A DNA stretch of 64,000 bases, from the IMG/VR virus record IMGVR_UViG_2852055501_000011, positions 20,357-84,356 of that record; one strand, written 5' to 3'. This DNA comes from a virus (Duplodnaviria; Caudoviricetes). Positions 1-64,000 of this stretch are shown here, piece by piece (position 1 is the stretch's first letter; every line of letters starts with the position of its first letter). The notes below the pieces were generated by a model that worked only from the letters and a program-made list of their open reading frames with translations, did not search any database and was not told where the DNA came from. The position numbers were made by a program, and so were the translations under genes.

Positions 1-1570
1 CCGGTTTTACGGTCACGTTCGACATCATCCAGGACATCACCGGGTTATGATCGTGGTGAAATTTCCCGGAATACACATCGGCCTGAACAATTTTCATCGC
101 TTCAGACAGGTTTTTCACCGTCTGCGCAACTTCCACCAACGGGATACCCTCTTCCGCCAGGCGGCGGGAGAACTGGACTGCGCTCCACGGATCAAAACCG
201 AGCTCACGCAAGTCCTCACCCTCACACCATGCCAGAATGTCGGCTTTGATAATGTCATGGTCAACAACCTCACCGTCAGTCAGCTCAAGATAACCGGCAG
301 CCCCCCACTTACGGTACAGTTCGGCAATATGCTTAGGTGCGGTGTCTATCCGGCCTTCCGGCAGCCAGAATTTGCACTTGATATGAGTCTGTCCGTGATT
401 GTCTTCGTATACCTTAATCGCTGCGGTTACATCGATTTTATTCGACAGGTCAACACCGACCCAGACCGGATAGTTCTTCAGTTCATCATCCGGCGCATTC
501 TCCGGGCAGCAGTCCCATTTTCCTGAGTCCATCCAGATCGACTCCGCGTTAACCCACATATTGAGGTGTTTGGTCAGAAAGTTAGGCCGGGCGGCAATCT
601 GCTCTTTGGCTTTTTTTGCCAGGCGACGCATATCATCAAAGCGTTTACAGACACCCAGCCCCGGATTAGCTTTTATCCAGATGCTTTCATCAAACGGATC
701 ATCATCTTCATCCGGCGTGTAAATTGCCGCGAAAAAGGTGTCATCCTCCACCACGCCCCGCAGCACCTTGATGGCGTAATCCCGCAGTTCGTAGCAGATG
801 CCCTCGCGGTTAAATCCCGCTGTGGTGATCGCAAACAGCAGGGATTGCAGACGGGCACCGGTCGCGGTTTCCAGCACATCCCACACATCACGGGTTTTGT
901 GGGCGTGAAGTTCGTCCACAATACCGCAGTGAATATTCAGGCCGTCGAGGTTATTTGCGTCGCTGGACAACGGCTCAAACTTGGATGCGGACCGCTCCTG
1001 GTAAATCGCCAGCTTATTAAACTCAAACAGGCGGCCGAGTGAGCTTTTGGCCTTTTTGATCATGTTTTTCGCATCTTCAAACACGATACGGGCCTGGTCA
1101 CGGGTTGTGGCCGCCGAGTAAACCTCGGCACCACCTTCACCGTCAGCACCGGTCATGTACAGACCGATGCCTGATGAAAGTGTGGATTTTGCGTTTTTAC
1201 GCGCCACTTCGTTATAGGCTGTCCGGAAACGGCGAACCAGTACCGGATCGCCGTCATCGTCGTACTGAGCCTCACCGCTGAGCTCATCAACCAGCGGGAT
1301 CACGAAACCAAAGATATTAATCAGAATAAAGGTATGCCACGGCATCAGCTCAATCGGCTTACCTGCCAGCGCCCCTTTGACGTGCGGAACGAACCGGTAA
1401 AAATCCAGAATATGCCGGGCGCGTTCCTCCATGAAATAAATACCGCGCTCAGGGCCGTATTCCAGATCATCAAGAAACCGCTGACACGCCAGGCGTATCA
1501 GTTCGCCCGTAACTATTTCTCCGGCAACCACCTGCTCGGCGTACCGGATCCCGTCTGCTACGGTTGCCAT
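1..1570 (-). CDS. Terminase large subunit (3' end outside the window)
   Basis: Minus-strand translation begins MATVADGIRYAEQVVAG and contains Walker A EVARKNAKST; directly follows terS; absent from the ORF track because it runs off the edge. Confidence 0.93.
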   Translation of the reverse strand, partial: MATVADGIRYAEQVVAGEIVTGELIRLACQRFLDDLEYGPERGIYFMEERARHILDFYRFVPHVKGALAGKPIELMPWHTFILINIFGFVIPLVDELSGEAQYDDDGDPVLVRRFRTAYNEVARKNAKSTLSSGIGLYMTGADGEGGAEVYSAATTRDQARIVFEDAKNMIKKAKSSLGRLFEFNKLAIYQERSASKFEPLSSDANNLDGLNIHCGIVDELHAHKTRDVWDVLETATGARLQSLLFAITTAGFNREGICYELRDYAIKVLRGVVEDDTFFAAIYTPDEDDDPFDESIWIKANPGLGVCKRFDDMRRLAKKAKEQIAARPNFLTKHLNMWVNAESIWMDSGKWDCCPENAPDDELKNYPVWVGVDLSNKIDVTAAIKVYEDNHGQTHIKCKFWLPEGRIDTAPKHIAELYRKWGAAGYLELTDGEVVDHDIIKADILAWCEGEDLRELGFDPWSAVQFSRRLAEEGIPLVEVAQTVKNLSEAMKIVQADVYSGKFHHDHNPVMSWMMSNVTVKP

Positions 1571-1573
1571 TCA

Positions 1574-2044
1574 TCATTTTCTTTGTTTCAGAAATGCCTC
1601 GAAAGGGTCTTCTTCGGCTGGTGTGTTAATCGTTACCTTCTGGCGGGCTGCCGGGGTCATACCGAACTCGGAGAGCATCGCGCGGATCCGTTTCCATGCA
1701 TCAGCTTTCATTGCCGCCACGGGGTGCGCTTTTATCAGTGGACCGCCATCACTCTGTGTTGTGTAGGTGTAACCTTCTTCGTCCAGCGTATCGCAGTGTT
1801 GCCGGTATTCGGTGTATGCCTCGATCAGCAGCTCCAGCGCTTTGGCATCCATCGAACTCATCACGCCCATCACATTGAGTTCTTCACCTATCCGCTTAAA
1901 CCAGTATTTCCCCTGCCTGGTAAAATGTTTCGGTGTTGGGGGTACCCCTGACGGCGGTTTTGGTTCTTTTTTATTGATCGGGCGTTTTGATGGGTTACCC
2001 CTGACCAAACGCAAGTGTGACGGGGTTTTCGGTGGTCCCGGCAT
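1574..2044 (-). CDS. Terminase small subunit, P27 family
   Basis: MPGPPKTP..GNPSKRP start and EFGMTPAAR C-terminal motif. Confidence 0.93.
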   Translation of the reverse strand: MPGPPKTPSHLRLVRGNPSKRPINKKEPKPPSGVPPTPKHFTRQGKYWFKRIGEELNVMGVMSSMDAKALELLIEAYTEYRQHCDTLDEEGYTYTTQSDGGPLIKAHPVAAMKADAWKRIRAMLSEFGMTPAARQKVTINTPAEEDPFEAFLKQRK

Positions 2045-2120
2045 AATCGTTTTCTCCTGTTAATACCCCTCCGGAGAACCCGGAAAAAAGTTTTCTAACC
2101 TGCGGCGATGTGAAAAAAGG

Positions 2121-2130
2121 CAAGGCGGCG
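2121..2130 (-). other. Probable cos cohesive-end site (CGCCGCCTTG)
   Basis: Lies between HNH and terS in context GGACCGCCGCCTTG, resembling HK97-type 3' overhang cos sites. Confidence 0.5.
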
Positions 2131-2190
2131 GTCCTCTGGCCGTGGGGCGGCAGGGATTTGACCTCCCCCTCCCCCATACATAATGAGCAG

Positions 2191-2547
2191 TCAGCCGCGA
2201 TTGCGTTCTGTTGCCGTCTTGCTGTAGTGACAGGGCCAGCACAGGCTTTGCAGATTGCTTTCCGCATCGGTTCCCCCATGTGCTTTGGGTATGATGTGAT
2301 CGACTGTCTTCGCCTCGGTTGCCCGTCCTTCGCGCAGGCACTGCTGACACAGATGTTTATCCCTGTTCAGCACCCCAGCACGCAGACGGTCCCACTTCGT
2401 TCCGTATCCGCGTTCGTGTCGGCTCTTGCCCTGCTGGTGGTTCTCCCACCCAGTATTACGGTGCTCTTCGCAGTATCCGCTGCGGTCTGTGGTTGTCTTT
2501 GCGCAGCCACGTTTACGGCAGGCGCGGGGTATGCGTGGTGGCATCAT
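2191..2547 (-). CDS. HNH endonuclease, terminase-associated (HK97 gp74-like)
   Basis: CQQC..VDHIIP..GG..NLQSLCWPCH motif; adjacent to terS. Confidence 0.92.
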   Translation of the reverse strand: MMPPRIPRACRKRGCAKTTTDRSGYCEEHRNTGWENHQQGKSRHERGYGTKWDRLRAGVLNRDKHLCQQCLREGRATEAKTVDHIIPKAHGGTDAESNLQSLCWPCHYSKTATERNRG

Positions 2548-2891
2548 ATCCTCCGATTATAAAGCCGACTCATTATGAACAGGCTTTATGATTGGTTCAT
2601 GCCGTCTCTCCGGCTGTCACGCCCTGCTGCTCCGGCAGCTGACGTTGCTGCCCGTATCGGTAACCACACCGTGGATTCGTTGTTTTTGATTCTCCCCGTG
2701 CGCTCACTGCATGAGATAAACAGGTCATAGTTAACACAAGGAGACTGCGACAACGCAGCGCATAAAAAAGCCCCGCTGTTTAGCGAGGCCTTGTTTATCT
2801 TTTGTTTAGCTCAAAGAGTGTAATTTAATCACATATCCAAGAGTACCTGCCTGAGCGTAGTATTTAAGCCCGTACCCCCATCGGTTTCGGG

Positions 2892-3188
2892 CTATTTTTT
2901 TATCCTCTCCGCTTCAATCTCCCGTATTGCCCGCTTATCGTGATTACAGCCCGCTATCGACTTCATTGCATCGGCCAACAACAGGATTGCGCCGCCGTAT
3001 GTCAGTTCATCCGGAATAACCGGCAGCGGACAATCAGCCGTCAGTTGTGGCGGGATCGGCACCACCGGCGCGGGCACGAATGTCTCTTTCGTATTGCTGC
3101 AACTTCCCAACAATGCCAGGGGAAACAGGAGTAACAGCGCACTCACTGTCTTTAAACTCCGTTCTGATAACGGTTTTAACTTTGACAT
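2892..3188 (-). CDS. o-spanin (Rz1-like lipoprotein)
   Basis: Lipobox-like LLGSC, Pro-rich, overlaps the 3' end of the i-spanin; start chosen at MSKLK. Confidence 0.8.
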   Translation of the reverse strand: MSKLKPLSERSLKTVSALLLLFPLALLGSCSNTKETFVPAPVVPIPPQLTADCPLPVIPDELTYGGAILLLADAMKSIAGCNHDKRAIREIEAERIKK

Positions 3189-3411
3189 TCTCCGTGCCCT
3201 CCGTTTCTTTGGCTTTGATGTTGTCGAGTGCGGCGCGGTGTCTGATGGCAACGGCTGAAAGCGTAATGGTGTTTATCGTCCGCTGTGCTGACAGTTGTCC
3301 GGACAACGTTGTGTTATTCACCTTCAGCTGCTGGTTATCCCGGTAGGTGTCATATACCCACCAGGCGGCAACAATAAACAGCGCGGCAATTACCGTTTCT
3401 TTCCAGTTCAT
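3034..3411 (-). CDS. i-spanin (Rz-like)
   Basis: N-terminal TM helix then helical periplasmic domain, downstream of the endolysin. Confidence 0.8.
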   Translation of the reverse strand: MNWKETVIAALFIVAAWWVYDTYRDNQQLKVNNTTLSGQLSAQRTINTITLSAVAIRHRAALDNIKAKETEGTENVKVKTVIRTEFKDSECAVTPVSPGIVGKLQQYERDIRARAGGADPATTDG

Positions 3412-3566
3412 GGCGCTTCACACTCATAACAGATCACACCGTCCAGCGGGTTACCCGGCAGCGGCTTACAGTGATTCGGGAGTGAATACAGATAACAACC
3501 CGCCAACAGAGCAGTAGTCAGCAGGATGATAGCAATGATGATCAGTGTTAAAGGGTTCCGTGGCAT
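3408..3566 (-). CDS. Small predicted lipoprotein (52 aa) between endolysin and spanins
   Basis: [30 protein letters not shown]...CYECEAP; GGAG RBS upstream; TGA overlaps the Rz ATG; conserved in prophage B. Confidence 0.7.
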
Positions 3567-4024
3567 ACCGCTTTCTCCGTTTCGCGCCGGTTAATCAGAC
3601 CCTGCCACTGCTTACCACCGGCAAATGTCCAGCGTTTCATTTCGTCACAGGCACCCGCGATATCACCGGCATTGAGTTTGCGCAGCATTGTCGAACGCGA
3701 GAACGCACCGGTTCCGGTGTTATATGCAAATGAATAGATGGCCGCCCGGCTATTGTCATCAATCGGCACTTTGATCATCGGGTCAACCGCGCGCCGGACT
3801 TTCGTCAGGTCGTCATGCAGCAGCGCCTTACATTCAGCGTCCGTGTACAACTTGCCGGGCTGAATATCACTGCCGGTATGGCCATAACATACGGTAAGCA
3901 CTCCGGCCACATCACGGTAAGGTTTGTACTCAACACCCTCATACGCGGGGATCAGCACCAGCGCTCCGGCAATCGCCCCGGCGGCACAAGCGGCCATGAC
4001 TTTTTTAAATAATCGGTTATTCAT
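3548..4024 (-). CDS. SAR endolysin (GH24 lysozyme)
   Basis: Ala/Gly-rich N-terminal SAR helix; [21 protein letters not shown] catalytic motif. Confidence 0.95.
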
Positions 4025-4208
4025 GATGTTCTCCGGCTTTCAGCTGGAATTCCTTCCGTTTGTAATACCAGTTCACCAGGAACGTCCCGACAGTACAGAT
4101 GATCCCGGCAACAATAGCCCACTGGTCCAGAGATAAAACGCCAAAAGCAGAGGTTATAAGTCCCCAGGCGTATGCTGTAGGGCTGGAATATTTGTCAGGC
4201 ATGCGCAT
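4017..4208 (-). CDS. Class II holin/pinholin with dual-start motif (Met-Arg-Met)
   Basis: Two TM segments, VNWYYKRKE tail typical of phage 21 S family. Confidence 0.88.
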
Positions 4209-4565
4209 ATCCACCCCCTGCGGAGTGTTCCGTATGTTGAGTGATAGGGTAATGCCGCAACCGGTTTATATTGTTACAGACGGTTAAAGTGAGGTGGCTG
4301 CGGCACTATTCGGAATCCCACCAGCGGCGGGAAAGCAATAAAAAGAGCACTGTGGCTGAATACGGATTAGGTAATGAGCCTGTCGTATTCCAATGCTCTT
4401 ATTGTTGCTAATGGTAAAAAGCCGCACACAGCTCTTGTGTTAAGTGATAACGAGGTGATTGATACTGTGGCGGCGTATATGAAAAAGGCCGCACAGAGCA
4501 GCCACCAGAATTAAAAAAATATTATTTAACCTTGCCTACCTCAAGTTACCCGCTATAGTTGTAAT

Positions 4566-4638
4566 TGAGCGTTTTCTTTTACAATAAATAAACAAACCTA
4601 AGAAACCTTTTGCCGGTCTATATTGACCGGCTTTTTTT
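4566..4638 (+). ncRNA. Candidate small RNA convergent to the late operon
   Basis: TTGCCT(4532)-16 bp-TATAGT(4554) promoter with AT-rich UP region; terminator GCCGGTC-TATATT-GACCGGC-T7 at 4612-4638; no ATG or RBS inside. Confidence 0.55.
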
Positions 4639-4708
4639 GCCCGAAAAATAATGGCTGATTTAGTTCAGCCGGACTGCCCTGTGCTACCAGAGCCTCACAG
4701 CAATTATC

Positions 4709-4762
4709 CAGTTGTTCGGAATAACCGAACATGTGAACTATCCGGAATTTCCGGAGAGTTGA
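4709..4762. repeat. 54-bp double-palindrome element, copy 1
   Basis: GTTCGG-AATAA-CCGAAC and AACTATCCGGAATTTCCGGAGAGTT; 53/54 identical to 46595-46648. Confidence 0.85.
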
Positions 4763-5793
4763 GTTATTTCTGCCTTAGTCTGCTCAAACCGTTCCGCCTC
4801 CATCTCCACACCCAGAATGCGGCGATTGTGCTTCAGTGCGGCTTTCAGTGTCGCCCCGGATCCCATAAAGAAATCGGCTACCAGGTCACCTTCACGGCTG
4901 CTGGCTTTTATGATGTGCTCCATCATTGCGGCTGGTTTTTCACAGGGGTGCTTTCCGGGGTAATACTGAACCGGCGGGAATGTCCACACATCGGTATAAG
5001 GCACATCAACGGATACCGTGAAGTAACGACGTAACAACTGATACTGATCTGCCAGTTCGTGATATTCACGCCTGAGTGTGTGTTGTTCACTGACCAGATC
5101 ATTATGTTCACGGTATAACGGGTTATTTCGCTGACACTCTGCAGCTGTCCGCTGAAAAAGTGCCTGTAATTTCCGGAAATCCGCTTCATTCGGTAACTGC
5201 CACTGACTGTACCCGAACCAGTGTGAAGACATCTGTTTGCCGGTTGCCTGGTCAATTTCTTTTGCCGTGATACCCAATGCATCACGCGCCTGCCGGAAAT
5301 ACTCAATCAGCGGGGTAAACACATTTTTCTTCAGTTCATCCCGCCGCTGGTGGTACTCACTGCCTTTTCCTTTTACCGGTCCCTGATAATGCTCTGCAAA
5401 CAGGATCCGCTCAGTAGACGGGAAAAAACAACGCAGGCTTTCTTTGTTTTGCCGCCGCCACGGGCCGGAAGGCTTCGCCCATATGATATGGCTGAGAACG
5501 CTGAACCTCTCCCGTAACAGCATTTCTGTATCTGAGGCCAGACGTGAACCACAAAACAGGTACAAGCTGCCGTTTGGTTTCAGTACCCGCCAGAACTCTG
5601 CCAACATTTCGTCCAGCCAGGAAAGATAAGCAGAAACGTCCGGCCACTGGTTATCCCAGGCACATGTTTTTACCTGAAAATACGGCGGGTCCGTGGCGAT
5701 TAAATCAATGCAATTGTCCGGGAGGGTTTTGATATAGCTGAGTGAGTCGTCGTTGACTAAATTAATACTGTTTAAATTAACAGTACTTTTCAT
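4738..5793 (-). CDS. Site-specific DNA methyltransferase (N6A/N4C, beta class)
   Basis: TDPPY motif IV, HPCEKP and DFFMGSG motif I. Confidence 0.93.
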   Translation of the reverse strand: MKSTVNLNSINLVNDDSLSYIKTLPDNCIDLIATDPPYFQVKTCAWDNQWPDVSAYLSWLDEMLAEFWRVLKPNGSLYLFCGSRLASDTEMLLRERFSVLSHIIWAKPSGPWRRQNKESLRCFFPSTERILFAEHYQGPVKGKGSEYHQRRDELKKNVFTPLIEYFRQARDALGITAKEIDQATGKQMSSHWFGYSQWQLPNEADFRKLQALFQRTAAECQRNNPLYREHNDLVSEQHTLRREYHELADQYQLLRRYFTVSVDVPYTDVWTFPPVQYYPGKHPCEKPAAMMEHIIKASSREGDLVADFFMGSGATLKAALKHNRRILGVEMEAERFEQTKAEITQLSGNSG

Positions 5794-5931
5794 AGATCCG
5801 GGTAACCTTGTTTGTTAAGCTCCCTTTGCTTTGTGCACACAAGCAGTGGGCCTTGGTTTATCCGTGATCACACAAACGGGTGAATGGCTGGGAAGGTGCT
5901 ACCAACACCCACCAGCCGCCCATTTCACAGT

Positions 5932-6126
5932 TTAAAGTCGTCTGAACCGTTCACCGTTGCCACAGTCTTTCAAAAGACCGGCAAGGCTGAACTGAGTAAG
6001 AAGAAGCTGGCAACGCGGCAGGGAAAGCCCTGACAAGGCAGCCGCATCGCTGACAGAGAAAACCCCGTCCGGTAACACCTCAAAAAAACAAGCCGCTGCT
6101 GTTGTCATATCTTTCTGTTTTAACAT
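5932..6126 (-). CDS. Small winged-helix-like hypothetical protein upstream of the methyltransferase
   Basis: 64 aa with SVSDAAALSGLS HTH-like segment; AAGG RBS. Confidence 0.55.
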   Translation of the reverse strand: MLKQKDMTTAAACFFEVLPDGVFSVSDAAALSGLSLPRCQLLLTQFSLAGLLKDCGNGERFRRL

Positions 6127-6218
6127 GGTATTTTATACCTTTGGTCAGTTATTGTGCATAAATACACATGTAACTCTGACCAAACGTAACAGCAAGTCTT
6201 ATGTTTATTTCAGGCAAT

Positions 6219-6243
6219 AAAAAGCCCCATCGAAGTGAGGCTA
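6219..6243 (-). terminator. tR'-like intrinsic terminator
   Basis: AGCCTCAC-TTCG-ATGGGGCT-TTTT on the minus strand; near-identical copy at 46652-46675. Confidence 0.7.
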
Positions 6244-6297
6244 TTAATTCTTTATTTTGGCAGCGCCGAAGTTACACGCGCAGCGCTAATTTATCAC

Positions 6298-6327
6298 ACT
6301 TTACCGTACGGACATCCGGACAGTCAA
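6298..6327 (-). promoter_or_regulatory. Late promoter pR' of prophage A
   Basis: TTGACT-18-TAAAGT followed by a -10-like pause element TAAATT, just downstream of Q. Confidence 0.55.
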
Positions 6328-6367
6328 GTTATTTACTGATTATTTGATCAGTAAAATATCCATACAA

Positions 6368-6745
6368 TCAGGCGGCTTTCAATGTCGCATGGATTACACC
6401 CGTAATATAGGCTTCCGCCCGTGACAAATATGACGTGATGTAATCCGGGCGCTTTTTCCACTGCTTCGCAATCGCACGACATGAAATATGATTCTGGTAG
6501 TGCAGGCAGATAATGTTGTACCCGTCGATATCATATTTCTTCAGACTGCCAACAGCCTGGTCGATAACCATGCCTTCAATATCATCAAGCCACGGCCGAT
6601 TTCCGGAAGAGGATGCTGACATGTAAGAGACCCCCTTATACTCCGTTCCGGTACGTGACGAACTCCAGTTTCCCCAGGCTTCCAGCCAGTCTTTTATATT
6701 TCTGCTCATCACCAAACATTCCGAACTCTGCTGAATATCGCTCAT
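6368..6745 (-). CDS. Late antiterminator Q
   Basis: LEAWGNWS motif and C-terminal HTH; position upstream of the lysis genes. Confidence 0.85.
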   Translation of the reverse strand: MSDIQQSSECLVMSRNIKDWLEAWGNWSSSRTGTEYKGVSYMSASSSGNRPWLDDIEGMVIDQAVGSLKKYDIDGYNIICLHYQNHISCRAIAKQWKKRPDYITSYLSRAEAYITGVIHATLKAA

Positions 6746-6775
6746 TGTTTATCTCTCCGCGCTCCGTACAGCGCA

Positions 6776-7792
6776 TTAACCAAAAACGCCGATCCCGTAT
6801 GACCGGTTCATAAACTTAAATAACAACTCCATCTGACTGCCGTGCTTTGCTTCCCATGCTGCCGGGTCGCGGTGTAATTCGTCGTGGTGAATACGGCACA
6901 ATGGGATGGTAAAAATGTCGTGTGTCTTTGTGCCGGTACCGCCGGTGCCGTGACCGATGATGTGATGCGGGTCGTCCGCCTGCTGGCCGCACACACAACA
7001 CGGCTGGCTTTTTACCCACTGCAGGTATTTCAGACACTCCCAGCGCTTTAACTTCGGGATCCGCATAAAACTTGCTGGCGGCTCCGGCTCTATCTCAGGA
7101 ACAACGACCGGTTTTATCTGCTCCACGATGTCCTGAACAATCCGGCTGTGTGAGCGCGGTTGATGGACAATGGAATGCTCTGTCATGGTGCCGGTTATCT
7201 CTTCCTCCGGTTTCTGCATCAGGATGTATGAGCTGATAAAGGCCGGAAGATGATCACTGACGCGGCGCATCACCGACCAGGTGAACAAATCGGAAGGATT
7301 AAGAAGATGACCGGCCGGCAGCCGCAGATCGGTAAAGATGCTGCGTGCCACAAACGCCCGTTGGTTGTGTAACAGAATTTCGTCCGCCTGCTGCTGGTGG
7401 ACATCACCCGCCCGCAAGATGTTGTCATGGTGCCAGCATGTCCGGATAAAACCATCTTTGTGGCGGGTCATGGTCAGTTCGTGGTGGTGCCAGGGGTTTT
7501 CCGGATCGTTAATCTGGCAGTAGCTAACTGATTTAACGTAGTGACGGGATCCGGATAGTCCGCCGGCCGCTTTTATCACGGCGGGATTATCCAGGAAACA
7601 AAGCACCCGCTCATCTGTCAGCAGCGGCTGCGCATCTGCCGGAACGCGACCGGACGGAATGCCATCCATTGAACGGGGAGCTGCACTCACAACATAACGG
7701 GCGCCATTCAGGAAATTGCCGATCTCCGCACCCGGATTAAATATCAGGATCCTGGCGTCCTTCTGGACAAAGCCGGTTAACAGGTAATTCAT
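6776..7792 (-). CDS. DUF968 (YdfU-like) protein with C-terminal HNH-like zinc domain
   Basis: YLQWVKSQPCCVCG..DDPHH..IPLCRIHHDELH. Confidence 0.88.
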   Translation of the reverse strand: MNYLLTGFVQKDARILIFNPGAEIGNFLNGARYVVSAAPRSMDGIPSGRVPADAQPLLTDERVLCFLDNPAVIKAAGGLSGSRHYVKSVSYCQINDPENPWHHHELTMTRHKDGFIRTCWHHDNILRAGDVHQQQADEILLHNQRAFVARSIFTDLRLPAGHLLNPSDLFTWSVMRRVSDHLPAFISSYILMQKPEEEITGTMTEHSIVHQPRSHSRIVQDIVEQIKPVVVPEIEPEPPASFMRIPKLKRWECLKYLQWVKSQPCCVCGQQADDPHHIIGHGTGGTGTKTHDIFTIPLCRIHHDELHRDPAAWEAKHGSQMELLFKFMNRSYGIGVFG

Positions 7793-8580
7793 CAGGCCAC
7801 CGCCGGAGTCATCATCAGTGCCAGAAGTTCCGCTGATTTGCTCTCAAAGAAATGCGGCTGCGTTTCCCGCGGATTTGCCGGGGATGTCATGTTTTTACCG
7901 TATGCCAGTCCACGCGTCGTTATCGACCAGAACAGGCGCTGTGTACCTCTGGATCCAGGCCGAGCTTTCTGCTCCACAATCCCCAGCTCAGCAAGACGTT
8001 TGTATGCTCTGGTCGCAGACAATGCGGCATTGTGATTTTTCAGCAACGTAGTCAGGGACGTTGTCGGTCTGCTGGAACCATCCACCGCGCCAGCCGGTGC
8101 ATCAATCGCATAGGACGGAGCCAGATCAGGAAGATCAGCCATCTTTTGCAGCTTCTGATACCCAGCCAGCCTTGAGGAATTCGACAGGTTCAATGTTTTC
8201 GCCATAGACTCCAGCAGGATAGCTCCGGCCTGAACTTTATCAGCCAGCTGTATCGCCTGCTGTGTTCCGGCCACCACATCGAACGTGCGGATCACTTTCA
8301 GATTGAATGAAGGACTGATCCACATCGCATAGGCATAAACCAATTCTTTGCACACGTAGGTGCCCTGTTCGGTGCCACCACGCAGCACATTTACCGGCTG
8401 TGTACCCGAGTCGCAGATTTGCAACTCGGCAATAAGTTGCTCTGTCTGTGCATTTCTCAGCCAGTAAGGTGGTTTATGCCTTTCCTCTCCACCAGCGGCC
8501 CGGTGCAAATCATTCAGGCAATAGCGACCGGCCATATCCCGGCGCACATTAATACCATCGACAATAATCAGATTGCTCAT
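7792..8580 (-). CDS. KilA-N domain protein (antirepressor-like)
   Basis: GRYCLNDLHRAAG..GTYVCKELVYAYAMWISPSF. Confidence 0.9.
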   Translation of the reverse strand: MSNLIIVDGINVRRDMAGRYCLNDLHRAAGGEERHKPPYWLRNAQTEQLIAELQICDSGTQPVNVLRGGTEQGTYVCKELVYAYAMWISPSFNLKVIRTFDVVAGTQQAIQLADKVQAGAILLESMAKTLNLSNSSRLAGYQKLQKMADLPDLAPSYAIDAPAGAVDGSSRPTTSLTTLLKNHNAALSATRAYKRLAELGIVEQKARPGSRGTQRLFWSITTRGLAYGKNMTSPANPRETQPHFFESKSAELLALMMTPAVA

Positions 8581-8597
8581 CGTTATCTCTCCACTCA

Positions 8598-8999
8598 TCA
8601 AGCGCAGCCGTATACTGCGCAGCTCTGTTTCATCTCCCGGCGCTTTGCCGCCAGCGCCATAAACAACCGGTTATGCGCAGATACAAACCCGCGTTCTGCC
8701 ATATCTGCCGGACTGGACAGGATCGGGCCGTTGTTGCGCCGGACCTCATTCGGGTTTTCCCGCATGATGATCACCAGCTTTCTGTATTTCTGTGCCTTAT
8801 CTGCCGCGTCAGGTGACAGTGAGTAAGCGGTACCTTCTGTGTGGATACGGCTTACTTCCTCAGCAGCACCTATATGAGCCAGTACAGCTAATGCATTCCG
8901 GCTTGTACTGCGTGACACTTTGTATTTGTCCATGATGTAGCGGGTCGTGATTGCAGTACCCGCTGGGATATCAGTTGCAATTTTGAGATAGAGAATCAT
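8598..8999 (-). CDS. Hypothetical HTH protein
   Basis: 133-aa ORF overlapping its neighbours; KYKVSRSTSRNAL HTH-like segment. Confidence 0.6.
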   Translation of the reverse strand: MILYLKIATDIPAGTAITTRYIMDKYKVSRSTSRNALAVLAHIGAAEEVSRIHTEGTAYSLSPDAADKAQKYRKLVIIMRENPNEVRRNNGPILSSPADMAERGFVSAHNRLFMALAAKRREMKQSCAVYGCA

Positions 9000-9532
9000 G
9001 CGGATACCTCCGCCAGATACTGATTCCCGATCGCTTCCAACTCTTGTTTCAGCGCGAAAGAAGACAACCGGCGCGGGGTGATAAACGGACGCCAGATAAG
9101 AAGCATGGAGCCCTTGCTGTTACCATTTTTCTCCTCGCCCGTGACGGGATTAACGAAGTTGATACGGCCGCCGGTAATTACCCGGATTTCATCAACTGTT
9201 TTCAGTGCCTCCAGAAACCAGCCAACAGACATGTCTTCCGGTACCAGCATTACGACAGGCTGATTCTGCATGCGGGATTGTTCGGCTGCCTTTTCCACCC
9301 ACGGACGGATATTGCTGTATGGCGGGTTACACCAAATAGCACCATAACTGACCCACTCCGATTTGAGAGCGTCATCCTGTTCAGTCAGGTACCGAGAACA
9401 AAGTGCATTGATGTCACTCGCTGCGGCATCCAGATAGAATCCGAACTCCAGATCCAGCGCAGTGAAAAGCCACTCCGGAGTTTGCCAACTGTCTTTGTGC
9501 TCAGGGGCTGTTTTGCTTGCATATCCGGCCAT
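8996..9532 (-). CDS. Phage N6-adenine methyltransferase (phage Dam family)
   Basis: WQTP..LDAAAS..WCNPPYS motifs. Confidence 0.92.
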   Translation of the reverse strand: MAGYASKTAPEHKDSWQTPEWLFTALDLEFGFYLDAAASDINALCSRYLTEQDDALKSEWVSYGAIWCNPPYSNIRPWVEKAAEQSRMQNQPVVMLVPEDMSVGWFLEALKTVDEIRVITGGRINFVNPVTGEEKNGNSKGSMLLIWRPFITPRRLSSFALKQELEAIGNQYLAEVSA

Positions 9533-9774
9533 CAGATAACCCCCTCACGCAGGTAGTGCTTCACCTTGTGGCGAATCAGGGTGTACTCATCTCTGATATT
9601 AAAAAAGTCAGCGATATCAGGTCGGCCACGTAAGCATTTGATTGCCAGGTTGCGCAAATGCCAATCCTTACGAATATCGCGCAGTACCCACCACCGACGG
9701 ATCTGATGCTGGACGGCCAGAGCCGGGAACACACTCACGCCATAAATTTCTTTGCTTTCTGAGCGCATGTTCAT
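9532..9774 (-). CDS. Hypothetical protein
   Basis: 80-aa ORF translationally coupled between rep and the methyltransferase. Confidence 0.55.
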   Translation of the reverse strand: MNMRSESKEIYGVSVFPALAVQHQIRRWWVLRDIRKDWHLRNLAIKCLRGRPDIADFFNIRDEYTLIRHKVKHYLREGVI

Positions 9775-10655
9775 GCTGTCTCCCGTTCTTTGGCGGCCTG
9801 CTCTGTGGCCTGTTTCCAGTACCCGCGAAATGCTGCTCGTCCGGCAATTTCATTCATACGCCCAATGTAGGATTTGTGTTTTGCGACCAGCTCCTGTACG
9901 CGGTTTTCTGGCTTCCAGTCGGAGGATGAGAACATTTTTCTGAAGACTTCATCGCACTCGGTGGTGTCGATGTTCTTTGAGTCCGCAGCGCGTTTAAATC
10001 CGGCGGCCGTATTCAGCCAGTATCTGAAACCGGCATTCCAGTCAGCGTATTGGGTACCCTTGCTGGCGTGGTAGTCGCTGAATTTCTGAAACTCGTCCTG
10101 AATATCCAGACCGGCGGCTTTGGCCTGATCGGTGTGTTCTGGTGTCGGAACAAAGTTTTCCGGCATCACGGTTTTGCTTTTGGTTTTTCCGCGAACAGGA
10201 TTAATATTTTTATTTTCTGGATCTATGACTGGATCATTACTGATTCTGGGTGCAGCTCCTGCACCACTATCGGAACCAGTTGCACCACCTGGTGAATCTG
10301 CTGCACCAGTCCCGGAACCATTTGCACCACTCACCCCCGCAGGATTTGCACCATATGGTGCAGCAGATTCACCACTCACAACGACAGCATTTAAACGCAG
10401 ATGATAGATATTTGACTGGTTCAGACCGTTGGCCGATTTCCGGGACTCAACACGAACCAACCCCATTTCCACCAAGGCGTTAATGTGGTTTTGCACTGAC
10501 CGCTCTGACATTTCGCACTGCTCAGCAATGTACGGCACAGACGGCCACGATTCGCCCTGGTCGTTGGCGTTATCCGCCAGCTTTACCAGTACCAGTTTGC
10601 GCAGCGCGTTGCCGGTTTTTATCTGCAAAGCCCGCGCAGTTAAAATCATACTCAT
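9771..10655 (-). CDS. Replication initiator with N-terminal HTH
   Basis: KLVLVKLADNANDQGESWPS..IAEQCEMSERSV; internal GA-rich repeat region. Confidence 0.9.
   Translation of the reverse strand: MSMILTARALQIKTGNALRKLVLVKLADNANDQGESWPSVPYIAEQCEMSERSVQNHINALVEMGLVRVESRKSANGLNQSNIYHLRLNAVVVSGESAAPYGANPAGVSGANGSGTGAADSPGGATGSDSGAGAAPRISNDPVIDPENKNINPVRGKTKSKTVMPENFVPTPEHTDQAKAAGLDIQDEFQKFSDYHASKGTQYADWNAGFRYWLNTAAGFKRAADSKNIDTTECDEVFRKMFSSSDWKPENRVQELVAKHKSYIGRMNEIAGRAAFRGYWKQATEQAAKERETA
10250..10375. repeat. Origin iterons within the rep gene
   Basis: Repeated TGCACCA/TGCAGC units next to an AT-rich tract. Confidence 0.7.
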
Positions 10656-10840
10656 GGTTTCACCTCACCCACGCGTGTATACCGCTCCTGAAAGGTTTTC
10701 AGAGGTTCAAAGCACGGATGTTCATAGCCGTCACGCATGAAAATCACCCGGCTGTTCTCCCGGTCGTACCGGATAACGTGAACTTTCCGCCCGCGGCTGT
10801 CGGTGTAATACCGATCAAGATTGTCAGCTGTTTCTTTCAT
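10652..10840 (-). CDS. DUF4222-like small protein
   Basis: YTDSRGRKVHVIRYD..VIFMRDGYEHPC..F. Confidence 0.75.
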   Translation of the reverse strand: MKETADNLDRYYTDSRGRKVHVIRYDRENSRVIFMRDGYEHPCFEPLKTFQERYTRVGEVKP

Positions 10841-11028
10841 ACCGCGGCTCCTGCTGTCTTACCCATGCGGTTAAAATCACCTACCGCCCACTTCACAAAC
10901 TGGTAGTTTGTTTCTGAGAAACCTTCCGGTACTCTTACCGTATAAACAAATGCGGCAGGGTCTTTACCACCCTTCACAGGAGCAACGCGGAGTTGCGCAA
11001 AGCCTGCCAAATGAGTTAATCTGCTCAT
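10837..11028 (-). CDS. Hypothetical protein
   Basis: 63-aa ORF with RBS, coupled to the next gene. Confidence 0.55.
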   Translation of the reverse strand: MSRLTHLAGFAQLRVAPVKGGKDPAAFVYTVRVPEGFSETNYQFVKWAVGDFNRMGKTAGAAV

Positions 11029-11092
11029 GCGTTTATCTCTTCACACAAATTGATATAGCGCGACCGAAGCCGGAGGCCGTATACCTTCGGCT

Positions 11093-11590
11093 TCACCCTT
11101 TCTTCCGGTAAATCTTCCGGTAAATTTCGATAAGCGAATGCCTGTATTCAGTTTCTGCGGCAATGCACCGGTTATGTTTCCTGATAATCTCAATAGCTTC
11201 TTTTTCATCGATATACCCGTCATTCGAAATTGATTCCCCGATACACATGCTCAGAGCGGCCTTTCTTTGGTCTACCCTCATACGCAGGTCATGCAGCTCA
11301 ACACTGTCCAGTGCCCCGGCATCCGGCTTTTGGTATGAAACACGGCCTATACGCTCATTGAAGTAATCAGCTAAAAATTTCTCTTCTGACAGATCCTCCA
11401 GTGTTTCCAGCTGACCCAGCGTGAAATAACCGGTACCGTTTTTTTCGTTAAAGCGATTACGGAACGCGGGTAATCTGATATTCAGAATGGCCGCCAGGGC
11501 TTCATGACCGCCTGGGTAACTTTCCACAAAGTCAGAAACCCGTTGCTTAAGATCCACAATTGGAATTTCTTTCGGTAATTTGTTCTTCAT
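11093..11590 (-). CDS. YmfL-like/CII-position regulatory protein
   Basis: YPGGHEALAAILN..FRNRFNEK; immediately downstream of cro. Confidence 0.7.
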   Translation of the reverse strand: MKNKLPKEIPIVDLKQRVSDFVESYPGGHEALAAILNIRLPAFRNRFNEKNGTGYFTLGQLETLEDLSEEKFLADYFNERIGRVSYQKPDAGALDSVELHDLRMRVDQRKAALSMCIGESISNDGYIDEKEAIEIIRKHNRCIAAETEYRHSLIEIYRKIYRKKG

Positions 11591-11619
11591 TGCCTACTCG
11601 CTTTCAGGTTGGGTTGTAG

Positions 11620-11838
11620 TTAACCGTGCTTTTCTGTGCTGCTATGCTGATAAAGTTCAGGGTTGTACTTGAGTTTTCCGTCAGTTCGGCAGGCTGCCTC
11701 GAAGGCTCTGCTTTTTGGAATTAACCCACCCGGACGTTTCTTCCATTGGTAAAACGCTTCCGGGGTTATCCCAAAAAAATCAGCCACTTTTCCAGCACTA
11801 CCAAAATGCTTTTCGATCTCGCTTGTAGTCATTGGCAT
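11620..11838 (-). CDS. Cro-like repressor
   Basis: HFGSAGKVADFFGITPEAFYQW HTH; divergent from cI. Confidence 0.88.
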   Translation of the reverse strand: MPMTTSEIEKHFGSAGKVADFFGITPEAFYQWKKRPGGLIPKSRAFEAACRTDGKLKYNPELYQHSSTEKHG

Positions 11839-11933
11839 CCCCTTAGGTATTAGTAAAGTTAGATGTTATGGTATTAGTTATCTTTTATCAATAAAAAATA
11901 AGATAGGTTATGTATTGTCTAAGTGAGGTTAGG

Positions 11934-12566
11934 ATGGAGACTGTAGGAAGTAGAATAAAGAGACTAAGGAATACAACGAAAACAACACAGGTTGAGCTCG
12001 GCAAGTTCTGTGGTGTATCAGGCGTAGCGGTCGGCTTTTGGGAGAGGGATTTAAATCAACCAAGCGGTGATGCACTAATTAAGTTAGCGCAATTTTTTAA
12101 CACAACAGAACCGTATATTTTGTACGGAATACCGTCAAAGCATGCTGAAAATGTCATAACAACAATGCGAAAAATCCCTGTAATATCATACGTGCAGGCT
12201 GGATTATTTACTGAAAGTATTCCTGAAGATATATATAATGACGCACTTGAATACCTTGAGACATCAATAAAAACATCACCATCAAGTTTTGCCCTTATTG
12301 TAAAAGGTGATTCTATGACAAACCCTTCCGGTTCACCATCCATACCGGAGGGAGCAAAAGTAATTGTAGACCCAGAGGCGGAAGTCGTTAACGGGAAAAT
12401 TGTCGTAGCCCGCCTTGATGGAACAAGCGAAGTGACGATAAAAAAACTAGTAATAGATGGCCCGAGTAAATTTCTATCCCCCCTAAACCCCCGCTACCCA
12501 AACATTTCCATTAACGGAAACTGCCTAATCATTGGGGTTGTCCGTGGTGTACAATACGAACTCTAA
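11934..12566 (+). CDS. CI-like repressor (HTH plus S24 peptidase)
   Basis: HTH, VQAG cleavage site, GDSM catalytic Ser, TIKKL catalytic Lys. Confidence 0.95.
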   Translation: METVGSRIKRLRNTTKTTQVELGKFCGVSGVAVGFWERDLNQPSGDALIKLAQFFNTTEPYILYGIPSKHAENVITTMRKIPVISYVQAGLFTESIPEDIYNDALEYLETSIKTSPSSFALIVKGDSMTNPSGSPSIPEGAKVIVDPEAEVVNGKIVVARLDGTSEVTIKKLVIDGPSKFLSPLNPRYPNISINGNCLIIGVVRGVQYEL

Positions 12567-12666
12567 TTTGTCTTAATCACGCAAATCTAATTTTAATAAG
12601 ATTTGCGTTGACCCACAAGCGAAGATATCTTAGACTAAAACCTAATGAAGATTAGGAGAGAATCTA

Positions 12667-12879
12667 ATGCAAACCGAACCAATCATCACCACAAACAACA
12701 TGTCAGTAGACGATGTTGCCGCGTGGATCACCGAAAAAGCCCAGGCACTTCAAAAGCTGGAATCTCTGCGTGCAGAACGTGACAGAGAGATCCGCGACCA
12801 CGAACGCACTATCAGTCGACTCGATGAAGATATCATCAAGTGGGAAGAGCGCTGTACTTTAACAGTACAACCGCAGTAA
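12667..12879 (+). CDS. Small coiled-coil hypothetical protein, first gene of the PL operon
   Basis: AGGAG RBS; TTGACC..TAGACT promoter upstream. Confidence 0.65.
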   Translation: MQTEPIITTNNMSVDDVAAWITEKAQALQKLESLRAERDREIRDHERTISRLDEDIIKWEERCTLTVQPQ

Positions 12880-13099
12880 CGGCTGCGTATCTGAATAACT
12901 GTGTGAAGAGTAAACGACCCCACAACAATAACCATGCAATACCATTAGCGGCCGTGCATAACGCGGTGCAGTCCACCAGCCGGCCGCCGTTTTTTACAAA
13001 CATAAGTCCACCGGCGTAAATCGTCCTGCCGGATAGATACCTTGCCTGACCGCTGGTGGACTTATCTTTGTGTGAAGAGACAACGAAAGGAAAAACGCA

Positions 13100-13462
13100 A
13101 TGAGCGAGAATAACCGCATGACCAGTGTACCGGACTTTCTCTCCGAGTTAGACGCCGGTGTGTTTGAAAACAAACTTTCTGCTGCACTGAATGAAGTCGC
13201 TTTTGGTACCAATAAGAACGGCGGTACTGGTGAAGTACACGTGATTTTTAAATTCACTCAGTCAGATGAAGACCGCGTGAAAATATCTCACAAACTGAAA
13301 ATGGTTACACCGACTAAGCGCGGTAAAAAATCGGAAGAGGATACAACCGAAACACCGATGTGGGTCGGTAAAGGCGGGAAACTCACTATTCTACCGGAAG
13401 ACCAGGGGCAGTTATTTGGTATTGACGGCAGTATCGACGGGAAATTAAAAGCCATTAATTAA
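13100..13462 (+). CDS. YfdP-like phage protein
   Basis: VPDFLSELDAGVF..PTKRGKKSEEDTTETPMWVGKGG; precedes the DUF2303 gene. Confidence 0.8.
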   Translation: MSENNRMTSVPDFLSELDAGVFENKLSAALNEVAFGTNKNGGTGEVHVIFKFTQSDEDRVKISHKLKMVTPTKRGKKSEEDTTETPMWVGKGGKLTILPEDQGQLFGIDGSIDGKLKAIN

Positions 13463-13527
13463 TTTCCACTTTTTAAATAAATCATTCCATTTACTTTTTA
13501 TGTTTTTAATTAAACAGGAGTCTTTTT

Positions 13528-14355
13528 ATGTCTAATTTAGACGGAACCGCTATTTCTCAGATTCAGAATATGGCCGTTGCTTCATTAAGTCTGGACGCTG
13601 TAAATAAATCCCTCTGCCCTGCTGTGGTTTTACCGGGTGATTTCAATGTTAAAAGCCTGGAGCACTTACAGGAAGGTCGCTATCGCTTCCGTGGTGCGAT
13701 GGATACAACCAGTATCACTGACTTTGTGAAGTATTCCCTGCAACACGGTGTTGAGGAAGGTGTCAGCTGCTTTATTGATGCTGATGAAATGGCCGCTAAA
13801 ACCATCTTTAATATCGGTTCCATCGGTGAGCCTGGGCATGCAGATAATACAGCCACTGTATCACTGAAAAAGACATCGCCTTTTGCATCACTGCTGAATG
13901 TTAACGGCCGCCGTCAGGGTCAGAAAGAACTGGCGGAATGGCTGGAAGACTGGCGCGATAACCTGATGGCATTTGATGCAGAAGGTAATGTTATTGATAT
14001 TAAGCAGGCAATCAATGCTGTGCGCAAAATCACCATTGAAGCAAGCCGCTCCGCAGATCATGAGGACCGTGATTTTGGTGCCAGCCGCTCCGTAATGGAA
14101 AGCGTGGAAGCAAAAAGCCGTGACATCATGCCTGCTGTATTTCAGTTTACCTGCACACCATACGATGAACTGTCTGAACGTGCTATCAAACTGCGTTACA
14201 GCGTTCTGACCGGTGGTGATGTACCTGTGCTGGTACTGCGTATTGTTCAGCTGGAAAAACTGGAAGAACAAATCGCCCAGGAATTCCGTGATCTGCTGGC
14301 TGATAAATTCGAAGAAACCGAAATTCAAACCTATATCGGTAAATTCAAAGCTTAA
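13528..14355 (+). CDS. DUF2303 (YfdQ-like) protein
   Basis: RYRFRGAM..GHADN..QKELAEWLEDW. Confidence 0.88.
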   Translation: MSNLDGTAISQIQNMAVASLSLDAVNKSLCPAVVLPGDFNVKSLEHLQEGRYRFRGAMDTTSITDFVKYSLQHGVEEGVSCFIDADEMAAKTIFNIGSIGEPGHADNTATVSLKKTSPFASLLNVNGRRQGQKELAEWLEDWRDNLMAFDAEGNVIDIKQAINAVRKITIEASRSADHEDRDFGASRSVMESVEAKSRDIMPAVFQFTCTPYDELSERAIKLRYSVLTGGDVPVLVLRIVQLEKLEEQIAQEFRDLLADKFEETEIQTYIGKFKA

Positions 14356-14453
14356 TTATTTTATGCCGCTTTAACCGGCGGCATTTCTACTGCCAACACC
14401 AGAGAATAAGTTAGTTTAATAAAATATAGAATCTTTATTACATAGAGGCCTCC

Positions 14454-14681
14454 ATGCCTGAACAAAAAAAACAAAGCGTTAAAATGATTATTACTGTGGC
14501 ATTAGGTACCCCACCCACTATTAACGTTGATGTACAGAATGAACTTCATATTAATGAAGAACAACCTCTTACAAAATATTTCTTAGAAAGAGTTAGTGAA
14601 TATATTTCCGGCAAAGAAGCAATAACGAATGCAATAACAAAAGCCGCACAAGATACTCTGACAAAAAGAAATATACACTAA
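14454..14681 (+). CDS. AT-rich hypothetical protein
   Basis: GAGG RBS, 75-aa ORF. Confidence 0.5.
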   Translation: MPEQKKQSVKMIITVALGTPPTINVDVQNELHINEEQPLTKYFLERVSEYISGKEAITNAITKAAQDTLTKRNIH

Positions 14682-14723
14682 AAAATAATGGCTTTTTATT
14701 ACCTAAATTGTGTGGAGAGATAA

Positions 14724-15446
14724 ATGTTATATATATCAACCAGTACCGGAAAACATATTGATTTCGTCAATATCACTCCGGATCAGATTTGTATCGAAGA
14801 TATCGCGCGCGGTCTGTCGAATGAATGCCGCTTTGCCGGGCAACTGGAAAGTTTCTATTCCGTGGCTCAGCACTCTGTATATGTCAGCCAGATTGTGCCG
14901 CCGGAATACGCACTGGAAGCGCTGCTGCACGATGCCGCTGAGGCGTATATCAAAGATATCCCCTCACCGCTGAAAGCCATGCTGCCGGACTACAAGGCCG
15001 TGGAAAAACGCATTGAAGCGGTTATCCGTGAAAATTTCGGCCTGCCGCCGGTAATGACAGTTGATGTTCACTATGCCGATCTGGTCATGCTGGCGACCGA
15101 AAAACGGGACTTTGAAATAGACCCCGGCGGCCACTGGCCGATGCTGGATTCAGCCCCACCACATGATGACATCATTATCCGGCCACTGACACCGCCGCAG
15201 GCATATCACCAGTTTATGGCCCGGTTTGAAATCCTAACAAGAGGTGATTCATTTCCAGAGATACTAGAGCTTGGCCTCAGTGTGCGGGCTGCAAATTGCC
15301 TTAAACAGGCAGGGATAGTAACAACAGGGCTGTTACTGAAAGAAACAGAAGTAAACCTCTTAAGAATACCAGGAATTGGGAGTCAGATACTCAGAGAAAT
15401 AATTGAATCGATAAAACCATTCGGACTTAAGTTAAAAAAAGGATAG
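14724..15446 (+). CDS. YfdR-like HD-domain nucleotidase fused to an RNA polymerase alpha-CTD-like domain
   Basis: RFAGQ..YSVAQHS..LLHDAAEAY; C-terminus ELGLSVRAANCLKQAGI..TEVNLLRIPGIG aligns by eye with RpoA DLELTVRSANCLKAEAI..TEVELLKTPNLG. Confidence 0.85.
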   Translation: MLYISTSTGKHIDFVNITPDQICIEDIARGLSNECRFAGQLESFYSVAQHSVYVSQIVPPEYALEALLHDAAEAYIKDIPSPLKAMLPDYKAVEKRIEAVIRENFGLPPVMTVDVHYADLVMLATEKRDFEIDPGGHWPMLDSAPPHDDIIIRPLTPPQAYHQFMARFEILTRGDSFPEILELGLSVRAANCLKQAGIVTTGLLLKETEVNLLRIPGIGSQILREIIESIKPFGLKLKKG

Positions 15447-15451
15447 TAATA

Positions 15452-16021
15452 GTGAATAAATTCAAACATCTGATGATTGATCTTGAAGTTATGGCTAAAA
15501 AGCCGGATGGCGCTATAGCAGCTATTGCGGCTGTACCGTTCGATATGGTTTCCGGTGTAACCGATGATGCGCTTTTTTATGAGGTGGTCGATCTGCGTAG
15601 TAGTGCCGGATTGGGCGGAAGTATCGACGCTGATACCGTGCTGTGGTGGCTGGGTAAAAGCGATAATGCCCGTGGTGAAATCATTAATAGCGAAAAGGCC
15701 ATTGAACTGCCTGACGCACTGCTCGGCCTCAGTTCATTCGTTTCTGAGTTCTGTGGAGAACAGGTTCAGGTATGGGGTAACGGAAGTAGTTTCGATAACG
15801 TTATTTTGCGATCAGCTTATGAAAACTGCGGGATAACTCCGTTCTGGAAGCACTGGAATGACCGGGATGTGCGCACCATTGTCGAACTTGGCCGCAATGC
15901 CGGCATCGACCCGAAAAAAGATTTCCCGTTTGTTGGTGAAGCACACAATGCACTGGATGATGCATTGCACCAGGTGAATTACGTGGTCGCAATCCACCAG
16001 CATTTATTAAAAAACCTCTAA
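15452..16021 (+). CDS. DEDDh 3'-5' exonuclease (phage exoribonuclease family)
   Basis: MIDLE, WGNGSSFD, RDVRT, HNALDDA motifs. Confidence 0.9.
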   Translation: MNKFKHLMIDLEVMAKKPDGAIAAIAAVPFDMVSGVTDDALFYEVVDLRSSAGLGGSIDADTVLWWLGKSDNARGEIINSEKAIELPDALLGLSSFVSEFCGEQVQVWGNGSSFDNVILRSAYENCGITPFWKHWNDRDVRTIVELGRNAGIDPKKDFPFVGEAHNALDDALHQVNYVVAIHQHLLKNL

Positions 16022-16051
16022 TCGTATACGGCGATGTGTGGAGAGAAGATT

Positions 16052-16240
16052 ATGAATACTGAACCGACAAGATACATAAAAATGAAGGAAATGATTTCTC
16101 TGACGGGAAAAAGTAAACCGACACTGTGGCGGATGTACGCGAAACGAAACGAGTTTCCGAAGCCGGAAAGAACGAAAGGCGGGACTTTTTTGGGATGGTC
16201 TGAAACTGTTTATGAGGATTGGGTCAGGAGTGAAAAATAA
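16052..16240 (+). CDS. AlpA/TorI-like excisionase (recombination directionality factor)
   Basis: MKEMISLTGKSKPTLWRM..FPKP..LGW; last gene before att. Confidence 0.85.
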   Translation: MNTEPTRYIKMKEMISLTGKSKPTLWRMYAKRNEFPKPERTKGGTFLGWSETVYEDWVRSEK

Positions 16241-16316
16241 AATACTAACTAGACCCGTTACTTAACCCGCTTTCTGGCGGGTTTTCTTTCCCCGTTATAT
16301 AACTTATTGATTTATA

Positions 16317-16361
16317 TGGTACGCCCTACAGGATTCGAACCTGTGACCTACGGCTTAGAAG
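16317..16361 (-). other. att site: duplicated 3' half of tRNA-Arg(UCU), junction of the two prophages
   Basis: Reverse complement CTTCTAAGCCGTAGGTCACAGGTTCGAATCCTGTAGGGCGTACCA runs from the anticodon loop to CCA; the 5' half is absent. Confidence 0.9.
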
Positions 16362-16432
16362 AGCGTAGAATTAATCCTTTGTAATCAATTAAATATGGAA
16401 GTAACCAGTGTTCACGCACCATTTCCATAATG

Positions 16433-16499
16433 AAGTTGTTCAAAGTCGTTCTATGTCATTTCAAGTCATTTTAGTTTATCCGCCCCATTTCCGCCCCAT
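16433..16499. promoter_or_regulatory. att arm: four 10-bp-phased repeats and two integrase arm-type sites
   Basis: AAGTTGTTCA/AAGTCGTTCT/ATGTCATTTC/AAGTCATTTT then TCCGCCCCAT twice; similar CGTCCCA repeats at 63934-63973. Confidence 0.6.
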
Positions 16500-16551
16500 C
16501 ATACAATCCCCCTGCTATACTCCCATCATCACCCACCACTCCGAAACCAAC

Positions 16552-16776
16552 ATGCACAACATCGCCAACCTACCCCAAGACGAAAAAGACAAAATTAATG
16601 CCGATTTAGCCGCATCCGGTATCGCGTACAAAGAAAGACTCGGACTGCCGTATGATCTGTACGAAACAGAAAACCAGCAGCCCGAGCATTTACGCCCGTA
16701 CTTCAGAGAGAGGCTGGAGCACTACAGGGAGATCGGGAAAAGGTTTCCGCGCGGGTTCGAGTATGAGAAGGAGTGA
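16552..16776 (+). CDS. DNA polymerase III theta subunit homolog (HolE/HOT-like)
   Basis: NIANLPQDEKDKINADLAASGIAYKERL..QPEHLRPYFRERLEHYR. Confidence 0.88.
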   Translation: MHNIANLPQDEKDKINADLAASGIAYKERLGLPYDLYETENQQPEHLRPYFRERLEHYREIGKRFPRGFEYEKE

Positions 16777-16853
16777 TCATGTCACGTTCATGCTGACCTA
16801 TCTTGACAGGAATGGTAAACTCACGCATAAATTTTCGTTATGCATGAGACAAA

Positions 16854-17216
16854 ATGATTCAGTTGTTTTATAAATACTTCTCTGTTGGTGTTATCAACAC
16901 CCTGCTCCATTGGGCTGTCTTTGCCGTACTGGTCTACTTAGCCAGCACAACACAGGCGACAGCTAACCTGATTGCGTTCATTGTCGCTGTCACCTTCTCG
17001 TTTTTTGCCAACGCAAAGTTCACTTTCAAGAAAAAGGCTACCGGTGGCCGCTATGTAGCCTTTGTAGGGTTCATGGGTGTGCTTAGTTACCTGACCGGCT
17101 TCATCGCGGATAAAGTCAATGCCGCACCTATTATCACCTTGGTGGCGTTTTCAGCTATCAGCCTGGTGCTCGGATTTCTTTACTCAAAATTATTTGTTTT
17201 TAAAGGCATGGAATAA
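16854..17216 (+). CDS. gtrA: Bactoprenol-linked glucose translocase
   Basis: 120 aa, four TM segments, [22 protein letters not shown]. Confidence 0.95.
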
Positions 17217-18130
17217 TGAAAATATCATTAGTCGTCCCGGTATTTAATGAAGAAGAAGCAATACCTATCTTCTACAAAACTGTCCGTGAAAATGAAGAAC
17301 TAAAAAAGCATGAAGTCGAAATCATCTTCATCAATGACGGCAGCAAGGACTCAACAGAAAGTATCATCAATGCACTGGCTATTGCAGACAGCCTGGTTAA
17401 GCCACTGAGCTTCACGCGTAACTTTGGCAAAGAACCCGCTCTGTTTGCTGGCCTTGACCACGCTACTGGCGATGCAGTTATTCCTATTGATGTTGACCTG
17501 CAAGACCCTATCGATGTTATCCCTGTTCTCATTGAGAAATGGCAGGAAGGCGCTGACGTTGTTCTGGCAAAACGCACAGACCGATCAACCGATGGGTGGT
17601 TAAAACGTAAAACCGCCGAGTGGTTCTATAAGCTGCACAATAAAATCAGCACACCGAAAATCGAAGAAAATGTTGGTGATTTCCGGCTGATGTCACGCGA
17701 AACGGTAGAAAACATCAAGCTGCTGCCAGAGCGTAACCTGTTCATGAAAGGTGTTCTGTCATGGGTCGGCGGTAACGTTGATATTGTGGAATACACCCGC
17801 GCCGAACGATCAGCAGGTGAATCGAAATTTAATGGCTGGAAGCTGTGGAATCTCGCACTTGAAGGCATCACCAGCTTCTCCACTTTCCCGCTCCGTATGT
17901 GGACATACATCGGCCTGTTTGTTGCCGCGCTGTCATTTGTGTACGGAGGATGGATGATCATCGATAAACTCATATGGGGCAACCCTGTGCCTGGATATCC
18001 GTCACTGCTTGTGTCTATTTTGTTCCTTGGTGGCATCCAGTTAATCGGGATAGGTGTGCTTGGTGAGTATATTGGACGTATTTACACTGAAAGCAAAAAG
18101 CGTCCTAAATATTTGTTGAAAAGGAAGTAA
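17216..18130 (+). CDS. gtrB: Bactoprenol glucosyltransferase
   Basis: [22 protein letters not shown]2 with two C-terminal TM segments. Confidence 0.97.
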
Positions 18131-18131
18131 G

Positions 18132-19559
18132 ATGATGCAATTCGCAAAAAACTGTAAAACATCAGCTATTATCTTATGTATGTATATGATACCAATTTTT
18201 ATATTTGGAACATACTACAGAGATGATAACGGAAGAGTTGTATCTCAATATTTTGGATGGGATGAGGACGGTCGCCCGCTGACAAACATCATAATTAAAT
18301 TTTTAAATTTTGGAGGCAGACTTACAGATTTAGCGCCGATGTCGCAAATACTTTCTATCGTAATATCAGCAATAACATGCGGCATCATTTGCTCTTTTGT
18401 CATTAAAAACAATAGATTATCAGTAGTGATATCTACTACATTCCTATTCTTAAGTCCATTTTATTTACAAAATATTATATATAGGTTCGACGTTGTAACA
18501 ATGGCAATATCAATTCTATTTGCCGCCATACCATTTTTATTTATCAAGATACAGAATATATATGCACACATGCTGATATCATTCATATCGGTGATATGTT
18601 TACTATCAACATACCAAGCATCACTTCCGGTTTTTTACTCTCTGCTGCTACTTTCGTTTGTATTTAATGGTGATGTTAAAATAAACATATGCAGAGCATT
18701 ATCTGGCGCGGCATCTTTATTTGTATATTACTTCATAATATCACCAATGTATGTTGGCGGTGAATATGCAAAATACAGAGCAGAATCAATAGATACAAAA
18801 TCAGAAAGTGTCATAAATTCGGTGATACTTAATTTTTCAAATCTATTTGATAATTTGCATGTTATTATAAATTACAAGTTTTTTGTTATATTCTCTATGG
18901 TGCTAGCAGCACTATTAATTAAATCAACATACTATTTAATCAACAACAAAAATAATTTAAAAGGATTTATTTTATTTTCATTTTTCTTATTAGCATTTAT
19001 GTTTTCATTTGGCATATTCTTTTTATTGAAGAAACCAGTCTATGAACCAAGGGTAATGATTGGAATAAATGCCATCATAATGATGATAAGTATTGCAGCG
19101 GTGAGCGGTTGGGATAGAAGGCTGTGCAATGTTTATAGTATTATATCTATCATCCCACCATTATTATTCTTTTTCTCTATGGCAACAAATTATATAAATG
19201 CAAGTAATGCATATGTTAAATATGAAGAAGACACCATCCGCTCGATGTACTATGACTATAAAAGATTAGATATGTCAGGAGTAGCATACATTGATGGTTA
19301 CCTATTACCTCCATACATAACAGAGCAGATCTTAAATGAAAAACCATTTTTGAGGAATATTGTCGGAAGCCGTATTGGTGGTCTAACATCATATCTCAGT
19401 AAATCAGACTTTCCTTTATTTAATTTTTCAGCCAGTGATAAGTCAATCGACAGCATTGTTTCATGTGGTGAAATATTATCACCGTATAATGGCGTATACA
19501 CAACAATCAGGATTGATGATAAAAATTATTTTTCATTAAAGGAAGTAAATTGTAAATAA
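18132..19559 (+). CDS. Serotype-specific O-antigen glucosyltransferase (GtrC/GtrII-like)
   Basis: Low GC, polytopic membrane protein, YYRDD..GW..DGRPL..YQ motifs; third gene of the gtr operon. Confidence 0.85.
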   Translation: MMQFAKNCKTSAIILCMYMIPIFIFGTYYRDDNGRVVSQYFGWDEDGRPLTNIIIKFLNFGGRLTDLAPMSQILSIVISAITCGIICSFVIKNNRLSVVISTTFLFLSPFYLQNIIYRFDVVTMAISILFAAIPFLFIKIQNIYAHMLISFISVICLLSTYQASLPVFYSLLLLSFVFNGDVKINICRALSGAASLFVYYFIISPMYVGGEYAKYRAESIDTKSESVINSVILNFSNLFDNLHVIINYKFFVIFSMVLAALLIKSTYYLINNKNNLKGFILFSFFLLAFMFSFGIFFLLKKPVYEPRVMIGINAIIMMISIAAVSGWDRRLCNVYSIISIIPPLLFFFSMATNYINASNAYVKYEEDTIRSMYYDYKRLDMSGVAYIDGYLLPPYITEQILNEKPFLRNIVGSRIGGLTSYLSKSDFPLFNFSASDKSIDSIVSCGEILSPYNGVYTTIRIDDKNYFSLKEVNCK

Positions 19560-19562
19560 ATA

Positions 19563-19590
19563 AAACCCGCCGCTTTCTATTGGCGGGTTT
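19563..19590. terminator. Bidirectional terminator between gtrC and the tailspike
   Basis: AAAACCCGCC-loop-GGCGGGTTTT. Confidence 0.8.
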
Positions 19591-19599
19591 TGATTTAAC

Positions 19600-21567
19600 T
19601 TACTGCGTACATATTATCTCTATCCCAAACTCACACCCATTAGGCATATCAGATGGCCTGACAAGCTCCTGTGATGAGTTGTTTATTATATAGAAAAATG
19701 CTTTTCCTGATGATGATGGAGACTGATTATAAAACGGTATTAGCGTATATTTAAACCCATTTGACTGGTTATAAGACTGCGTAAATATATATGGAGCCCA
19801 AGAACCAATACCCTTTTCATATTCAACAACTAATGCAAACGAGTCACTTTCGCTAACCATTACCGACTTAATACCCATAGGCAAGTAATATGATCTATTA
19901 ATTATAAATGACCCGTCTTTTTTAAAGATATGACATAACCTCCTTAATCCTACCGCGTTAACTTCTTGAGATGTATTTTTGGGGATGTAGATATTGCTGA
20001 AACCATTAAAATTTATTTCTGACGGTTTTAAATTTGTCTCAATTCTGTTATCTCGCCCATCAGCCCCCTTAACGTCGACAAGGTACTGACCTTGATTTCC
20101 ATAATATGAATAGTCCCAAATGTATGAAGTGATATTATTAGCGCCTGCCCCATCTATCATAAGAGCCCATATACTTGTATCAGTCCATTGCTGAATATAA
20201 TCTATTTCCAAATTTGCTATCTGAGTATAGTACGCGTACTTCCCTGATGTTTTTGGTATGCACTTTAAAACAGGCCCATAGTTCCCTTTTATGACCAAAT
20301 TCTTAAATGTACATGCCGTAATCCAGTTTGTGACAACTTTATATTCAAATGCATCTGTTGGCTCATAAACTTCAATGACGAGAGTATACTCCCCCTCTTC
20401 AAGATTAAGGTTATCAAAATGACACCAACAGATTGAGTTTTGCTTTCTGGCAGGGTCATTGGTTCCATCCATGACGTTATTGCAGCGAATTTTTAGAGCT
20501 GTTCCACTTCTGTCTGAATAATTTGGAATTAGTCTGACACCATCAATATTCAAATTACGAAGATTGTTTTTACCCAATACAAGGGCGACGTTATGATTCC
20601 ATGCTTTCAACGGAGTATCTACTGCAATGCGACCACCGCCTATTTTTTCAGATTTAAAAAATAGGTTATCCGTTTCAAATACAAACATATCATCACGTAA
20701 TGTTCTGTTGATTATCTGAGCGCCAGATTTAAACAGAAAATTCTTTTTGACATTTATTTTTTTGTTACAGTCAAATGAATAGCCAGGAATAACTACTGTC
20801 TTGATTCTGGAAATATCCTGCATTGATACAAGAATGCTGCCAATGTCAGTATCACGTACAGCGCCAACAGTTCTGATATCAACATCCCCGTAGGTTAACA
20901 TAGACGCCGTTAACCCATTGCTCAATGCAATATCAATGATGCCATTGGCTGCAGCGTTGGTTACTGTATACTCAGCCTCCCCACCATCATTGATCGTGTA
21001 ATATCCGCGTGTTTTAACCGTTGCCCCAAGTGGCAGTGATGTTTCCGCTACCATTTCAGCGACATTATCGAAGACGCGAAGGTAGTTTTCAGTCAGGCCA
21101 CCAACAAAGGTGAACCCGTTATCCGCTTTCAAATCAGTTCTCAGGTTAGCTCCGCCGATATCAATCCACGCCCCTTTGCCGATACCACCTGTTGATTCGG
21201 GAGTTGAGCCAGCCGGAACAACCTTAGGCAAATCACCATCCCAGCGATAATATTCACCGGTGGTTTCATCACGCAGAATCTGATTACGCTGGGTGATCTC
21301 ATTGTCTGGCAGTTGCGCACCCTGCTGGAAACTATCAACGGTGATGTAACCAGCTGAAATTATTGCCTGATTCATATCGACTTTGAATCGCAAAACAAGC
21401 TGGTCGAACATCCACTTCATGCCTTCGATAGTCATATGGCAGCGGCCAAACCGGTCTTTATATTCGTGTTCCAGCGATGTCACGAACTCGTCAATTTTGC
21501 CTGAGTTAAATTTCAGGTCGCGCGGTGCTTCACTCGGTACTGCATTTTGAGTAGGGATAGTAGCCAT
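19600..21567 (-). CDS. Tailspike/receptor-binding protein
   Basis: Conserved N-terminus MATIPTQNAVPSEAPRDLKFNSGKIDEFVTS, YYRWDG..PK, KTRGYY..DGG; low-GC beta-helix-like C-terminus. Confidence 0.88.
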   Translation of the reverse strand: MATIPTQNAVPSEAPRDLKFNSGKIDEFVTSLEHEYKDRFGRCHMTIEGMKWMFDQLVLRFKVDMNQAIISAGYITVDSFQQGAQLPDNEITQRNQILRDETTGEYYRWDGDLPKVVPAGSTPESTGGIGKGAWIDIGGANLRTDLKADNGFTFVGGLTENYLRVFDNVAEMVAETSLPLGATVKTRGYYTINDGGEAEYTVTNAAANGIIDIALSNGLTASMLTYGDVDIRTVGAVRDTDIGSILVSMQDISRIKTVVIPGYSFDCNKKINVKKNFLFKSGAQIINRTLRDDMFVFETDNLFFKSEKIGGGRIAVDTPLKAWNHNVALVLGKNNLRNLNIDGVRLIPNYSDRSGTALKIRCNNVMDGTNDPARKQNSICWCHFDNLNLEEGEYTLVIEVYEPTDAFEYKVVTNWITACTFKNLVIKGNYGPVLKCIPKTSGKYAYYTQIANLEIDYIQQWTDTSIWALMIDGAGANNITSYIWDYSYYGNQGQYLVDVKGADGRDNRIETNLKPSEINFNGFSNIYIPKNTSQEVNAVGLRRLCHIFKKDGSFIINRSYYLPMGIKSVMVSESDSFALVVEYEKGIGSWAPYIFTQSYNQSNGFKYTLIPFYNQSPSSSGKAFFYIINNSSQELVRPSDMPNGCEFGIEIICTQ

Positions 21568-21628
21568 GTGCCTTTTCTTCCAATAAAAAAGCCAGCACTG
21601 AGGCTGGCTTGTTGGTTTGAGTGTTATG

Positions 21629-24100
21629 TCAGACGTTATAGTCTGCTTTCGGTGCAAAATACTCGCTTGCGGTGATAGAGAATGTGCCGTCTGCGTCTGG
21701 CTTCTTGTCAGAGACTACCCAGCGCATAGCGTCCATTTCAGTGATGGTTGATATGATGTACCGTGACGGTGACTGAACATTGTGTCCGTCATAGATATTG
21801 AGCTGAATATCAGGGATATCGGCAATAAAGCCTTTATCCGTATCAGTCCGCGCCCGCGCCGGATATTCTCCGGATGAGTTTCCGAGGTGATCGGTGATGC
21901 TCACCACCATGTCACCGGAAAATTCAATACGCTCACTGGTGCTGAACACATTGCCGTTTCTTCCGGTGATGTGCCCGCCCTGCTGGTTACTGTCGTAGCT
22001 GTCTGCCACCAATACCATATCGCCTGGGTACACATAGTCACCGTCTGCCAGTGTTTGCAGGCTGATGCTTGTCCGCTGGCTTACCAGGCGATCCATTTCC
22101 AGCAATGCGCGGTCAATAGCCTGATACTCGTTACGGCATCCGTGCAGGGTGATTTTGTTCGGACTTTTTGCTGCTCCTTTCACCACTGCACCGTTTTCGA
22201 TACGGTACTTCAGATAGGTTTTTTTGTTGGTTCGCGGGTTAACGTATTCAACCTCAACGCCGTCATTCCCGCCCGGCAGCGACATATCGTATGAGATACG
22301 AAAGTTATTGCCGGTGATATTTGACCGGTTAAACACCGCTGCCGGATATTTTCGCTCTTCCTCCCGGGAGAATGTCAGCACGCCGTTGTCAAAGAATGCT
22401 GTCACCCGCGCCACGTTGCAGATTGTCTCGATGCGCTGACCGAGCGATACATCCTCATCATCAAATGTGTAATCGAAGTACCCGAGGCGCTTGTCAGACA
22501 GCCCTGCGTAAATCTCATACAGTCCGTGCAGATCGATAGTGTTCTCCGGCTGCTTGCCGGTAACCAGCCACGTATGCGCCACGGCATCAGCAAATGAGCG
22601 TGACGGCCGTTCTGTGTAATCCACTTTACGGCTGACCATGTCATAACTGATCACATGCCGAGTCACCAGCGCGTTATATTTGCGCTCACGCGAGCTTGTC
22701 GGGTTCTCTGTCGCCCTTACGGTCACACGGACAAGAGTATCGTCATTATGCTTCTCATTGAGCCTGCGGCGGATGATGTGGGCCTTCTCCAGTTTCAGGA
22801 TGCTGTGGTCATTACTGTTTTCCAGTCTGGTTAACTGGAATGCATATCGACCGTACCCACCTTGTGGTGTGAATTTCTCCGTTTTGTAATAGTTTTTTGT
22901 CTTTGGTGCTGCCGGGAATCCACGGTTATATGATTCCCTGGTGCCTGGAATTTCCTCGTTGTCGTCGTTTACCTTCCAGAATTCCATTCTGGCATTCGCG
23001 TAATCATTCTCGCCAAGCTGGGCGTTTATATGGATCCACAGTTGCCCGCCTTCCATTGGTGAGAAGAACGGCCCGACTGTCAAATACTGGTTATCATAGA
23101 GAATGAACTTCGTGGTATTAACAACAGCATTCGGCGGCAGTGCGGCAAGGTCATTACCGGAAAGGCTGGTGAAGAAGAACTCGTAATACTTTTTCGGCAA
23201 CACGATTGATCCGTCATCTGTTTTTTTCGCCTCAGATAGATAAGCATCAACTTTGATGTCTTTTGTCACGTTACCGGTTGGTGTGCTATACGAAACACTC
23301 ACGGTCATGGATACTGAGCGTGGTTTGATGATGTCATAGAAATAATCGAACTCATCTTGCCTGGCAATTTTAATCATCGCCTCGCCGCCCTTTATCTCAC
23401 CGGAAATAACCTCATTCGCCGTTGCCTGATACTGCGGTATTTCATCACTTTCATTTGGTCCCGGCACTTCCTGCCCGTCAACATCGTGAAATTCAAACCC
23501 CTCAAATATCTCAGGGATATTTTCACCGGGCTGAAATATCTGATAACTGGCACCATCCAGTGCGGTTAATTCTGATTCCGAGTATTTCACGTTTTCGATA
23601 TCAAATTTCCCGATACCGAAATTCATCCACTCTGTGACCTTCTTCTTGTTGTCGATGTACTCAAACAGTGATTGCTGAATCAGATCAGGATATGCCCTCA
23701 CCTGTCCGTGAATTTCCGGTCGTGCCTGGTATGTTCTGGCGACATTGGTTTGCCCGGTGAGCCGGTTGTTCGGACTGTCTTTAACGTTAGCGTCTGCTGA
23801 TGTGAATGACGGCGTTTTTGGTGCCAAAAAAGAGAAGACCTTCGACACCAGTTTGAATATCGGGCTTAACAGGTCTCCAATTGCACCGCCTTTCGGCTGG
23901 TCAAATACCTGAATGTGATGAGATTCAGTGACAACAAAATGAAGGCTGTCACCCTCAGTCAGCTGCACACCATTGACCATGATCACAACGTCGCTGCTGA
24001 TGCTCTGTTCTTTCAGCCAGTCAAAAAAAAGAGAGCCGGATTTTACTTCGACTCTCTCTTTTGGCGTTCCCGGCAGGCGCTGAATTTCAATTACCGGCAT
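21629..24100 (-). CDS. Tail tip/host specificity protein (J-like)
   Basis: 823 aa, SPNNRLTGQTNVAR..YPDL; position after NlpC. Confidence 0.82.
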   Translation of the reverse strand: MPVIEIQRLPGTPKERVEVKSGSLFFDWLKEQSISSDVVIMVNGVQLTEGDSLHFVVTESHHIQVFDQPKGGAIGDLLSPIFKLVSKVFSFLAPKTPSFTSADANVKDSPNNRLTGQTNVARTYQARPEIHGQVRAYPDLIQQSLFEYIDNKKKVTEWMNFGIGKFDIENVKYSESELTALDGASYQIFQPGENIPEIFEGFEFHDVDGQEVPGPNESDEIPQYQATANEVISGEIKGGEAMIKIARQDEFDYFYDIIKPRSVSMTVSVSYSTPTGNVTKDIKVDAYLSEAKKTDDGSIVLPKKYYEFFFTSLSGNDLAALPPNAVVNTTKFILYDNQYLTVGPFFSPMEGGQLWIHINAQLGENDYANARMEFWKVNDDNEEIPGTRESYNRGFPAAPKTKNYYKTEKFTPQGGYGRYAFQLTRLENSNDHSILKLEKAHIIRRRLNEKHNDDTLVRVTVRATENPTSSRERKYNALVTRHVISYDMVSRKVDYTERPSRSFADAVAHTWLVTGKQPENTIDLHGLYEIYAGLSDKRLGYFDYTFDDEDVSLGQRIETICNVARVTAFFDNGVLTFSREEERKYPAAVFNRSNITGNNFRISYDMSLPGGNDGVEVEYVNPRTNKKTYLKYRIENGAVVKGAAKSPNKITLHGCRNEYQAIDRALLEMDRLVSQRTSISLQTLADGDYVYPGDMVLVADSYDSNQQGGHITGRNGNVFSTSERIEFSGDMVVSITDHLGNSSGEYPARARTDTDKGFIADIPDIQLNIYDGHNVQSPSRYIISTITEMDAMRWVVSDKKPDADGTFSITASEYFAPKADYNV

Positions 24101-24479
24101 AAGTCATAAACTCCACTTTGCTGTAAATCCGCTGAATGGTCAGCAATCTGTCCAGACGGACGTGTCCGTTATCACCACGGCTGTGCAGAACCATTCCGCC
24201 GAGCACAACGCCGACATGAACCGGCACTGAACCGTCATAGGCCACAAATATCCCGCCACTTACCGGATGTTCTTCCGGCTTCCAGAAATTCACCTCATTT
24301 TGATAACAGGTCATAAAATCACTGTCAGATTCATAACCGCTGTCGTGATGAATTTCAGCACCAACAACGTGCCGGTAATAGAGCGTTACCAGCCCCCAGC
24401 AGTCACACGCAGTAAACGAACATGCCCGGTTAACCCACGGCACCCCGATCATCCTGTCTGTAAATTCGTCTGTCGTCAT
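24087..24479 (-). CDS. NlpC/P60 tail assembly protein
   Basis: DCWGLV and HVGV..LH motifs. Confidence 0.85.
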   Translation of the reverse strand: MTTDEFTDRMIGVPWVNRACSFTACDCWGLVTLYYRHVVGAEIHHDSGYESDSDFMTCYQNEVNFWKPEEHPVSGGIFVAYDGSVPVHVGVVLGGMVLHSRGDNGHVRLDRLLTIQRIYSKVEFMTYAGN

Positions 24480-24946
24480 ACAGCCTCCAGCCCCGGCCAC
24501 TCCTGCGGCTCATAAATGCGTCCGACATTCTTGTTCAGCGGATTGGTCATCGAAAGTGTCATTGATACCGCTTCCGCGTCCAGTGATACATCCTTTGCAA
24601 ACAGCTTCCAGCGCACGATTGCCGTACCTTTGTCCGCTTCATCAAACAGCCGGTAAGTCACCTCGACCGGCACCATCCGTGAATACGACCGCCATGCTTT
24701 CAGCTTCTGCTTAAACTCATGCGCTACACGGCTGAATTTTACGCTTGCGTCGATGATCGGCGTTTTACTTTGCTGACTCTCAGACATCTCAAAGTTACAC
24801 GGCAGGTATTCAATCCCGCCGAGTGTCTTCGGGAAAATCTGGTGAGTAATCAGGTAAATATCGCCGAATGATGGGTGTGACAACTGGAGTGTTTCGTACA
24901 GGATGCGGTTTGGTCGTTGTGCGCGGAACTCACGCAATGTCGGCAT
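24476..24946 (-). CDS. Minor tail protein (DUF1833-like)
   Basis: YETLQLSHPSFG..YEPQEWPGL. Confidence 0.75.
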   Translation of the reverse strand: MPTLREFRAQRPNRILYETLQLSHPSFGDIYLITHQIFPKTLGGIEYLPCNFEMSESQQSKTPIIDASVKFSRVAHEFKQKLKAWRSYSRMVPVEVTYRLFDEADKGTAIVRWKLFAKDVSLDAEAVSMTLSMTNPLNKNVGRIYEPQEWPGLEAV

Positions 24947-25422
24947 TATCCCTCCTTACACCGCGGCAGTGTTTCAGTGACAATAACATCCAGCCAGCTG
25001 CCGAACGGCGGCGGGAACTCAATAATCACATCACCGAATTCATCATCATCGTTATGAAGATTTTTACAGATAACCTGACCGGTCCATGTGACTGACGCGC
25101 CGTTAACGCTGGTCTGCACAGGATATGGCAAGAAATGTAATTCCTGCTCCTGTAATCCGCTGCCGCCGATGTCTATTTTCATCCGGAACCACCGGTTACA
25201 GTTATCCAGATAATCGGGATGGCGCAGCCACTGAGCAAACGCCCGCTCCTGCGCCAGCGTGAATATCCAGGTGACATTCCATACCGTTTTCAGGTCATCG
25301 GTCAGTTTCTGGAATATCGGTGCGCCGACCTGTGGATGATCTGTCATGTAACCGGTGTCGATGGTCATGTTTTTATCTGACTTCTGCGCCAGAGGAAGCC
25401 AGTCAGGATAGTCGATAATCAT
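24946..25422 (-). CDS. Distal/minor tail protein
   Basis: IDYPDWLPLAQK; follows the tape measure gene. Confidence 0.7.
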   Translation of the reverse strand: MIIDYPDWLPLAQKSDKNMTIDTGYMTDHPQVGAPIFQKLTDDLKTVWNVTWIFTLAQERAFAQWLRHPDYLDNCNRWFRMKIDIGGSGLQEQELHFLPYPVQTSVNGASVTWTGQVICKNLHNDDDEFGDVIIEFPPPFGSWLDVIVTETLPRCKEG

Positions 25423-28400
25423 CTCACCCTCGCAGATGCTGTTGTGTTTCGTGTGATGGCGCTATGCATCGGACCTTTGTTGTCCATGTCAGCGATAAAC
25501 ACATCTATGGTCATGCCGTTACTGTCCTGTCTGGCCTGAGCATCAATCCTGCTGCCGCCGGATGAATAGTCATTGATATTCACCGTCACCGGCACCTGTC
25601 CGCCGCCAATATCACGGTTACTGATAACCTTGCCGTTATCACCTGGGATCATGTACTGGTTGCCGTTTGACGCTTTGAATATCTCCGGCTTTCCGCCCTC
25701 ACCAACCCGGTACATTTCACCAGCAGATACAGGGCCACCATCTTTACGCGCTCCGGCAATCGTCAGTGCTTTCATCCCGATACTGGTTGCTGAGCCGGTC
25801 GCCTGTGCCGCAGTATACGCACCGAGACCACTCGCGGATGCCGCTCCCATCGTTGCTATAGATGCCGCAATAGCCGCCGGAGTCCACGCAGCCAAAGCCG
25901 CAGCACCACCGGCAACAGCTGCTGATGCGTTTGCCGCCTGAGTGGCAACGCCCAATGTCTGGCCGAGGATGAAGTTTTTAGCCATCTCCACGCCGACCTG
26001 AACGATAGAGTTGACCACGCTGTTAAGCATGGTATTACCCAGCGACCGCGCAGCGTCACTCCAGCTCATGGTTTGTGTGATCAGGCCGGTGATAGCGTTG
26101 GACGCATTCCCTGAGAGAGAATCAACCGCCGATGTGAGCATGTCATAGCCCAGGCTTTGCTGACTCAGTAACTCCCACTGCGCGGCAAGCTGCTGCTCCT
26201 GATACTGTTTATCCTGTGCAGTTTTCAGCGCCAGATACTGTGCGTCCGTGGCTTGTTTGGCTGCGATATACTGGTCATGGCTGATTTGCCCGTCCTGCTG
26301 CGACTGCTTCAGCAACGCCTGCTCTGCCTGATAGTACGACTCCATCAGAGCCAGCTTCTGAGCATTTTCGTTAGCCAGTGCCTGAATTGGGTCAATTTTC
26401 GCCCGATTCTCAGCGACAATATTCACCTGACCATTTGATGTTTCTTCTGATATTTTGCGCGAATACTCCGCGTGTATCGCCGCCCTACGTTGCTGATATT
26501 GCTCTTCGGTAACCAACTTACCTTTCAGTTGTCGCTCAAGTTGCTCCTGAGCCAGTTTCATATCCTGATCGGCTTTCACCCTAGGATTCTGCTCAAAGGC
26601 ATCTTTCCGGTCTTTTATCTTCTGAGTGAGGTCGTACTCCTTACCGGCAAGTTCAGTTATTTCGGCTATCTGTGCTGCATTAGCCTTTGACCCAAGCTTC
26701 TGCACTGCCTCAAGGATTGCTGCCTCACGGGAAAGCCCTTTAGTTTCCAACTCTGCAACCTTCGTCGCATTAGCCAGGTCAGTTATCTTCTGTTTGAGCT
26801 TTTCGGCTTCTGTGGCTTCTTTTGCTGCTGCGCTGGCTGCTGCTTTCGATGTACGAACTGTTTCCTTTTTGGCATCAGCAAGATCATAACTTCTGGCTGC
26901 TTCATTCTCTATTTGCTGCATTTGAGTCGAGTCAGCCTTAACTCCTGCTTCTTCAGCTTTCTGCTTTGCGGTGGCGATAGCCCTCTGACGATCATCTGTT
27001 ATTGCCAGGAGCTCATTTTGCTTGCGAAGATTTTCCAGTAACTTATCGCCATCCTGACTGCGCTCAACAGTCAATGATGTTGCGTTAAATCTCTGCTTTG
27101 CCCTTGTGGCGTCTTCAAGGTTTAACCCGTACGCTTTAAGGGCCGCGCTGGCATTCGGCAACACAGAGCCGGATTGAGCCTTGAGGAGATCAGCGCCTTG
27201 CAGTAATTCACCGTTGAGCTTCGCCTGCATCAGCCCTGTTGAGTTTAATGTACGCGAATACTCAGTTGTTTTTGTATCTAATTCAGCCTGCTTTATCTTT
27301 ATTTCATTGAGTATTTTGGCTCTGTCACTTTCCGCCCCGGCAAGGCTGTAGTTCCTTTCACCTGCTTTTTTGTACCTCTCATTCAGGCTGTCTATTTCGC
27401 TGCCAAGCTCTTTAATTTCATCTTTTTGAGTAGACATATGCTGGGTGGCTTTCGCTATCATTCCCTCAAGCTGGACGCGGTTCATGCTCTGCATTTTTTC
27501 CGTCAGTCCCTCAAGCTCATCAGCAAACTTTGATGCCTCCTGTCTGGCCTCTTCCGTTTTCTGGAAAAAGTAATAAACCGCAGCACCTGCCAACATGGCG
27601 GCACCTGCCGGTCCACCTATCGGTGCAAGCAACCAGTTCATGGCTTTCAGTGCATTAGCCATCGTCAAACCAGTAGCGGCCACCCTAGCCTGAGATGCGC
27701 TCAGTGTATTGTTAGCCTGCGCTGCAATGATGGCTGCATTGCTGTACGCCGTTTTCAACCTTGTAACGTTAGCCAGCGCTGTGGCCTCTGCCGCCGACCC
27801 TCTGGCGACCTGATATTCTGCCCTGGCAAGATTTAGCGCTGACATTGCCGCGTCTCTGTCTGCCACTGTTTTTCTAACAAGCACAGCTGCCGCGTCACGT
27901 TCAGCTACTGCCGCCTGTCTTGATGCGGACGCACTAGCCATTGTGTCGCGAGCTTTTTTAACTTGCGCAGCACCAGCCAGAGCCAGTGCACCGGCGTACC
28001 TTGAACCAATAACCCCGGCGGCAATAACCAGAATATTTGTCAGGTAATCAAGGTTTTCACTTACCATCACCACTGAGTCATTAAACCCGCCGATGAACGA
28101 CTGAACAGTCGATGAGTTACCGAAAAACTTAGTGATGTTATTACCAGCCTCCTGTAATGCCTGAGACATGGTCTGAGTAGTTTTCGAAAATTCCTCGCCA
28201 ATGGCTGCGCCCTGCGACAAAAGTCCGTTAACTACCACGTCAGTGGTCAGCTTTCCTTCTGCGGCCATTGCGCGTAACTGACCGATGCTGACCCCCATTG
28301 AATCAGCTAGAGCGACCATCAACCGACTTCCCTGTTCAGAAACTGAGTTAAATTCCTCACCGCGCAGAACGCCGGAAGCAATACCCTGCGATAACTGAAT

Positions 28401-28880
28401 GATGGCATTTTCAGCTTCCTGAGCGGTGGCGCCGGAAACAATGAAGCCCTGGTTAATAATGGTTGTCAGTTTCGCCAGATCTTCCGCTGATGTGTTGTAC
28501 TGTCGTGTTCCGCGCTCAAGTCGGGCGTACAATGTCGCTGTGGCGTCAAGACTTGACCGGGTGTCCTGAGAGATATTGAATACACGTTCAGTCACTTCAA
28601 CTAACGATTCGCTGGCACGGACAGAGTTCGATAGCTTGTTGTTGAGAACCGTCCAGGCTTCGGCGTAGCTGGCAACAGCAGAAGCAGATAAATACGCAGT
28701 CAGTGACGCAGCAACCCGCGACAGTGAGGCCATTGACCGCTCTGTGCCATTGACGGCGGTCGTTGTGCGGTTAAATCCGCCCTCCATATTCCGTAGCCGC
28801 TGATCCAGTTGACGCTGAGATGTCAGCAACTGCGCAACATCCATCTGCACCTGATATACGATTTCGCCTACTTGTGACAT
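25419..28880 (-). CDS. Tail tape measure protein
   Basis: 1153 aa, Ala-rich, QLSQGIASGVLRGEEFNSV motif. Confidence 0.95.
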   Translation of the reverse strand: MSQVGEIVYQVQMDVAQLLTSQRQLDQRLRNMEGGFNRTTTAVNGTERSMASLSRVAASLTAYLSASAVASYAEAWTVLNNKLSNSVRASESLVEVTERVFNISQDTRSSLDATATLYARLERGTRQYNTSAEDLAKLTTIINQGFIVSGATAQEAENAIIQLSQGIASGVLRGEEFNSVSEQGSRLMVALADSMGVSIGQLRAMAAEGKLTTDVVVNGLLSQGAAIGEEFSKTTQTMSQALQEAGNNITKFFGNSSTVQSFIGGFNDSVVMVSENLDYLTNILVIAAGVIGSRYAGALALAGAAQVKKARDTMASASASRQAAVAERDAAAVLVRKTVADRDAAMSALNLARAEYQVARGSAAEATALANVTRLKTAYSNAAIIAAQANNTLSASQARVAATGLTMANALKAMNWLLAPIGGPAGAAMLAGAAVYYFFQKTEEARQEASKFADELEGLTEKMQSMNRVQLEGMIAKATQHMSTQKDEIKELGSEIDSLNERYKKAGERNYSLAGAESDRAKILNEIKIKQAELDTKTTEYSRTLNSTGLMQAKLNGELLQGADLLKAQSGSVLPNASAALKAYGLNLEDATRAKQRFNATSLTVERSQDGDKLLENLRKQNELLAITDDRQRAIATAKQKAEEAGVKADSTQMQQIENEAARSYDLADAKKETVRTSKAAASAAAKEATEAEKLKQKITDLANATKVAELETKGLSREAAILEAVQKLGSKANAAQIAEITELAGKEYDLTQKIKDRKDAFEQNPRVKADQDMKLAQEQLERQLKGKLVTEEQYQQRRAAIHAEYSRKISEETSNGQVNIVAENRAKIDPIQALANENAQKLALMESYYQAEQALLKQSQQDGQISHDQYIAAKQATDAQYLALKTAQDKQYQEQQLAAQWELLSQQSLGYDMLTSAVDSLSGNASNAITGLITQTMSWSDAARSLGNTMLNSVVNSIVQVGVEMAKNFILGQTLGVATQAANASAAVAGGAAALAAWTPAAIAASIATMGAASASGLGAYTAAQATGSATSIGMKALTIAGARKDGGPVSAGEMYRVGEGGKPEIFKASNGNQYMIPGDNGKVISNRDIGGGQVPVTVNINDYSSGGSRIDAQARQDSNGMTIDVFIADMDNKGPMHSAITRNTTASARVR

Positions 28881-28944
28881 TTACCGGCTCCTTAAAATGA
28901 AAAACCCCGCCGATTGGCAGGGTTTGGGTTATTATGTGTAACAA

Positions 28945-29478
28945 TTACTTAGAGCAAGCTTCGATGTTTCCTGTTGAAAGCTTGGGATCTATCCCATCAG
29001 GCAATACCACCCATTCAGTTATATCTTCGGCATATTCAAGGTTTTCCAACTCACCGTTTTCGTATAGTAATTTTAGGTTATCCAGCTCTTTTTTATCATC
29101 GTCGCCAATCATTGGATTGTCTGCCTCGATAAATGACTGAGCATCATCGATAACTTTCGGATACACCCACTTGACGCTGACAACGTATGCATTTCCATCT
29201 TTCTTTTCAGAAATAACGCTATACTTTGATTTGCCATATAAATAACCACTCAATTCATAGTAATTATTTGTTTCCGGCAGGCGATTTTTATCAACAAATA
29301 TTATATTTTTTATACCATCAGGTGTGCATTGTTCTATTTTTGAATGAGATAGCAAGTCAGTGTTCTCGGTATTTATGAATTCCAGCACAGTATCTGACGC
29401 GGTTTTTTCTCCACACCCAGCAAGGAGCGCGAGAGAAGATAGAACAGAAAAACACATTAATGACTTTCTCATCTCCAT
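28945..29478 (-). CDS. Moron lipoprotein
   Basis: Lipobox LLAGC, low GC, followed by a terminator. Confidence 0.75.
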   Translation of the reverse strand: MEMRKSLMCFSVLSSLALLAGCGEKTASDTVLEFINTENTDLLSHSKIEQCTPDGIKNIIFVDKNRLPETNNYYELSGYLYGKSKYSVISEKKDGNAYVVSVKWVYPKVIDDAQSFIEADNPMIGDDDKKELDNLKLLYENGELENLEYAEDITEWVVLPDGIDPKLSTGNIEACSK

Positions 29479-29807
29479 CCCTCTCTTTTCATTTTCTCTG
29501 TAATTTCACTCAGTTTTTCAAGTTCTTTTCTCTTCTTAAGTATGACTGAGTATTGTTTGAAACCATAATGAGATGGAGCGAAAAACTCAGACCCGTTATA
29601 CATCGCTGGGTTGTTTTTCATCGCCTTCATAGCCCTTGAGGAGAGCGCTATCTGCTGCTCGCAAAAATGTATGGCTTTGTTTAAGTTGTCGCCTTTATCG
29701 CGCAGCTTATAATGTTTTTTAATTTTTTCTTGCAGCCCAAAGTGGATATCTAAAATTACATCATCAGGCAGATTTTTCAGTCCATCTAACCATTCTTCTT
29801 CTGTCAC
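29469..29807 (-). CDS. Moron hypothetical helical protein
   Basis: 112 aa, GTG start with GAGGG RBS, overlaps the lipoprotein gene. Confidence 0.65.
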   Translation of the reverse strand: MTEEEWLDGLKNLPDDVILDIHFGLQEKIKKHYKLRDKGDNLNKAIHFCEQQIALSSRAMKAMKNNPAMYNGSEFFAPSHYGFKQYSVILKKRKELEKLSEITEKMKREGWR

Positions 29808-29931
29808 ATCCCCACCCTCAATAATTAGTTTCCCTCATGTTAATCATCTGGTAGTGCAAAGGAAAGCAAAAAGCCTCAGTTAAGAGGCGGCGTGTGATCT
29901 AAATTACAAGGCCGTCCGTGGCCTGTGGGTG

Positions 29932-30714
29932 TCAGAACAATTTTGCAATATTCACATTGTGAACCGCTTTCCATGCCGCAGCCGGATAGGAGTTCGCTTT
30001 TCCGTAGCGTTCATCAGGAACAGATAGAACCTCTGCTCCATTGTCGGCACACCATTTCTTGAGCGGATGCCATTTGAATTTTGTTTCGGTCATATTCTCA
30101 ACCGCCAGAACCGTCGCATGTTTTTTACAGGCGCCAAGTTTCGCAGCGAGAGCATTCTTTTCACGGACAGCTACGGATGCAGTAGCCATTGCTGTGGCTT
30201 CACGCTTGCGACCAATCCACGCCTTAGTTTCCACCGCATAATCACGCTCAGCGGCAATCATTGCCTTTTCTTTCTCAGACTTCAGCAGGTTTTCCAGCGC
30301 TTCGATATAGTTACCGGGTACCACTGCATTCTTGCGGGAATTAAAATATGTATCTTCCAGCAACTCGAAGTAGTCCCATGCCTGATCTGTTTCCAGCATT
30401 TTGGCGTGGCGTGATGCACCTCTCTCAGTCCAGAGGATAAGGTTTCTTGCGTGCTTGTTAACTGACCCGAAGTTATCGGGGCAGTTCTTAAACGCATGTA
30501 ATTCCACGCCTTCTAACTTGAAGTAATGCTTTCCTTCAACAAACCGGTCTTTGTTATTTGAGAAATTATCCTGGATATTTCTCGCGTCAGCTCCGTACCC
30601 CACCGCCAGTGATTCAGTAGTGATTACCTTCTGATCACGGTAGTAGACTTCAGGAACCGTAAAGCGACTTTGCGTGACAACTGCATTATTGTTTGCTAAT
30701 GTAATTTGACTCAT
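29932..30714 (-). CDS. ORF6N-domain antirepressor-like protein
   Basis: VITTESLAVGYG..RFVEGKHYFKLEG..LWTERGASRHAKMLETDQAW. Confidence 0.88.
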   Translation of the reverse strand: MSQITLANNNAVVTQSRFTVPEVYYRDQKVITTESLAVGYGADARNIQDNFSNNKDRFVEGKHYFKLEGVELHAFKNCPDNFGSVNKHARNLILWTERGASRHAKMLETDQAWDYFELLEDTYFNSRKNAVVPGNYIEALENLLKSEKEKAMIAAERDYAVETKAWIGRKREATAMATASVAVREKNALAAKLGACKKHATVLAVENMTETKFKWHPLKKWCADNGAEVLSVPDERYGKANSYPAAAWKAVHNVNIAKLF

Positions 30715-30790
30715 GAAACTTCTCCATCATGGTTAAGTTTGGGGATTGCCAACAGTTCGCACCTGTTGGCTTTTCTGTTTTTAGTGCCTG

Positions 30791-31357
30791 TCAATGTGTT
30801 AACCTCGCTTTTGAATGCCACTCCATGTGTTTCAAAGAACTAAACAACGGGCCTTGCACGTCCTTTAAGCGCCCTGTCATTTCAGAATCAACCTCCATAT
30901 TCAGTCTGCGCAACGATGGCGATAACATGCCGCCCCATATTTCGTTAATGCGCTTGATGTGCTTATAGGCCGTGGTGAGATTTCGTAACAGAAGATGCTC
31001 ATCCAGCCCGTTAACTGCCACTTCACGATCCAGAATATCCAGCGCCCACTTACGGAATTGTTTAGCGACCGGCGTTGATGCAAACATAGCGATCAGGTGA
31101 GCGCCGCGCAGTGAGAAAAGGCGGACAACAACCTCAACTTCACCCGTTTTTCTAACCAACGTCATTTTGACGGTGGTTGTCATCGACTCCGTAAATTCAT
31201 CAGAATTACGGGAATACACGCGACTAACGTTATCAGTCCGGCTATAACCCAACGCTTTTGCTAACTCCGTTGATGTGAGCCACATTTGACCGTCCTGGTA
31301 AACCGGCTCAAATGTAATGTCCTGGAAAGTTAAGTCTGTTTTCGCTACACTGTTCAT
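30791..31357 (-). CDS. BRO-N domain antirepressor (P22 Ant N-terminus-like)
   Basis: WLTSTELAKALGY..RLFSLRGAHLIAMFASTPVAKQFRKW. Confidence 0.88.
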   Translation of the reverse strand: MNSVAKTDLTFQDITFEPVYQDGQMWLTSTELAKALGYSRTDNVSRVYSRNSDEFTESMTTTVKMTLVRKTGEVEVVVRLFSLRGAHLIAMFASTPVAKQFRKWALDILDREVAVNGLDEHLLLRNLTTAYKHIKRINEIWGGMLSPSLRRLNMEVDSEMTGRLKDVQGPLFSSLKHMEWHSKARLTH

Positions 31358-31427
31358 GTCATTTATTCCTGTTGAGGGATTATTTGATACTGAGGCCTCA
31401 ATTGTTCGCGCAGTTGAGGCTTCTTCG

Positions 31428-31598
31428 TTACGGCATCCTGAATTCACCATTTTTAGCCATCTCCCTCACTATCTCTAAAATATACTCAAGCTGCACCTGA
31501 GTAGAGCGCCGCTTTTCACTGGCAACTTCATCAATCCATTTGCGCATATCTGGCTGCATGCGGAATGGGTACGGGGAAATTCTATTTTTCTTTTCCAT
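31428..31598 (-). CDS. Arc-like ribbon-helix-helix repressor (56 aa)
   Basis: MEKKNRISPYPFRMQPDMRKWIDEVASEKRRSTQVQLEYIL; AGGAG RBS; below the ORF-track size cutoff. Confidence 0.8.
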   Translation of the reverse strand: MEKKNRISPYPFRMQPDMRKWIDEVASEKRRSTQVQLEYILEIVREMAKNGEFRMP

Positions 31599-31703
31599 AA
31601 ATTATCTCCTGTGTAGTATTCCAATTGCACATCTTCATGATGTAATATCAGTTATAACCCATGACTCCCTAATGTGTCAATATGAATTTTATAGAGTTCA
31701 CAT

Positions 31704-32525
31704 ATGAAAATTGATGATAATTTTAAAACCCGTATTACCCTTGCTAGGCAATCAATGGGGTTAACACAGGGTGAGCTTGCTGAAAAAATAGGCGTTGTAC
31801 GCAGGCAAGTCGCCGCATATGAGGCTGGTGATTCAAAGCCCAGGGAGAAAGTCCTATCCAACCTAGCTGCGGCCCTTGGGGCATCACCTGAATGGCTATC
31901 TCATGGACACGGCCCATCACCAGACCTGTCAAATGTAAGGAAAACTGTCACTCTGATAGAAATCCCAGTGATATCACTGGTTAATTCATACGATTATTTT
32001 TTTGGAAAATCTACGGGCGATGTAGGGAATGCTATCGTTGACTTCATTCCCGCTCCTCTTGGAGCCAAGACAGATTCATTTGCGGTGGAGATTGCTGGTG
32101 ACGCAATGACTTCATCTAGAGGGTTAAGCTTCCCGTCAGGAACGGTTGTTGTTTTTAATCCAACCGATCAGGCCAAAATCGGCGACTTTGTTCTTTGTGC
32201 TCTTCACCCAGATAAAGCGTTAACGTTTAAGCAGTTTATCTCCAGCAGGAGTGAGGCGCTTTTAAGACCACTGAACGCACTGTATCGCTCTATGCCGCTT
32301 AACGATGATACAGATATTATTGGCGTGGCCATCCACTCCCAGTATGACCTGACCGCAAAAAGACCATTTTGGGATAGTTATCCAGATAATGATTTTAACC
32401 CGGAATTGTTCCCAAATGACCTCTGGATGGATTATGAAAAAGAAACACCTCGGCGGGGGAGTTCCGTACTTTCCCGTCTAGACAAAATCGAGTCTATGCT
32501 TGAAAATCTGCTGAAAAATAAATAA
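31704..32525 (+). CDS. XRE HTH plus S24-like repressor with degenerate catalytic site
   Basis: LTQGELAEKIGVVRRQVAAYEAG HTH; GDAM in place of GDSM; divergent from arc/ant. Confidence 0.85.
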   Translation: MKIDDNFKTRITLARQSMGLTQGELAEKIGVVRRQVAAYEAGDSKPREKVLSNLAAALGASPEWLSHGHGPSPDLSNVRKTVTLIEIPVISLVNSYDYFFGKSTGDVGNAIVDFIPAPLGAKTDSFAVEIAGDAMTSSRGLSFPSGTVVVFNPTDQAKIGDFVLCALHPDKALTFKQFISSRSEALLRPLNALYRSMPLNDDTDIIGVAIHSQYDLTAKRPFWDSYPDNDFNPELFPNDLWMDYEKETPRRGSSVLSRLDKIESMLENLLKNK

Positions 32526-32543
32526 GCCCCGGAAGGGGCTTAG

Positions 32544-33236
32544 TCACGCCTTCTTCCTGCTCACCAGCCGACGCTTGCCCTTAATCAGGTCATCGTTGCG
32601 TGCATCATCGGCTTTGGTGATGGCCTCATACTCATCTTTCGTGAAACCTTTCTCATCGGGATATTTCGCCTTCAGCATCATCACGAACTCAGTCATTGTG
32701 AGTTGTTCCGCTTCGCTGCGGGTGATGTTGAAATGCACACGGGCGGCACTGATGTAATCGACGGCGCGGAACTCGTCGGAGTATTCGTCTTTACCTTCGT
32801 TGCGCTGGAGTTTGCGCACCTTGGCCTTGCCGATAATGCCGTGGGTCATTAGCTCGCGCGCCAGCAGGATGATATCGCGATAATGCATAGCGCCGAACCG
32901 GTACACCATGCCGGATTTTCCAACCCGCCATTCACCGATAACCTCAGAACAGTCATCGTCACAACATGCCTGCATCACGTCCATTGCTGTCGATAAAATG
33001 CTGCGCCCGTAAACCGGTTTATTTAACAGTGCAATCAGCCATTCAGGAACCACTCCGTAAGCGTCTACAGCAGACGCTATAATTTGTTGTACCTCTGCGC
33101 CATTTAATTGCGTAAACGCACTCACAATCTCTTTAGGCTCACCGATTCGCGTCATGGCATCCAGCGACGGGCGGAACAGGTAATCATTTTCGGCAGTGGA
33201 TATCACCATCTCGCCGTATTCTAAACGCGGTGTCAT
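32544..33236 (-). CDS. Probable tail assembly chaperone
   Basis: Follows the major tail gene; YISAARVHF..AEQLTMTEF. Confidence 0.7.
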   Translation of the reverse strand: MTPRLEYGEMVISTAENDYLFRPSLDAMTRIGEPKEIVSAFTQLNGAEVQQIIASAVDAYGVVPEWLIALLNKPVYGRSILSTAMDVMQACCDDDCSEVIGEWRVGKSGMVYRFGAMHYRDIILLARELMTHGIIGKAKVRKLQRNEGKDEYSDEFRAVDYISAARVHFNITRSEAEQLTMTEFVMMLKAKYPDEKGFTKDEYEAITKADDARNDDLIKGKRRLVSRKKA

Positions 33237-33286
33237 ATATCCTCCTGAACATTATCAAGGGCACTCGGAGATGCCCTTTGTAATAT

Positions 33287-34042
33287 TTAGGCCGCAGTGA
33301 CTGTAACGACACATTTCGCCGTCTTACTGCCATCTTCCGATGTGACTGTAATATTCGCGGTACCGGCGGCGACACCGGTTACAGTGACAACATTCAGCAG
33401 CTTACTGACGGTAGCGAAGTTAGGCTTATCGCTGACCACTTCGTAATTTTTGTTTGTCGCATCAACCGGAGTAAATCCGACAGTGAACGAGGCAGTTTCA
33501 CCAGCCTTCACTGTCAGTGTCGCAGGGTTGGCGGTGATGCTCTGCACCACGATTTCTTCCTGCAACCACTCAAAGCTGTCAGCGTCTGCGACTTTCAGCT
33601 CACCGGAATACGTGGCGATCTCTTTGGTCGGGAACTCCATCGACCATGATGTGAAGTTCATATACCCCTGAATCACATCACTGCCATCACCTTTCATGTC
33701 GAGCTGCACCCAATATGACGGCTGACGGCTGGCCTTGACTTCAGCAAGGATTTCTTTGGCAATATCAAAAGCAGACGTGGAACCATCAGCACCTTTGCGC
33801 TTCAGCTCACCATCAAACTTAATGGTCAAGTCCAGACCGGTCACGATGGCCTCGGTCAGCCCTTTTGTGTCGTCTGCTTTGGAAGTAACTGTTTCAGTAC
33901 CGTAATCCAGCCCTTTACTGGTCAGTGCGCCGAGACGCAGAAACGCGGACTGTTCAGGAACCGTACCGGGGCAACCGGGCGCGATGCGGAGAATCCCCGC
34001 ATTACCCATCACCAGGCCTTTATCATCAGGGCATTGTGCCAT
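33287..34042 (-). CDS. Major tail tube protein with C-terminal Ig-like domain
   Basis: PVDATNK..TVTGVAAGTANITVTSEDGSKTAKCVVTV. Confidence 0.88.
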   Translation of the reverse strand: MAQCPDDKGLVMGNAGILRIAPGCPGTVPEQSAFLRLGALTSKGLDYGTETVTSKADDTKGLTEAIVTGLDLTIKFDGELKRKGADGSTSAFDIAKEILAEVKASRQPSYWVQLDMKGDGSDVIQGYMNFTSWSMEFPTKEIATYSGELKVADADSFEWLQEEIVVQSITANPATLTVKAGETASFTVGFTPVDATNKNYEVVSDKPNFATVSKLLNVVTVTGVAAGTANITVTSEDGSKTAKCVVTVTAA

Positions 34043-34106
34043 GTTGTAACCTCTTTATTTGCAAATAAAAAAGGCCGCATAAGCGACCTGTTTGAAGTGT
34101 GTTAGT

Positions 34107-34475
34107 TCAGGATGTGCAGCGGAAAGCCAATTGCATGATGAACCGGCCTTCTTCTGTCGGTACCGGCTTAGGCATGCCGCCAAGGTTGTAAACTGAGTTG
34201 AGTTCGCAATCGTCCGGAAACTCGGATACGAAACTGAGAATGTCTTTCGCCCTGGTTAACACCGGCTCCGGATCATTCTGTGCGGACACCAGAATCAGCA
34301 TTACATTGTCATCTGCGCCAAGGTCAGAAAACCTGCCGCTGCCGCCGTCAGGCTGAATAACGGCATATTGCTGTGTGCGTGACTCCGGCTCTTCTGTCCA
34401 TGTCAGGTACTGAACAGTGAAGTCATCCAGCAGGCCGACGCGGTTCAGATAACGCTCAAACGCTTCGTGTATCAT
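34107..34475 (-). CDS. Tail terminator-like protein
   Basis: Position and size in the head-tail connector block. Confidence 0.6.
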   Translation of the reverse strand: MIHEAFERYLNRVGLLDDFTVQYLTWTEEPESRTQQYAVIQPDGGSGRFSDLGADDNVMLILVSAQNDPEPVLTRAKDILSFVSEFPDDCELNSVYNLGGMPKPVPTEEGRFIMQLAFRCTS

Positions 34476-34840
34476 ATGCGCATCTCCTGATGCATGGCCG
34501 CTTCAATCTCATCGCGACTCTCTTCAAATCCCAGCGTGAGGAACTCTTTTCGCGCAGTGGCACGCCGGAATGTCTGCTTAACTTTCGGGTCATGAACAAA
34601 TACCGCGTAGTTGGCAGAATACCCGACACGACCGGTAACGCGGGTGCCGTTCACTGTGATTTCACGGAACTGAGAGTTGATAAGTGTTGATGTGTCGATA
34701 GGCGTGAACAGCGTGGCCTGAGCGCCACCAATCAGCATTGCTGCCTGTATTGCGCGTGTAACTTTGCGCCCTGTGATATTGCCGACCAGTGCATTGATAT
34801 TGGCGCTGACCTCTGCGATACCTCTGATTTTCGCTGCCAT
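34472..34840 (-). CDS. Neck/tail completion protein
   Basis: TPIDTSTLINS..GYSANYAVFVH. Confidence 0.7.
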   Translation of the reverse strand: MAAKIRGIAEVSANINALVGNITGRKVTRAIQAAMLIGGAQATLFTPIDTSTLINSQFREITVNGTRVTGRVGYSANYAVFVHDPKVKQTFRRATARKEFLTLGFEESRDEIEAAMHQEMRI

Positions 34841-34841
34841 A

Positions 34842-35183
34842 TCACACCGCCGTTATCAGGGTGTAGTCATCCGCTATATGCTCGAATACGTCCTCATCAC
34901 GCTTGATGAATTTGATTTCGTCAGCACCGGCAGATACCGGATCACCTGAGTGCTTGCCGATAGCAATAAAGTCACCTTTCTTCGCATCAGCATACTCAGT
35001 CCAGAATACCAGTTTGATAGTGATTTCAGAGCCGATATCAATCTTTCCGCCCTTAAGCTCACTACCATAGCCACACAGGAAATAAACCGGCTCCGAAAAT
35101 TCGGGCTTACCGTATCTGTCCTTTCCGGCAAGCCGCCACAACGTAGCCCATGAGGTATACGCCCAATTAGCAACTGAACTCAT
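34842..35183 (-). CDS. Head closure-like protein
   Basis: MSSVANWAYT; position in the connector block. Confidence 0.6.
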   Translation of the reverse strand: MSSVANWAYTSWATLWRLAGKDRYGKPEFSEPVYFLCGYGSELKGGKIDIGSEITIKLVFWTEYADAKKGDFIAIGKHSGDPVSAGADEIKFIKRDEDVFEHIADDYTLITAV

Positions 35184-35551
35184 CGATACCCCCCGACCAC
35201 ACCGAAGAAGCCAACCGTTTTGCTCGACAACGGCAAATCAGAGAGACACCCGGCACTGTCCCATGCGCGGATCTGGTTCAGCAGATAATCAGTACCGGCA
35301 GAATCATATGCGAAAGAACGAGACGCCCCGTTAGGGGCGCTCTGTGATGATATCTTTCGTGCGCCAGACAGCGAGGCCAACCGGACAGCGGTGTAAATCA
35401 GCAGCAGTTTCTGCGTGGTTTCGTCGTAGTTGGCTTCGAGACACCCGGACTTTGCATTAACCTGACTCAGTAACAGCGACAGCACAGAATCAGGCAATGT
35501 AAACCCGAGTTCCGCAATCATCGGCTTTACGTCATCAAGAGTTATCTGCAT
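35180..35551 (-). CDS. Head-tail adaptor-like protein
   Basis: ISSQSAPNGASRSF motif; position in the connector block. Confidence 0.65.
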   Translation of the reverse strand: MQITLDDVKPMIAELGFTLPDSVLSLLLSQVNAKSGCLEANYDETTQKLLLIYTAVRLASLSGARKISSQSAPNGASRSFAYDSAGTDYLLNQIRAWDSAGCLSDLPLSSKTVGFFGVVGGYR

Positions 35552-35820
35552 TATTTTTTACCGTTCTGTTTTGCCTTTGGCTGTTCAGGCTGTTCAGGCT
35601 GTTCAGGCTGTTCAGGCTGTTCAGGCTGTTCAGGCTGTTCAGAATCGTCGTTACCAGGCGATGCTACTTCAATATCACCCGATGCGATAATCTCAACCAG
35701 ACCGGCCTTTTCCCATTCTTTCGCGCTTTCATCTGACATTGTCAGTTGGCTACCGGCTTCCACAGGCTGGAAACCGGCACCGGCGAAGACGTTATTTGAA
35801 ACTACTTTTACCAGTGCCAT
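35551..35820 (-). CDS. Small capsid-associated protein with EQP repeats
   Basis: 89-aa ORF after the capsid gene. Confidence 0.65.
   Translation of the reverse strand: MALVKVVSNNVFAGAGFQPVEAGSQLTMSDESAKEWEKAGLVEIIASGDIEVASPGNDDSEQPEQPEQPEQPEQPEQPEQPKAKQNGKK
35579..35641. repeat. 9-bp tandem repeat (GGCTGTTCA)x7
   Basis: Perfect in-frame repeat read directly from the sequence. Confidence 0.95.
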
Positions 35821-35829
35821 AAATCCCCC

Positions 35830-36906
35830 TTATGCGCCTTTCGCGTGAACGACTGAGAAGTGACCGACGATGTCCTGCTTAACCATCAGACCGGCAGCGC
35901 CCCATGTGCGCCATACGTAATCTGAGTTATAGAACTGACGCGGGTCTGCAACAGTACCGAACGCCTGACCGACAATCGGAGCGATAACGCCGGCGCCCAG
36001 CGGAACGATCAGCATTTCATTGCCTTTCAGCTCGTAATCTTCTTTGATGTCTTTGATGCCGGTGATTTTCTTCACTTCGTCCAGGATGGTGCGGGTCTGG
36101 TTAACATCGAAATACACGCTTTCCCAGTTTGACAGGATTTCACCTGACACATACCAGGTCTGCTCACCGTACTGCAGGTTTTGCAGTTTCAGCACGTCAC
36201 GCAGTTTGATGATTTCTGTGCGGATTTTCTTTCCGTCCTGTTCGGTGGCAAAGTTTACCGTCAGTGTCACCTGGGCTACGCGCTCATCAGCACGGATACC
36301 CTTCCATGATTTGCCATCAAACTTGATGAAATTACCTTCAGAATCACGGAACCCGTTCCAGATAAAGTCAACGTATTTGCGGCGGACAGTATCAACAGAA
36401 TCAGACTGCGCATCGGACAGAGAGGCCAGTGCGGAACCTTTCGCGAAGATTGGGTCACGGAAGCCAAACTTAAAGCCAGTATCGTGAATCGGCACCATAG
36501 TACCGTCGAAAGTGAACGCGCCAGCATCCAGCAACGCACCAATCTGTCCGGACATTGACGTATGAGCCACGCCACCACTGCCTTTGCGGGCATATTCATA
36601 CACGGATTCTTCCAGACGCACGGAGCGGGAAAGCCCCATCAGGTCATTCAGCAGGGTAAATTCGGTATTCGGCTGAAACTCGGACAGAACAGTCTGGTCG
36701 TATGCTTTATATAGGCGGCGGATGTCATCAACTGCGTTAGCGGCATCAACTCTGATTGCGCCGTTACCGCGTGAATTGGCGCGGATAATGAACTCAGCAA
36801 CAGCCTGCGAGGATGCGTCACGGGCAATCTGCAGTTCGCCAAACTGCGCCGTATTTGCTTCAAGGTTGCCGGTTTCGGTCGCTTTTTTGGTTGAAAAATA
36901 AAACAT
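35830..36906 (-). CDS. Major capsid protein
   Basis: About 358 aa, after the protease/scaffold and decoration genes; strong AAGGAG RBS. Confidence 0.8.
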   Translation of the reverse strand: MFYFSTKKATETGNLEANTAQFGELQIARDASSQAVAEFIIRANSRGNGAIRVDAANAVDDIRRLYKAYDQTVLSEFQPNTEFTLLNDLMGLSRSVRLEESVYEYARKGSGGVAHTSMSGQIGALLDAGAFTFDGTMVPIHDTGFKFGFRDPIFAKGSALASLSDAQSDSVDTVRRKYVDFIWNGFRDSEGNFIKFDGKSWKGIRADERVAQVTLTVNFATEQDGKKIRTEIIKLRDVLKLQNLQYGEQTWYVSGEILSNWESVYFDVNQTRTILDEVKKITGIKDIKEDYELKGNEMLIVPLGAGVIAPIVGQAFGTVADPRQFYNSDYVWRTWGAAGLMVKQDIVGHFSVVHAKGA

Positions 36907-36916
36907 TCGGTTCTCC

Positions 36917-37354
36917 TTACTTGAACACAACGCGAACCAGCTCACCCGCCTTAGCGGTCAGTGCTGAATCTTCTTCGACATAGGCGAATACAACTTCACC
37001 TTCCGCAGCGGTGGCCGCTGTGATCTGGCCGTTGGCAACAATCACCGGCTGGCCTTTTTTGTACGTGCCGGCAGCAGCGCGGACGTTCAGGAATAATCCC
37101 TGCAATGGCTGGATTGCAACCACCCAATCACCGGCCTTCAGGTCGTCATCTACACCTTTGCAGCGCAGATAATCCATGTTTGCCACGTACAGGATTGCCG
37201 ACTCTTTACCATCTACTGAGGCTTTGAACTTGCCGCCATCGAAAAAGCCTACCGTGCCTGGCTTAATGTCTGCTAACGCCTCGCCTTCACGATTTAACAG
37301 CGGGTTAGGAAAAATACCGCCCGCATGAATCACACGTTTTGTTTTGTTCGCCAT
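36917..37354 (-). CDS. Head decoration-like protein
   Basis: 145-aa beta-rich ORF between the scaffold and capsid genes. Confidence 0.65.
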   Translation of the reverse strand: MANKTKRVIHAGGIFPNPLLNREGEALADIKPGTVGFFDGGKFKASVDGKESAILYVANMDYLRCKGVDDDLKAGDWVVAIQPLQGLFLNVRAAAGTYKKGQPVIVANGQITAATAAEGEVVFAYVEEDSALTAKAGELVRVVFK

Positions 37355-37360
37355 TTCGTT

Positions 37361-38764
37361 TTACTCCGGCATTTCTGATACTGAGGTGGAAGAGTTCTGC
37401 TGAGAATGGAACGAGCCATTCAGCCCCTGAACCGGTGCGCACTGTGCATACAGTTCTTTCAGCGGGTCGCCGTCCAGCGCATTCACCGTCGTTTCTGAGA
37501 AGCCAAACTTGGATTTCACCGCTTCACGCATGGCTGATTTTTCTTTATCAGCGTTTGCGTTTAACTGACTTTTAAGTGCGCTGATTTCATCAGTGAGCGG
37601 CTTGAGTGCGGCATTCACTGCTGCGGTGACGTCATCTGTGTTAGCGGCCTTGTCTTTGGCCTCTTTCTCTGCTTTCTCACGCGCCGCTTTCTCTTCCGGC
37701 GTTTCTTCGCCTTTTGATTCATTGGCAATCATCTGGTTGTACGCATCCATCAGCTCAACATCGGATTTTCCGTCTGTGTCGATGCCTTTTGCCTTCAGCG
37801 CGTTTGTGATGAGTTGTTTCATCGGGTCGTTTTCCTTATTGGTTTTTACTTCGTACTCTGTTGGCTTGCGCACAACTTCAATGGGCTCACCGACAAGATC
37901 AGCTTCGCCGTTGTCGTCGATGAGATACTTTTGCTGGTAGGTTTTACCGGATGTGTAGTAGATGAATTTGTCAGGCCAGACTGCTTCCGGATAAGGCCAG
38001 TCGTCATCAGGAAATTTCGACCTTAATGCAGCACGTAATGCACTGTGGATATCATCGAAAGAGAGATTTGACCCGTTGGTGAAGAAGAATTTCACCTTGC
38101 TGAGAATGCCCGCTTTCGTACAATTTGCCGCATCAATCAGGCTGGCATTTTCGATATCGCATTTCTGCCCGTCATCGTTAACGAACATCCCGACACCATC
38201 CTCCGGTGTGGCTGCTGCCGGCTCACTCGCCGGAAGAATGGCGATGTGGTCAAAGTGCATGTTTCGGGCTACCCATGTATATGGCTTACCCTTTGACTTA
38301 CCTTTGTTCTGCTCGCGCTGCAGCAGCAATCCGGTTGATACGTGGATCGGGTCTTTGCTGTTACCGGCAATGATGTCATCCACTCGGGCAAGGAACTCTT
38401 TGCCTTTTTCGGTGGCATCCGCGAAACGGCGGTTGACCTTCACGTCCATGACGACTCTTTCACCATCTTTGCGGACATTTTCAGCCCATGCGCCGATGTG
38501 AAACTGGTTTACCGCTCTCGGCGTGTCAGCCGATACGTAATCTGTGCCGATTTTAGGGTGTCCGTACGGGCACTGCTTCCCCTCCATCGACTTAAAGCTT
38601 TTGTTAATTTCGCTGGCCGGATATAGCCCCCCGTTCATCACAACGTCATCAACAACAGGCACAACGCCGCGAATGACGATATGCTCGTCACCGTCGATGA
38701 TTTCAGTTGAGATATTAGAGGAGTTGATAGCCAGCGATTTAACATGAATACCCGAAAGCTTCAT
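37361..38764 (-). CDS. Prohead protease/scaffold (DUF2213-like)
   Basis: GHP, VSTGL and DHIAIL motifs with charged C-terminus. Confidence 0.78.
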   Translation of the reverse strand: MKLSGIHVKSLAINSSNISTEIIDGDEHIVIRGVVPVVDDVVMNGGLYPASEINKSFKSMEGKQCPYGHPKIGTDYVSADTPRAVNQFHIGAWAENVRKDGERVVMDVKVNRRFADATEKGKEFLARVDDIIAGNSKDPIHVSTGLLLQREQNKGKSKGKPYTWVARNMHFDHIAILPASEPAAATPEDGVGMFVNDDGQKCDIENASLIDAANCTKAGILSKVKFFFTNGSNLSFDDIHSALRAALRSKFPDDDWPYPEAVWPDKFIYYTSGKTYQQKYLIDDNGEADLVGEPIEVVRKPTEYEVKTNKENDPMKQLITNALKAKGIDTDGKSDVELMDAYNQMIANESKGEETPEEKAAREKAEKEAKDKAANTDDVTAAVNAALKPLTDEISALKSQLNANADKEKSAMREAVKSKFGFSETTVNALDGDPLKELYAQCAPVQGLNGSFHSQQNSSTSVSEMPE

Positions 38765-38783
38765 GTGGTGGCCTCTTTGGTTA

Positions 38784-39776
38784 TTAATCTTCTTCTGCTG
38801 ACCAGGCTTTCCGCTCTGCTGCCAGCCGGTCAATAATGCCTTTGTTGTAAATCGTCCCGTCATCATTCAGTAATACCGGCTGTGTCGCGCAGTAGCAGTT
38901 AAACCGGTTGCCGCCGTCGGCATAGAACGCTTCGACCTCTTCGACAGTGAACACCTTGCCGTGTCGTGCTGCATGCCAGCTGCGTGTAGTCGGTTTCAGC
39001 GCAGATAGCCACAGCAGACCGGTACGCAAACCGAGCCGCTCACTTGCCCACGTGGTTTCATTCCAGTTTGCACTACGTAACGCGCCTACCTGTTCCGTCT
39101 GAGCTATGCGCTTTGCGTTGCTCATTGAGACATCCAGCCTCTGACTAACGATTCTGGCTGTTTCTCTCGGGTTGACACCCCTGGCTATCGACATGCCGAT
39201 AATGTTCGACAGGTCAGCGCGGGCGGCATCAGAAATACCTTTCCAGTCGCTGAACGTTGAGATAAACGCTGCGGCTAGCTGGTTCTGATATGCAGGCTGC
39301 GACATCAGGTAAGTGAGCGTTGTCTGTGACGCATACACCTCTGACTGTAGCGACAGATTGGTGTACGCATTCAGCGTACCGCGATCATACTCAGCTGCGA
39401 CATGGCTGAACGCCCACAGATTTTCATTCCCGCCATCAAGCAGATATTCATCCAGAATGGATTGCAGCCTCTCAAGGAAACGCGCGTACTCGTCAGGACG
39501 CTCAGTGAGGTCATACGAATAAACACCAGCGTTAACCCTGATAAGCGAATCTGGTTCGTTCTGTGCGTTTTTAGCGAGGATGTAGCTGTAGAGTGAGTTC
39601 TGATTTCGCTCTCTGCCGGTGAATGACAGATCGAACAGCTGGCGGAGTTCTTTTTTCAGTCCGTGATACCGCTTTTCAATATCGCGGTACATCTTTCTGA
39701 CTGGCTTTCCTGACTGTGTCGGGTCGGCCTTATTTCCCGGTATTATCGGCGACCCTGTTCTCTGGTTCTTTATCAT
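38784..39776 (-). CDS. Head morphogenesis protein (Mu gpF/SPP1 gp7 family)
   Basis: RIAQTE, TRSWHAARHG, NCYC. Confidence 0.88.
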   Translation of the reverse strand: MIKNQRTGSPIIPGNKADPTQSGKPVRKMYRDIEKRYHGLKKELRQLFDLSFTGRERNQNSLYSYILAKNAQNEPDSLIRVNAGVYSYDLTERPDEYARFLERLQSILDEYLLDGGNENLWAFSHVAAEYDRGTLNAYTNLSLQSEVYASQTTLTYLMSQPAYQNQLAAAFISTFSDWKGISDAARADLSNIIGMSIARGVNPRETARIVSQRLDVSMSNAKRIAQTEQVGALRSANWNETTWASERLGLRTGLLWLSALKPTTRSWHAARHGKVFTVEEVEAFYADGGNRFNCYCATQPVLLNDDGTIYNKGIIDRLAAERKAWSAEED

Positions 39777-41175
39777 CAGTTAACGGGTCTCCTTTGGGTA
39801 CGGTTTCCGGTGGTTCAATACTTTCAAACTCGGTCAGGGTCGGATATTCCCCCAACGCCCTGATTTCGTTCTCCTGGAATACCGAATGACCGAATGCCTG
39901 CTGTGTTTTAACAGCGACATCGGCAGCTTTGTTCATCGAGTCGATTTTCTCAGCCTTACTCGGTGCCAGTAAATCAGACCAACTGACGGTGATTTCCTCT
40001 CTTGGCTCGATAATGCCGAGCGCCCAGAATCGTGATACCACGGACTCAATCACTGATTTCAGAAATCCTGTGCGCCGTGACATGCACGTTTTCGCCCAAT
40101 CCTTCATGTCCTCTGTTGATGCCCGTTCACCGGTAATCTGACCAATCAGCACCTTAACCGGCATATTGATTGAGGCGGCGAATTCAGCCAGTGCGGTACG
40201 CCATGTCGGTTCAGGGTCAGCCGGTGCAACGGAAAGCACACTTGCCGTTCCTTCCTGCATCATCACTGATGCGTCAATGCTCTCGTTTAGTCTGCGAACC
40301 TGCTCATCAAGTGCATCGGCAAGGCCGTCCATATTGGTGCCTAATGCCTCCGCCAGGCGCTGGAAGTCGGTTTCTTTGCTGAACGCATAGTTGAGCTGAC
40401 GACTGGCGTTTTTCAGGAATCCTTCAGCACTGCCGCCCGATACCTTTTCAGCATCAATGAGCTTGTTGTAGCCTTTCCGCAGTAGTGGGGTTCCAGATGT
40501 TAACTTTCCGTCCGCCGCCCCTTCAGCAAGAATGATTACGCGATCAGGGTGAATATCAATAATCCGACCGGGAGAGCCATCTGATTCCTTGCCGACATGC
40601 AATTCCGTGAATGAGTACAGCGCCGGATAGCCGTAATCCTCACTGAGCTGGTCTTCATTCCAGCGCCTCACATCAAGCTGCTCTTCCCATGCGGGGATCA
40701 TGCGGATAATGGCCTTGTCTTTCAGGCGGGAAACCACAGCTCTGTCGACCGGTTCATCCCATTTTCGTCCATCACGCAACTGAATAATCAGACCTGAATA
40801 CCGGCCAACCAGGTTACGCTTGTCTGCCTCTTTGATCTGCTCCCAGTGTGATTTAAGCAACTTGTTCAGCTTGTTATCCCAATCAGTAGAACCGTCTTGG
40901 TCTGCTTCTTCGTCACCTTCGAATATTTCAGGAACATCAATCCAGCAGCCGGAGATATACCGGTCTACTGCCGCACCACCCAAAGCGTTACGGTCATAGG
41001 CGTTGTAAAAGTCATTAAACGTCAGCACTTCCGGATAACCGAACTCGCGCCAGATGCGCGGGCGCTTTGTGTTGCCGGTTCCGATGCCGCCGGTTGCATA
41101 TGTCATTCTGGCTCTTGCTACCGCGCTGATAGCGTTATTCACCGCCAATGACAGCCTGTCTCTGTTTACTTCCAT
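39730..41175 (-). CDS. Portal protein (DUF1073-like)
   Basis: Follows terL; IHPDRVII, GERASTED. Confidence 0.85.
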   Translation of the reverse strand: MEVNRDRLSLAVNNAISAVARARMTYATGGIGTGNTKRPRIWREFGYPEVLTFNDFYNAYDRNALGGAAVDRYISGCWIDVPEIFEGDEEADQDGSTDWDNKLNKLLKSHWEQIKEADKRNLVGRYSGLIIQLRDGRKWDEPVDRAVVSRLKDKAIIRMIPAWEEQLDVRRWNEDQLSEDYGYPALYSFTELHVGKESDGSPGRIIDIHPDRVIILAEGAADGKLTSGTPLLRKGYNKLIDAEKVSGGSAEGFLKNASRQLNYAFSKETDFQRLAEALGTNMDGLADALDEQVRRLNESIDASVMMQEGTASVLSVAPADPEPTWRTALAEFAASINMPVKVLIGQITGERASTEDMKDWAKTCMSRRTGFLKSVIESVVSRFWALGIIEPREEITVSWSDLLAPSKAEKIDSMNKAADVAVKTQQAFGHSVFQENEIRALGEYPTLTEFESIEPPETVPKGDPLTDDKEPENRVADNTGK

Positions 41176-41186
41176 TGTTGCCCTCA

Positions 41187-42668
41187 TTAACGTTTACGAA
41201 CCAGCATGCCTGAGTGAGATTTCTTATTACGGCGACTGACCGCGAAATAACGGAATCCGTCAGCGTCGTGTGATGTGTAGTCGTGAAGTGGTTTATCTTT
41301 CCAGCACCCGCGTTTGCCATCCCATTCTTTCCGGTACGCCTCAAGGTGGGTAATGCCTTCGCCACACTTGTTCTCATCGAATACACAGAGCGGCAGGATT
41401 TCGCGCACTGCCTCAATACCCTCATCAACGGATAGCTTCGGCACCACCTCAAAGCGGATGGAATAGGTTTGCCCGTCAATTTCGTACCCTTCCCGCGCCA
41501 GTTCCCGGCGTGATTTCGCGTCTGAACCGAACTCGCGGTTGTCGATATCATGCGGCCCGTTGTGGCTGGCATATTCATAGCCTTTGTCTTTCAGTACTTT
41601 CATGTAGTGCCGCAGACCTTCGCCACTGTTTGAGTAGTGATCGATGATGTGAAATTCTTCACCGACTTCACGCACAAACCAAATTGACGTTGAGTCACCC
41701 ACGCCGATATCCCAGTACGTATGCACCGGCAGATGTGAGTTATCAGGGACTTCACCAATGCGTTTATTTTCGTACAGCCAGCGGAATTGCTTCGCGTAAT
41801 ACGCACCATCAACAGACTGCTGAAATGCCTCTGACGGTATCGACGGGTATTCCCTCTTCATATCGTCGCCGAGTGTTTTTTCTTTGGCGTAGTACCAGGC
41901 TTTCTGCCGGTCGTTGAGCGTAATTCCGTACTTGCCGGATAGCTCAGCAAAATAATCAGACAGGCGTTGCGGAAGTTGCTCAACAGGGTCGATTGCGTAC
42001 TGCGGGTTCTTCCACCAGGAGAAGAAGAAAAACTTCCAGTCCAGCGGAGATAATGATTTGCCCTGCATCAGTGCTTTTTCAGCCAACTGGCAGTAGTCAA
42101 AGAAATAACCGGCCCGCCCTTCTGCCGTGCTCTCAATAGTCGTAAAGCATTCTGTTGATACCGCCTCAAACGCCCCTGTGACAATCTCACGGGCTTTCTC
42201 TGGCTGCTTGGCGCATATCTTCCCGAACTCTGATACGTGCAGGTAACGCAGCGTACCGCCACGAAACGACACGGACACAGTCACTGAGCCGCCTTTGCTG
42301 AATACCAGTTCACCGGCGGAGTCATTACTCGCGGGGTTGGCTGCTTTGATTTCGTCTGGCAGGCGCTCGTAGGCATATTTGATTTTCTCTCGGAACAAGC
42401 GCTTTGCGTCCGGCAGGGTGTGTGCAATCAGTGCGCACTTCGCGGATTCAAATATGGCCGCGTCCAGCTGGATGATGCAGACCTCTGTCGTAAAACCAAG
42501 CTGACGGGCTTTCAGAATGATGTTGCGGTTGTGAATACCTTCGAAATATTCCGTTTGCTCAGGCGTCATTTTAAAGCGAACCGGGCGACCTTCTTTATCG
42601 GTGATCCAGTACAGATTATTCAGACGCCATTGCTTATTACGCAGTAACGCTAAATGCTCTGGCTTCAT
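41187..42668 (-). CDS. Terminase large subunit
   Basis: ILKARQLGFTT Walker A, ESTAEG, WDIG, SHDADGFRY. Confidence 0.95.
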   Translation of the reverse strand: MKPEHLALLRNKQWRLNNLYWITDKEGRPVRFKMTPEQTEYFEGIHNRNIILKARQLGFTTEVCIIQLDAAIFESAKCALIAHTLPDAKRLFREKIKYAYERLPDEIKAANPASNDSAGELVFSKGGSVTVSVSFRGGTLRYLHVSEFGKICAKQPEKAREIVTGAFEAVSTECFTTIESTAEGRAGYFFDYCQLAEKALMQGKSLSPLDWKFFFFSWWKNPQYAIDPVEQLPQRLSDYFAELSGKYGITLNDRQKAWYYAKEKTLGDDMKREYPSIPSEAFQQSVDGAYYAKQFRWLYENKRIGEVPDNSHLPVHTYWDIGVGDSTSIWFVREVGEEFHIIDHYSNSGEGLRHYMKVLKDKGYEYASHNGPHDIDNREFGSDAKSRRELAREGYEIDGQTYSIRFEVVPKLSVDEGIEAVREILPLCVFDENKCGEGITHLEAYRKEWDGKRGCWKDKPLHDYTSHDADGFRYFAVSRRNKKSHSGMLVRKR

Positions 42669-42669
42669 G

Positions 42670-43272
42670 TTATTTGCTCGATAGTTCGTCCATCAGGTCG
42701 GATAGCTGGCTGGCTGTTTTATTCGGCTGCATGTCATCAAGTCCATACGCCTGACGCTCAAGACCGATAAGGTTCTTCAGTGTTTCGCTCAGCGCTTTGG
42801 CTGATTTAACCCGCTCAGGCAGAGAGATTACCGCATGGTAAAGCTCATTCAGCTTGTCTCGCCCGTTGTCATCAGGCTCAATCATCAGCTCACCGAGTTT
42901 CTCCAGCGCGGCCACATCGGCACACTCTGCACTCAGCTCGTCAAACAGCGCGTTAGCCAATTCACGCGCTCGCCGGATGTCGCCGCGATGCTCCATTCGA
43001 ACATTGGTTATTACCTCTGCGGTAGCTTCGATAAGTACGCGTTCCGATAGCGCCGTTTCACTGCGTACCTGACTGCGTACCTCCTGTTTGCGTACCATGT
43101 CATCAGACCTGGCTTTTATCTTCGCATTCAGGTCACGCGACCAATCGTCACGCTTTGCTCTCTTTCTTATCGCCCCTTCGGATATGTCGTGCTGTGAGGC
43201 AATTTCACGGAGTGACATCACGCCAGCTCTGTAAGCCGACTCGATGGCCTCCCAGTCTGGTCTTTTAGCCAT
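42670..43272 (-). CDS. Terminase small subunit
   Basis: PDWEAIESAYRAG..HTH..LERQAYGL; upstream of terL. Confidence 0.85.
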   Translation of the reverse strand: MAKRPDWEAIESAYRAGVMSLREIASQHDISEGAIRKRAKRDDWSRDLNAKIKARSDDMVRKQEVRSQVRSETALSERVLIEATAEVITNVRMEHRGDIRRARELANALFDELSAECADVAALEKLGELMIEPDDNGRDKLNELYHAVISLPERVKSAKALSETLKNLIGLERQAYGLDDMQPNKTASQLSDLMDELSSK

Positions 43273-43274
43273 TC

Positions 43275-43472
43275 CTATTCCTTACTCTTTTCCTCAGCTA
43301 CCGGAATGTATCTGATGTCGCTGATTTCATCCGGTGCGATATATGTCCATGAGCCATCCAGACCGGCAATGCCAATCAGTCCGTTAGTAATGCGCGGCTC
43401 TTTCGTTGTCATCAATCCGTGATATGTCGTGCCGTCCTTTTTGGTTGCTGTGACTTCGTATTTTTCAGCCAT
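43275..43472 (-). CDS. Hypothetical protein
   Basis: GAGG RBS, short beta-rich ORF immediately upstream of terS. Confidence 0.6.
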   Translation of the reverse strand: MAEKYEVTATKKDGTTYHGLMTTKEPRITNGLIGIAGLDGSWTYIAPDEISDIRYIPVAEEKSKE

Positions 43473-43724
43473 GTCCACCTCAGTTGATTGATGTTCACCA
43501 TTTCTTCCACCACGGCAGGTGTCGCCGCATATGAGGGTGTCTTTATCCCGGTGTTACCGATTATTCTGGATGTCCACACGCTAGCTGTGAGGAGTGGCAC
43601 AGGTCGTGGCTAATGTGGCAGATGAGATCGGCGGCTCGTAGGTAATAAAAAAGACCGCTGTGCGGTCTATTCCGTGAACGATTGTTTTTCTTTGACGAGG
43701 CTCCGAATGCGGAGCTTCATCAGA

Positions 43725-44267
43725 TTACTGGTGCGCCTCCATCAGAGAAACCATATCCGGATCCATCTGCGCAATGATATTTGCTCGGGTATCTGTCAGC
43801 GACTTCTTCCGTCCGCCAACGCCCCAGCTATTCATTCTGCGGGCGCAGTGGCTAATCTCCTGCTTTTCAGTGGCAATCAGCAGGTCAAGGCGGTTAAGCA
43901 TGGTCATGTTCGACAGCCCGTTAAGTGTCGCTTCGCGGAATGTCTCATACACACTGATTTCAAACTCAGGCTTAATCCATGCTGCATAGCGTATCGCCAA
44001 TAATTCAGCAGCCCATACGCCTTGCTCATTACCACCGTTAACTACCTTAAGTGATTGATTTCCTTTCAGAGGACTTTTTTGTCCTCTGGCATCGAGAGCA
44101 GAAACAAAGCGCTTAACTCCGGCGCTCCGGATAAACTTACTTGGCCTTTGTGACTCATTTGCCTCGCCTTTGAGAACTGCCGCAGCGTGTAAATCATTCA
44201 GGCTGTAACGCCCTTCGCTATCAACACGAACGGACACGCCGTTCACAATAACTTTTGGATATTGCAT
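43725..44267 (-). CDS. KilA-N domain protein
   Basis: GRYSLNDLHAAA..AIRYAAWIKPEFE. Confidence 0.88.
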   Translation of the reverse strand: MQYPKVIVNGVSVRVDSEGRYSLNDLHAAAVLKGEANESQRPSKFIRSAGVKRFVSALDARGQKSPLKGNQSLKVVNGGNEQGVWAAELLAIRYAAWIKPEFEISVYETFREATLNGLSNMTMLNRLDLLIATEKQEISHCARRMNSWGVGGRKKSLTDTRANIIAQMDPDMVSLMEAHQ

Positions 44268-44578
44268 GATGTCTACCTTACTTAGTAATGAATCCTGCCA
44301 CATAGGAGATCAGCCCACCAAAGCGACATCAGCTATAACTGATCGCCTCAGGACTCATTCCTAAATATTGGCTTGGTGTTTAAAGATGTGTGCATGTGGT
44401 GCACAGGGTGAAATGCGTAGAGTCGCAACCTTCGCCACGTTACCTACGTTGCTGGGTCACTACCGGTTGTTCCCGGTGGTCAAGATGTGGATCATCCTCC
44501 TTGCCGATATAGTTCGTACTATATGAGGCTATGAGAAATCAGATATAAAAAAGCCCCGCTATTAGCGAGGCGTTGCTG

Positions 44579-44767
44579 TTAACCTAATTTAGCGCGAACA
44601 AGGCAGTCTTTGGCTTCAAGCAACTTACGGAGGCCGGCGGATTTCTCCGCACCATCTGGTAACTGTTCATCCATCTGTTTAGCCAGATCACCGATAGGCT
44701 TGCTCACTTCCTGCAGATGAGGCGGCAGATGCAGGTATTCAAAATATTTCATAATTGGATTTGACAT
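44579..44767 (-). CDS. Conserved small phage protein
   Basis: YFEYLHLPPHLQEVSKP..GLRKLLEAKDCLVRA; GAGG RBS. Confidence 0.75.
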   Translation of the reverse strand: MSNPIMKYFEYLHLPPHLQEVSKPIGDLAKQMDEQLPDGAEKSAGLRKLLEAKDCLVRAKLG

Positions 44768-44776
44768 AAAACCTCG

Positions 44777-45070
44777 CTAGTTTTGTCGTTGTTGTTCAAT
44801 CTCTCGTATTGCCCGCTTATCGTGATTGCAGCCTGCTATCGACTTCATTGCATCGGTCAGCAGCAGGATTGCATCGCCGTAGGTCAGTTCGTCTGGAATA
44901 ACCGGCAGCGGACAATCAGCGGTCAGTTGTGGCGGGATCGGGACCGCCGGCGCGGGCACGAATGTCTCTTTCGTATTGCTGCAACTTCCCAACAATGCCA
45001 GGGGAAACAGGAGTAACAGCGCACTCACTGTCTTTAAACTCCGTCCTGATAACGGTTTTAACTTTGACAT
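44777..45070 (-). CDS. o-spanin (Rz1-like)
   Basis: Near-identical to 2892-3188. Confidence 0.8.
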   Translation of the reverse strand: MSKLKPLSGRSLKTVSALLLLFPLALLGSCSNTKETFVPAPAVPIPPQLTADCPLPVIPDELTYGDAILLLTDAMKSIAGCNHDKRAIREIEQQRQN

Positions 45071-45293
45071 TCTCCGTGCCCTCAGTTTCTTTGGCTTTGA
45101 TGTTGTCGAGTGCGGCGCGGTGTCTGATGGCAACGGCTGAAAGCGTGATGGTATTTATCGTCCGCTGTGCTGACAGCTGTCCGGACAACGTTGTGTTATT
45201 CACCTTCAGTTGCTGGTTATCCCGGTAGGTGTCATATACCCACCAGGCGGCAGCAATAAACAGCGCAGCAATTACCGCTTCTTTCCAGTTCAT
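44916..45293 (-). CDS. i-spanin (Rz-like)
   Basis: Near-identical to 3034-3411. Confidence 0.8.
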   Translation of the reverse strand: MNWKEAVIAALFIAAAWWVYDTYRDNQQLKVNNTTLSGQLSAQRTINTITLSAVAIRHRAALDNIKAKETEGTENVKVKTVIRTEFKDSECAVTPVSPGIVGKLQQYERDIRARAGGPDPATTDR

Positions 45294-45448
45294 AGCGCTT
45301 CACACTCATAATGGATCACACCGTCCAGCGGGTTACCCGGCAGCGGCTTACAGTGATTCGGGAGTGAATACAGATAACAACCCGCCAACAGAGCAGTAGT
45401 CAGCAGGATGATAGCAATGATGATCAGCATTAAAGGGTTCCGTGGCAT
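45290..45448 (-). CDS. Small predicted lipoprotein (52 aa), second copy
   Basis: [24 protein letters not shown]...HYECEAL; frame preserved relative to 3408-3566. Confidence 0.7.
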
Positions 45449-45906
45449 ATCGCTTTCTCCGTTTCGCGCCGGTTAATCAAACCCTGCCATTGCTTACCAC
45501 CGGCATATGTCCAGCGTTTCATTTCATCACAGGCACCGGCGATATCACCGGTATTGAGCTTACGAAGCATCGTCGAACGCGAGAACGCACCGGGCCCGAC
45601 GTTGTAGACAAATGAATAGATGGCCGCCCGGGTATTATCATCAATCGGCACTTTGATCATCGGGTCAACCGCGCGCCGGACTTTCGTCAGATCGTCGTGC
45701 AGCAGCGCCTTACATTCAGCGTCCGTGTACAGCTTGCCGGGCTGAATATCACTGCCGGTATGGCCGTAACATACGGTGAGCACTCCGGCCACATCACGGT
45801 AAGGTCTGTACTCAACACCTTCGTATGCGGGGATCAGCACCAGCGCCCCGGCAATAGCACCGGCAGAACAGGCGGCCATGACTTGTTTAAATAATCGGTT
45901 ATTCAT
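45430..45906 (-). CDS. SAR endolysin (GH24 lysozyme)
   Basis: Near-identical to 3548-4024. Confidence 0.95.
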
Positions 45907-46091
45907 GATTCCCCACCCGTTTTACGCAGGAACTCTTTACGCTTGTAATACCAATTAACGGCAAACGTCCCGACAGTGCAGATAATGCCGATAAGTACCG
46001 CCCACTGATCCAGGGACATCACACCGAAAGTGGCAGCAATGAATCCCCACGCATAAGCAAAGGGGCTTGAGTATTTTTCTGTCATACGCAT
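45903..46091 (-). CDS. Class II holin/pinholin with dual start (Met-Arg-Met)
   Basis: Two TM segments, VNWYYKRKE. Confidence 0.88.
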
Positions 46092-46189
46092 AGCTCACCC
46101 CCCTTCCGGAGGATTTAGTTAATAGGGTGCCGCGCACAGTATCTCTGCGCTGATTACGTTTGTTTGTTCAGGATTCTGTGGCGGCGTAT

Positions 46190-46265
46190 TGGTGCCCCGA
46201 GACCGGATTCGAACCGGCAACCCATCGGTTATGAGCCGAGCGCTCTACCGTTGAGCTACTGGGGC
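46190..46265 (-). tRNA. tRNA with CAU anticodon, most likely Ile2 (lysidine) type
   Basis: GCCCCAGTAGCTCAACGGTAGAGCGCTCGGCTCATAACCGATGGGTTGCCGGTTCGAATCCGGTCTCGGGGCACCA, 76 nt; C4-G69 and C5-G68; one acceptor-stem mismatch. Confidence 0.88.
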
Positions 46266-46341
46266 GTGTATGAAAAAAGGCCGCACAGAGCGACCTCTGG
46301 AGTATTTATCTGTTGGGACTGTGGGCCTGCGATATTTTGAA

Positions 46342-46578
46342 CTACTGCATATTTTGCAGCAGTTGCTCAGTATCAATGCAGCGCTGCCGGTCACGAACTT
46401 CTTTGATGCTCATGCCGAATACTTTTCTGTGATTAGCGCACATCCAGCAACCACACAATGCGGGAGTACGGTAACACATCCCGATGTTGCGCTTAGTGGC
46501 GTGTCCGGCATTGTAATATTTGCTGCGCTTAGATTTGAGGCGTTTCTCGTGATGGCGTCTTATTGCTTTACTTCGCAT
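46342..46578 (-). CDS. Basic Cys-rich hypothetical protein in the late leader
   Basis: GGAG RBS; RRHHEKRLKSKR and CGCWMC. Confidence 0.7.
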   Translation of the reverse strand: MRSKAIRRHHEKRLKSKRSKYYNAGHATKRNIGMCYRTPALCGCWMCANHRKVFGMSIKEVRDRQRCIDTEQLLQNMQ

Positions 46579-46594
46579 TAACGACTCCGTAATT

Positions 46595-46648
46595 CAGTTG
46601 TTCGGAATAACCGAACATGTGAACTATCCGGAAATTCCGGAGAGTTGA
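46595..46648. repeat. 54-bp double-palindrome element, copy 2
   Basis: 53/54 identical to 4709-4762. Confidence 0.85.
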
Positions 46649-46853
46649 AATGAAAAAGCCCCACCGAAGTGAGGCTCTGTTTTATCAAAGATAACCAGCG
46701 GCAAACCACTGAAACCATCTCGTCTCGACACTTTCGACCTCTCAGCCGATGCGGTTCGAGTCCCAGCCCTGCGGCGAAGTGACGAACTAGGCGGTATCGA
46801 TAACAGGAGCCGCCCCTTTTACCCTGTTACCTGCTCCTGCTTTTAACTGCCTG

Positions 46854-46894
46854 AGCATATCACAAACACTACACTGAAATTTCGCGATTTGCAA
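46854..46894 (-). promoter_or_regulatory. Late promoter pR' of prophage B
   Basis: TTGCAA-17-TAGTGT followed by a -10-like pause element TATGCT. Confidence 0.6.
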
Positions 46895-46910
46895 CATTTT
46901 CAATATATAT

Positions 46911-47519
46911 TTATGAAATCGGACACTCCTCTCGTTTTAACTCACGCTCCATTGCATAAAACATCTCTTCTTCCAGTAGTCTCTCTGCCCATTCGATGCG
47001 CCTGGTTCCCTGCTGAATACTGATGCCGGTCATGAAAGTAAGCTCACGCGCCATCTTTTGCGGGTATTTGCGCTCACAATACCGTTTAATAGCCACATGA
47101 CGGATTGGGTTATCTTTTTTAAATCTGTCGGTCATTACCTTTTCAACAAAAGCGGCATCATCTGATTCTTTGGCGAGAGCAATGATGTCGTTTATTGTTT
47201 TCTTCGGATTAAGTATTTCGTGTGACTTTTTGAACAACTCATCTCCGCGATAACCCATTTTATGCAGGTCTTTAACCACCTTGATGATTCTTTCACCCTC
47301 AGTGTCACTCCACTCAGTGCGGATCATCAGGCGACCAATAACGCTGCACTCGCTTGAACCGTAGTCATTGCCACCGTATGCATTACCCCACGTCATGAGC
47401 ATGTAACGAACCCACACCCGCTTGCCGTCAGAGATATTTTTACGGGCACCGCACCACACCCGCCGCAAGTCATTTTTATTGGCAACGTGCGCCAACAGGT
47501 AAAAAGGTTCGTCTCTCAT
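46911..47519 (-). CDS. Probable late antiterminator Q
   Basis: Last gene of the nin region before pR'; WVRYMLMTWG and C-terminal HTH. Confidence 0.7.
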   Translation of the reverse strand: MRDEPFYLLAHVANKNDLRRVWCGARKNISDGKRVWVRYMLMTWGNAYGGNDYGSSECSVIGRLMIRTEWSDTEGERIIKVVKDLHKMGYRGDELFKKSHEILNPKKTINDIIALAKESDDAAFVEKVMTDRFKKDNPIRHVAIKRYCERKYPQKMARELTFMTGISIQQGTRRIEWAERLLEEEMFYAMERELKREECPIS

Positions 47520-47716
47520 TTCTCTTTCCCCTGGTTGCCTTTCATCTTGGATTTGGTCATCAGCACGCCGTTGTAGATAACGTGCATTTCACACCGGGTA
47601 TCACGGTGAAACTTCCTGACGGTGTTCCGGTTTATTTCCAACTCTCTCGCCAGTGCAGTCATGTTTCCGTGGTGCTTAATAAGCATTTCCGGTATCGATG
47701 TGATTTCAGGTTTCAT
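47516..47716 (-). CDS. NinH-like protein
   Basis: IPEMLIKHHGNMTALAREL..HVIYNGVLM. Confidence 0.85.
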   Translation of the reverse strand: MKPEITSIPEMLIKHHGNMTALARELEINRNTVRKFHRDTRCEMHVIYNGVLMTKSKMKGNQGKEK

Positions 47717-48071
47717 CCCCTATCTCCCATATCGTGACATCCAGTGACCCACCGCTTACCCTTTCACCGCGCCTGATACGCATATCATCAATCTGGCTAT
47801 CGTCCTTCCAGAAACCGGCGTGAGTGAGCGAATCGAAAACAGCCTTTGGCAGGTTATCGAGGTCTCTCTGTCGTTTGTCCGGTGGATTTGCTGTGATGCT
47901 GATTCTGATGCGGGATGTGGTGCTGATATCGAGGTTTTGCTGTCTGATTAACTCTGTGATGTGTTGCCGGTAGCTGGTTCCTTTCTCTGCTATGTAGTGC
48001 CTACCTCTGGCGTGTCGCCAGTACGTGTTGTTGGACGGAGGCCACGGCAACTTAAGGTGATATTGGTTCAT
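47706..48071 (-). CDS. rusA: Holliday junction resolvase RusA
   Basis: LPWPPSNNTYWR, RDLDNLPK, DDSQI. Confidence 0.93.
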   Translation of the reverse strand: MNQYHLKLPWPPSNNTYWRHARGRHYIAEKGTSYRQHITELIRQQNLDISTTSRIRISITANPPDKRQRDLDNLPKAVFDSLTHAGFWKDDSQIDDMRIRRGERVSGGSLDVTIWEIGDET

Positions 48072-48358
48072 GCCGATATTTTCCCCTCTGCCAGCAGCTG
48101 CGCCTGAGTCCTGATAATACCCTCAAGGTGACACTGCTTTGCATACTCAGCGTCTGTGAGGCGTGTACGCCGGTCTATTTCGTCATGGCACGCACTACAC
48201 GCCCATGCGCCAAAAATGTCCGGTGACTTAATTCCGGTACCGCACAATCCCGGCATCCGATAATGAGCCAGCACTACCGTTTCAGAATTTCCGTTACACA
48301 CTCCCGGAATTCGGATCTGGCATTCTCTGCCGCGTGCTTCTTTTCGTAAATTCGCCAT
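48068..48358 (-). CDS. DUF1364 (YbcO-like) protein
   Basis: ARGRECQIRIPGVCNGNSETVVLAH..CSACHDEID. Confidence 0.9.
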   Translation of the reverse strand: MANLRKEARGRECQIRIPGVCNGNSETVVLAHYRMPGLCGTGIKSPDIFGAWACSACHDEIDRRTRLTDAEYAKQCHLEGIIRTQAQLLAEGKISA

Positions 48359-48424
48359 AATCACCACCAGTATTTATAGATGCCGAGTGCAATAACAAAT
48401 ATCACCCAACTCAGAGTGAACGGA

Positions 48425-48571
48425 TTACTCAGATATCCCAGGATGCGTTTGATCATCACCATCTCCTTTTATCTTCTCGACTACTTCAAGATGCGGACAT
48501 TCGTTGGCGCACTGGTCGCAAACATAAACTTCATCGTCGGCCAGTTCTTTACTGCATAGTTGGCATTCCAC
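48425..48571 (-). CDS. NinF-like small zinc-finger protein
   Basis: GTG start, ECQLCSKELADDEVYVCDQC. Confidence 0.55.
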   Translation of the reverse strand: MECQLCSKELADDEVYVCDQCANECPHLEVVEKIKGDGDDQTHPGISE

Positions 48572-48965
48572 GGCGAACCCCCATCAGCAACGAATCAAAA
48601 CGCTTTAAGAACGCGCTGCCCATCCCTTTCACATTGGCTTTTTTCACCACTTTTCCACCGGTGAAATTCAGCTTCGGATATTTATCGAAAACATCATCAT
48701 CCGGCTCAAATGCGAACCGATCCATCCCTCGCCATGATTCCAGTTTTTCATTTGCCATCGGGTCAATAACATAAAGCCCTTTATTAAGAACCTTCGGCAA
48801 TTTATGAATAATTCCCATCCTAACCATTTCAGCGATCTTTGCTCTTGCGGTGACATCAGCGTAGCCGGTGGCATCAGCAACATCCTGAGACGTAAAAGAT
48901 TTTTTGTTGCGAAAAATACTGATGATGAAATCAAATTGCATATACATATTGTTTGTCATCGCCAC
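48549..48965 (-). CDS. Hypothetical winged-helix protein
   Basis: FTSQDVADATG HTH-like segment. Confidence 0.6.
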   Translation of the reverse strand: MAMTNNMYMQFDFIISIFRNKKSFTSQDVADATGYADVTARAKIAEMVRMGIIHKLPKVLNKGLYVIDPMANEKLESWRGMDRFAFEPDDDVFDKYPKLNFTGGKVVKKANVKGMGSAFLKRFDSLLMGVRRGMPTMQ

Positions 48966-49153
48966 ATCCTGTTAACCATTGCTCGTGGTGTCGGTTTCAG
49001 ATATTTGACTACCGGCAGATACACGGTAACGTCGAAATACTGAGGATTGATATTCAGTGACTTCACCGGGTTATATCCTTTACGCCTGTAGTGAGCACAG
49101 AGGTTATCGGCTTCGTCATTGATGAGAAGCTGGTGTATGTGAGGTTCTTTCAT
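48956..49153 (-). CDS. Small nin-region protein
   Basis: EADNLCAHYRRKG..KSL; coupled to its neighbours. Confidence 0.6.
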   Translation of the reverse strand: MKEPHIHQLLINDEADNLCAHYRRKGYNPVKSLNINPQYFDVTVYLPVVKYLKPTPRAMVNRMWR

Positions 49154-49593
49154 TCGTCCTGCTCCCTTTTGAGTTTCATGTACTCCGAATCCTCAGGCGT
49201 AGTCAGTATTAAACCGAACTGTGCAGCCCATGATTCGATTTGCTGAAGAAAGTAATGCATATCCCCTTTATCAAGTTTTGAAGTGCGCCTGAGTGTCTCA
49301 CGCTGCGTTTTCTCGCCGGTGATAACATCGGTGTACTCAGTAGTTTCAAATCCGAGATATGTCGCCTTCAGGCTTTCCTTCACCCATGCTTCAGTGCAAA
49401 ACGGCCGGCCGGCACGAATCAGGTACTCGCTGATTTCTTTGTACCAGACATGGCTGAGTGCATTTTGTGAAAGGCTTCGTTTCGGGCGGTATGGTTTTGC
49501 GGTGATACTTAACTTCGGGTGGGTGCTCAGTAGTGATTTCAGTTGCTCGTAAAACAGTTTTTTGTTGGATTCATGCAGGCAGAAGTTTTCCAC
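49150..49593 (-). CDS. YbcN/NinB-family protein
   Basis: KRSLSQNALSHVWY, TSKLDKGDM. Confidence 0.88.
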   Translation of the reverse strand: MENFCLHESNKKLFYEQLKSLLSTHPKLSITAKPYRPKRSLSQNALSHVWYKEISEYLIRAGRPFCTEAWVKESLKATYLGFETTEYTDVITGEKTQRETLRRTSKLDKGDMHYFLQQIESWAAQFGLILTTPEDSEYMKLKREQDE

Positions 49594-49601
49594 ATTACCC
49601 C

Positions 49602-49979
49602 CTACTCCTCCGGCTCTATTCCTGTTTCGAAAAAGCTTAACCGCCCTTTCATCTGCACAAACGGCAACGATCGGCTATCTGCCAGAACGAAACCTTTCTC
49701 GCCAAAGAACCACGGCGATTCACTTTGTTCCACGCAGTCGGTGATTGTGGTTACTCCGACAATTCCGCCGGTTTCAAACTCTGAGCGGTGCGGAAGCTTA
49801 ATTCCGAGGCGGCAAGCCAAAGCATACGCGGCGTCATAGTCACTCTGCTTTACGCCATGCGATGCATGAACAAGAACCTGACCGCGATACTTCGTGCGCC
49901 AGCTGCGGTTTTCAATGTCTTTATGCCCGTTGACTATCAGCCATGCCCACGGCTGTCTGATTGATATTGCTTTCATCAC
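49602..49979 (-). CDS. ASCH domain protein
   Basis: KAISIRQPWAWLIVNGHKDIENRSW. Confidence 0.9.
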   Translation of the reverse strand: MMKAISIRQPWAWLIVNGHKDIENRSWRTKYRGQVLVHASHGVKQSDYDAAYALACRLGIKLPHRSEFETGGIVGVTTITDCVEQSESPWFFGEKGFVLADSRSLPFVQMKGRLSFFETGIEPEE

Positions 49980-50218
49980 TCCTCCGGTGGTTGTGGCAGT
50001 GGCATCCAGTGGGTTATTGGATATTCATTATCCAGAATGAAAAAACTTTCATCGCTTAGAAAATCATCGGTGCTTATAGACCATAACCAGCCCTCACCAT
50101 CAGGGTCTGACCGCAAAAAACAGTGCCAGACAAATTTACCTCTGTACTCGCTAAACCATCCGGCCAATACCGGCACTTCCATTTCGGGAAGTTGCTCACT
50201 CGTCTTAATCCATTCCAT
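49976..50218 (-). CDS. DUF551 protein
   Basis: WIKTSEQLP...ITHWMPLPQPP. Confidence 0.85.
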   Translation of the reverse strand: MEWIKTSEQLPEMEVPVLAGWFSEYRGKFVWHCFLRSDPDGEGWLWSISTDDFLSDESFFILDNEYPITHWMPLPQPPEE

Positions 50219-50414
50219 CTTCATCTCCTTTTGGCAGTGTCTGGTACGGCAGTCTGCTGCGAACTCCGGCCATGTAGGCGCGGTATTTGTATTCAATTCC
50301 CGCGAGTGCGTAAGTCCAATGCCCGTCCTGATGCTCTCTCCTGAAGCTTGTGACCATACTGACGGGGACGTGAAGCTCTTTCGCGTACCACTTTTCAAAA
50401 TCCGTTGGTTCCAT
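50205..50414 (-). CDS. Hypothetical protein
   Basis: FEKWY motif; GGAGG RBS. Confidence 0.6.
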   Translation of the reverse strand: MEPTDFEKWYAKELHVPVSMVTSFRREHQDGHWTYALAGIEYKYRAYMAGVRSRLPYQTLPKGDEDGMD

Positions 50415-50434
50415 AATCAAAAGTCCTCCGTGCC

Positions 50435-50599
50435 CTATCCGCGAACCCGTGTTGCTGTTCTGATGTTTTCGTATGCTTCAAACGCCTCCACACGCTCAAC
50501 GCCGTCACACTCTTTTGCATAGGCATACATGGCCTTTTCAGCTTCACGGTGTTTTTCCAGTGCAATACGTTTTAATTCTGCGATTTGTTCTGTAGTCAT
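50435..50599 (-). CDS. Hypothetical protein (54 aa)
   Basis: MTTEQIAELKRIALEKHREAEKAMYAYAKEC; AGGA RBS. Confidence 0.6.
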   Translation of the reverse strand: MTTEQIAELKRIALEKHREAEKAMYAYAKECDGVERVEAFEAYENIRTATRVRG

Positions 50600-50631
50600 A
50601 ATCAAAAGTCCTTCTGTCTTGGGTTATGCCG

Positions 50632-51999
50632 TCACACGTCCGCGCCTTTGAATCTGCGCTGCGCTGGCTGGTTGCTTTGCTGACAAATATTTGCAGCCAT
50701 AGCCTGGTCCGTATCGAGAAAGTGCCCGTCTTTGAATAGCTGATACACGGTCCCTAATTTCCCGAACCGGTTTTTTGTGACGATGATTTCAGCGTAATTG
50801 GCGGCAGGCGAATTTTCGTTATACACGCCGTCCCGGTACAGCATGATGATGGCATCCGCATCCTGCTCAACACTTCCTGAATCGCGAAGGTCCGCATTCG
50901 TCGGGCGCTTGTTTGGGCGTTTTTCCACATCACGGGATAACTGGCTGAGGGAGATAACAGGGGCCCGCAGGTCCTTAGCCATTGCTTTCAGGCTTGCTGA
51001 AATGTGCCCAATAGCCAGGTCATTACGCTCTGCCTTTGGTTTTTCAATCAGGCCGAGGTAGTCGACAAGGATGAGAGATAAATTCGGATTGGCCCGTTTG
51101 TGCCGACCTGATATTGCACGGATTTGTTCGACCGTTAATTTACTGGCATCGACAACCCACACATCGAGATCCACTATGCGGCCCATGCCGACGGTTACCT
51201 TTGTCCAGTCTTCCTGGTCCATCTTCGCCGGATTGCGCAGGGATGAAACCGGCATACTTGCGGCCCCTGCAATCTGACGCTCGATGATCTGCTGGGAATC
51301 CATTTCCATCGAGAAAATCAAAACGCCTTTTTTCTGGCTGGTCCCGCGAATGGTCTGTGAGGCAACGCCTTTGGTTATTCTCAGCGCCAGCTCTGTCTTA
51401 CCCATGCCGGGCCGGGCCGCAACAATAACCAGGTCAACAGGGTTTATACCGCCGGTAATATCATCAAGGTCCGGGATGCCGGTTTTCAGCGTGTCAGACT
51501 CATCACCATTCTGGACCCGCTTTTCAAGCATCTGCGCGTAGTCTTCGGCTATTTCCTTCAGGTGAACGGGCCGGATCTCATCCTGCGGGGCCCGGATTTC
51601 AGATGCCTTTGCCAGAAACTGATCCATTGCCTCAGTCGCTGCGTCGACGGTCCCGTGTTCGATTTGTCCTCGTACAGAGTCCATCAGCTCAATCATCTTC
51701 CGGCGGCAGTGAAGGTCCATAACCATCTTCGCGTAGCCTTTCAGGTTGGCAGCGCTCGGGCAGTTTTTCGCGGCCTCCATCACGTTGCTGAACTGATCGC
51801 CCATCTCCTCGGCAACCATCAGAACATCAATCAGCCCACGGGCCTTCGCCTGCTTCCTGATAACCTCATAGGTCCTGCGGCAAAATCCGGACCCGAAGAA
51901 TTCAGGCTCCATCGTGGCGAGAACATCACTGGCATCCTGTGTTAACCCGCTAATCAGCAGGCCACCGATAACACTCGATTCAACTTCAAAATTAATCAC
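50632..51999 (-). CDS. DnaB-like replicative helicase
   Basis: [37 protein letters not shown]. Confidence 0.95.
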
Positions 52000-52001
52000 G
52001 A

Positions 52002-52838
52002 CTACCTCCCTGTGAGACTTGGTTTTCCTTCTCGGACCGCTGTGAGCGTGTCTTCCTTCAGCAGATACTCGATGTCGGCCGTCCATCCGCGATCACCTTC
52101 CCCGAAATAAAATGGCTTAGCCATCCTGACGAAAGCCCGTACATAGGCTCGCCAGCCGTCAACGTTTGGAGTTGCCAGTTTCGGAATTATTTTCTTCAGG
52201 TTGCGTTTTCGCTTCTCAGTGAGATCGATAGCGTGAGGCAGGCGGTCACCGACTTCCTCGTTGTAGGCAATGAGATATTCGTCGTAATTGATTTTCACTG
52301 CCCGGCGCTTTTTAGGTTTAACCAACCCTTCCACTTCACCCCCAACGGGGGTATGGGGGTTAGTTTCTTTCTTTTCTTTTGTAATAGTTTCTTTTGTGTG
52401 ACTCTGTTTTGGTGACAACGCTGTCATCGTTTTGGTGACACTTTTTGTCACTGTTTTGGTGACATTGTCACCAGAGTAGTGACACCCTGTTATTTCCCAC
52501 TCACTCACGTTCTTGTTTGGTCCGATTCTCGGTCCATCCATAACGACTACACGCATTGCTATCAGCTCGTTTTTCGCCTTGTTAACTTTCTGCCGTGGCA
52601 GGTTGGTCAGCTCGCTTAACTGACTGTCTGCAATGCGGTCCGACTTCTTGCCGAAGCCGTAAGTTTTCCGGCAAATAGCGTGTGCTACCTTGGCCTGATT
52701 TTTTGTTAAGTCAGCGCCTATCAGGGCCTCATACAGAGCATTTGCAAGTCTGGTGTACCCATCATCAAGATCTGCCACCGTTGGCCTCTCTTGCCGTCGT
52801 GCGGCTCCAAAGTCAGCGTATGCAACGTTACTGTTCAT
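52002..52838 (-). CDS. Replication initiator (lambda O/P22 gp18-like)
   Basis: [24 protein letters not shown]. Confidence 0.93.
52408..52484. repeat. Origin iterons within the O gene
   Basis: TTTGGTGACA three times with inverted TGTCA halves, next to an AT-rich tract. Confidence 0.8.
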
Positions 52839-53010
52839 GCCGTTTACCTCCGGTCAGTTCTTCCCTATGGGCTTTCCGCAATAAAGCATCGTTAAAAGCC
52901 GCCCTGAGTGCTTTCGCGCCTTGCTCAGTGACACTCCTTGTCTCGTTGTATTCGGCGATGTTTTTATGCACAGCGTGATAGTTAAAACTATGATTCCGTT
53001 TACGTTTCAT
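52828..53010 (-). CDS. Hypothetical protein
   Basis: 60 aa, GAGG RBS, overlaps the O start. Confidence 0.6.
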   Translation of the reverse strand: MKRKRNHSFNYHAVHKNIAEYNETRSVTEQGAKALRAAFNDALLRKAHREELTGGKRHEQ

Positions 53011-53083
53011 ATATAATTAGTCCTCATCAAGTACTAAATTGATTTGACTCTTAGCCTCGGTTACAGTCGGGGCTTTTTCTTGC

Positions 53084-53338
53084 CTAAAACATCGATACCT
53101 GTCGTGATACTTTGGCTTTCTTTTTCGTTCCTGCGCTTGGCTTCTGTCCATACTTCTCAGCCCATAACTTTGCTACCCGAAGGCAGTCATCAAACATCCC
53201 GCCACGTCGTGTTGCCTGTGAGCAGCGGCGATAATGGTCTAAACCCTGGTCGGCGGCGAAGTCTAATACCCCCCCCTGATACCCGAGCTTTTCCAGTTCG
53301 CTAATGATGTTCTTCCTGATGAACTCCGTTGGATTCAT
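53084..53338 (-). CDS. Hypothetical protein
   Basis: GGAGG RBS; GLDHYRRCSQA..GGMFDDCL. Confidence 0.65.
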   Translation of the reverse strand: MNPTEFIRKNIISELEKLGYQGGVLDFAADQGLDHYRRCSQATRRGGMFDDCLRVAKLWAEKYGQKPSAGTKKKAKVSRQVSMF

Positions 53339-53633
53339 GAAAACCTCCCGTTTTCCACAATGAGAATTCCGCTATCTGCTTCCACAGAAACCGGTACTCT
53401 TCCTCGCTGATTTTCTTCTCGCCCGGCAAAACAAAATCTGTGATACCGGCTGCGGCCAATGTCTCGCATATCTCCGGTAACTTTTCTGTTCTGCGTAAGA
53501 CTGTTGAATCGTGTACACCGAGCAGTTTTGCAACCACTGTCTGTGTGGTGCTTCTCAGTGCCTGATGAGCTGTTGCCATCAGATGATTTGACACAAACCG
53601 GTTAAACGATTTGCGTGGATTTGCATTTTCCAT
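53301..53633 (-). CDS. CII-like activator
   Basis: QTVVAKLLGVHDSTVLR HTH; follows cro. Confidence 0.8.
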   Translation of the reverse strand: MENANPRKSFNRFVSNHLMATAHQALRSTTQTVVAKLLGVHDSTVLRRTEKLPEICETLAAAGITDFVLPGEKKISEEEYRFLWKQIAEFSLWKTGGFHESNGVHQEEHH

Positions 53634-53711
53634 AATTCATAATGTCCTTATTGAGATACAGTTATTCGCTCACTTCCTGTGAGGTGTTGCTGTGTTGAAA
53701 AAAAGTACGTT

Positions 53712-53838
53712 TGTACAGCGCCGTTACTCTGCTTGTCCGTTATCCCTTAACTGACGGATCGCCCCAGTTAAGCCGCACCATGTGCAATACAGATAAACAG
53801 CGCCTGTACATTCCGATTTTGTAAATTGTTAAAGAGCA
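53712..53838 (-). ncRNA. boxA plus structured RNA element in the PR transcript (nutR position)
   Basis: TGCTCTTTAACA just after the cro stop; closing stem TGTACA-G-GCGCTGTT/AACGGCGC-TGTACA; two internal hairpins and a loop pseudoknot. Confidence 0.6.
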
Positions 53839-53843
53839 GTTTC

Positions 53844-54071
53844 TTACCAGTACTGATTGCCAAATTCCCAAACGTGCGGGAGGTCTGGCCTTAGGTCTCT
53901 GCCTTTAACTTGTCCGTTGGTCGCCTTGACGATTAGCGGAATGTATTCAGGGGAAACCTTCGCCTTGTTGTGAAGCCACTTAAAAACTGCCTGCTGCGTC
54001 AAACCGCATGCTTCGCCAAGTTTTTTTTGTGTTCCCACAATATCAATGGCGGTTTTAATTGCTTCGTTCAT
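53844..54071 (-). CDS. Cro-like repressor (YdaS family)
   Basis: GTQKKLGEACGLTQQAVFKW..DLRPDL. Confidence 0.9.
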   Translation of the reverse strand: MNEAIKTAIDIVGTQKKLGEACGLTQQAVFKWLHNKAKVSPEYIPLIVKATNGQVKGRDLRPDLPHVWEFGNQYW

Positions 54072-54072
54072 A

Positions 54073-54164
54073 AAAACCTCCGTTGTTTTATTTTCCATAT
54101 TAAAACCATAGTTGTTTTTAATCAACAACTATATTCGTTTGAATAACAACAACCGAGGTTGTAT
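54073..54164. promoter_or_regulatory. OR operators
   Basis: Four imperfect AACAAC-N4/5-GTTGTT palindromes between cro and cI. Confidence 0.7.
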
Positions 54165-54174
54165 CTTTGGGATT

Positions 54175-54882
54175 ATGAAAACGACTCTTGCACAACGACT
54201 AAAACAAGCCAGAAAACACGCTGGTCTTTCTCAGAAAGAACTTGGCGAGGCTATTGGTGTATCTCAGGCGGCTATTCAGAAAATTGAGTCTGGCAGCGCT
54301 CAGACGTCCACAAAGCTGATAGAAATAGCTAAAGTCCTGTCAGTTCCGGCGGAATGGCTTTCATCTGGTGCCGGGGATAATCCATTACTCCCCTCTGATG
54401 GTGCTGGTACAGTGAAAATAGATCTTGTCACTCCTGCAGCAATAGAGACTTACAAAGTGGAAATCCTCGATGTTGAAGCCAGCGCTGGCCCTGGCGTTAT
54501 GGTTTTAGATGATTTTATTGAAACCATCACGGCAATTGAGTATTCAGCGGAAGAAGCCAAGAGGCTGTTTGGCGGAAGGCCAGCTGATACCGTTAAGATG
54601 ATCACTGTGAGAGGTGACTCTATGGCGGACACCTTCGAACCACGCGATCAGATATTCGTTGATATGACCGTTAACCATTTTGACGGTGACGGAATTTATG
54701 TCTTCATACTGGACAATCAGCTCTACATTAAGCGCCTGCAAATGCAGTACAAGCGCCTTGCTGTGATATCAGATAATCCAAAATATGAAACATGGCACTT
54801 GAATGAAGAGTCTATTGATGGCGTATTCATACAGGCTAAGGTACTCGTGAGCCAGTCAATTAAGTATAAATTTCACGGGTAA
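54175..54882 (+). CDS. CI-like repressor (HTH plus S24 peptidase)
   Basis: HTH, ASAG cleavage site, GDSM, YIKRL. Confidence 0.95.
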   Translation: MKTTLAQRLKQARKHAGLSQKELGEAIGVSQAAIQKIESGSAQTSTKLIEIAKVLSVPAEWLSSGAGDNPLLPSDGAGTVKIDLVTPAAIETYKVEILDVEASAGPGVMVLDDFIETITAIEYSAEEAKRLFGGRPADTVKMITVRGDSMADTFEPRDQIFVDMTVNHFDGDGIYVFILDNQLYIKRLQMQYKRLAVISDNPKYETWHLNEESIDGVFIQAKVLVSQSIKYKFHG

Positions 54883-54989
54883 CAGTGGCCTAACGACGCG
54901 TTTTAGGGTGTGGTTGACATTCTTTACTTCAATATCTCTTGGTTTGCCGCACAAAATTGATAATGACACTACAGGTGATGTCATATAAT

Positions 54990-55295
54990 ATGTCCAGAAC
55001 ACAAGATGTAATCAATGAGCTAATTAAGCGTAAAAAGGCCATATCTTGTAATGGCAGCAAAGGATTGTTGTTGTACTTAGAATCCTTGGGGTTTAAGCAC
55101 AAGGAGGGGAAGACGGTAGGTCACAGAATTTTCACCCACCCTCAGCTTAGCTCTATATCTGACTACAAGACTCATTCGGTAGATTGTGGACACAAGCCGA
55201 ACAGAGACATGAAGCACGCGTACATAACAAACACATTGCGCGTACTTAATCAGTACAAGGATGAACTAGAGGAAATTGAAGCCAATGACAAATAA
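54990..55295 (+). CDS. HicA-family toxin
   Basis: LESLGF..GKTVGHRIFTHP..HKP..MKHAYI pattern typical of the HicA fold. Confidence 0.82.
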   Translation: MSRTQDVINELIKRKKAISCNGSKGLLLYLESLGFKHKEGKTVGHRIFTHPQLSSISDYKTHSVDCGHKPNRDMKHAYITNTLRVLNQYKDELEEIEANDK

Positions 55296-55863
55296 AGTCT
55301 TTGATCCTGAAAAATATACAATATCAGTAAAGAAAACCACCGAAGATGGTGAGGTGGTTTTTGTGGCTAGCGTCGCCGAGCTTCCTGATATCAGAGAGTA
55401 TGCAGATACTGCTGACTTCGCCAGAGAGTTAGCAATTGATTCAATATCCACCGCATATGAAGTTTTTGCTGAGCAAGGGATGATTTTCCCTCAACCAAGT
55501 GATGATTCTCAAATTGAAAGTGTCAGCGGAAGAGTAACTTTGCGTCTGCCAAAATCAATCCACGCCAAATGCATAAAAGCAGCGGAAAATGATGGCGTCA
55601 GTTTGAATTCATACTTAACAACCTGCATAACAAGCTACTCTGCACAGAATGAAATTAAAGGCGAGATTCGCAGCCAGTTCACCCAGGTGAAGGCGCTAAT
55701 AAAGTCTCACGGCAGATCAGATACCTATAGCGGAAGAATGGTTGATAGAGGTGGAAACTCTTGGGTTTCATCACTGGATGCAAAATTTTCTAAAGAGAGT
55801 GACACCCTGGAAAGGGATAGTGAAATTCAATTATCTGGCTTTTATTCGGAGTTATATCAATGA
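55276..55863 (+). CDS. HicB-family antitoxin with long C-terminal extension
   Basis: YTI..FVASVAELPD..; SGRVTLRLPKSIH..AENDGVSLNSY RHH domain; about 75 extra residues. Confidence 0.88.
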   Translation: MKPMTNKVFDPEKYTISVKKTTEDGEVVFVASVAELPDIREYADTADFARELAIDSISTAYEVFAEQGMIFPQPSDDSQIESVSGRVTLRLPKSIHAKCIKAAENDGVSLNSYLTTCITSYSAQNEIKGEIRSQFTQVKALIKSHGRSDTYSGRMVDRGGNSWVSSLDAKFSKESDTLERDSEIQLSGFYSELYQ

Positions 55864-56300
55864 GTATTATGTCGTCAGTCATATTAAAATCCGCAACGGT
55901 CACTTCTAACACCATGGATTTTGTAAGACCAGATATTGATGTCGCCAAAGTGGCTGTAAAATTTAAACTGCACAACGCCTTAGAAGAAGATGAAGAGTAC
56001 AAATATTGCAGGTTAGCATTCTCCGGTGATGTTATTGGAAAATTAACCGATGAAGATGAACCTGATTTCGATTTAGTTGACCATGAGTTTAAGTTTGGCA
56101 TCTCCGTTGATTATGAATTTGAAATCAACGATCGAGAGAAATATCTATCACTAACTAAAGATGAAAAAGCTGAATTGTGTGCAAATTTAGTTTATCTAGA
56201 TTTTAGAAGGCGCATGACGCTAAATGCAAATAACATAGGGATAAGCAGCTTTAGAATGCCACTATCGTTAATGACTCTAACAAAGAAATCAGAAAAATAA
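55860..56300 (+). CDS. SecB-like chaperone
   Basis: 146 aa, acidic, four beta-strand-like segments then CANLVYLDFRRRM..GISSFRMP paralleling SecB CPNILFPYARE..G.FPQL.L; ATG overlaps the hicB stop. Confidence 0.68.
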   Translation: MSIMSSVILKSATVTSNTMDFVRPDIDVAKVAVKFKLHNALEEDEEYKYCRLAFSGDVIGKLTDEDEPDFDLVDHEFKFGISVDYEFEINDREKYLSLTKDEKAELCANLVYLDFRRRMTLNANNIGISSFRMPLSLMTLTKKSEK

Positions 56301-56444
56301 CCCCCAGCCCTCCCCGCGAGGGCTTTTTTGTGCCTGTAATTCCCCCGCCTGTGTGATCTGCGTCCAATCGTGACGATTTTTTGAAAATAAATAACAAATT
56401 AAAACAACCAAATACAACCAATGAAGAGAAAAAAAACCCATATA

Positions 56445-56484
56445 AACAACTTTGGTTGTTGACATTAAAACAACTATAGTTTTT
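56445..56484. promoter_or_regulatory. OL operators and PL promoter
   Basis: AACAACTTTGGTTGTT and AACAACTATAGTTTTT overlapping TTGACA. Confidence 0.72.
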
Positions 56485-56527
56485 AATTAACTCATCGAAG
56501 GCAACCACAGTATGAAAACACCTTCAT

Positions 56528-56684
56528 TGTTCTTTAACAATTCAGAAAGTCGAAACAGCACAATCCACCTGTTTAGATCCCAACGCACAAATGCGATGTA
56601 GCGCCTAATGGGTGGCGTGAAGATTAGCACTGCACGAAAGTGATCACGGTCGTGAACGGGCAACACTGGCGGGATGGGTTGTGT
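56528..56684 (+). ncRNA. boxA plus structured RNA element in the PL leader (nutL position)
   Basis: TGTTCTTTAACA; closing stem GCACAATCCA/TGGGTTGTGT; hairpins CGCA/TGCG and CTAAT/ATTAG; loop CGTGA complementary to TCACG. Confidence 0.55.
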
Positions 56685-56732
56685 GAGCGCAGATACTAAT
56701 TATAGCCCATTCGGTGAGTGGGCTATGGTGAG

Positions 56733-57236
56733 TTAACCAGACTTCAACTTAGAAACCGGAGATAAATATACCGAACCACATGAATTGCATTTAAGGGTAG
56801 CAATATGAGCGCCAATACCAGGGATAGTTTTAACCGAATTAATGCTAAGTGCAGACGCCTTTCCAGACTCATAACAGTGAGCACAAAAGTAGGAATATTT
56901 GCTAATGGAGTTTTCGGGAAGATTCTTACGATAGATCGTCGTACCAAGCATAGGGCTCCACGCTTCATAATCAACGGACTCTCTAAGCCATTTCTCTTTG
57001 TCAGCATTTTTTGCATTTGCTTCACTGAGAGACTCCTCAAGGAGCATTATCGACTTCTGCTTCTCATTTATGATCTCTAAAAGCTTAGTGTTTTCCATTT
57101 GAATATCATGAAGTTTTCTATTTATTTCATAGACTGCATTGTCAATAACAGCCTGATTTTTAGCGTCATTAACGGCGTTAAATAGATTAAGGCTTTCTCT
57201 GATAGCAGCAATAGCCGCTGGAATTTCACCGAACAT
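56733..57236 (-). CDS. Antisense moron protein, coiled coil plus CxxC..CxxC zinc finger
   Basis: Low GC, FCAHC and CNSC, own terminator near 56702-56726. Confidence 0.75.
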   Translation of the reverse strand: MFGEIPAAIAAIRESLNLFNAVNDAKNQAVIDNAVYEINRKLHDIQMENTKLLEIINEKQKSIMLLEESLSEANAKNADKEKWLRESVDYEAWSPMLGTTIYRKNLPENSISKYSYFCAHCYESGKASALSINSVKTIPGIGAHIATLKCNSCGSVYLSPVSKLKSG

Positions 57237-57500
57237 AATTAACTTCCATATTGTGGGGGTGAGTTAATTATAACTGTTTTCTGTTGTGGGGGCACGACGG
57301 AACCACCTCGCCTGATGTGGTTAAAAGCAGGCATCCAGTCAGTATTGGGATTGGTGAATGCGAAGGCGGTTGGATATTTGAGGCCATGTAGCCAGCGTAT
57401 GTGCGGGGTTCCGCCACCAATCACCAATACTGACTAACACCCCGCAGCGGGGATAACTATTCGGACATCACGTAGCACAGGGAAGTGCATAGGAGGAAGT

Positions 57501-57737
57501 ATGACAGATAAAACAGGTGGATCGGCGTTTCCAATGCTTGGAAGTGTGGCCTACAACTCAGACTGGGATATCGACCCAGGAATGACGCTGCGGGATTATT
57601 TTGCAGCAAAGGCTATGCAGGGAATAATTACCACAGCTGCAGCGCCAATTTTAACATCCTTGGCAGGTCTTGATGACGACATCGCAAAAACATCTTACGA
57701 GCTGGCAGACGCAATGCTCAGAGCAAGGGAGAAATGA
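57501..57737 (+). CDS. Conserved early phage protein
   Basis: GGSAFP..GMTLRDYFAAKAMQ..LADAML. Confidence 0.8.
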   Translation: MTDKTGGSAFPMLGSVAYNSDWDIDPGMTLRDYFAAKAMQGIITTAAAPILTSLAGLDDDIAKTSYELADAMLRAREK

Positions 57738-57973
57738 CAATGTCAGCACGCCCATTAAAAGTTAAATGTATTCGTGATAATGGTTGCCCGTTTTGGACTG
57801 AGGGTAATGAATACCCGGCTAAATTTTACATCTCCGGATTTCTCATGATTGGAGATGATGATAACCCTGACGCCGAATGGTCAGCATCACTCGTTGATGG
57901 CAGCGAATTTTATACAGTTGACGGCCTTGATTATTTGGCTCAGTTCGAACTACTGGATAGCGCGGAAAAATAG
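57734..57973 (+). CDS. Hypothetical protein
   Basis: VKCIRD..WTEGNEY; coupled to the upstream gene. Confidence 0.65.
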   Translation: MTMSARPLKVKCIRDNGCPFWTEGNEYPAKFYISGFLMIGDDDNPDAEWSASLVDGSEFYTVDGLDYLAQFELLDSAEK

Positions 57974-58024
57974 CAGCCCAACTCTCTTTCACACAGAAGT
58001 AACCAATCAAAAAAGGAATTAATC

Positions 58025-58216
58025 ATGAAATTCACAGAATCAGAAACAAACCCAATGGGTAACAAGATTCAATCAATAACCATCGGTGATATCACTATTT
58101 CACAATTCGGAGACGGCCAATTGTGGCTTGAGGATTCCGTTGCTGATGACTCTGGGGCATTTCCGGAAAAAGACATCGCCGATGTTCTCAAGAAGTTTTA
58201 CGAAAGCAACTTTTAA
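58025..58216 (+). CDS. Hypothetical protein
   Basis: AAGGA RBS, 63 aa. Confidence 0.6.
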   Translation: MKFTESETNPMGNKIQSITIGDITISQFGDGQLWLEDSVADDSGAFPEKDIADVLKKFYESNF

Positions 58217-58272
58217 CTCCACACAGAACTAACCCACCCTATCCCACCTCGGGATATCAGCAGGTAAACAAC

Positions 58273-58425
58273 ATGAAAACTAAACCTTGTCGCGCAATGC
58301 TCGATGGTTGCGCGGTGCGTATTGTCACGCCTCAAGCCAAGCGGAATAAGCACGTTCCTCGCTGGGTTGAGTATTTAGCACTTGTCATTGTCGCCGCCGT
58401 AGCTGTTATCCCTACGGCGATGTAA
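58273..58425 (+). CDS. Small membrane peptide (50 aa)
   Basis: MKTKPCRAM..WVEYLALVIVAAVAVIPTAM; CAGG RBS. Confidence 0.5.
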   Translation: MKTKPCRAMLDGCAVRIVTPQAKRNKHVPRWVEYLALVIVAAVAVIPTAM

Positions 58426-58434
58426 GGGGGATTT

Positions 58435-58698
58435 ATGCAGAGACTGGAAATATCCGGAGGACAGACATCATCACGGACGGTGCTTGGCCGGAAAGTAACA
58501 ACGCATGAAGGGTTCGACCACATTACCGGAAGTCTGAGTCAGCTCCTCGGTTCGTCAGCATGGAGCATGAACGAACTGGTCGAATTCATGATCAACAACG
58601 AATACATGGACGATTTCACGGACGAGTTAATCAAGGCCGGACACGGAAGTTCTTTCTTCGCACGGATAGCGGAGAAGATGCGCAAGGAGGCAGCATGA
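58435..58698 (+). CDS. Hypothetical protein
   Basis: GGGGG RBS; ends KEAA overlapping the next start. Confidence 0.6.
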   Translation: MQRLEISGGQTSSRTVLGRKVTTHEGFDHITGSLSQLLGSSAWSMNELVEFMINNEYMDDFTDELIKAGHGSSFFARIAEKMRKEAA

Positions 58699-58925
58699 AC
58701 GCATACGCAGCACAGGATGCTCAGGAAGAGCGGCGGCTGGAGCATGCTGCATGGCAGGATGCCGTGGACACGGAAGTCAGCGAAATGACAACGGATGCTT
58801 TCAATAAACTCCCTCAGCGCCTTCTGGATGAAGTAAGCGAGGACCTTCAAGAGGCGATATGGAAATCACTTTTTGACGTTATTGGCAATATCAGGAGTTC
58901 GTATGCAGCCAGGTATCTACGATGA
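58695..58925 (+). CDS. Hypothetical protein upstream of recE
   Basis: MNAYAAQDAQEERR; AGGAGG RBS. Confidence 0.65.
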   Translation: MNAYAAQDAQEERRLEHAAWQDAVDTEVSEMTTDAFNKLPQRLLDEVSEDLQEAIWKSLFDVIGNIRSSYAARYLR

Positions 58926-59721
58926 CATCAGTAACGATGATTATCACAACGGGCCCGGGATAAGTAAATCACAGCTGGACCTTATCGAACAGTCACCGGC
59001 CGACTTTATCTGGCAACGGAATGCCCCGGTGGATGAGGAAAAAATAAAGGCTCTGGATTTCGGGACCGCTGTTCACTGCCTTTTGCTTGAGCCAGATGAG
59101 TTCAATAACCGGTACAGGATAGGGCCGGAAGTAAACAGACGCACATCCGCAGGGAAGCAGGAAGAAAAGGAATTCTTCGAAATGTGCGAAAAGGAAGGAA
59201 TCACGCCAATAACCCATGACGACAACAGGAAGCTGATGATCATGCGGGATAGTGCCATGGCCCACCCTATCGCCAAATGGTGCCTTGAAGCTGACGGAAA
59301 AGCCGAGAGCAGTATTTACTGGAAGGACAAGGAAACGGACATTCTTTGCCGGTGCAGGCCGGACAAACTGATAGGGCAACACGGATGGATTGTCGATGTG
59401 AAAAGCACCGCGGATATGGCCCGCTTCGAACGTGCTTTTTACGATATGCGCTATCACGTTCAGGACGCGTTTTACTCAGACGGATATAAGGACCTGTCCG
59501 GAGAGTTGCCGGTGTTCGTATTTCTCGCGGTCAGCACAACAATCGACTGCGGAAGATATCCGGTACGTGTATTCATTATGGATGATGTGGCAAAGGATGC
59601 CGGACGGTCCGCATACAAACAAAATCTCAGAACATACGCCGAGTGCATTAAAACGGATGAATGGCCCGGCCTGAGAACACTATCACTGCCACGCTACGCA
59701 AAGGAATTGAGAAATGAGTAA
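58903..59721 (+). CDS. recE: RecE-like exonuclease (ExoVIII nuclease domain only)
   Basis: PGIYDDISNDDYH..GISKSQLD..GTAVH..CRCRPD..DVKST..YHVQDAFY. Confidence 0.92.
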   Translation: MQPGIYDDISNDDYHNGPGISKSQLDLIEQSPADFIWQRNAPVDEEKIKALDFGTAVHCLLLEPDEFNNRYRIGPEVNRRTSAGKQEEKEFFEMCEKEGITPITHDDNRKLMIMRDSAMAHPIAKWCLEADGKAESSIYWKDKETDILCRCRPDKLIGQHGWIVDVKSTADMARFERAFYDMRYHVQDAFYSDGYKDLSGELPVFVFLAVSTTIDCGRYPVRVFIMDDVAKDAGRSAYKQNLRTYAECIKTDEWPGLRTLSLPRYAKELRNE

Positions 59722-60514
59722 CCCACCAATCGCACAGGCGGACCTGCAAAAAGCACAAGGGACCGCGGTTAAAGAAAAAACAAAAGACCAGCAGCTAATC
59801 CAGTTCATAAACCAGCCTGGAATGAAGGCGCAATTATCAGCTGCCCTTCCGCGTCATATAACACCGGACCGCATGATCAGGATTGTCACCACCGAGATAC
59901 GGAAAACCCCATCACTGGCAACCTGTGACATGCAAAGCTTTATCGGCGCAGTTGTCCAGTGCTCGCAACTTGGCCTTGAACCAGGCAACGCATTAGGCCA
60001 CGCCTACCTTCTTCCGTTCGGCAATGGGAAAGCGGCATCAGGGCAATCAAATGTTCAGTTAATTATCGGATACCGCGGCATGATCGACCTCGCCCGCCGG
60101 TCCGGTCAAATAATCAGTATATCTGCCCGCACCGTGCGAGAAGGTGACAGCTTTCATTTTGAATATGGCTTAAACGAGGACCTCACGCACGTACCAGGAG
60201 AAAACGACTCCGGCCCGATCACTCATGTTTACGCCGTGGCCCGTCTGAAAGAGGGAGGTGTTCAGTTTGAGGTTATGTCTTTCTCTCAGATTGAGAAGGT
60301 CCGCGATTCAAGCAAGGCCGGTAAAAACGGCCCGTGGGTATCTCACTGGGAAGAAATGGCGAAAAAGACTGTTATTCGCCGCCTGTTCAAATATCTGCCG
60401 GTATCTATCGAAATGCAAAGGGCCGTCATTCTGGATGAAAAAGCAGAGGCCAACGTGGACCAGGAACACGCATCTATTTTTGAAGGTGAGTACGAAACCG
60501 TATCACCGGAATAA
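59714..60514 (+). CDS. recT: RecT single-strand annealing protein
   Basis: ALPRH..SQLGLEPG..QLIIGYRGMIDLARRSG..MAKKTVIRRLFKYLP. Confidence 0.95.
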   Translation: MSNPPIAQADLQKAQGTAVKEKTKDQQLIQFINQPGMKAQLSAALPRHITPDRMIRIVTTEIRKTPSLATCDMQSFIGAVVQCSQLGLEPGNALGHAYLLPFGNGKAASGQSNVQLIIGYRGMIDLARRSGQIISISARTVREGDSFHFEYGLNEDLTHVPGENDSGPITHVYAVARLKEGGVQFEVMSFSQIEKVRDSSKAGKNGPWVSHWEEMAKKTVIRRLFKYLPVSIEMQRAVILDEKAEANVDQEHASIFEGEYETVSPE

Positions 60515-60643
60515 CCCCACCGTTTCAGGATGAAGCGTAATGCAGGGATGGGCACGCTCATCCAGCAAAGTGGCTCAATGTAGTCATTGTCTTATATCGT
60601 CAGCCGTGTAAACATTGAAGAGCACCCATGCTATGGAGGAGTT

Positions 60644-61045
60644 ATGCTTAAAATATTTACACTTTCTGCTTTAACTGTACTTTCATTTTCAGCCTTTTCT
60701 GTTCCTGAGTTAACTAAAAGCGATCTGAATATACACGCACAAAAAACCACGAATTCCACCTCAGTAATTAAGGGGGACCCATTTTATGTTTCAAAGTTTG
60801 ACGTCAGAATTTCAGGCCCTGATGATAACAAGGTAAAAGGGATAACATGGGTAAGAGATGGGTGTTTTTTTGCCGTTAGTGATGACGGAGATAGGTTTCC
60901 TGCAGGTCAAATGGATGGTGATATGCTCGGGTTTATTATACAAAAATCCTCATTTTCGTATGGCAAAATGGAATTTAAGAGTAAAAATAAAAAAATATAT
61001 GATGCAATATTCATTGATTGGACTCCGGAAGAGTGTCCAAAATAA
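60644..61045 (+). CDS. Secreted moron protein
   Basis: Signal peptide ending SFSAFS, GGAGG RBS, low GC, terminator near 61054-61076. Confidence 0.7.
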   Translation: MLKIFTLSALTVLSFSAFSVPELTKSDLNIHAQKTTNSTSVIKGDPFYVSKFDVRISGPDDNKVKGITWVRDGCFFAVSDDGDRFPAGQMDGDMLGFIIQKSSFSYGKMEFKSKNKKIYDAIFIDWTPEECPK

Positions 61046-61098
61046 ATAAACCGCCCTGCACTAGCAGGGTTTTTTATACCTAAAATTCAGATCTAACC

Positions 61099-61251
61099 AT
61101 GACAATCGGATTTGTATTACCACTGGTGATGCACGGCTCTGCTGTGCCTGTTACCGATGATATTTATACGCTCGAAGAATGTGAGAGCCGCGCAGTGCAG
61201 CTAAAGGCTGTGCGGAATGTTGAATTAGTGTGTGCGGAGGTTTTCAGATGA
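61099..61251 (+). CDS. Small protein, possibly DUF1482-like
   Basis: MTIGFVL..YTLEEC..VC; coupled to the next gene. Confidence 0.45.
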   Translation: MTIGFVLPLVMHGSAVPVTDDIYTLEECESRAVQLKAVRNVELVCAEVFR

Positions 61252-61613
61252 GACAAATTAAAATAAGCTCTGGTGCGTGGCAAAAAGATTTAGAGATGGT
61301 CGTCACTGTTATCGATGAGGATAAATTTAAAACTCAGTGTGAGCAAGTTAATAAATTTTATTGTGATGCAGAGTATAGAGCTAAGAAACATGGAAGCCAT
61401 GAAAAGGCGGGTTTCGCCATGTTCTGTGCTGAGTGTTTTCAGCAAATAGCATTCAATAATTTTAAAGATGAAGAATGGCTGACCGAGCAATTCGACTGGT
61501 CTAAAGATAAAGGAATTGAAGGTTATCCTTCATTAGACGATATGGGTATTCGAATTGATGAAATTGAGTCATGGTTTATTGATTATGACGAAATGGAAAT
61601 TACAGGGTGGTAA
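61248..61613 (+). CDS. Hypothetical protein
   Basis: GGAGG RBS; EGYPSLDDMGIRI. Confidence 0.65.
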   Translation: MRQIKISSGAWQKDLEMVVTVIDEDKFKTQCEQVNKFYCDAEYRAKKHGSHEKAGFAMFCAECFQQIAFNNFKDEEWLTEQFDWSKDKGIEGYPSLDDMGIRIDEIESWFIDYDEMEITGW

Positions 61614-61616
61614 TCG

Positions 61617-62006
61617 ATGAACAAATATCGTGACAAATCAGACTTTGAGATTAATAAGGCTGTGGCTGACTGTTATTTGACGCGGGAATACAGATTCAAC
61701 AGTGCCGATAAAATCGTTGAGCTTATGGATATAGATTTGTCTTGTGAGTTTGGCGGTGAAATTAACCTAAAAGATAAGTACGTCACTGGCGCGTTCGACC
61801 CCTGCAACAACCCGACGGACGCAATGCCGATTATTAAAGACAATCTCATATCGCTGGAGCATGACGGAATAGCATGGCAGGTTAGCTGTGTGCGACATCC
61901 TGAAATAAGCGTTTGGGATGGATGCGAGAATTACAACGATAATTTTTATCGCAAGGCTATGGAATTATTTTTACTGATGAAGGATGCTGAGAATGAAAAA
62001 AGTTGA
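61617..62006 (+). CDS. DUF2591/NinX-like protein
   Basis: SDFEINKAVA and FDPCNNPTDAMPII. Confidence 0.82.
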   Translation: MNKYRDKSDFEINKAVADCYLTREYRFNSADKIVELMDIDLSCEFGGEINLKDKYVTGAFDPCNNPTDAMPIIKDNLISLEHDGIAWQVSCVRHPEISVWDGCENYNDNFYRKAMELFLLMKDAENEKS

Positions 62007-62217
62007 AGCAGTAACGACATTGGTTTTAATTAATGGCGAAACATATCAAATATTACTACCGAAAAACATAGTGGCGCTTCAGGCAAAACAAGCATTAGCA
62101 ATGGCTCAGGAATTTGGCGGAATAATAGTCCCTTGTGATTTTGCCAGCATCAAGCCAATGAAGGCAGACGGGATGCCGTTTGATATAAATGACAGCAGGG
62201 AAGATAATGAAAAATAG
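61993..62217 (+). CDS. Hypothetical protein
   Basis: Overlapping ORF in the early operon. Confidence 0.5.
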   Translation: MKKVEAVTTLVLINGETYQILLPKNIVALQAKQALAMAQEFGGIIVPCDFASIKPMKADGMPFDINDSREDNEK

Positions 62218-62389
62218 TCACCGCTGCGAAATATGCAATATACGACTTAATGAAAGTGAGCGATTTTATTACGGCTACACCTGTGAACAATGTGAACGTC
62301 ATTTCATTACTGAACATGAAGGAAATAAATTAAAAACCGCAATATCGCTCATCAGGCTTTATTTCAGAAAGGTAATTTATTCAGCGTAG
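62207..62389 (+). CDS. Small zinc-finger hypothetical protein
   Basis: CEIC..CEQC. Confidence 0.5.
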   Translation: MKNSHRCEICNIRLNESERFYYGYTCEQCERHFITEHEGNKLKTAISLIRLYFRKVIYSA

Positions 62390-62396
62390 GTGACCA

Positions 62397-62597
62397 ATGA
62401 CACCACAGGAAGCAGAGAACGGACGCAGACGAATAGCAAGGGAATGCCTGAAGGAATTAATGCAGCACACATCAGACGAACAACACACCGCAATACTCGA
62501 TAAATACACCATCAAATTCGCTCCGCTAAATCACATGCGCTTCAACAATAAAGACGTGTTGAGCCATTACGTGCGATTACTGCAAAAGGAGAAATAA
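62397..62597 (+). CDS. Hypothetical protein
   Basis: AGGT RBS, 66 aa, immediately before xis. Confidence 0.6.
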   Translation: MTPQEAENGRRRIARECLKELMQHTSDEQHTAILDKYTIKFAPLNHMRFNNKDVLSHYVRLLQKEK

Positions 62598-62966
62598 ATG
62601 TCAGGAATGACCATATCCAGAAAAGACGCGGCACAGCTGATCGGGATAACGGAAAATACCCTTTCTCAGTGGTGCCGTGCAGGGATAATTGCCTATACCA
62701 GAAAAAATCCCATGAAGAAAAATTCCCCTTACCTATTTACCAGAGCAGCATGTATTGCCGCAGCTAACAAATCGATTCACACTATGCCAGTGAACACTGG
62801 TGAGACTGGAGGAACAAAACCATGTCAATATTCCGGAGAGGTAAGATCTGGTACGGTGACTACTCGACGCCAGGCGGCAAACGCATCAAGGAGTCTCTTG
62901 GCACAGAGGACAAGAAGCAAGCGCAGGAGCTGCACGACAAGCGAAAGTCTGAGTTATGGCGCATAG
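62598..62966 (+). CDS. Excisionase (P22 Xis-like)
   Basis: HTH then [13 protein letters not shown]; overlaps the int start. Confidence 0.8.
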
Positions 62967-64000
62967 AAAAACTCGGTGACTTCCCGAGCGTAACATTTGA
63001 AGAGGCGATTGTAAGATGGCTGGAAGAGAAAGCCGATAAAAAATCACTGGACGATGACAAAGGTCGGCTTTCATTCTGGCTTGATCACTTCGAGGGGGTT
63101 CAGCTAAAAGACATCACCGAAGCTAAGATATACGCCGCCGTCAGTAAGATGAAAAACAGGAAGGTTCGCGAGAGATGGGAGAAACAAGCTGCCGCGGCGA
63201 AAAATAAAGGGAAAGAAATACCGCCTTACCAGGAGGCGAGGGTATCGACCGCCACAAAAGCAAAGCACCTGGCAATAATGAAGTCACTTTTGCGCACCGC
63301 AGAAGTTGACTGGAAGTGGCTGGAAAAGGCGCCGGTAATTAAAGTGCCGACAGTGAGAGAGAAGCGCGTCAGGTGGCTTGAATACCATGAAGCACAGCGG
63401 TTGATAAAAGAATGCCCAGAGCCTCTGAAGTCGGTTGTTACCTTTGCGCTGGCAACCGGTTTGCGCCGGTCGAACATAATCAGTCTGGAGTGGAGCCAGA
63501 TCGACATGCAGAGAAAGGTTGCGTGGATCCACCCGGAAGACAGCAAGTCAGGGCAGGCAATAGGTGTCGCGCTCAATGATACCGCATGCGGTGTACTGAG
63601 AGCGCAGATCGGGAATCATCATAAGTGGGTATTCGTCCACACCGAGCAGAAAGTAAAGCCTGACGGAACAAAAACACCGGCAGTACGGAAAATGCGGGTC
63701 GATTCTAACACAGCATGGAGAGCAGCGTTAAAACGGGCAGGCATAGAAAACTTCCGGTTTCACGATCTGAGACACACCTGGGCAAGCTGGTTAATTCAGT
63801 CAGGAGTGCCGCTTTCAGTTCTTCAGGAAATGGGCGGATGGGAGTCAGTCGAGATGGTACGCCGGTATGCACACCTCGCACCAAATCACCTAACTCAGCA
63901 TGCAAAAAAAATTGACGTTATTTTCGGCAACGATGACCCAAAATGTCACAGTTCCGTCCCAAATACGTCCCATATGGCAAAAGTGGAGAATTTTAAATGA
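62822..64000 (+). CDS. Tyrosine integrase, DLP12 IntD/P22 Int family
   Basis: [24 protein letters not shown]; closely resembles IntD, which targets argU. Confidence 0.96.

Follow-up and report, generated by a model that had tools for sequence, protein, structure and literature searches.

Results

Genomic context of the fusion gene

The stretch of DNA analysed here (the window, 64,000 nucleotides) comes from a provirus entry in IMG/VR that is 84,356 bases long. An open reading frame on its plus strand (14724–15446) encodes a 240-aa product in which a YfdR-type HD domain is joined to a C-terminal domain of the RNA polymerase α subunit (α-CTD). The genes and features that surround and make up this reading frame are listed below with their positions in the window, the strand and the supporting evidence.

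9771–10655, minus strand: replication gene
11093–11590, minus strand: CII-like gene
11910–12566, plus strand: CI-like repressor, upstream of the fusion gene on the same strand (phrog_4 'transcriptional repressor', E 1.3e-47)
13100–13462, plus strand: YfdP homologue, 120 aa (phrog_204, E 2.1e-37; 55% identity to E. coli YfdP)
13528–14355, plus strand: YfdQ homologue (DUF2303), 275 aa (PF10065, E 1.3e-67; 54% identity to E. coli YfdQ)
14454–14681, plus strand: AT-rich ORF of 75 aa without a family, a variable cassette (no Pfam or PHROG match)
14724–15239, plus strand: YfdR-type HD phosphohydrolase domain, residues 1–172 of the fusion ORF (phrog_318, identity to YfdR, motif, AF2 model and fold)
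15240–15269, plus strand: junction and flexible linker, approximately residues 173–182 (RGDSFPEILE), where the cassette starts (homology break, pLDDT)
15241–15446, plus strand: whole α-CTD cassette with its TAG stop codon, 15444–15446 (GC content, colinearity)
15258–15413, plus strand: α-CTD-family (HhH)2 domain, Pfam-matched core, residues 179–230 (PF03118, AF2, Foldseek)
15434–15440, plus strand: A7 homopolymer just 5' of the stop codon, with the exonuclease ORF in the −1 frame (sequence)
15452–16021, plus strand: Rv2179c-like 3'-5' exonuclease, 189 aa, downstream (PF16473, E 6.3e-55; phrog_255 'exonuclease', E 7.6e-70)
16034–16240, plus strand: AlpA/TorI-like excisionase-type ORF at the operon end (phrog_66, E 7.7e-7; Pfam AlpA 19.1, below the cut-off of 21)

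The CI-like repressor gene, upstream on the same strand, marks the cluster as the early-left operon of a Morganella prophage of the lambdoid type, and gene content and order identify it as the yfdP-yfdQ-yfdR operon. The E. coli prophage CPS-53 has the order yfdP-yfdQ-yfdR-yfdS-yfdT-torI, and the window agrees with it outside one variable slot, i.e., yfdP, yfdQ, yfdR, slot and AlpA/TorI-like excisionase gene. In CPS-53 the slot holds separate yfdS and yfdT genes, whereas in the window it holds the α-CTD cassette and the exonuclease gene. A second variable stretch covers the 75-aa ORF, over which many relatives lose homology (from about 14425/14445 to 14679). A terminator-like hairpin is present at 16264–16283, after the AlpA/TorI-like ORF; such sites are no commoner in the window than in shuffled sequences, and promoter-like sites are likewise not in excess over shuffles.

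The N-terminal HD domain

The initial annotation proposed a YfdR-type HD domain at the N-terminus, and this assignment is borne out by the present data. Residues 1–174 match phrog_318, labeled 'deoxyribonucleoside 5' monophosphate phosphatase', in a PHROGs profile search (E 7.3e-87), and blastp aligns residues 1–172 with E. coli YfdR at 56.4% identity (E 3.6e-70). The Pfam family YfbR-like (PF12917) scores the window protein at 23.7 bits, below the cut-off of 25.9, so that the evidence for the HD domain comes from PHROGs, the direct comparison with YfdR and the fold; in a precomputed table PF12917 is assigned to one other fused allele (P0007) and to several relatives. The full-length AF2 model has pLDDT values of 83–97 per 10-residue block over residues 1–170, and the best PDB fold match of the HD part is the HD protein Atu1052 (2gz4, E 1.4e-9).

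The HD metal-binding residues H50, D70 and D119 are invariant in 50 aligned homologues, H69 and E73 are conserved in at least 90% of them, and the window protein has all five. On the strength of this conservation, the HD site looks intact in the fusion protein, and the HD motif of YfdR is retained. E. coli YfdR, encoded by the cryptic prophage CPS-53/KplE1 and annotated as a 5'-deoxynucleotidase, is a protein of 178 aa without a C-terminal domain, whereas the fusion carries the α-CTD. The phage T5-type dNMP 5'-phosphatase family bears the same label as phrog_318, and dNMP phosphatase is thus a predicted identity of the HD domain, taken from the family label. Genes annotated as yfdR were matched at the DNA level in 2,953 of 5,426 complete E. 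coli genomes, and none of the 5,426 contains a match that covers at least 80% of the fusion query.

According to PMC4776307, E. coli YfdR binds domain I of DnaA, and yfdQ and yfdR require yfdS or yfdT to inhibit replication initiation. This dependence fits the idea that a product encoded downstream of yfdR works together with YfdR.

A true α-CTD at the C-terminus

The C-terminal approximately 65 aa form a true RNA polymerase α-CTD domain, as had been proposed from the letters of the sequence. The profile check suggested at that time was run, and Pfam RNA_pol_A_CTD (PF03118) matches residues 179–230 over profile positions 14–65 of 67 with 48.8 bits (cut-off 23.8, E 5.7e-13); on the window's own record the score is 51.4 bits. 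A phmmer search against PDB sequences returned 59 matches at E ≤ 1, the best 51 of which are RNA polymerase α subunits. The top match, 9zum_A (E 1.1e-9), is the closest solved sequence and is an α-CTD that was crystallised on AT-rich DNA.

The full-length AF2 model gives the CTD low confidence (pLDDT 46–68, and below 50 at the linker residues 176–181) and is uninformative on how the two domains pack. A separate model of residues 165–240, built on a deeper alignment of 23 rows, gave a mean pLDDT of 80.2, and all 50 of the matches listed by Foldseek against the PDB are RNA polymerase α-subunit structures, either of the isolated CTD or of the whole enzyme, with TM(target) values up to 0.86–0.87 and rmsd values of 0.6–1.0 Å. 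The best of these are E. coli α-CTD structures, which superimpose with 0.6–0.9 Å over 59–61 columns at 41–42% identity.

With RpoA, in which the α-CTD comprises residues ~249–329, the fusion protein shares the CTD fold and not the N-terminal domain: the fusion has no Pfam match to the RpoA dimerisation and assembly domain (RNA_pol_L/RNA_pol_A_bac), its N-terminus being the HD domain, and it therefore cannot be part of the polymerase. The NCBIfam rpoA models score the fusion at 28–47 bits with cut-offs of 228–523, and the host's own RpoA reaches 88.4 bits on PF03118 as compared with 48.8 for the fusion CTD. No PHROG family matches the CTD alone at E ≤ 0.01.

Contact residues compared with RpoA

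RpoA contacts DNA and the UP element through the '265 determinant' (R265, N268, C269, G296, K298 and S299), region 4 of sigma-70 through the acidic '261 determinant' (D258, D259 and E261), and CAP through the '287 determinant' (T285, E286, V287, E288, L289 and L290, with G315, R317 and L318). K297, K298 and S299 matter for UP-element binding. The fusion CTD was aligned to the CTD of Morganella RpoA, a 329-aa protein with E. coli numbering, and the equivalent residues are as follows.

R265, N268, C269, G296: R188, N191, C192, G219 in the fusion, kept
K297, K298, S299: S, Q, I in the fusion (K298 is Q221, S299 is I222), replaced
D258, D259, E261: L181, E182, G184 in the fusion, sigma-contact patch lost
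T285, E286, V287, L289, L290: T208, E209, V210, L212, L213 in the fusion, kept and common across the family
E288: N211 in the fusion, replaced
G315, R317, L318: absent, the fusion protein stopping near RpoA position 315

The motifs named in the initial annotation are present, as S-V-R188-A-A-N191-C192-L and G217-I-G219. Its further claim, that residues matching the UP-element contacts are retained, holds for the equivalents of R265, N268, C269 and G296, i.e., for four of the six residues of the 265 determinant in the window allele, and fails for K298 and S299 and their neighbor K297. Both the fused allele P0007 and a protein of Morganella phage Mecenats66 have lysine at position 265 and arginine at 269. 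The replacement of K297, K298 and S299, together with lysine for R265 in P0007, suggests that the DNA affinity of the CTD may be weak or different.

These comparisons bear on the proposal that the CTD is a decoy or mimic of the host α-CTD, which would compete for activators, the NusA AR2 region or UP elements, or would dock the HD enzyme on transcription complexes and so reshape early host or phage transcription. The domain has the true α-CTD fold, is 41–42% identical to that of E. coli and about 38% to that of Morganella RpoA, and keeps in the window allele the equivalents of T285, E286, V287, L289, L290 and K271. The gene is part of an early operon governed by a CI-like repressor, second α-CTD genes are rare in the bacterial family of the host (1 of 301 genomes, and not a clear gene), and the α-CTD is a known phage target by other means, as exemplified by the Rac protein of phiKMV-like phages, which targets it according to PMC7552054. 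However, the sigma-contact patch reads L, E and G, the UP-element residues K297, K298 and S299 are replaced, and the domain ends at ~315, without G315, R317 and L318 of the CAP-contact patch. T285, E286 and K271 recur across aligned α-CTD homologues (consensus TE and CL-x) and are thus not specific evidence for a decoy, and in P0007 the K271 equivalent is glutamate. At 38% identity the CTD is no recent copy of host rpoA, and a decoy would need high expression. Taken together, we regard a decoy function as unlikely.

The α-CTD cassette and its boundaries

The initial annotation noted a shift to AT-rich composition at the junction of the two domains and read it as an in-frame acquisition, and the junction is indeed a true mosaic boundary. 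The GC content is 0.514 over 14724–15239 and 0.401 over 15240–15446, with 0.479 for the whole window, and homology ends at 15227–15240 in 22 of 24 related loci, resuming at 15436–15456, at the exonuclease gene, in 15 of these 22. Only two of the 24 loci, L004 and L005, are colinear throughout (92.4% over 13000–16061), and the 20 relatives that are unfused or extended in another way lose homology within the same 15227–15240 interval. In the closest phages, Providencia phage PSTRCR_117lys and Morganella phage IME1369_02 (92–93% identity over residues 1–177), the HD gene encodes 174 aa, ends in ...LTTE or ...LTAE and is followed by other genes; at the DNA level they closely resemble the window as far as 15240, and beyond this point no identity is left.

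The break and the resumption of homology define the α-CTD as a ~205-bp cassette in a variable slot. By direct reading, the cassette has no start codon of its own: a Shine-Dalgarno-like AAGAGGTGA is located at 15238–15246, with no in-frame start behind it. Judging from these boundaries, the fusion is the product of a cassette swap at the 3' end of the HD gene.

At the A7 homopolymer next to the stop codon, the databases contain variants with other C-terminal tails, P0009 ending in ...KLKKDSNSE (one A fewer) and P0158 entering the exonuclease frame (one A more). A programmed −1 frameshift or slippage at A7 that would join HD-CTD to the exonuclease was set aside, the sequence at this site being AAAAAGA in L004.

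Recurrence of the fusion and selection on the CTD

Five clusters of full-length fused proteins (240 or 241 aa) were found, with CTD identities to the window of 100, 100, 99, 83 and 72%. NCBI attributes one of them to Morganella morganii and UniRef calls another an α-CTD domain-containing protein, and wherever the source gives a name, fused proteins are named for Morganella. The fusion is present in 2 of 19 close relatives in IMG/VR (L004 and L005), in none of three species-representative Morganella genomes, and in a metagenome contig (L061) that begins inside the HD domain and reads on into the CTD. All 45 sampled words of 15100–15560 are present in 14 DNA runs from 10 studies, which are possible sources of the window and are not counted as independent; contigs of two of these runs bridge 15051/15068–15800 with zero differences. 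In addition, a contig of an RNA-library run (X15) spans the junction at 15105–15376, which is not proof of transcription; that this run lacks a contig over 15387–15433 carries no weight. The fusion is thus rare but conserved, and so far restricted to Morganella prophages.

That the fusion stems from an error in sequencing or assembly, or from the loss of one stop codon in this one record, is exceedingly improbable. The A7 run adjoining the stop and the frameshifted tail variants would be in line with such an artefact, but the junction replaces all downstream sequence rather than introducing a point change, the same fusion occurs in L004 and L005, in L061 and in NCBI-sourced Morganella proteins, and the junction is bridged without differences by contigs of two sequencing runs, though each of the 14 runs that contain all junction words may have been a source of the window. 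A one-off event, which the initial annotation had named as grounds for discarding the fusion, is contradicted by the recurrence in diverged copies.

When the window is compared with L004, dN/dS comes to 0.16 over HD residues 1–140 (dS 0.10), 0.18 over HD residues 141–172 (dS 1.7) and 0.29 over the CTD (dS 0.30). In the CTD, 12.5 synonymous changes in 50.5 sites and 12.5 non-synonymous changes in 153.5 sites separate the two (binomial p 0.003–0.01), and the CTD is under purifying selection. Since the CTD dS between these two alleles is 0.30 and a third allele is only 72% identical, the fusion is older than the 'recent' acquisition first suggested, a word that proved too strong. The high dS of residues 141–172 also indicates that a different HD-tail allele was brought in by recombination after the fusion had formed. 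P0227 and P0206 are decayed variants, and short gene calls that start from M165 occur on up to 14 contigs, which suggests that the HD part may be broken in some genomes.

Exchangeable C-terminal modules on the HD core

A survey of domain architecture, as recommended in the initial annotation, was made among the best 120 HD protein clusters. Ninety have no extension, 20 carry a 66-aa Providencia module, six the α-CTD and four a module of ~105 aa; a further module type, the fourth, of about 80 aa, was found at locus L011. The modules other than the α-CTD match stand-alone PHROG families with no assigned function (phrog_1372, phrog_11960 and phrog_11067). The proteins P0007, with the α-CTD, and P0171, with the ~105-aa module, have the same diverged HD N-terminus, which argues that modules have been swapped between HD alleles. 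The assemblies of runs X7 and X11 each contain the fused allele plus a second HD allele (loose ends at 15239 and 15232), one of the second alleles being unfused and the other carrying the ~105-aa module. As the HD core is found with three other C-terminal modules in relatives, the fusion is best described as modular domain exchange in the yfdP-yfdQ-yfdR operon.

Exchange of this kind could also leave a mere passenger. Recombination at the mosaic boundary, illegitimate or homologous, would then have produced the fusion incidentally, with domains that fold independently, an HD domain that works as it does unfused and a CTD that adds nothing specific. Recombination is frequent at the 3' end of the HD gene, a hotspot where at least four kinds of in-frame extension occur beside many unfused forms, the second HD alleles in the same genomes, unfused or otherwise extended, are recombination partners, decayed variants and M165-start short calls occur, and neither a stand-alone ancestor nor another partner of this CTD lineage was found. 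This is opposed by the dN/dS of 0.29 in the CTD, by the reading frame being kept in alleles down to 72% identity, by the occurrence of the fused cassette with two different alleles of HD residues 141–172, and by the parallel Providencia extension, the retention of which in 20 diverged clusters indicates that such extensions can be maintained. On balance, we consider a passenger possible but doubtful.

Origin of the CTD lineage and α-CTDs outside RpoA

Capture of the domain from host rpoA was considered and rejected, the CTD of Morganella RpoA being only about 38% identical (76-residue query) and no closer to the fusion CTD than are distant α-CTDs. Among 1.84 billion representatives, none outside the cluster of the fusion protein itself scores above 40.5 bits on a single domain, which is on a par with RpoA. 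No stand-alone ancestor was found in the protein searches, in which the four short matches all begin at M165, in the last helix of the HD domain, or within the CTD. IMG/VR scans with CTD alignments returned L004 and L005 again and nothing else, and a metagenome scan with the CTD turned up the same fusion once more, together with six RpoA genes and an open frame of 147 aa that is unrelated. A profile search of genome contigs with the CTD alignment and a tblastn search of the CTD against the 3-kb flanks of unfused relatives gave no match, and no other partner domain of this lineage was found in the protein, IMG/VR and metagenome searches.

The α-CTD family itself is widespread, with 2,477 representatives at E ≤ 1e-3, a count that includes RpoA. 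All 81 short top matches that were scanned carry PF03118, three of the 81 the RpoA dimerisation domain and eight sigma-70 region 4. With α-CTDs outside RpoA being common in metagenomes, the domain alone does not imply polymerase mimicry. The one second α-CTD match in the bacterial family of the host, in genome G017, was not accepted as a clear gene, for it is a 49-aa open frame of 28 bits without an ORF call; genomes G031, G121 and G201 have an apparently interrupted or truncated rpoA.

Other phages also encode α-CTD proteins. ORF34 of Morganella phage Mecenats66 combines NinX with an α-CTD (24.6 bits) that is 43% identical to the fusion CTD and has the PGIG hairpin and the FGLKL end in common with it, c00050 of Bacillus phage Goe8 contains an α-CTD domain of 78 bits, and several BFVD entries are named 'RNA polymerase, alpha subunit, C-terminal'. 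In contrast to the fusion described here, the N-terminal partner in these proteins is NinX or unassigned, and in none is it an HD domain. The initial annotation knew of no characterised example of the fusion, and neither a characterised HD-α-CTD fusion nor a characterised phage α-CTD protein was found in the literature searched, which leaves out most subscription papers.

Discussion

The fusion gene represents a new domain architecture assembled from two known families. Regarding its function, we tentatively favor, at somewhat less than an even chance, that the CTD is a flexible tether that links the HD protein to DNA or to a partner. The prophage gene encodes a two-domain early protein composed of a YfdR-type HD metal-dependent phosphohydrolase, a flexible linker of 8–10 residues and a complete α-CTD-type (HhH)2 domain. 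The 3' boundary of the HD gene opens the variable slot, which in relatives is occupied by other genes or by other in-frame C-terminal modules. With R188, N191, C192 and G219 the CTD could grip DNA at the minor groove and the backbone, AT-rich tracts being the probable sites, and the tether to DNA would then concentrate the HD protein on DNA in early lytic growth or during induction. In a less probable variant, the tether would grip a protein that normally docks on the α-CTD. Several observations count against a tether: the equivalents of K297, K298 and S299 are replaced and that of R265 is lysine in P0007, the slot is a mosaic hotspot, so that the fusion is possibly tolerated rather than useful, fused forms are a minority, the HD part may be broken in some genomes, and the full-length model gives the CTD low confidence.

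A more far-reaching proposal, which we consider quite unlikely, is that the CTD serves as a phage-borne stand-in for the polymerase α-CTD and directs an HD protein that binds DnaA either to AT-rich DNA resembling UP elements or to host factors with affinity for the α-CTD, such as CRP-type activators, NusA or a CII-type activator. Control of replication initiation would thereby be coupled with interference in activator-dependent transcription, and the C-terminal modules of YfdR proteins would act as addressing domains for different host targets. The decoy reading discussed above, if true, would constitute a new phage route to interfere with activator-dependent transcription.

Proteins with α-CTDs outside the polymerase number in the hundreds in metagenomes and some occur in phages, and no study of such proteins was found in the literature searched; the fusion offers a small, tractable case for the roles of the domain outside the polymerase. 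HD proteins of the YfdR type abound in enterobacterial prophages. For these, the natural fusion together with the exchangeable modules provides a Rosetta-stone hint that the enzyme may act on or near DNA, and not on free nucleotides.

C-terminal modules on the HD core

Besides the alpha-CTD, at least three other C-terminal modules occur in frame on the YfdR-type HD core; these resemble phrog_1372, phrog_11960 and phrog_11067. The commonest of them is a 238-aa Providencia form, which accounts for 20 of the 120 best clusters.

HD core joined to a C-terminal module other than the alpha-CTD
L008 (related locus), 3001-3840
L011 (related locus), 3001-3759
Database proteins P0164, P0171, P0190 and 19 more

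A Shine-Dalgarno-like AAGAGGTGA at window 15238-15246 lies exactly on the cassette junction of the fusion ORF, and no in-frame start codon follows within the next 40 bases; judged from the sequence, the motif may be the vestige of a formerly separate gene, or may be there by chance.

Alpha-CTD domains on other proteins

In Morganella phage Mecenats66, ORF34 (L025 2659-3222) joins a NinX (PF10765) domain to an alpha-CTD-family domain, which scores 24.6 bits and is 43% identical to the CTD of the window; ORF38 of that phage is a NinX protein too, but has no CTD. Metagenomic proteins (P0008-P0157) contain 2-12 alpha-CTD-like repeats in tandem, and among the 81 alpha-CTD-like proteins scanned from this source, eight also have a sigma-70 region 4 and only three the RpoA dimerisation domain. 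BREX PglW aligns weakly with the window CTD (NCBIfam).

The A7 run at the end of the fusion ORF

An A7 run is found shortly ahead of the stop codon of the fusion ORF, run and stop together falling in window 15434-15446, and the exonuclease ORF, which starts at 15452, lies in the -1 frame relative to the fusion ORF, with that frame stop-free between the two. Two database variants look like single-base changes of the run: P0009, with the tail KLKKDSNSE, like the loss of one A, and P0158, which reads into the exonuclease, like the gain of one. The run is not conserved in L004, a fused relative colinear with the window, and slippage at this site is therefore probably not a conserved feature.

Neighbouring regions

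Upstream, at window 14425-14678, lies an AT-rich ORF of 75 aa (14454-14681, GC about 0.30-0.35) with no Pfam or PHROG match. This ORF is itself a cassette: some of the relatives, namely L004, L005, L010, L011 and L021, keep colinearity with the window here, and the others do not.

Gene run directly after the excisionase-like ORF
Window 16408-19559, DNA polymerase III theta-like ORF (phrog_1105), then an O-antigen conversion module of gtrA-gtrB-gtrC type (gene 1 phrog_2224, gene 3 phrog_4829)

No integrase was seen in 16408-19559, past the excisionase-like ORF.

Paired HD alleles and deletion variants

Over window 14400-15800, the assemblies of sequencing runs X7 and X11 each contain the fused allele and a second HD allele, which departs from the window either at 15239, as the unfused type, or at 15232, as the type with the ~105-aa module. 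Such a pairing suggests two related prophages per genome. Two deletion variants, P0227, in which the C-terminal part of the exonuclease is joined straight onto HD residues 1-106, and P0206, a ~105-aa-module form without HD residues ~108-158, point to prophage decay in some genomes.

Follow-up and report, generated by a model that had tools for sequence, protein, structure and literature searches.

The 64,000-nucleotide stretch of phage DNA analysed here (the window) contains two boxA-linked folded RNA elements, L and R, which occupy the positions where nutL and nutR would be. The L element belongs to a large structured RNA family with strong covariation, which no Rfam model detects and which is apparently undescribed. 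We propose that both elements are boxA-nucleated, cis-acting leader RNAs that would render early transcription resistant to termination without a phage N protein, and we assign this reading a probability of about 0.45.

The two boxA sequences, TGCTCTTTAACAATT for R (53838-53824, minus strand) and TGTTCTTTAACAATT for L (56528-56542, plus strand), are divergent and lie on either side of the immunity region. An earlier sequence-only reading of this DNA had placed a boxA at the start of each early transcript. A search allowing at most one mismatch returned these two matches in 64 kb, compared with 0.03 expected by chance. Both sequences fit GYTCTTTAANA, given in the available text of PMC5725501 as the rRNA/suhB-derived BoxA consensus of gamma-proteobacteria; they are of the rRNA type and match the NusB/E-binding consensus. 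The motif AAARTCGRAA, also reported behind each boxA by the earlier reading, was found again: boxA, 3 nt and this motif form a 28-nt composite that occurs exactly twice in the window and was matched in none of 100 shuffles. The R copy has a nutR-like placement, 5 nt past the stop codon of a cro-like gene and upstream of a cII-like gene, while the L copy has a nutL-like placement, approximately 40 nt downstream of a PL-like promoter that itself follows the cI operon terminator. The features of the region are as follows, where R1 denotes the covariance model of the L-type family.

53301-53633, minus strand: cII-like gene, the first gene past the R element (phrog_191, E 6.5e-18)
53698-53704, minus strand: run of seven U just past the R element, read from the sequence and not flagged by the terminator scan
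53705-53821, minus strand: R element (R1 hit of 19.9 bits, E 1.9e-5, detected only with the filters off, in a search of 601 nt)
53705-53810, minus strand: type-2 folded domain (MFE -45.9 kcal/mol, z -2.85; R1; type-2 consensus), made up of closing stem UGUACAGGCGCUGUU / AACGGCGCUGUACA, then an inner stem, the hairpin GCAC-AUG-GUGC, a hairpin of CUUAACUG..CAGUUAAG whose loop is GCGAUCC, a linker of 13 nt and the tail AAACGUAC
53811-53820, minus strand: linker motif of R, AAAATCGGAA
53826-53838, minus strand: boxA-R, TGCTCTTTAACAA (pattern search)
53844-54071, minus strand: cro-like gene of the PR operon (Pfam YdaS_toxin/HTH_3, E 2.5e-19)
54172-54882, plus strand: cI-like repressor gene (Pfam HTH_3 and Peptidase_S24)
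56306-56324: terminator of the cI operon, upstream of the PL-like promoter (terminator scan)
56452-56487, plus strand: putative PL-like promoter region with overlapping operator-like repeats, predicted from the sequence; hexamers TTGACA-17 nt-TTTAAT by eye and TTGGTT-17 nt-TATAGT by script
56528-56540, plus strand: boxA-L, TGTTCTTTAACAA (pattern search; fits GYTCTTTAANA)
56545-56692, plus strand: L element (R1, 130.8 bits, E 1.1e-31, a match by construction, as this copy is one of the 57 training rows of R1)
56546-56555, plus strand: linker motif of L, AAAGTCGAAA (family consensus AAAGUCGGAA)
56556-56692, plus strand: type-1 folded domain, comprising closing stem P1, P2, hairpins P3, P4a/P4 and P5, and tail GAGCGCAG (R1 and family covariation)
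56702-56729, plus strand: downstream hairpin HP-D (TATAGCCCA..TGGGCTATGG), read from the sequence
56733-57236, minus strand: antisense accessory gene located past the PL leader and ahead of the first sense gene, at 57501 (phrog_1244, E 1.4e-22)

The type-1 family, to which the L copy belongs, comprises 75 copies, 64 of them distinct, and folds into a four-way junction with a long closing stem. In the refined structure of 34 base pairs, 96.7% of the cells pair among the 64 distinct copies, compared with 25-46% in slid-register controls; compensatory changes occur at 25 of the 34 pairs, and none of 500 shuffles was as good. Folding energy by itself favours a structured R copy (z -2.85) but gives no such support for L (z -0.30), whose fold is backed by covariation. 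Many pairs are G-U, so that the domain folds only in the PL-sense strand. The junction nucleotides are as strongly conserved as the helices, P5 is often capped by a GNRA tetraloop across the family, and indels fall in hairpin loops. In the window, the P5 tip of the L copy is CAC-GAAA-GUG, and the GCGAUC loop conserved in the family is missing from its P4. HP-D recurs behind type-1 and type-2 copies at other loci, by reading, with arms that have changed yet remain complementary, including a G-U pair. An all-against-all covariation of columns was dominated by clade effects; once its signals were checked, it left only the nested P4a pairs (columns 62-63 with 97-98) and the tip of P5. Two pairings proposed earlier for L, a second hairpin (CTAAT/ATTAG) and a pseudoknot (CGTGA/TCACG), were abandoned: they clash with the covariation-supported helices, 63.4% of the family cells pair in them, and 477 of 500 shuffles were as good.

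The earlier reading had also held that the two domains share an architecture but differ in sequence. Both have a long closing stem with CUGUUUA and two hairpins, a small one (GCAC/CGCA) and a longer one, in a domain of approximately 100 nt (R) or 130 nt (L) behind boxA, and R1, trained on L-type copies only, aligned the full length of the R copy, in which P5 is deleted, at the score listed above. Six other type-2 copies scored 20.3-27 bits (E 3.9e-4 to 0.019, 0.77 Mb searched). A blastn search of the R copy against phages gave no match, and a scan of 30 stretches for further type-2 copies added one new member, L235, the others being chance matches. Judging from these alignments, the R copy fits a shorter, diverged relative rather than a plain member of the type-1 family. 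The pairing of the R loop with the linker (UCCGU/ACGGA), read earlier as a pseudoknot, is possible in the window, but by reading it retains only three pairs in the only other type-2 lineage.

Independent members of the type-1 family score 96.8-160 bits with R1. The copy of phage P13374, found by blastn, scores 96.8 bits and has an exact boxA; the linker motif, kept in most copies, is missing from it. At least 11 copies found by a boxA-free pattern, the matches of which are mostly due to chance, have a boxA-like sequence with one or two differences in the same place, and the domain follows boxA at a tight, fixed distance. The hosts of the family are lambdoid and P22-like phages of Enterobacterales, including APSE phages, which carry it in the PL leader; approximately 100 records of Stx-converting phages, such as P13374, contain the element. 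An S24-type repressor gene lies upstream on the same strand at 47 of the 62 loci with at least 1.5 kb of upstream sequence. The paired nutL/nutR arrangement is rare, with two copies in the window only, one copy at nutR in L076 and all others single in the PL leader. In L076, the same promoter and boxA precede an unrelated domain that folds strongly (z -4.1); boxA seems to be combined with exchangeable folded domains, namely type 1, type 2 and the third kind in L076. Matches in public RNA runs were confined to assembled contigs of metatranscriptomes and relatives, with low depth and a mosaic structure.

With E values up to 10 allowed, a search of Rfam 15 gave seven matches, each well short of its gathering score, so that the element coincides with no described family at that threshold; those touching the elements were Ysr197 (17.1 bits, gathering score 167) and sR21 (20 bits, gathering score 45). 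ARAGORN found no tRNA-like gene, and no earlier description of the family was found in the literature searched, mostly outside subscription journals and supplements.

The absence of an Arg-rich N gene from the PL operon, claimed earlier, agrees with an Arg-rich ORF screen, tblastn and phrog_271, which found no N-like gene in the window prophage; this is a weak test, as phrog_271 is insensitive and also misses the evident N-like protein of a relative, L031. The only Arg-rich candidate in the window is a 91-aa ORF that overlaps the real antisense gene. Pfam and PHROGs searches of the relatives' N-like proteins P0001 and P0002 were too insensitive and gave nothing useful. A short, fast-evolving N could have escaped detection in the window. 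For phi191, as reported for P13374, the available text of PMC4122784 describes N as seemingly not present. Among 80 related loci, 27 have genes for Arg-rich, N-like proteins behind the element; 12 of these proteins are P22-N-like (Arg-rich N-terminus and xTAR end; blastp against P22 gp24, E 0.009) and 15 form a 44-aa Arg-rich family. The element is therefore not simply an N replacement: it coexists with N-like genes in the family, and what stands of the earlier proposal of a distinct RNA in place of N is the distinct, boxA-linked folded RNA.

A strict script scan for boxB-like pentaloop hairpins with a 5-bp stem found none in either window leader, as the earlier reading had noted; with P22 nutL and nutR read for comparison, the scan recovered P22 nutL and the boxB of L017 and missed P22 nutR. 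Several N-encoding relatives have a classical boxA and small hairpin at nutR, at which the boxB spacing equals that of the element from its own boxA. In L067 and L074, a single transcript holds the element together with another boxA and a lambda-like boxB.

One alternative, which we regard as unlikely, is that the element is an elaborate nut site, in which the domain, a GNRA-capped hairpin or HP-D would bind an Arg-rich N-like protein, the N of the window being too diverged or too small to recognise. The N-like ORFs at the 27 loci fit this explanation, as do the start of the N-like gene 34-57 nt past HP-D in L031, L097 and L138, the frequent GNRA tip of P5 and the difficulty of detecting N proteins, exemplified by L031. 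Nevertheless, the same core fold and P5 tip (GAGA) are found in phages whose nutR hairpins differ, and with them the N specificities. L002 and L031, whose N proteins are 83% identical and whose nutR hairpins are identical, differ in their HP-D hairpins, and none of nine nut boxB hairpins of relatives (seven at nutR, two on the PL transcript behind the element) recurs anywhere else in its own locus, the PL leader included. An N-binding site is also difficult to reconcile with the finding of no Arg-rich ORF within 2.5 kb in the Klebsiella-type loci, P13374, L060 and the window, or with the tblastn search of both N-like types of the relatives against the window record, which gave no match at E up to 10.

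It is similarly improbable that boxA serves as a Rho shield only, with the Nus complex protecting a long untranslated structured leader in the way it protects rRNA and other non-coding transcripts, while the domain has a separate job, such as ligand or protein sensing, RNase III processing, control of the first PL gene or release of a small RNA. Junction nucleotides conserved like helices are indeed expected of ligand- or protein-binding RNAs, but no Rfam family, riboswitches and ribozymes included, is matched at the gathering score. The long P1 duplex looks like a processing site, and the available text of PMC6614801 places rrn boxC in a long-range RNase III duplex; the conserved HP-D hairpin behind the domain and the restriction of the element to PL in most phages are also in keeping with a separate job. 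The unrelated domain of L076 suggests that different payloads can be joined to boxA, whereas the tight, fixed spacing between boxA and the domain argues against the shield reading. Control of the next gene is disfavoured by its Shine-Dalgarno sequence, which lies outside the fold, and in the window the nutR slot stands directly before cII, with no long untranslated leader there to protect.

Conservation of a DNA site (an operator or one under Dam/GATC control) or of a small protein encoded on the opposite strand, in place of an RNA structure, is highly improbable, already disfavoured by the compensatory changes at 25 of 34 pairs, the frequent G-U pairs, which are C-A mismatches on the opposite strand, the indels in hairpin loops and the location downstream of the promoter, in spite of a GATC in the most conserved loop, a 59-aa minus-strand ORF and one phage record that annotates a hypothetical protein across the element.

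Under N-independent antitermination, the RNA behind boxA (linker, closing stem and junction domain) would fold into a compact body that substitutes for boxB and N of lambda, or for the boxA-boxC linker and boxC of rrn leaders, and that would keep the Nus complex attached to RNA polymerase. With the complex retained, transcription from PL and PR could continue through untranslated regions and past terminators, mainly those that depend on Rho. Loading of Nus factors by boxA, contact of the domain with the elongation complex and antitermination itself are inferred. In the window, approximately 800 nt of the PL transcript is untranslated and antisense to a real gene (phrog_1244), and would thus be a Rho target. 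A same-strand intrinsic terminator lies within 1.5 kb downstream at 16 of 57 loci, 169 nt downstream in the case of P13374; none is predicted within 1.5 kb of either window copy. No enrichment of same-strand intrinsic terminators downstream of the element was observed (22 same-strand versus 50 antisense across 57 loci).

For the antitermination reading we counted the boxA pair, the nutL/nutR placement, the covarying fold and its linkage to boxA, the PL context, the failure to find an N-like gene or boxB in the window, the N-less description of phi191 and P13374, the antisense stretch as a Rho target, the terminators at 16 loci, the boxB-like spacing and the binding of SuhB and NusA by the RNA behind boxA in rrn leaders. 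Against it we counted the coexistence with N, the boxA and boxB of L067 and L074, the mostly PL-only copies, the lack of a predicted same-strand intrinsic terminator within 1.5 kb of either window copy, the terminator ratio, the L copy without a GCGAUC loop and the chance that a short, fast-evolving N was missed.

Among known systems, the nut sites of lambda and P22 resemble the elements in that both early transcripts carry boxA close to their 5′ ends, where nutL and nutR lie, and RNA structure begins a few nucleotides past boxA; in addition, relatives with the element at PL carry boxA and a small hairpin at nutR. Unlike these sites, the window leaders have a domain of approximately 100 nt (R) or 130 nt (L, four-way junction) instead of a 5-bp/pentaloop boxB, no N gene was found in the window prophage, and phages that differ in N type share the same element. 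The lambda N leader contains an RNase III hairpin, a large structure that follows the boxA region and precedes the first PL gene. The element is similarly located, sometimes before an N-like gene, but it has a conserved multi-helix junction core and also occurs in phages without N and at the nutR position.

The put RNAs are cis-acting, folded RNAs just downstream of PL (in HK022, also of PR) in lambdoid phages without N. To our knowledge, they need no Nus factors. The window elements likewise lie just downstream of early promoters, with no N found within the limits of the search. The HK639 record annotates a putL-like RNA 74 nt past a putative PL, but this stretch has no boxA upstream, and R1 scored 1.6 bits (E 7) on it, with no likeness in sequence or structure. 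On the whole HK022 and HK639 records, R1 gave no hit or a chance hit (E 0.39, head-gene region); as judged by these comparisons, the element has no relationship to the put-like RNA annotated in HK639, nor to any part of HK022. According to the available text of PMC9378689, put is said to act alone on RNA polymerase.

The boxA of the elements also resembles that of the rrn leader (boxB-boxA-boxC; NusA/B/E/G, SuhB, S4) in its fit to the consensus of PMC5725501, as far as that text is available. In the accessible part of PMC6614801, the rrn RNA past boxA binds SuhB and NusA and contributes through this binding and a long-range duplex. The rrn system needs no phage protein, and Rho-dependent termination is its main target; in contrast to it, the element has a phage-specific folded domain, not a linear boxC, and is set in a phage early operon.

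Processive antitermination, a textbook paradigm, has few established solutions, namely N with nut, Q, put RNA, the rrn complex and LoaP/EAR. We put forward, tentatively, that the element may be a third kind of phage early antitermination device, an RNA-only one in which boxA-loaded Nus factors (NusB/E, perhaps NusA/SuhB) would be locked to RNA polymerase by a four-way-junction RNA instead of N. Such a device would be widespread in phages of Enterobacterales and would control early genes in lambdoid phages that have no N, among them the Stx2a phage type of the O104:H4 strain from the 2011 outbreak. In their available text, the papers on P13374/phi191 (PMC4122784) and phage LLS (PMC12315714) leave early-gene expression without N open. 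If the proposal is true, a folded RNA with an rRNA-type boxA would link the Nus-dependent nut/rrn type to the RNA-only put type, would offer a simple, protein-free handle on how Nus complexes are fixed to RNA polymerase, and would account for early gene expression in many N-less lambdoid phages.

The window lies within an 84-kb provirus record, and its lambdoid immunity region, at about 53-57 kb, contains the following features:

53301-53633, minus strand: cII-like gene (phrog_191), after the cro-like gene
53705-53821, minus strand: right element, PR side
53844-54071, minus strand: cro-like gene, divergent from cI
54172-54882, plus strand: cI-like repressor gene (HTH_3 and Peptidase_S24)
54990-56300, plus strand: three accessory ORFs between cI and the terminator preceding PL, the middle one HicB-like (Pfam E 4.4e-7)
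56306-56324: terminator after the three accessory ORFs (terminator scan)
~56452-56487, plus strand: putative PL-like promoter pointing away from cI (sequence and script)
56545-56692, plus strand: left element, PL side
56733-57236, minus strand: antisense accessory gene (phrog_1244, E 1.4e-22), inserted after the PL leader and ahead of the first sense gene

The cII-like gene is followed on the minus strand by replication protein O and a DnaB-type helicase. The first ORF after cI may be a HicA-type partner of the HicB-like ORF, and the post-cI ORFs may form a toxin-antitoxin-like module in the lysogenic operon. By eye, the antisense gene encodes a coiled coil and a Cys-rich C-terminus; a second one is possibly located at 57239-57427 (minus) in the same gap, and similar antisense genes lie downstream of the element in two related loci (L002 and L097).

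The boxA sequence TGYTCTTTAACAATT occurs exactly twice in the 64 kb (0.03 expected), at 53838-53824 (minus) and 56528-56542 (plus), and the 28-nt composite of TGYTCTTTAACAATT and the linker motif AAARTCGRAA is present at the same two sites only (0 of 100 shuffles). Counted from its boxA, the right copy begins 5 nt past the cro stop codon and the left one ~40 nt past the -10 region; thus, the coordinates and the nutR and nutL placement proposed in the sequence-only reading were correct.

The left element belongs to a large structured RNA family, here type 1; shorter, diverged copies like the right element are termed type 2. Blastn of the left copy matched 14 phage records at ~71-77% identity, namely APSE phages, Klebsiella ST13-OXA48phi12.2 and Providencia PSTCR7lys. 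In the three annotations inspected (APSE-2, PSTCR7lys and ST13-OXA48phi12.2), the matching stretch opens the early-left operon, in mostly unannotated DNA, and just past the repressor gene where that gene falls within the stretch. An IMG/VR pattern scan requiring boxA returned 88 loci, which by inspection comprised 60 type-1 copies, 6 of the second type and 22 chance matches. RNAalifold on 57 distinct type-1 copies gave 29 pairs, 19 of them with compensatory changes. R1, a covariance model built from type-1 copies without boxA, found 74 strong matches at 122-169 bits among 80 loci, never more than one in any locus; the left copy, itself a training row, scores 130.8 bits. The refined structure, tested on a model-based alignment of 75 copies (64 distinct), has 34 pairs, with 96.7% of cells paired and 25 pairs changed on both sides. 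For four of five measures, none of 500 shuffles did as well as the real alignment, and sliding the partners lowered pairing to 25-46%. The left hairpin (CTAAT/ATTAG) and left pseudoknot (CGTGA/TCACG) proposed earlier gained no support, being 63.4% paired, a level matched by 477 of 500 shuffles.

In type 1, a long closing stem, P1, begins directly after the linker motif, and P2, of 3 bp (CCC/GGG), closes the four-way junction from which three arms extend. Of these, P3 is a small CGCA..UGCG hairpin, P4a/P4 is longer, with a loop that is usually GCGAUC, and P5 is a hairpin that varies between copies and often ends in a GNRA tetraloop. The junction strands and the 3′ tail AAGCGCAA are conserved as strongly as the helices. 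The left copy of the window, like that of L060, has a short P4 without the GCGAUC loop. The most conserved loop, GCGAUCC (P4 in the family alignments; 53766-53772 in the right copy), contains GATC, which is the Dam methylation site in DNA and a self-complementary 4-mer in RNA. A further conserved hairpin, HP-D (..UAUAGNNCA / UGNNCUAUGG..), follows type-1 and type-2 elements, at 56702-56729 (plus) in the window and just after the elements of L031, L008, L037, L022, L067, L017, L030 and L054. Its arms vary yet stay complementary, G-U pairs included, its flanks are conserved, and in L017 it precedes a U-run; it might be a processing or pause site.

The right copy, folded alone, reaches -45.9 kcal/mol, a level attained by 1 of 200 shuffles (z -2.85). 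R1 missed it in the whole window at default filters and aligned it end to end in a 601-nt search without filters (19.9 bits, E 1.9e-5). In that alignment P5 is deleted, and the outer stem, the GCGAUCC-bearing P4 hairpin, the tail and the linker motif all match. R1 gives 20-27 bits for six further type-2 copies, and one more (L235) was found later. The type-2 copies found form only two lineages, one of the window and L076, the other the L015 group, between which the P4 stem and the inner P1 stem have changed sequence and kept their pairing; 7 of 27 predicted pairs changed and still pair, which amounts to one single comparison. The same architecture with different sequence, noted earlier for the two elements, therefore holds as diverged homology. 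The putative right loop-linker pairing would have 5 bp in the window and only 3 in the L015 group. Downstream of the right element, just ahead of the cII-like gene, come AAACGUAC and seven consecutive U (53698-53712, minus), a possible weak terminator or pause site where tR1 would lie.

BoxA belongs to the same unit as the element. The first IMG/VR scan demanded it; a second, with a pattern lacking boxA, gave mostly chance matches and, among the matches listed, at least 11 new true members (122-160 bits with R1), all with a boxA-like sequence bearing 1-2 differences at the same distance to the element. The linker motif is common but not obligatory, since the copy of phage P13374, found by blastn, has an exact boxA and lacks AAAGUCGGAA. 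At L049, L062 and L092, a boxA core and AAAGTCGRAA are followed directly by ATG and a Lys/Arg-rich HTH-like ORF, without a folded domain, either by chance or as a reused boxA-linker module.

Of the 62 loci whose sequence extends at least 1.5 kb upstream, an S24-type repressor gene is present at 48, and at 47 of these it precedes the element on the same strand by 157-2752 nt, which places the element in the PL leader; the sole exception, L076, carries a nutR-type copy. Promoter-like hexamers (consensus matches only) occur within ~90 nt upstream of boxA in most loci. Blastn with the L036 copy matched 121 phage records, ~100 of them Stx-converting E. coli or Shigella phages (including P13374, TL-2011c, phi191, VT2phi_272, PA2 and ArgO145), the others including APSE, Edwardsiella, Klebsiella and Providencia phages. 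In bacterial genomes, a strict pattern matched Arsenophonus, Xenorhabdus, Citrobacter, Phlomobacter and an enterobacterium. The P13374 order is cro, cI, methyltransferase, restriction enzyme, element, intrinsic terminator, Rha-like regulator, kil, gam, recT, exo. Between element and Rha-like ORF (~5200-5330) lie a promoter-like sequence, ~90 nt and a strong intrinsic terminator (AGACGC..GCGTCT and a T-run), which may be a small RNA gene or a terminator for the element to overcome. In L076 (3765-3965, plus), the closest relative of the PR side of the window, the same PL promoter and boxA are followed, directly after ..TTTAACAATT, by an unrelated, strongly folding domain (z -4.1) and then by a long hairpin; Salmonella phage MS2 LVA and Serratia phage BZS1 carry relatives. 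Because this mosaic joint falls exactly behind boxA, it suggests that folded domains may be interchangeable there.

The family is apparently undescribed: an E-value scan of 53000-57500 against Rfam 15 gave no match near any family's gathering score, and no description was found in the literature searched, whose coverage was incomplete. R1 scored 143.9 bits on the whole APSE-2 record and 96.8 bits on P13374, with no match on HK022 or P22 and a chance-level match only on HK639. The annotated putL-like RNA of HK639, unlike the element, has no preceding boxA (1.6 bits with R1).

The sequence-only reading also held that this prophage has no N gene and that the element replaces N. The sole Arg-rich ORF after the left copy (56805-57080) overlaps the antisense gene 56733-57236, and nothing N-like was seen in the remaining PL operon. 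Comparison of the provirus with phrog_271, to which P22 N belongs, and with two N-like proteins of relatives gave no match, although this is a weak test, as phrog_271 misses the evident N-like protein of L031. Across the family, a small Arg-rich protein is encoded after the element at 27 of 80 loci, or at 26 of the 67 that extend for at least 1 kb beyond it; these loci do not count as independent samples. Twelve of the 27 are P22-N-like, with an Arg-rich N-terminus and an xTAR C-terminus (blastp E 0.009), and 15 form a 44-aa family. The latter (..FPMNNNVRRLRYQQKREALK..; P0002, L008 10541-10675), encoded in the early-left operon and unannotated in APSE, is a candidate minimal N analogue, with similar ORFs in L001 (APSE-2), L007, L010, L017, L022, L030, L037, L038, L051, L056, L064, L067, L074 and L091; in L017, L067 and L074 it is preceded by a lambda-like boxB hairpin (CGCU-GAAAA-AGCG).

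Phages with Arg-rich genes carry boxA and a small hairpin at nutR (L002, L012, L031, L014, L036, L097 and L191). None of nine boxB hairpins tested (seven at nutR, two on the PL transcript of L067 and L074) recurs elsewhere in its own locus, PL leader included; the element core and P5 tip are the same in phages whose nutR hairpins differ; and L002 and L031, with near-identical N and nutR, have different downstream HP-D hairpins. These observations argue that the element is not an N-binding site; in phages with a boxA-hairpin at nutR, it would fill the slot that boxB holds there. An elaborate nutL for an unrecognised N is a rather unlikely account. Simple replacement of N is countered by L067 and L074, in which the element is followed 640 nt later by boxA and a lambda-like boxB; with the Arg-rich proteins, this leaves replacement applicable at best to N-less members. 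For phi191, PMC4122784 states that N, cII and cIII seemed not present, as reported for P13374.

Our preferred reading, to which we tentatively give a probability of about 0.45, is that the element is a boxA-nucleated, N-independent antitermination leader. An rRNA-type boxA stands at a fixed short spacing from a conserved fold, at nut-like positions, and the PL transcript of the window must cross an 800-nt untranslated antisense stretch. In the literature, boxA is described as binding NusB/E, and the rrn-leader RNA behind it as binding SuhB and NusA and forming a long-range duplex (PMC6614801). The folded domain would stabilise the Nus complex on RNA polymerase. A survey of terminators downstream of the elements neither helps nor hurts this reading much, and we find it improbable that boxA is merely a Rho shield for an RNA with another job. 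Frequent G-U pairs mean that the structure exists only in the PL-sense RNA, and a DNA- or protein-level signal is barely credible.

The core observation of a boxA pair, folds and placement was thus confirmed, with the left hairpin and pseudoknot corrected. Fused to boxA, the element represents a structured RNA family that is both real and widespread, and its proposed role in antitermination is plausible. Minimum free energy folding of the left copy alone (z -0.30) does not make its fold evident and would have missed it; covariation across the family reveals the structure.
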